DNA of 64,000 bases from Chrysomallon squamiferum (taxonomy: Eukaryota > Animalia > Mollusca). Below, piece by piece: positions 1 to 64,000 of the stretch. The notes under the pieces were generated by a model. That model did no database searches and was not told the DNA's origin. It saw nothing but the letters and a program-made list of their open reading frames with translations. Made by a program: the position numbers and the translations under genes. Each line of letters begins with the position of its first letter. The first letter of the stretch is position 1. Location: assembly GCA_012295275.1 (NCBI GenBank), contig CM022671.1:33232001-33296000 (forward strand). The letters run 5' to 3'.

Positions 1-367
1 GCTATAAACCACACGAAATCATCAGTCAAATCAGGCGTGTATCTATAATAAAACATAAATTACATTAACAACGATAACGACAACAACGACGACAGTAACA
101 AAAACACCAGCAACAACAAAAACATCAACGACACCTAAACCAATAACAACAAAATTATAATGAAGATAATGTCGCCGATGGTAACAATGACGGTGATAAT
201 GATGAGAATGACGTTGATAAATGTCAATATGAAGGTATTAGTAATAACCTTCGATAAGCTCAGTATATGCCTGCACTACAAAACTGAAATATCATCTTAC
301 AATTAAATTCCACTATTTATTTAATTATTTATTTAATACTTAATTTAAACAAATAAAAAATTAAAAA

Positions 368-403
<36 letters not shown>

Positions 404-708
404 GAAAGAAAGAAGGAAAGAAAAGAAAAAGTGATCCATAAATAATTACTCATTTCCGTTGTCTCTGCCGGAGATGTACATAAAAGCTGTATCATTGTGT
501 TTGATGACGTCTGGAACTGCGATCACGATGTAGTGAAACCATATTGGTCGGTCAACTTCCTTTTCTACATATAAATAGATGTGGAAAGAGAAAGAAAAAG
601 AAAATTTTTTACATTTTACTGATCCACACATTTTAATGTTATAGTTGTTGTTATTTAAATATAGAGAGTGAAAAGGAAATAAAAGATGGAAAAAGAGACA
701 ACGAAAGG

Positions 709-764
<56 letters not shown>

Positions 765-957
765 CTGACAGCCACTTCTGTGACGTCATATTGACGAGGT
801 GTAGTGTGTAACCTTCCCCTTTGTATGTCCACTCTAGCGCTTCCCACGAGTAGTGAGGATCAGGGGTGTGGACGTAGTCGTCCAGTGGGGTGGCGGCAGC
901 TCCAAACACACAGACGACGAACATAGCAACACAGATAGGTAGATGTCGATCAAGCAT
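1..957 (-). CDS. AprA/PqaA-like secreted alpha/beta-hydrolase, paralogue A, 5' part only (exons 765-957, 450-564, <1-42; gene continues beyond the window)
   Basis: Spliced reading frame MLDRHLPICVAMFVVCVFGAAATPLDDYV...NMTSQKWLS|EKEVDRPIWFHYIVIAVPD...ISGRDNGNE|YTPDLTDDFVWFIA with GT-AG introns. Nearly identical to exons 1-3 of the complete copy at 3979-11741; position 1 aligns to 10723. Confidence 0.88.
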
Positions 958-1438
958 TTTTCTTTAAAATACAATTTATAAAGCTTAACTTTGATTATTG
1001 TGATCTCTCAAGTAAATATCTATTTCACAAGGATTTTGAAAACTAATTCTTTACAAAATGTTTTTCTTGAAATGGCATTCAGAATACTTCTCAAATCTGC
1101 AGTGTTTGTTGGACCATTCTAGTGTAGCTAAGCCGATGAAAGTCCACATTATATCTCTTTATATTATCTTTAAATGTAGGCTATATCTATCGCATTCATT
1201 AATCTAAAAAAAATAAAAATAATAAATAACTAAACTAAAATAAAATAAATTAAAAATAAAATAGTAAGAAAATAAAAATAAAAAAACGCACAAAAAAGAG
1301 AAAAAATCAGAGATTCCCATGCAAAGAGGTTTGTACAGAGTGGAGTGCTCATAAAACTGACAGAAGAATGAAATAGCTCACAGAGGAGTCTGGTTTCGTT
1401 CAAAAAGAAAGAAAGAAAGAAAAAGTCATTACTCACTT

Positions 1439-1509
<71 letters not shown>

Positions 1510-1692
1510 GCACATAGTTATTTGATAATAATTTATAAGATAGAAATGTGATTCCTAATTGCGTGCCAACATTTGTGTATGAGTTTGTGTATGTATGTGT
1601 GTGTACAAGAGTTGAATGAATATACAGGTAGATATAATGTTATATATCCTGCAAGTTGCACGATATTATTAGGTAAAATTCTATATATACTA

Positions 1693-2545
1693 AAGTATTA
1701 CATGGAAAAGGAAAGTGGTAAGAAATGTCATTAACAACGTGTGTGTATATGTGTGTTTGTGTTTCTGTGTGTGTGTATTTATATACATATTTTTGTGCTT
1801 TCGTGTATACTTTTGTAGCAAAATGATCTCAAAATAAGCGTTTAAAACCAAAACTTTTATCATTTAAGGCTCGACAAAAAGGAAATGCAATGCATTTTAA
1901 TTAACTTATATACAAACGTAGGTATAATATTTATAACGACAGCGGACCGTATCAATATACATTTAAGTTATTTCACCTTACATTAAATCGAATTCATGTT
2001 GATCGTCTCGTGACGGTCCAAGGGAAATAACTCCATTTTATATTAATATTTTACAGGCATAAGAGCATAACATTAATGAATATAAATGCAAGTTATTAGA
2101 GATTAAATAAAAATAAAACAGCATTTAATAACTGAAGACTCAACACATTTACACGTCATGTTTCGTTTATTAACACATTACCGTGATTACGCACAAAGCA
2201 TAAAAAACGAAACAGAGAACTAGTCGATCGCGCCCGTAAAATCAAGGGTCTAAGGGAAATAACTCCATTTTGTTTTCGCTTTTTCATAAGCATAGTGTGC
2301 ATAAAATGAGTATGTAAAGTAAAAATATTACAAAGGCTAAGCAAAGCTGACTGTATCTCAGAATTTAAGAATTTAAACAAAACAAAACAAAACAAATTAA
2401 TAATAATAAATTAACTGAAAATAATTTTATTATAGTTTATAATCAGTATCTTTATTTCATATTGTATATTTATTTTCTTTTGAATCTTCATTTATTAATT
2501 TTAAATTAATACGATTCGGAATAATTATAATAATTTTAAAAAAGA
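1693..2545 (+). repeat. Inverted duplicate of ~6410-7180 (3' part of AprA exon 10, its donor site and intron 10)
   Basis: TATTACATGGAAAAGGAAAGTGGTAAGAAATGTCA (~1696-1730) is the near reverse complement of ~7142-7176. Colinear reverse-complement similarity continues to TTAATACGATTCGGAATAAT (~2506-2525) versus ~6429-6448. Confidence 0.85.
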
Positions 2546-3749
2546 GGTTAAAATAAAGAAACAAATTCTTCAAAGTTGTTTCTTTAATGTTTAATTTCCA
2601 GTTTAGATCTTAAAGGACCATTTAGAAAACTGTTTGTGCCTGTGTGTGTGTGTGTCTGTCTGTGTGTGTGTGTGTGTGCGTGCGTGCGTGTGTGTGTGTG
2701 TGACCTCTATCAATTTTTGATTGTTTTATATATCTACTGAGTGTGCTCTGTTTTGCTGTTCGTCACTGGATAAAGATGTAATAATGTAAGCAGATTTCTA
2801 GGTGGTTATATAGGAGTTATCATCATATTAAATGTTATAAATAATTTTAAAAAATGAAATAAAATGAAATAATCATGATAATATTAAATATATACTGAAT
2901 AGTTGTTTAAATCTGTGCTTATGTTTGTTCTCTTCTCTTTGTTTGAACTGTTTGTACTTACCCCCGAACAAACTTAAATAGTGAAGCTTTCATAGTTACA
3001 AAATAGAACAAAGTATCCAACTTCCTAGTCTGGAGTTGTCATTTGAGATAAACCTGTATAATAATTTAATTTTATTTTTCAATTTATTATTTTTTTTCTT
3101 CTTTATATTAAGAAGTTACGGAAGGATTGTATTTTTATGTTGAAGTTTGTATTCACACAGAACTGTTATATATGTCAGACTTTTAATATTCTTTTGCTGA
3201 TTTACATTTCAAGATTCACTTGACAGGGGAGATTACTCTATGCCAGGTCTCTCATGTGACACAGTGATGTTGCTATGCAAATAAATAATAAACATATGTC
3301 TGAATATGTATCAGTGTTACGTACTATGTCGGTTTTTTCTGTTACACTTTATGAAGAACGGAATTTCATTGCCTTTATACTACATCAATTTTAAACTAAA
3401 CATTATAATACATGTTAATGCATGTGTGAATAAAATATAAAATAGTTTTTAGGTGAAAAAAAACCAAAATAAAATAAATAAATAACAACAACAATAATAA
3501 TCATAAAAAATGATGTTTTAGAGGAGAAACCTGCAATATGGAATACTGTAGTTCCAGGTCATCAGTCATCTTTTACACACAGACATAACATCATACACAG
3601 CAGTCACTGACAGAACAGTGATGAAGCTTTGGTAAGAACAGGAAAATAACCAAATAAATAAAGCAGAAAAGACTGATCTTGTAAATAACATGTGAAAGTT
3701 AGCAGTTAGTTTTTATTTCCAAACTGATGTTGACACTTTAGCATTAGGT

Positions 3750-3803
3750 AAAAACAGATATCTCATAAAATTCCAGATAAAAACAGAAATCTCATAAAAT
3801 TCC
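3750..3803. repeat. Short tandem duplication (2 x ~29 bp)
   Basis: AAAAACAGA(T/A)ATCTCATAAAATTCC occurs twice in tandem. Confidence 0.7.
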
Positions 3804-3929
3804 TGGAAAATACTTTGTGCAGCTTTTGTAGGAATATATCACATATTAGTTGTTTTTTTGGTATTTTTTTAAAAGAAGAAAAATTACATAACTGTTTTTA
3901 AATGCATTCTTTTTTAAATACAATTTAAT

Positions 3930-3935
3930 TTTATT
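3930..3935 (-). promoter_or_regulatory. Candidate polyadenylation signal of AprA-like paralogue B
   Basis: AATAAA on the minus strand ~45 nt after the TGA. The AT-rich context limits specificity. Confidence 0.4.
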
Positions 3936-3978
3936 AACATTTTTTGATAAAATTTACTGTAATTTTAAAATATTGTTA

Positions 3979-11741
<7,763 letters not shown>

Positions 11742-12084
11742 TTTTCTCTAAATTACAGTTAAAAAACTTAACTTGGATTATTGTGAACTCTGAAGTAAAT
11801 ATGTATTTCACAAGGATTTTAAAAACGATCTTTGTTTGCACGATCTTTTCTTGAACTGGTATTCTGAATGTTTCTTCAGATTTGCCGTGTGTGTTGGTCC
11901 GTTTTAGAGTATCTAAGCCGATGAAAGTCCACTTTATACCTCTTTATATTATCTTTAAATGTAGGCTATATCTATATCCTTGATTAACCTGGGGAATAAA
12001 CAACACTATAGTTTACAGAAGAATGAAATAGCTCACACAGGACTCTGGTATAGTTCGAAAAGAAAGAAAGGAAGAAAAAGTCAT

Positions 12085-12147
<63 letters not shown>

Positions 12148-12148
12148 T

Positions 12149-12196
<48 letters not shown>

Positions 12197-13449
12197 GTTG
12201 TTCACGGTTTATAAGATGGAAATATAATTCCTAATTGCGTGCTTATACACAAATTATTGTGTGTTTGTATGTGTGTGCTGGCGTATAAATAATGTTAAAT
12301 ATTCTGTGTGTGTGTGTGTGTGCGTGTGCAACCTCTGCTGTCAATGTTTTTTATTGTTTTGTATATCTACTGAGTGTGGCCTGATTTGTTGTTCGGTCAA
12401 TGGATAAAGATGTAATAATGTAAGCAGATTTTATTAGTGGGTCAGATTCTATCAATGTACTAATACGATAACGTGTATTTATCAAACATTCAGTTAATTT
12501 CACGACTGGTCATGATTCAACTATAGTAACGTATATCTATCAGTTTTCAAACTATCTACGACTTGACGTCATTTTAGTTGGATATAACGGGGTTATCATC
12601 ATATTAAGTGTAACCATAAAAAAAAAAAATTAAGTGAGCAATGTTTTCACTGTGTATGCGGAGGACTTACATGGAAATCAATCAATGAAATAAATAAATA
12701 AATCCAAATGTATCTGTGTTGCTAGGTGTAAGATACTGGATGGAGTTGCCAGTCAGGCTGAGGGAAGAGTTTGGAAAGCTGGCTATAAAAATAAAGTTGG
12801 TAGAGAGACAACAGCTAAAACGCCTAGCAGACTGAGTCGCTGAATTAGCTATAATTATATTTCATAAAATATCTTTACGTACTTTGTTGGTTTTTGATGG
12901 GTAACCCCCCCACACACACACACAATTTGTTACCGTGGCAACTGCCTGTGCGTGCAGGTTGTTACGTAGTATCATACAGTAACATAGGTGTTTCAATATA
13001 CTAAACTGTATTCACAGCTCAAGTTAATTCTTACCTTTGTATTCTGAAAAATAAACTGAAACTGTCGAGGAAAACAAATATAATAATAAAGACGAAGAAG
13101 TAGAAGAATAACAATGAAAATCGTGTAACGTGTTTCCAATTAGTATACTCTGTGCTGACGTTGCTATATCAACTATAATTCCATTACTGGACAACTGTGA
13201 AAGTTAGTTGAAGAGGATGTAAATTCTGCGACTGACACGCCCCCTGGCTTCAATAAAATACTGAATGAGGAAGTTTTAGATTTCAGGAAGTTGATATTTC
13301 TTACAAAAATAAAACAGTATAGATCTATCTATTAGATTAAAACAGCGAAATAATAATAACAAAAAAACTATTCGTTATGTCAGCATTCCCTCTTGGACAC
13401 GATCAGTGAGTGATACACAAGTTCGAAATAGGCCTATATGTTGTTGTGG

Positions 13450-13553
13450 AGATGGATGGAGAACTCTTTTTACGTGCCCACGTCCAATTCAAGGTTCGGG
13501 CACGCCTGTCCCGGATCCGATCTCTGGGATCGCCAGGGATGGGTTCCGGGACT
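13450..13553 (-). mobile_element. Probable SINE/LINE 3'-end remnant with two stem-loops and a short (TCCA)n tail
   Basis: GC-rich patch with stems CGTGCCC/GGGCACG (13473-79/13498-504) and GTCCCGGA/TCCGGGAC (13508-15/13545-52), followed on the minus strand by TCCATCCATCTCCA. The element class is an inference. Confidence 0.4.
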
Positions 13554-13650
13554 CATGTTGTTGTTTTTTCTGTGTGTGCACACATTCTTTTATATAGCTT
13601 TTGAGATTACATTTATATAGTAAACGCGGAATCGATAAACAGTACATGTA

Positions 13651-13723
13651 GGTTTCGTGGTGTAGTGGTTATCACGTCTGCTTCACACGCAGAAGGTCGC
13701 GAGTTCGAGCCTCGCCGGAACCT
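13651..13723 (+). tRNA. tRNA-Val (anticodon CAC)
   Basis: Full cloverleaf: acceptor GGTTTCG/CGGAACC, D arm GTGTAGTGGTTATCAC, anticodon arm TCTGC-TTCACAC-GCAGA, T arm GCGAG-TTCGAGC-CTCGC. Internal A and B boxes are intact. Confidence 0.96.
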
Positions 13724-13729
13724 CGGCGG

Positions 13730-13735
13730 TTTTTT
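13730..13735 (+). terminator. RNA polymerase III oligo-T terminator of the tRNA gene
   Basis: T6 run beginning 7 nt after the tRNA 3' end. Confidence 0.75.
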
Positions 13736-14839
13736 ATTTATTTTTTTATTTTTAAATTTTATCTTTTTTTATATATTCTTTTTGTGTATGGTCTATGTAT
13801 AGGTATTTCCCCCCAATTATCAAATTTTCAAATAACAACATATTGTAAGCAGATTTCGTTAGTGGGTCTGATTCTATTAATGTTCTAATAAGATAATGTG
13901 TATTTGTGAAACATTCAGTTACATTCACAACTGCACATGATTCGGATAAACTATAGTAATGCACATCTATCAGTTTTGAAACTATCTACGACTTAATGTC
14001 ATTCTAGGTGGTTATAAAGGGGTTATCAACATATTAAGTGTTATAAAAAATTAAAAAATTAAACCAGCAATGTTTTCACTGTGTATGCGGCAGGACTTGG
14101 CATGACTTATATGGACTTATTATTAGTAGTATTATCATCATCATTGTCATTATCATTATCATTATCATTATGTATATGCATAGGTATTTAAAATGACATT
14201 TTCCCCACCCAATTATCAAATTTTCATTTAACAAAATATTGTAAGCAGATTTCATTACTGGGTCTGATTCTATTAATGTACTAATAAGATAACATGTATT
14301 TATTACAAATTCAGTTACATTCACAACTGCTGTCACCCTTGTTATATGTGTTTATGCAGTATTATTATGTCTGTTTGTACATATGTAATAAAATTAACAA
14401 ACAAACAAAATAAACAAATACTTTTATTGTGAATTGTCAAGGAATATTCTTCTTATTCAGGTGAAAATTCAGTCTTTGTCTGTAAATATAATTAAAAAGC
14501 TCTCTCTCTTATTTTAAAATATCTTTCACACCTGCAAGTGTTTTCCTTCCTTTCATGTATAAATACAATCTCTTTATCTCTCTCTGACATTCACAGATAT
14601 TTACATATAGTCAGACACATACAACTACATGTACACATATACATAAACTTGCTAATGACTATAATAATGCTTCCATTTTTTTATATGCACACAGAGGCAC
14701 ACACACACACACTCATACACACAAAATAACCCTACTGCTGTAACTAACAAACTTAGCAATACCTGCTTCATCACAACACAATACGTCTGACTTTAAAATT
14801 TCCTGAACTGGTCTCCAGTATCAACACACTCAGGCTGTG

Positions 14840-16568
14840 TTACAGATGCAAAGAATTCAGTTCTTTTGAAAGTCTGAGTGTATCACAGAAGCTGAGAGAG
14901 AATTCCGATTTCACAGAGCTGTAGAAATACTCTGGAGCTCTTCTTTGTAGTTTGACCATCTCTGTGAGCAAGACTCCATCTATGTCAACCATTCTGACAA
15001 ATAAAACACCCACAGAAACAGAAGTAAAATAATGGATGGACAGGATAAAAGTTGGTTGCATGGATGGAATGTTATCTCAACCATTTCACATAATTTTATT
15101 TTCTGTCTGTTTTTTTTTAATTCTTTTTTTTTTAACTGGCCTGAATGCATAAAATTAATAAAATTTTAATGTTAACGAAACTGATAATCAACATAATCAT
15201 TATCATAATCATTCTTATCATCATCATCATCATCATCACAAAATTAATAATATTCATAATAATATCAACACAATTTTGATCATTATATTAATATACTAAC
15301 TTATCTGACAATGTTTTTAAACCAACAGATTCCAACCAATCATGAACTCTGTCTTTTGTCCAGCTTGATACGGCTGTTTTGATTGGTTCTGATTTCTGAG
15401 GTAGTTGTTTTACTGATACTCCTGAACAATAATAAAAGCAGAAAAACTTAAAATTTTTATTTAAAAAGGCGTCAATCAACAACTCATTTAATCATTTCTT
15501 TCTGTGACTGATGTATAACAGGGAACAGGAAATATCTCAATGTAAGTATAGTGGATCAGTGTGTCTAAGGTGGAGATACTGTTCCAACCAGTGCTCCAAA
15601 AGTGGTGTAAGAAAGACTATGGTATATTCTATCCTGTCTGTGGGAGTGTTCATATGTTTCAAATAAATATTTCTTTTCAGTTTTGCTTTATATGAAATTT
15701 CTTTAAAATTATTTTAATTATTATATACTTTTTGAAATTTCAATGAAAATGTGCAAAATATTTTTCTAAAAATTATTTATTTATATATTAAAAAATAAAA
15801 ACAAAAAATTTTAATTTTATTTACCATCAACAATATCGTTAGAAAGTTTTGAAATTCTTCCTCTAGGACCAAGTTCTTTAATCAACTTTGGAATCTGTTT
15901 TTCGATGAGTTCTTCTTTAGAAAAGTCAAAATAAAGTCTACTGCCCACCAGAATGCCCAGCCACCCGTCTGGTGAGAATTTGTGTTGGAGCCGAAGAGGA
16001 ATGATATCTTTATGTAGACGAAAAATATATTCTGATTCTAAAACAAAATGTAAGATAGTGTGAAGTAATGTGGCAGTAGAAGCAGTAGTGGTCACAGTCA
16101 TGGTGTCATGATAGTAGTAGTAGAAACTGCAGCAGCGTTATCTGTATTATTATTTGTGTTAGTAGTAGTGACGGTGGTGACAGAAATAGTAGTAGTAGTA
16201 GTAGTAAGAACTAGCAACAGAAGTGTTGGTGGTTGTGATAACAGTAGTGGTTTAGCAATAATTTATCATCATATTTGACAAATGAAATTAGAATAGTTAA
16301 TAAAATGTGTTATTAATTTTGTTTTTATTATTATCATCATATCTGACCCATGATATAAACATTGTTATTAAAATGTGTTGTCAAAAAAATAAAAAAAAAA
16401 AAAAAAAAAATAAAAATTATTATTTTTGAATTATCCATTCTTTGTTAGTATTTACCTGTTCTGCAGCTTGGACTCTCTTTGTATTTCTCTGTCATACATA
16501 TTAAAATAACTGCAGCTTGCTCCACTGCCAGTGCCATTGCCTCCAGTGTTGACCCAGCTGCAGTAGTA

Positions 16569-16617
<49 letters not shown>

Positions 16618-17451
16618 CAACAGTTTTGTACACATTGTGAGGATTTGTGTTTACTTTTAAGTGTTGAAGATAAAGTATCACGAATCTACGGGAATAAATA
16701 AAAACATAAATTGTGGTAAAATGAAAAATTAAAATAAAATAGAAATGGAGAAGTATATTTGGAGATGTAAATTACTAATAGCTAAAATAACTAAATAAAA
16801 TGAAGTAACATTAAATTCATACTCATATGTTCCACATCCATCCACACCTTGTATCCAGCCTCTTTAAGTTTATCCTTGACCTTTATCATGATAGGCTGCG
16901 ATTCCCATTGGTAGCTTATCATCACGTGACGACAGTTGACGCCTAATTCTAAAAATGCATTCAGTTGCTTATTCGGTCTACGAGTTTATAATGCCACTAT
17001 TTATGATTTAATACAAAGTGAAAAAAGTTTTACTTTCTGTACGTAGTATTTCCATTCTTGATGAGTGATTATATACTGATGATGACCACAGAGCGATAAC
17101 AATTTTAACAACATTGAATATCAAGAACTTGCAGAAATTTGATTTGTGTTCAGAAGTAATGTCTATACCAGACGCCACTTCTTTCTTTCTATTATTTTTT
17201 TTTTTTTTTTTTCTTCTTCTTCTTTTTTACTTATTTATTATTATTTTTAATATAAATTTAATATAATTATGAAAAGAAACTGCTAAGTACTCTAAATCTG
17301 GTGATTGATGATTATACCTCCTTTATTTGTCAACTCGACAGCTCGAAATATTTCCCACAGTGCACCTCTAGCGGCATGACCGGCTGACGTACTTCCTTTA
17401 TTCGCTAAACATTCAAGAGCTTTAAAATAAAATAAAAAATTAAAAATTTAG

Positions 17452-17485
<34 letters not shown>

Positions 17486-18847
17486 TTAAATATATAAATA
17501 AATTTAAATAAAACGATTATTAATTTCGTCGTAAATGTAAATTCTATCCACAGAAAATGATTAATTCTTCTTTAAAATCGTTTATAGCTAATTCTTTTGT
17601 GATTGTAGTACTGTATGTTAGTATACTGAAATATCTGACATATTTATATACATATTCTGAAAGTGATTAAATAAATATATGTAAAATATCTAAATATTGT
17701 CTTTGAATTTCACTCCAAAAACACTATGAACTATAGCTCCAACCGAGTAACAACTATAGTCTGATATTATAAAAACAGCTACATCTACTTCGAAATCATT
17801 GTCTTCTCAATGACAACAATAATAATTCATACCCTTAATACACTGCTGTTCTTCTTTAATCCAGAGTTTGTTTTCTTTGATAAAAGACAAACACCAGACG
17901 CCATTTGCAGCTGCTGTCTGCTCCAAAGCGACTGAAGATTCCAAAAGGCGGGTATATAGAGGTATCGCTCCACACTTTACAACAGTCAATTTGTTGGCAT
18001 CTTCTAAAACTATATTATTAAGTCCTAAGACAATCTCGTGTGAATTCATCCCATATTTGGTTGAGAAATGGTCCACAGAAGACAAACTTTCTTCAAGAAT
18101 TCCTAAGATGAAACTGATCGTGTCAGAGGAAGCGTGGATGATTTCGCTCTCTTTCTCATCTACCAGATATGACAGAACTATAAGAGACTTCGCTTTTATC
18201 ATCATGTTGGCGGAATTACCCGATTCGTATAGATCTTTCAGAATCTTCACTCCGCCCTCATTTCTAATTGTTTGTTTGCTTTGAGAATGGTTTCGCAGTA
18301 CATTGTGAACCAGTCCAAGCAAAGCCTTAACAAAGAACAGCTTTCTGGAATTTTCTAGAACTCTCTCTTTAGAAACAACTTGTAAATGTCTTAGAATTGT
18401 CAGCAGAAATCCTGATCGCGATATCTTTTCACAAGTCTCTAGAAGTTCGTCAGATGATACCCACAACAATGACGTCGTCAGTTTGATACACATCCAGGCG
18501 TCACCCTCCTGGTGATCGGAACTGATTACCTTTTCCACAGATTTCCAGCTTTTCTGGACCAAGACCACAAGATCATGATTGTTTAGTATCTTCAGTATTC
18601 TGCCTTTGAAACTGCTCTCACTCTTGCGAAGGTGATGCCATATGTATTTTAAATCACTGCAACACGAGGCTGTCGTAATGTCAGACGTAGAATTTAACCT
18701 TGACATAGATTCGTTGATTTTCTGAAGAATTATGTCTTGTGTTACTCCGAAGGCTACCGAAGCCAACCTTCCCGATCCATCTTTGTTCGGAAACGATAAT
18801 CTACCGTTTACATCGTCAGAACATTTCTGAGAAGGAAGTGACGTCAT
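14840..18847 (-). CDS. ARM-like repeat / TIR / SAM domain protein (610 aa from ATG 18847; 627 aa if a 19-nt coding exon at 19381-19399 is used)
   Basis: Exons 17833-18847 (acceptor at 18879), 17318-17419, 16823-16948, 16456-16557, 15825-16037, 15301-15421, 14840-14993; 1833 nt in frame, all GT-AG. ARM-like: ALLGLVHN, GGVKILKDL, GAIPLYTRLL, AAANGVWCLSF, AARGALWEI. TIR: HVMISYQW, GYKVWMDV, AMALAVEQAAVILICMTEKYKESPSCRTESEY, IIPLRL, DGWLG. SAM-like: WTKDRVHDWLESVGL...IDGVLL. Confidence 0.9.
15585..15655 (+). mobile_element. Degenerate SINE core fragment (mollusc MetaSINE/RUDI-like, by recollection)
   Basis: CCAACCAGTGCTCCA...TGGTGTAAGAAAGACTATGGTATATTCTATCCTGTCTGTGGGAGTGTTCATAT. A related degenerate string lies at ~39730-39790. 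Not database-verified. Confidence 0.45.
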
Positions 18848-18927
18848 GTCATACTTTTGATACTGTTTAAAAACGCTTTCTAAAATAAAAATTGTATTAC
18901 AGTTAAAAACGTTTTACATTAGCAATG

Positions 18928-18995
<68 letters not shown>

Positions 18996-49481: not shown

Positions 49482-52400
49482 ACAGTGATACAAGTTGTTT
49501 AAAACCACAGAAGTATAAATAAACTCACCATGGAAAATAAAATCTTCTTGTATATATCAGTTAACAAGACAGTTACATTCTCTGCACTTAATAAAAACTT
49601 GTTGAACATGCAATTTTGCACTCAATGGCCCCTAATACTAGACAAACACTGGCTTAACAGTAACCCAATGATTGGCCAATCTGGTGCAAATGACCACCTC
49701 TGATTGGTCAGTGTCTGTCAATTGGAGATTAAATGGCTGTCCACAAGGAGACACACATTGTGACAGTGTGTTTAGATTGATAAGGAAATCTCTGCCACTG
49801 TAAAGTATACAGCCACTGAGCCAATCTTGTCAGCAATCCTGAGTTGGTCAGAGTCTGAGGAATTCACAATACTGTCTCAAACTGCTATCTGATTTGTTTC
49901 ATGTGACAAATAATCTGGCAGTGTGTATATTATAGTACAGCAATTGATCAAACTGCAGTGATAAATAACACAAGAATTATGGAACTTCCAGCTTTCTGTG
50001 TATTTTACATAGTCTAGACTCACTCTGATTATGTCTATAAAAGGTGTTATTAGCAAGGACTTGTGACTTTTCTTTTGTGGTATTAATTAATACTCATGAA
50101 GTTGTCATGCAAATAATATTTAACTGTTTTGTGAAGCTTACAGGTCAAGCTGCTGGCTAAATGGATCTAATCACATAGGCTCTGTGATAATAATTAACAT
50201 ATTTATATCTCAAGGGTTCAGACTGGTCTAGTATCAATACTCAGCAGCTCTGAATGTGGTTACATAAAGGATGAAGAGTACAGGAATTACAGTTATCCAA
50301 GAAAAAAGATTGTATATGCTCAAATAATATCTAAAATCAGTTTGAATTGGCAGCTAAAAAAACCCTTATAAAGTTAAAAGGCATAGCATGTGAACAATAT
50401 TTCACACACTTTTCCATTTTAACAACATATCCTGACTAATTTTTGTTTTAAATAATATCCTGGGTAGATTGGAAAAATAAAAAATTGTGGAAAACCATTT
50501 TGTAAATTTTCAAGGTTCATCAAATCACTTAATCTGCACCCATTAATTTTAAAACCAACCAATGAATGATTTATCTTATCACAAAATACTTATTATCTAA
50601 TATTTATTTTATTTTTTATTTAATTTTGAGACTAATAATTAGTCAATGAACTGTAATATTTTATTATGTCATGTTTACTCATTTTTATATACAGATTTTG
50701 TTTTAAACATCACCTCAAAATTAATTTTTTATTTTGTTTTTCAGTATTTAATTTATTTGTCTGGGCTACTTTGGTGTCATCACCCCTTAATGAAAAAGTC
50801 ATAATGTCATATTAATTTTGTCTAAACTGATCTCATGTTACAAATGTTTTCTGTTATAGAATCAAACAATTAATTAATGCATTTCTGATGCATATTTTAC
50901 CATCTGAACCTTCTATATCACCTGTTAATGAATATATTTTCTTCAGTTAAAATGAAAATATATTATACCATTTGTGACTGTAACTTCATGAAAACTTTTT
51001 CTCTTTTGACAAATACAGATTGGGATAGCTATTTTAGATGTCAGAATATCATAATCTGTTCATCTAAAATGTTGTTCTTCTTTTTACTCAAATATGTATT
51101 TAGTTTTGCCTTTTGGGCCATATCAGTGTCATCAACCCTTAATGAAAAACAAGCAATGTCATTTTCACTGACATTTACTTTTTATTGTTTCACACAAAAC
51201 ATTAAGTCTGTTTCGCTAATTGATCTCATTTATTTTATCCCATTATCTTATTATTTTACAAGTGTTTTCTGCCACCAGATATGCTTGGCCAATGAATATT
51301 CATGTCAAACAACCTTTTACAAAACAAAAAAACCCCACACATTAAAACAGTTTAGGAATTTGTTATGGTTTTACTGTTTAAAACAAAAATTAATGAAGCT
51401 CTGTTTATCCCATTATAATGCCTTGTCAGTTTGGAATTAATGGAAACAACTAGAAATAAACAAAGTTGTCTCAGTTTTAGTGTTCATTTTACTTTCACAA
51501 AATCTTTACTATTATTATTATTATTATTATTAACTATAAATAATAATAAAAATAAAAGCATTCCTAATTTCAGTTAAGGAGACAAGTTTACTATCAAGTA
51601 ATTTAAATAACTGTAGTGAGTTATGATCACTTGCAAATGGTTTGGAACAAAATTAACAAATAACAGGAAGTAATACTTATCTGGCATATGCTACTTACAT
51701 TATTATTATTAGACTCACAGAAGTTCATAAATTCATGTGTGAAGACAAAAGCCTGAACTATTTATATTATCAAACTTTTGTTTAAAGATTTTACTTGATT
51801 CTGACTATACTTCACTGACTATAATGTGAAACCATAAAACAGGTTTTGCTATCAAATAGTCAAAGTAATGTTTATGGTTAAAGAAAGAAAGAAAAAACAA
51901 AACAATGCACTAAAATATGTTTCATCCACTAAAAAGAGAAAACTCAAAGCCTGTCACCATTTATGACAAAATATGATTTAACCAACAAATGTAATAAAAA
52001 ATGTCAAAAAAAAAAAAAAAAAGAGAAGAAAATATTAATAATAAAAAATGAATAAATAAAATAATAAAATAAATACCAAAATATGGAATAAAAAAATAAA
52101 AAAATAAAAAACCATCAGAATATGCTCTGAATCATACTCCTGACAAAAACCCGTGGAGAAAACTCAAAAGATACAAAAGTCTAGTCACCATCTATAAATG
52201 AGCATAGTGCATCATTAATTGGCTGCATACAGTGCCAACATGCAGCCTTCTTATCGGGTGCCATAAAAGCTGCAAATATTAGCATATAAAATCTGCAAAT
52301 TAACTGGGCTTTCAAGTTAAAGATTACCATCCTGCCTTCTGCTCACATAAAGCAATGACTAATTTGACTCCATATATCATTCAGCCAGCCGTATCTGACC

Positions 52401-55400
52401 TAACTGAATGCAGAGTGGACAGTGTCATGAATATGCAACACAGCTTCAAATGCACTACACATGCAATGAATATTTTCTCATTCAGATTTTATGCCATGAT
52501 AATAATAAAAAAAGTTTAAGAGGAAACCTCTTCATCTATGTTTGAAACTGTCAAACTTTTGGAGAAAATTATGGGACTGATTTTTATTATTTTTTCCTTT
52601 TACTTGCCCAATGTTAAAAAAAAAAAAAAAAAAAAAGTTTTTTTTTTGAAGAGCAGCGATTTTCCCCCATGAGAGATTTGTCCTTAAAAGTGGCAGCTAC
52701 CATATTATGATGCATTACTCATGTTACAAATGACCCCTCTCAAGTTTTGGGCCAGCATTTCTGGTTTCTCTGCAAACAGCATGTTAAAGATGATGATCGC
52801 TGTGCAAGCAGTGGGAGTTTTCAAACAACAGTATTTCCAATTGTTCTTGCACAATTACTCGTAAATGTAATTAAAACATTTCACAGACGAGCAATCAAGG
52901 CTTGGTGATTCATCGTCAGTGTCAGTTATTCCAACATGAAGAATGTGTATTTGTAAAAAAAAAAATACCTCCACAATCAGCTAGCTGTAATTACCCCACT
53001 GAAGTGATCAAAATCCTCCACTTGGAACAGAGCACACAAGCATTTTTCTCTTAGCTGGGCATTTTTCAAGATAATTTCCAATTGATGCATTCAGTTAATT
53101 CTGAAGCCAGTTTGAAAAAATGGATACTCCTAATTAATTTTGTCAATGATTGGATGACATGGGTCAAACAGAACACTTTTTGAGTTCAAACCAGCCACAC
53201 AATGACATGGTTTTGTGGTTATGTTAACCAGCACAAACAATTAAATTATTTTACAAGCCCAATTTTTTTAAACTTACTTAAAAGAGACTAACCATTAGTA
53301 CCTCAAACGACAGAAATTTGATAATTAAATTAATTGAAGATTTCAATTCACATTTTATCTCTCAAGATAATTAGGATAATTTTTTCTTCATTATATATTT
53401 GTATTATTATAATTTTAAACTGACATTACTATTTAGTACTTAATTTTTAAACTCAGTATATCTAAGTTATTTCAAGTACAGTTAATACAATATTTTCTGA
53501 ATTAATAAATCTCATTTAAGTACCATGATCATTCTAACAAAACTATATTAACATGCTATAAGCCCAGTAGTAAAATTTAGTACACTTGATAGAACATCTA
53601 TATTTACTGGGACATAACTGAAAAAAAGTATGACAATTTATGAATTCCATCCCAGTCAGACTTGGTGATAATATAAAAATTAAAAAAGACAATGGATTTT
53701 GGATATCAAAATGAAATATATTTACATTTTTTAATTTTTTAATATTGTTTTTGTCATAAAATCTTTATAGTAAAACTTTTAAAATATATCACTAAATTTT
53801 CAAAACATGTTATCAACAATTTGTAATTTACAGAATTGAAAGAAAACATTAAATATATGCCTCTTGCACACAGCTATGGTCTCATAAAGCTGAGTTATGT
53901 ACAAGTCAAAGGAGACTGACAAAAGCTTCCATACCCACAGAAGCCCTTAAGCCAATGACATAAATTGTCACAAGAGTGTTGTTGGACTAAGTCATTACAG
54001 CATAGAGACAGATTTACATGCCTCTAACCTGTGAGGTAATTGAATAATCAAAATAAACTGTTTACAACCACTCATATATCATCTCCTTGTATTGGACAGT
54101 CCAGTACAGTTGTTCCTATGCACACTTTAGTTTACAACCCTATTTTTTTTATTTTTCAGGTTTACTTTCACTGTTTCAGTATATTCTACATAAAAAGATT
54201 TTATTTTAATATTTTAATATTATCCTTTAATTATGTTTTTACTTCTTTTTTCTTCTTCGTCGTCTTCTCTTTTTATTTAAAGATGTGTCTTTACATAGAC
54301 TTTTTCATTCATATAAATATTATACAGTTTTGTTTCATTTACCTTGTGTAGTTACTGGCAGAACACATTTATCAATTTTATCTTTTGATTTTTTTTCATT
54401 CTTTTTCCTGTTGGGTACAGATACAGATGTTTGCCAATACCAGTATAATGAAACTTATTAACAGACAGAAGAATTTTTTTTTTTTAAATGTATGGTATAC
54501 ATAATCAAACATTTCTAACTAAAACTAAAGCTATGTTTGGTCATGTTTGCAAACAAAATTTTCATAAAGTAAAAGTAAACCAGGGCTGGAACACTTATTT
54601 TGTTTCTTCTAAGTATGTCCAATGAGTCAAAAATGATAAGTGCCAGGTATCTGTTAACTGCTGTCTAAAGATGGAACTAGGTTGCTATTGCAAATAGTCA
54701 GGTATACCAATCTATCTATGCCAAACCTTCCTAGATTTAGACATGAATAAAACTTGGGTGAAAATAGATAGAACACTCAATTGTTTCTAACCAGAAAGAT
54801 TTCTTATGCACATAGAATGTACAGAAATGTGAAAAAATATACATATCAGTTACATTCTTTGAATTACAAACACTGCTGATACTGCAGCATAGAAAAGCCT
54901 TATGTAAAAATCATCTGTTTTGTGACTGTTCATTAAAAACTTTTCTAAATTCTGAAATTCTTAAGATAAATAACCCAAGTTCTAAGACCATTTACTATTA
55001 CTGATTATGACAGATGTTTGCCATTTATTATTTTATTTTTAAATGTATCTTAAATGTAAAAGGCATCAAATGGTAGAAAACTCTTTCCTTTTTTTTGTCT
55101 ACAGAAGCATTATAAACATATTTAATAAAGCAAAAGCTGTATTATTTAATGAAGTGGAGTTGTAACAAATAATATATTAAGAATTCTGTTTCTGGAAAAA
55201 ACCCCACAATAAGCTAGCAAGCATTAATTAAGTGGTATAAACACTATCATAAAACAATGTTTCAAGTTATGTAACTTAGCAAGATCAGTGCAATTACTTT
55301 TGATGCCCAGTTCAGGTTGAAGAAACAATAACACATGACTGATTGTTAGAAAACATATGTTCTTGTTATCCACTCAACAAAAGTTGACTTTTTAATTAAT

Positions 55401-58400
55401 TTTTAACAGGAAACACAATTTCAGTAAAAGATACATTAATAAGTGTATTTTGATCAGGCTGTTTATCAGGGCTGAAAGGAATTTGTTTAATGTCATAGTT
55501 AAATTATTCCCAGACAGAAGCAATGTAATTACCAGAATGAAAATATTAGAAAAAAAAAAAGGAAACAGTATATGAACTGTGCATGAAAAAAATCAACACA
55601 AAAGCAATGATTAATAGAAAACTGATGACAAATTTAAGAATGTAAAATAATAAGACCAATCACTGTTGATCTTATTAACAGTTTTGCTGTAAATGAATAT
55701 TGTCACATAGTGTCTTGAAAACAACGTGCATGTCAAATGAAAACATAAGCCAGGGAAAAAAAGAAAAAAAAAGAAATGGTGGAAAAATTATTGGCATAAA
55801 CAGTATGAGAATATTATTATGTCATGTCTTAAAATATGTCATGCAATATATCAAGTTAATTGCTGGCAGTTTTTACATGAACAGAATAGTATATGATGTA
55901 GTCATAGTATACCAATGTAGTCACAGTTTAAAGATCAAACGTATGTGTAGGTATTATCCTTTTTATGTTTGAATTACATAAAATTTTGTCTCTGCTCTGC
56001 TGCATTTTATGTCTCTAAATATACCTCTGCACTTGTCTCGCCTTCATATCTATTTGGACTGAGACTAAACTGTGTGTATACACATAAAACAGTCAGGCTA
56101 CATCCCATTCCAGCTAGTACTCAATCAAATTATATGTTATCATGTTTAACAAATAACAAACACACCAGAATCTTTGCTCCTAAATGGCAACAATTGTTGG
56201 GTTTTGGCTCCACTATTAATAATAATAACAAGAACAAATTTACATAAGTATCAATTTTTAGAACTCTATATAATATTTTTTTCCCTAAAACAAATGCTTT
56301 TAGTTAATAAATTGACATAGAAAACATACTTATCGATTTCTAAATGATGGCCAGCAAAACATATACCAGTGTAGGCCATACAGAAGGCTTACAAATCAAT
56401 GTTGGTCAGTGATGATCTGGAGTAGGTAGTGAGAACCAGTAGTGGACAATGATGGTCAATGAGGACCGAACAAGTATCTGTTTGTAGCTATGTGAATATC
56501 CACTCAGATACCATTCAAGCGAAACTCACAGGTTAAAAAACAAAAAACATCACAAACAGTGGCCTGTCTATCTGGCACACTTGTAATCAAGTAATCTAAA
56601 TCCAAAGCAGCCTGGGGTTGAAAAACTTCCTCCCACTGGTAAAGAAAACACCAGTATTGTGTATATTACACAGAGCCTGTCCACTCCATACCCATCTTCT
56701 AGTAAGCACTGCCTCTGGTCATAACTCGTTAAAGGTGTAAAAACAGAAGGACTAAAACAAATATATTTTAAAGAAAAAAAATTGAGTATGGATGAAACTC
56801 ATGCCAAACTGAGCTGTGTGTGTTTCACACTGTATAAATAAAATAATACATTACTTTAAAAAAAAAAAAAATCAAGTTTAAATGATACTGTTATGATGAT
56901 GACTTGTGGGTGTATCACAGTATATGTAAGAACTGAAGATAAACAAAAAGAAAAATCAACTATTGATAAAAACTGTTGAAACACTGACATGTGAATTTTT
57001 TATAATAAATAAAGAAGAAAAAAGAAAAATGTAAAATGTAAATGAAACTAATGCCACACCTGTTTCTTATGTTTTTCACAGGATTTCTTGTTCAAGACAT
57101 GCCCAGATTAAAATGTAACTAACAGTACAAAACTACTGACATGATGTATATCACTGTAAACATATACAAGCATATTTCACACATTTTACAGCTGGCAGGT
57201 AGCAGACATTTTGTTCATGATAATCAGTGCTGTTTCTTTCATCAAGCAAGTGTTTAACACAAAGCAGTGCCCCTTTTGTTTTACAGTTTTATTTCACAAC
57301 TCAACACACATCATTAACAAATAAAAAGCTATTAGTAAAACAGATTAACATAAAAAGTATTTAAGCTATATGTTTTAGAAAGTTTTCATAATTATTTATT
57401 TATTGTTTTATTTATAGCTTCTGTGACAATTTCTATGTACAAAATATTTTTTTTTAAAACAGTTTAGATACATACATATTTGAATTTTAAAATATTTAAT
57501 TAATTAATCAATTTATTTATTTAATTTTTAGATAACTAAATATATATTTTGGACAATATTATCAATAATAAATAAAGAAATAATAACAGTAATAGTAACT
57601 GAATTACACACACACTTTTTGTTTCTTACAATTTGTAGGTTTTTTTCATTTTATTAATTATTATTTTTTGTTTTTCTCTAAATTCATTTATCAGTTGCTG
57701 CACAAAAATTAATCAACCAAGTCAAAAATTAAATTATTTATTACTGACTTCCTTGTTGATTTTAAACAAATATATTTAATTTTAATTACCTGAGCTTCCT
57801 GTAGAAAACACAGATATTTCACACAACGACCTCCTTTGTTCTAATTATTACCACATGCTGCCTGCCTCATTGTGAGACTACCCAGTCCCTTAAGGATATT
57901 ATTTCACACAATTAACCAACAATATAAACCAAAGGTTTAATTCCCTAGTATTTTAGAACACTATAATCACAGACTTCAAAAAAAAAAATCCTTTTGTCAA
58001 GTGTTTAGACACCTGGGTTTGTTTCTCTAGCTTGATTAACTGGTCAGATTAATCCAGATCTCTGGTTTCACTTTGTGTCTGCTTGTAATATCACACCTGT
58101 AAGCTTTATTGAAATGCAACTTATGTTTTGTGCTTACTTTTATTTTCATACTTTAACTGGTCATCCTTAAATTATTTTAGTTTCCTAGAAATATAAATTA
58201 AGGTTATATATACTGTACAGTGTTTCCAGTACCTTGTGTGTTTATATATCTTAATGTTTTGTCTTTTTAACAAATATTACCAGATACTTTGTAACATTAG
58301 AAATTAGTTATCTTTAGAATAAAAATTAAATAATTATAATAATAATAATATAAAATTTTAAAGGACATGTTACTTACACTCCTGGAAATAATATATTATT

Positions 58401-61400
58401 AAATATGCTAGGTTTCCTGCTACTTCTGTTTTGATAAGAAATAAAACCTACTGTTTTTACTGTATTGATTGTTGTTTAAAATTTTAGTCTGTTAATAATG
58501 TATTATTATATTCTTTTTACAATAATTATATGTGAATAAAAATAAGAAGGAAAAAAAAGAAGAGCTATTGTGTTTACAATAATTTTTTTTATTTTCTTAA
58601 ATTATTTTATTATTATAATGTTCTTTTAAAAATTAAAAATAAATTAAATCATAGTACTGAGATTAAAAACAATTTAGACAGCAAATAAAATTATTTTGAT
58701 TTACTATTAGTTTGAATTGTTTCTAAATGAAAATTAACTTTGTTTAGTTATGTTGTTTAATTAAGTTGATATTTTGCTGCTGTTTACTGATAAATTAATG
58801 AATCTATTTCTGATTAAACTTCAATTATGTTTTTTGTCCTGTTGATTCTTTTAATAGCTGGGATTATCTCTTAGATCAGGATGTGACTGTAATTATGAAC
58901 TGGTCATGAACTGATCATCCCTGACAGTAGCAGCCAGTGGCTTCTTTTATAACTGGTAATTGCATCACAACTATCCTGAATATAAAAGCATCAGAAAACC
59001 AAAAAATTCATTATTCTCTGAAAACACTCATTCACTGATATTACATTACTTAGTTGATAAATATGGAGGTCATCACTAACCACAAAAATTGTTTGAAACT
59101 TGTACATGAGGGCTACATATACACAAGAACAAATCCATCAAGACTGCATTTAGTTGTAATACAATTTTTTACTAATTAGCCATCAGTTATCAAATATACA
59201 TATACAAATATTCATTAATAGTTGAAAAGGAAAAACAAACAAACAAAAAAAAAACAACAGAAAAACAACAACACCAAAAAAAATCCATTAAAATTAAATG
59301 TAGTGCAATGTTTTCTTGCCCATAAGCAAATATTAAAAGTATTTTCTTTATTATTATTTTTATTAATTTTTAGTTATATTTACAAAATATATATTTGAAC
59401 AATCTAAATTCTGTTCATAGAGAAGCTACTAACTTTTTTCCAAGTTTTTCTCAGAAACATACACATGCAAAATGGACCCAATTTTACACATGAATACCAA
59501 GTGAATATAGATCTGTCAGTTTATATTTGGCACAAGTCTTAACAACATATTTTATTAGTTTGAAATTAAATGAGCCAGTATAATCAAAACAATGGCTGGT
59601 ATAGTAGGTTTTAAGTATTTTACCAAATTTACTTTGTAAAACATATACTATAATGTTTAAAATGCATATGTCAAAAACTGTGGAGGTTATTGCAGGGAGA
59701 TCTATGAAGCAGATGTAATCTATCATTGAAAATTCTAGATTTGTGCTCGTCAGATGTATTTTCTTGTTATCTGATATCTGAAATTCTCCTACAATGTCAA
59801 TCAGACCTCAAACAAAAAACAAATGTGGCATAATTTCTGAAAAATTGTAACAAAAAAAAGGAAAAAAGCCTTTTTCCATATCGTGCAATGAAAAATGCAT
59901 AATTTAGTAATTAGACTTTAATTTAGCTCAAGGCTTATCAATGAAAGATTATGTTTTTGAAGATGTCTAACTTTGTAGAAGCTGTTATAAATGCTGTTTA
60001 TTGTAGTTAAGACAAACAATCCCCTCATATAAAGATGAATAGACTTATCATGTGACAAGAAAAATTAACATGTAATTTACAACAAGATATAATGGTTTAT
60101 TATATATTACACAATGGTAACTTTAAGAAGATTAGTATTAAATATGATTTATTTAAAAACAACAAACAAATCTCTGAATATACACAAGTTCCCAAACCAG
60201 TGACATGTATATGCAAAATGTGTGAAGAAATAACTTTAAAAAGATGAAAAATACAAAAATCATTTTAATCCACTGATGGGGACTGAACCAACATCTAAAC
60301 ACATCTCAAGCTCTATTTATCTTTTTACTGTGCATACCATTCCTAAAACAGCTGAGTATGAACTTTAATCTGAATAACATTTGTGTGGGTTTTTTTTTTT
60401 TTTGTTATGCTTTCTTTTTTAAAACCACACCTGTCTGCTCTTTCTGACCTGTTCATAAAAGTTGATCCTTTAATTGGTCAGTTACAGCAATGTCAGATTC
60501 AGCAATTATTGCTCCTCTAGGGTTGGGACCACTTGCAGCAGCCATGCCAATTTAGATGTATCACTTTGCCAGACATGTGCAGACCCACAGATGATGAATA
60601 ATGTAACACAGCTAATAAGGTGCCAGACCTATGATCTGCAGAAGCACCAATTTGTATAGCTAAATAATTCACAGAGCAATCAGGAAATTGCAGAGCATTT
60701 ACACCTTGCATAAACAGACCAGCAATGATGACATTTAAGAAAAAACTCTGTTTTTAAACCATTGTAAAATAATATAGTCTTGCCAAGATATTTTGCACTG
60801 AATTTTAAAACAGATCTTTTGAACTTTCTTTAATTTTAAGAGAATACCAGGAAAATAACATCCATTTTATAATCTTATTTAAAAATGGAGATAAAATTAT
60901 AATACTTTTTTTTGGGGGGGGCAGTTGTTATGTTACATGTTTTGTTTATATCATTGTATCTAAAACTATTGTTCTCTCAAAATATATTAACTGAATGGCT
61001 TAATAAAGAAAATATGAGTTTCATTTAATAATAGTGAAGTACAACATTCCTTAATCTATTCATTCTCAACAAAAAAAAAAAGAAACACTGTCATATCTGT
61101 ACTCAGCCATCAAGGAAACACTGAATGAAAATCAAATTAAATACTGAGAATCGTGTTAGGTAACAACATAAAATAACAGTTAAAAAAATAGAATATAAAA
61201 AAAACATTCAGTGTTTGACAGTTATAGCTCAGCAATTTTTTACTTTTCTTTTTCTTTCCATGGTTTAAAAAAGAAAACAGAAGAATAAGTTTCTTTCTGA
61301 CATCCCTCCCAGTCATTAAGAGAGCTATTTGGCAGGTTGAAAGGAATGCACAGATACATTCGCATTTCATAGCTCATCTCACAGAAGATAGAGTTAGATT

Positions 61401-64000
61401 GTTTTGACTAGTTCCCTGTTTAAATTAGGCAGACCTTTCCAAACAGGCCTCTTCAGATAAAACAGAGAACTGGTCAGTGGTGACCTCCACCATAAAATCA
61501 TAACAGCAGTGCAGCTGAAAACATGTGGCATCCTCTACCATGTCATACCTTTCACAATTTATGTGGTCATGGAAAAAGCCTCCCATGTCAAGATGAGCTT
61601 TACACATTTTGCCAACTAGTTATATATGGCACAGGTGTATTCTTAAGTGTAAGCTCAATACTGCCTGTTTACTGAGAAAGCAAGCCATCAAAATTGTCTT
61701 TTTTTTTTTTTTCACTTTTCTTTTTTAAACTGCCAAGAGGTAAGAGACTGATACAACTTGCTTTCATTTCCTTGTTTCCTGAATGTTGTGTTTTTTCTCA
61801 ACACATGGTTCTGGCTTGGATGCCCCAGCAGGAAATAGCAAATAAGAGTGTCTGAACTCAGAAGGGAGGTAATTACAGAATAAAGTCAGGGAAATATTAA
61901 GCCTGACAAGTAAAAGAGAGAAGGAAAACTGCAGATGTGAAATGATGAGTGGTTGTAGACTTAGAAAAGAAATCAGCAATACTGTTAGGGTTTTGGTTAA
62001 AAATAGATGTGAATAAATGTTACATATAAAAAAATGATAATATTAAAAAGATTGAAAGAAAGAATTAAAATGTTATATATTAAAAACAAATATTCAAAAA
62101 TTATTTGAATCAATGTAGTTCATTGAAGTTTAGCTGTTAGATTTACAAGAACAATCTCCTTCAAAAATGAACTTGTGTTGCAGTCTGTTATTCTACATAC
62201 AATTTTTTATATTATTCCAAGATATTTTGGAATATAAAATTGAAAGTAACCTAAAGAATCTATAGTTAAGCATTTAAACCAGGTATTTTAACAAGTATCA
62301 TGCCAAAGAAAGTAAGAATAAGGTACAGAAAGAAATGGTTCCATAGGTAGCATTAAAGTTTTTGTAACCATTAATATCTGTTTGAAACTGCCATCACTAG
62401 CTGAGATGTCTGAATATATTAATCAAAACAAACTTCTAAAATACAGTACATGTCTGTTTTGGTCACATAACAAGAAATGAAACAGTACAAATATCTTGCA
62501 CCTTCTCTGGTATCGACAGTTAGCAGAGGAATCAATATGGAATGTGACCCTTGTACCAGTGAGCATTGAGGCTAAAAGCTTAACCATTGTTGTACCAAGA
62601 CTCGTTATTTTTTCATGTAACTGTTTTTTTAAAGTCTGGATATCCTAAGATAAATTTTTATAAGCAAAGTCTTTTACCCATTTTTTAAATGACATGACTA
62701 ATAACTAAAGAATAAACATATAATGGTTTATCAGGCATGAATTGGTGGCAACTGGTATTTATCTATATCTGTATGTCAAGTTATTATTTTAAAAGGTTCA
62801 TGCAATTTTGTTCGGATATACATGGAAACAAAAAAAAAAAAAAAATAATAATAAATGTTAGGCAAACAGACTTTTATTTGAAGGAAAATTTTATCGATTT
62901 GGAGTGTGCAATCCAAGAACTATACTATTAACTGACTTGTTTTGATGCCACACCAAATCACACCACTTTCAGAGCACACAGCATTTTCATTTTGCATTGC
63001 AGGCATGCATGTAAGATCCTATGCAGTTGTGTAAAGCTGAAAATCCATTTATTTGTGAAAGTGAGATAAAGTGCAAATATTTCTACTCATTTCCGTTAAT
63101 GGCATCATAATACACAGAGCTTTTTGTGAGATTACAACATAGAACAAGTAGTTTCTGTGTCGACAGGGGTTCGTCTTTGACTCATCCTGTCTTTGAAACT
63201 TTGTATCTTGTAATCAACTTTGATAAGTTCTTTTTCCTTCAGTTTTCTTTAAGGTCAGATTGGGAAACTTTGATATATGAGTAATCCTTTTGAGTTATTT
63301 ATTACGCCCATACATTTTTGCAAATTCTTAACTTTAAATATTTTGTTGCAGGTTTTATTTTATTTTTATTTTGGGTTGAGGAATAAGTCATTGCAGTTAA
63401 ATTAAATTTAATCATTACATAGAAGAAAACTTAAGCTTAATTGATAACAAGATGTAATTTGATCAATAATGTATTCTCCATTGTTATTTACCACTTCTTC
63501 CCAACAGCAAGTTTTTTGATGCCTCTGTAATAAAATTTGAATCAACTATGAACCACAGTGACTTATTCCTCAACCCAATATATTTTTTAATTTACTATTA
63601 TTTTTGAAATATCCAAAATATTTACAAACTTAATTTTCCTGGTTTTATTTTTTCATAAATATCTGTTACAGGTACCTTCTTTTAATAAATTAGGTTCATT
63701 TACTAAATCAAAGAGCAGATTTATCCATATTCCTTTTATAAGAGACACTTTTATTCATTCATTCATTCATTCATTCATTCATTCATTTATATATTAATGT
63801 GTGACAGATGCTGACTGGTTTCTCTGAATCAATGTCTGTTTATTATCTTTCACACAACATTAACTGACAATGATGCTAAAAATAATCCAAGTCAACAATC
63901 AGCTCCTTTACAACAGCTATTTCTTTAAAAAAACAAAATTTTATTTTTTAAATTCCACCATAAGCAAACACTAACTTTTTGAGCAGGTCATAGGCTTTTC

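What the first reader, a model, noticed from the sequence alone, without database searches (positions are those of the whole stretch)
14840..18879. ARM-TIR-SAM protein: SARM1-like modules in permuted order with an intact catalytic-position glutamate (candidate uncharacterised NAD+-cleaving immune or cell-death enzyme)
Seen: a helical ARM-like region in the first ~370 aa, then a TIR domain (HVMISYQW / VWMDV / SPSCRTESEY / IIPL / DGWLG), then one C-terminal SAM-like domain. Known: SARM1 is ARM-SAM-SAM-TIR, where ARM senses NMN/NAD+, SAM oligomerises and the TIR hydrolyses NAD+. Enzymatic TIRs (SARM1, plant NLR, bacterial Thoeris) use a Glu in the alphaC (W)CxxE motif, here SCRTE. The TIR looks closer to the TIR_2/enzymatic type than to TLR/MyD88 adaptors, and I see no transmembrane, LRR or death domain. 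Inference: a cytosolic sensor-NADase distinct from SARM1 that depletes NAD+ or makes cADPR-type signals on SAM-driven assembly.
Basis: partly seen in the sequence, partly recalled or inferred. Interest (0 to 1): 0.85.

Follow-up and report, generated by a model that had tools for sequence, protein, structure and literature searches.

The report
Ancient ARM-TIR-SAM enzyme candidate, not SARM1
This predicted seven-exon gastropod gene encodes the same three kinds of module as the nerve-death enzyme SARM1 in a different order, and it belongs to a separate, catalogued but apparently untested family shared with corals, early fishes, slime moulds and green algae that likely destroys NAD+ when switched on.

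Summary
Seven GT-AG exons on the minus strand (18847-14840) give an open 610-aa ARM-TIR-SAM protein, 66% identical and colinear with an annotated snail protein (Gigantopelta aegis; TIR 86%). RNA contigs did not show the joins. The alphaC glutamate (E449) is kept in 152 of 154 relatives. The protein is not a permuted SARM1: a Lottia orthologue is listed in 'Clade 10' of a 2026 eukaryotic TIR atlas (called uncharacterised there), while SARM1 is Clade 8. The same order occurs in corals, lancelet, lamprey, bichir, Physarum and Chlamydomonas. The tryptophan four residues before the glutamate, which known cADPR-isomer makers carry, is absent in all 154, so linear ADPR (NAD+ loss) is more likely than a cyclic signal. 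The ARM part resembles beta-catenin-type peptide-binding repeats; NMN sensing is unsupported. Best reading: an ARM-gated, self-assembling NAD+ hydrolase (about 0.4; any NAD+ cleavage about 0.65). Nothing is shown biochemically, and only 12 of 61 animal TIRs with the glutamate were active in a recent screen. The scan reported this family before, in a sea urchin. An ordinary member of an interesting, testable family.

The parts
17833..18847 (-). Coding exon 1, aa 1-339: short disordered N-terminus, then most of the armadillo solenoid
   Evidence: start ATG matches two relatives
17318..17419 (-). Coding exon 2, aa 339-373: last armadillo repeat (GALW motif) and link to the TIR
16823..16948 (-). 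Coding exon 3, aa 373-415: TIR betaA-alphaA-betaB (HVMISYQW, VWMDV)
   Evidence: (TIR_2 E 1.5e-7)
16456..16557 (-). Coding exon 4, aa 415-449: TIR BB loop to helix alphaC; ends with the first base of the Glu449 codon
15825..16037 (-). Coding exon 5, aa 449-520: rest of the Glu449 codon, TIR C-terminal half (IIPL, DGWLG), start of linker
15301..15421 (-). Coding exon 6, aa 520-560: flexible linker and first half of the SAM-like domain
   Evidence: (SAM_2 E 0.0012)
14840..14993 (-). Coding exon 7, aa 560-610 and stop: second half of the SAM-like domain
18848..18879 (-). Probable 5' untranslated part of exon 1, behind an AG acceptor at 18880-18881 (inferred)
   Evidence: sequence

Best explanation
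The gene is predicted to encode a cytosolic ARM-TIR-SAM protein of the uncharacterised Clade 10 TIR family that likely works as a switchable NAD+ hydrolase: the armadillo repeats would bind a protein cue and hold the TIR off, the C-terminal SAM would bring copies together, and the assembled TIRs would cut NAD+ mainly to nicotinamide and linear ADP-ribose, draining NAD+ in defence or cell death. Shown here: the exon chain, the three domains and their order, the glutamate and its conservation, the lack of the E-4 aromatic residue, family membership and range. Inferred: catalysis, the product, gating by ARM, assembly by SAM, the biological role. It works like SARM1 by analogy but was probably put together independently.
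For: Glu449 sits in helix alphaC and aligns with the Glu of TIR-1 'HKE' and Cat1 'WCWDE'. Kept in 152 of 154 distinct complete TIR domains (one Asp, one gap); S384 152, Y385 151, W408 154, D410 152, Y440 154, C446 152, R447 151 of 154. The TIR is the most conserved part: 38 of 127 columns at 80% or more, against 22 of 332 in ARM and 6 of 76 in SAM. Top structural matches are the SPARTA TIR-APAZ NADases (Z 17.5, rmsd 2.3, 128 aligned). E-4 is Asn (93), Ser (53) or another non-aromatic residue in 154 of 154; Manik et al. found an aromatic residue there in 12 of 12 cyclase TIRs, and removing it shifted products to ADPR. 147 of 190 relatives of 450 aa or more are ARM-TIR-SAM. At least 6 of 28 choanoflagellate Clade 10 rows read carry a coiled-coil-type label where the SAM stands (that these labels are coiled coils is my knowledge), which fits an exchangeable assembly module. 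Multiple copies in Physarum, choanoflagellates, Porites and hemichordates fit an immune role.
Against: No biochemical data for any member that I could see. Only 12 of 61 animal TIRs chosen for having the glutamate were active in E. coli, and most active ones made cADPR without draining NAD+; TLR2 and IL-1R9/10 keep the glutamate yet are inactive. The E-4 tryptophan also supports plain activity in SARM1, L6 and Roq1, so its loss could mean low or no activity. The fold matches adaptor TIRs almost as well (Hydra TRR-2 Z 16.1-16.5, MyD88 14.7). The alignment to the TIR-1 glutamate is weak (stretch E about 5) and no residue-level superposition on SARM1 E642 was available. The molluscan copies follow the species tree, which looks more like a conserved housekeeping or signalling gene than a fast-evolving sensor. 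Domain packing in the full model is uncertain (pTM 0.66). Splicing and expression are not shown.
Confidence: 0.4

Rival explanations
1. Signal-making TIR enzyme: same gating, but the product is cADPR or another ADPR-derived messenger made at low turnover for a separate receptor.
For: Most active animal TIRs in the 2026 screen made cADPR, among them non-TLR proteins from a mollusc, an echinoderm, a lancelet and a fish, and the figure legend lists ARM among their domains. Invariant Y440, W408, W474 and near-invariant W387 might stand in for the missing tryptophan.
Against: No aromatic residue at E-4 in 154 of 154, against 12 of 12 cyclases. No partner receptor is linked in the window.
Confidence: 0.23
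2. Non-enzymatic adaptor: ARM binds a partner, TIR and SAM polymerise and recruit signalling proteins; the glutamate is kept for structure.
For: 49 of 61 animal TIRs with the glutamate gave no product in the screen. Fold equally close to adaptor TIRs. Earlier surveys file ARM-TIR proteins as putative TLR adaptors.
Against: Pocket-lining positions are near-invariant over 154 domains. The family is present in green algae and amoebozoans, where a TLR-MyD88 pathway is not known (my knowledge). The screen tested isolated domains without their oligomerising partners.
Confidence: 0.25
3. A SARM1 paralogue made by rearranging SARM1's exons, keeping the NMN/NAD+ sensor in the ARM domain.
For: Same three domain types. 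Whole-model Foldseek ranks SARM1 first (E 8e-7, but TM 0.27, 11% identity). The SAM profile hits SARM1 and TIR-1 SAM weakly. UniProt names one lancelet member 'NAD(+) hydrolase SARM1'.
Against: TIR is Clade 10, not Clade 8, about 20% identical to the SARM1 TIR but 56 of 109 identical, by hand count, to a Chlamydomonas Clade 10 TIR. ARM best matches are beta-catenin and designed armadillo repeats; SARM1 is not among the top 50 by Z. One SAM, behind the TIR.
Confidence: 0.06
4. Another nucleotide chemistry (NADP+, NAD-capped RNA, or nucleic-acid-derived 2',3'-cNMP) is the real activity.
For: Such TIR activities exist (search listing of PMC10937652; passage on L7). The family has its own invariant residues around the pocket.
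Against: Nothing in the data points to a nucleic-acid substrate.
Confidence: 0.06

Closest known systems
Clade 10 TIR proteins of the eukaryotic TIR atlas (PMC13142454, Supplementary Table 1)
   Same: The Lottia protein P0174 (599 aa; TIR 67% identical to the Gigantopelta orthologue and in the same gastropod clade) matches table row 2615, Clade_10, annotated ARM-like, TIR, SAM_1. The same order is listed for Branchiostoma, Strongylocentrotus, Petromyzon, Physarum and Chlamydomonas.
   Different: Nothing of substance; the paper calls clades 10-13 uncharacterised and the section read does not discuss this architecture. Clade 10 (408 rows) also holds other layouts: TIR then SAM in 17 of 56 rows read.
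SARM1 / dSarm / C. elegans TIR-1
   Same: ARM, SAM and TIR in one cytosolic chain; alphaC glutamate; TIR fold Z 15.7, rmsd 2.1-2.7.
   Different: Order ARM-TIR-SAM against ARM-SAM-SAM-TIR; one SAM; different TIR clade; no E-4 tryptophan (SARM1 W638); beta-catenin-like ARM with no sign of the NMN pocket.
'ARM-TIR' proteins of oyster and Aplysia surveys; amphioxus 'TIR-SAM'; ecTIR-DC families (Gerdol et al. 2017, not seen)
   Same: Cytosolic invertebrate TIR proteins with armadillo folds, function unknown; a TIR-SAM cDNA was recovered in amphioxus in 2008.
   Different: These are domain-content labels covering several families. The divergent SAM is often missed (Pfam misses it in P0151) or may lead to a 'SARM' label.
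Bacterial TIR NADases SPARTA TIR-APAZ and Cat1
   Same: Best fold match (Z 17.5) and best single TIR stretch by sequence profile (E 0.002); YxxSxxCxxE helix.
   Different: 13-19% identity; activated by Argonaute or cyclic oligoadenylate (entry titles); Cat1 keeps the E-4 tryptophan.

Membership tests
SARM1 family | Domain order ARM-SAM-SAM-TIR | tested here: not met
   Order is ARM-TIR-SAM with one SAM
SARM1 family | TIR of the SARM1 clade (Clade 8; WxxxE helix) | tested here: not met
   Lottia orthologue is Clade_10, SARM1 Clade_8; about 20% identity; E-4 is Ser. The clade calls are the paper's; I built no tree with SARM1
SARM1 family | ARM domain with allosteric NMN/NAD+ pocket | tested here: inconclusive
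   Best ARM matches are beta-catenin-type repeats; pocket residues could not be compared
Catalytic TIR NADases | TIR fold | tested here: met
   pLDDT 93, pTM 0.88; Z 14-17.5 to solved TIRs
Catalytic TIR NADases | Glutamate on helix alphaC at the catalytic position | tested here: met
   E449 in alphaC, aligned to the TIR-1 and Cat1 glutamates, 152 of 154; side-chain orientation and residue-level superposition not available
Catalytic TIR NADases | Measured NAD+ cleavage | not testable with these tools
   needs assay
Catalytic TIR NADases | Activation by self-assembly | tested here: inconclusive
   One four-copy prediction gave no verdict
cADPR-isomer-forming TIR cyclases | Aromatic residue four before the glutamate | tested here: not met
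   0 of 154; rule from 12 enzymes
Clade 10 ARM-TIR(-SAM) family | TIR sequence signature (M-x-S-Y-x-W, W-x-D, GSxL-x-x-MA, Y-x-x-S-x-x-C-R-x-E, GWLG) | tested here: met
   11 of 15 MISYQW rows read are Clade_10, 2 Clade_11, 2 unplaced
Clade 10 ARM-TIR(-SAM) family | Orthology to a listed member | tested here: met
   Groups with Gigantopelta (100), and with Lottia P0174 in a gastropod clade (98) of the quick tree; P0174 matches table row 2615
TLR/MyD88-type adaptors and receptors | Transmembrane plus LRR/Ig, or death domain | tested here: not met
   None found

The most novel reading that the evidence does not exclude
ARM-TIR-SAM is an ancestral eukaryotic NAD+-destroying defence or death switch, kept with a barely changed active site from green algae and slime moulds to snails, lamprey and bichir, and missing from the usual laboratory animals. 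SARM1 would then be a second, independent arrival at the same three-module design using a bacterial TIR. The Chlamydomonas member would let it be tested genetically.
Probability: 0.3. Interest if true: 0.8.

Novelty: new member of a known kind. Interest (0 to 1): 0.48.

Why it matters
This gene is an ordinary orthologue, but its family is one of the large untested TIR groups (408 rows in the atlas table). If it is an enzyme, many animals and protists have a regulated NAD+-consuming switch besides SARM1, and the ARM+TIR+SAM design arose twice. The work here gives two sharp predictions: the product should be linear ADPR, and the C-terminal SAM should be needed, which isolated-TIR screens would miss. 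It also flags that 'SARM' or 'NAD(+) hydrolase SARM1' labels on invertebrate proteins can belong to this other family.

Tried and rejected
Whole genome: none is held for this window, so copy number, a separate true SARM1 gene and synteny were not tested. RNA: 3 RNA runs and 1 run of unrecorded kind laid on 14300-17150; the RNA contigs crossed exon-intron borders like DNA and showed no splice joint, at depth too low to count against the gene. My first exon chain had wrong ends for exons 5 and 6 and gave stops; corrected. A possible extra exon near 15480-15660 was dropped because the orthologue aligns without it. No second copy in the window (tblastn). Four-copy TIR-SAM prediction: no verdict (score 0.29, mark 0.32, controls not folded); it is no evidence either way. 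A PDB search with alignment A2 repeated the ARM hits and was uninformative for the TIR. Single-sequence PDB search found only weak hits (best Cat1, E 0.29). No named insect, nematode or mammal protein among the 120 of 314 hits listed or the 91 shorter hits; these word-based searches do not show absence. Atlas feature search for the SAM scored under 0.9 (lead only). Literature searches with no paper: 'ARM-TIR-SAM'; 'SARM-related' + 'sea urchin' + 'TIR'; 4 of TIR domain/Chlamydomonas/armadillo/sterile alpha/Physarum. Passages of PMC7075850 and PMC9153377 did not describe this family. The 3'cADPR-making Chlamydomonas TIR of the Sorek preprint (E264) is probably another gene: in the listed Clade 10 model the glutamate falls near residue 336 (hand count). 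Earlier scan findings by sequence: none.
Full report
Observation. The window is AT-rich eukaryotic DNA. On the minus strand seven exons (18847-17833, 17419-17318, 16948-16823, 16557-16456, 16037-15825, 15421-15301, 14993-14840) join through 6 of 6 GT-AG introns into an open frame of 610 codons. Pfam finds Arm, TIR_2 and a sub-threshold SAM_2 on the separate exon frames in that order. A search with exon 1 returned the NCBI protein LOC121369460 of the snail Gigantopelta aegis, also 610 aa (P0151). The model matches it at 404 of 610 positions (ARM 67%, TIR 86%, SAM 57%) with no gap at a junction, and at every intron the chosen splice pair scores best among 6-20 nearby pairs. Direct RNA proof is missing: three shallow RNA runs from one study, laid on 14300-17150, showed only unspliced pieces.

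Anatomy. P0151 served as stand-in for folding. The model (48 sequences, pLDDT 87, pTM 0.66) has a disordered first 22 residues, a helical solenoid to about 365, a TIR at 376-503, a flexible linker and a helical domain at 536-608. The solenoid is closest to beta-catenin, radial-spoke and designed armadillo repeats (Z 19-21, rmsd 5-8, about 300 aligned); SARM1 is not among the top 50, although Foldseek on the whole chain lists SARM1 first with TM 0.27. Conserved ARM positions include W129, N182, E271, D283, N285, K286, W318, F322 and W360; Trp and Asn on the groove helices are typical of peptide-binding armadillo repeats (my knowledge), so a protein cue is the simplest guess. The TIR alone (pLDDT 93) matches SPARTA TIR-APAZ (Z 17.5), Hydra TRR-2 (16.5), SARM1 (15.7), AbTir (15.4), RUN1 (15.2) and MyD88 (14.7) (the wide search, ranks TRR-2 first at 16.1), so the fold does not tell enzyme from adaptor. 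The last domain is a divergent SAM (TM 0.65-0.70 to SAM_2 domains).

Family. HMMER over 1.84 billion representatives gave 475 hits for the ARM exon (150 listed); 39 of these 150 were ARM-TIR-SAM, 15 ARM-TIR, 1 a doubled ARM-TIR-SAM, 94 ARM only (many short, possibly single-exon pieces) and 1 had no match. Over all 358 proteins fetched, 147 of the 190 with 450 aa or more are ARM-TIR-SAM and 27 are ARM only. Named members come from molluscs, annelids, nemerteans, a brachiopod, hemichordates, echinoderms, lancelet, corals and the bichir Polypterus. A quick tree of the model and 44 named proteins (unnamed hits, near-duplicates and double-TIR forms left out; SH-aLRT only) puts the 24 molluscan rows on one branch (97) in an order close to mollusc phylogeny, with the window's gene beside Gigantopelta (100). 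So this gene is a vertically kept orthologue; Lottia has at least two further paralogues.

The decisive link is the TIR atlas of PMC13142454. Its text puts SARM1 in Clade 8, of bacterial origin, and calls clades 10-13 uncharacterised and common in non-model eukaryotes. In its Supplementary Table 1, row 2615 matches my P0174 (same length, same first 400 residues by eye) and is Clade_10 with ARM-like, TIR and SAM_1 domains; human SARM1 is Clade_8. Of 408 Clade_10 rows I read 56 in series: 17 have a SAM after the TIR, among them Physarum, Vexillifera, five chlamydomonad algae and three choanoflagellate rows. Motif and species searches added sea urchin, lancelet, lamprey and Chlamydomonas reinhardtii. 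By hand count the window's TIR and the C. reinhardtii TIR share 56 of 109 positions without a gap, against about 20% with SARM1. The order ARM-TIR-SAM is therefore widespread in eukaryotes and is unlikely to be a rearranged SARM1. Whether it descends from the eukaryote ancestor or spread later was not tested.

Mechanism. Glu449 lies in helix alphaC and a family profile aligns it with the glutamate of TIR-1 (weak, stretch E about 5) and Cat1 (E 0.002); the TIR hits among the 30 matches are TIR-1, Cat1, SARM1 and RPS4. That these glutamates are the catalytic ones is recalled. It is kept in 152 of 154 distinct complete TIR domains (89 partial hits left out), with S384, Y385, W408, D410, Y440, S443, C446 and R447 nearly invariant. 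This argues for a selected pocket. The E-4 position is Asn, Ser or another non-aromatic residue in all 154. Manik et al. (10.1101/2022.05.07.491051) found W, Y or F there in 12 of 12 cyclase TIRs and a shift to ADPR on mutation, so if the enzyme is active, linear ADPR is the better bet; the same residue also aids plain activity in SARM1, L6 and Roq1. The base rate calls for caution: in 10.64898/2026.04.20.719644, 12 of 61 animal TIRs with the glutamate were active, mostly making cADPR without NAD+ loss; TIRs from a coelacanth, a rotifer and a lancelet did drain NAD+; the domains were tested in isolation. That paper's tables, which I could not see, may already include a member of this family. 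Coiled-coil-type labels in place of the SAM in at least 6 of 28 choanoflagellate rows suggest that the C-terminal module serves assembly. My odds: NAD+ cleavage of some kind about 0.65; gated hydrolase making linear ADPR 0.4; signal maker 0.23; scaffold 0.25; SARM1 paralogue 0.06; other chemistry 0.06.

What is known. ARM-TIR proteins of unknown function are tabulated for oyster and Aplysia, a TIR-SAM cDNA for amphioxus, ecTIR-DC families for invertebrates (cited; Gerdol 2017 itself not seen), and UniProt gives some members automatic names such as ADP-ribosyl cyclase or NAD(+) hydrolase SARM1. I found no paper with the term ARM-TIR-SAM and none testing a member (searches; open-access library only).

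Papers seen: 10.64898/2026.04.20.719644, parts 1-5 of 6 of the text, no supplements; PMC13142454, passages, one section and row searches of Supplementary Table 1; 10.1101/2022.05.07.491051, passages and one section; PMC9334734, PMC4346834, PMC6321704, PMC2575513, PMC6836662, PMC6040629, PMC7075850 and PMC9153377, passages only; PMC10937652, search listing only.

Verdict. A real, well-conserved gene, a new member of a catalogued but untested family. Interest 0.48: the gene itself is ordinary, while the family's age, conservation and testability are worth following.

Noticed in passing
window 661-963 and 8700-11750, minus strand: Two near-identical first exons and further exons of a PhoPQ_related (PF10142) gene, apparently a tandem duplicate. 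In eukaryotes this family is AprA-like (name recalled).
   Followed up: partly
window 24868-27798, minus strand: PET and LIM domain exons of a prickle-like gene upstream of the TIR gene on the same strand.
   Followed up: partly
window 13651-13724, plus strand: tRNA-Val (CAC) about 1.1 kb downstream of the stop codon.
   Followed up: no
window about 13800-13940 and 14200-14335: An imperfect direct repeat of roughly 130 bp downstream of the gene, seen by eye.
   Followed up: no
window about 19220-19400, minus strand: A GTAAGT donor near 19219 behind a CpG-richer stretch may be the untranslated first exon of the gene; untested.
   Followed up: no
window 16031 and 16037: Two in-frame acceptors 6 nt apart at exon 5; both keep Glu449 but the second removes two residues from helix alphaC. 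One database model (P0146) lacks the residue at this position, perhaps a mis-called junction.
   Followed up: partly
P0008, P0009, P0014 and 24 others: 27 of 190 long relatives share the ARM region but have no TIR or SAM: a possible TIR-less sister group; P0008 has no Pfam hit.
   Followed up: no
P0285 and atlas table row 1789: The family reaches vertebrates: bichir (38% over ARM end, TIR and SAM) and lamprey.
   Followed up: partly
window 14983 and 15312: Run X3 differs at two coding positions, one conservative change in the SAM and one silent by my reading; none listed in the TIR exons.
   Followed up: no
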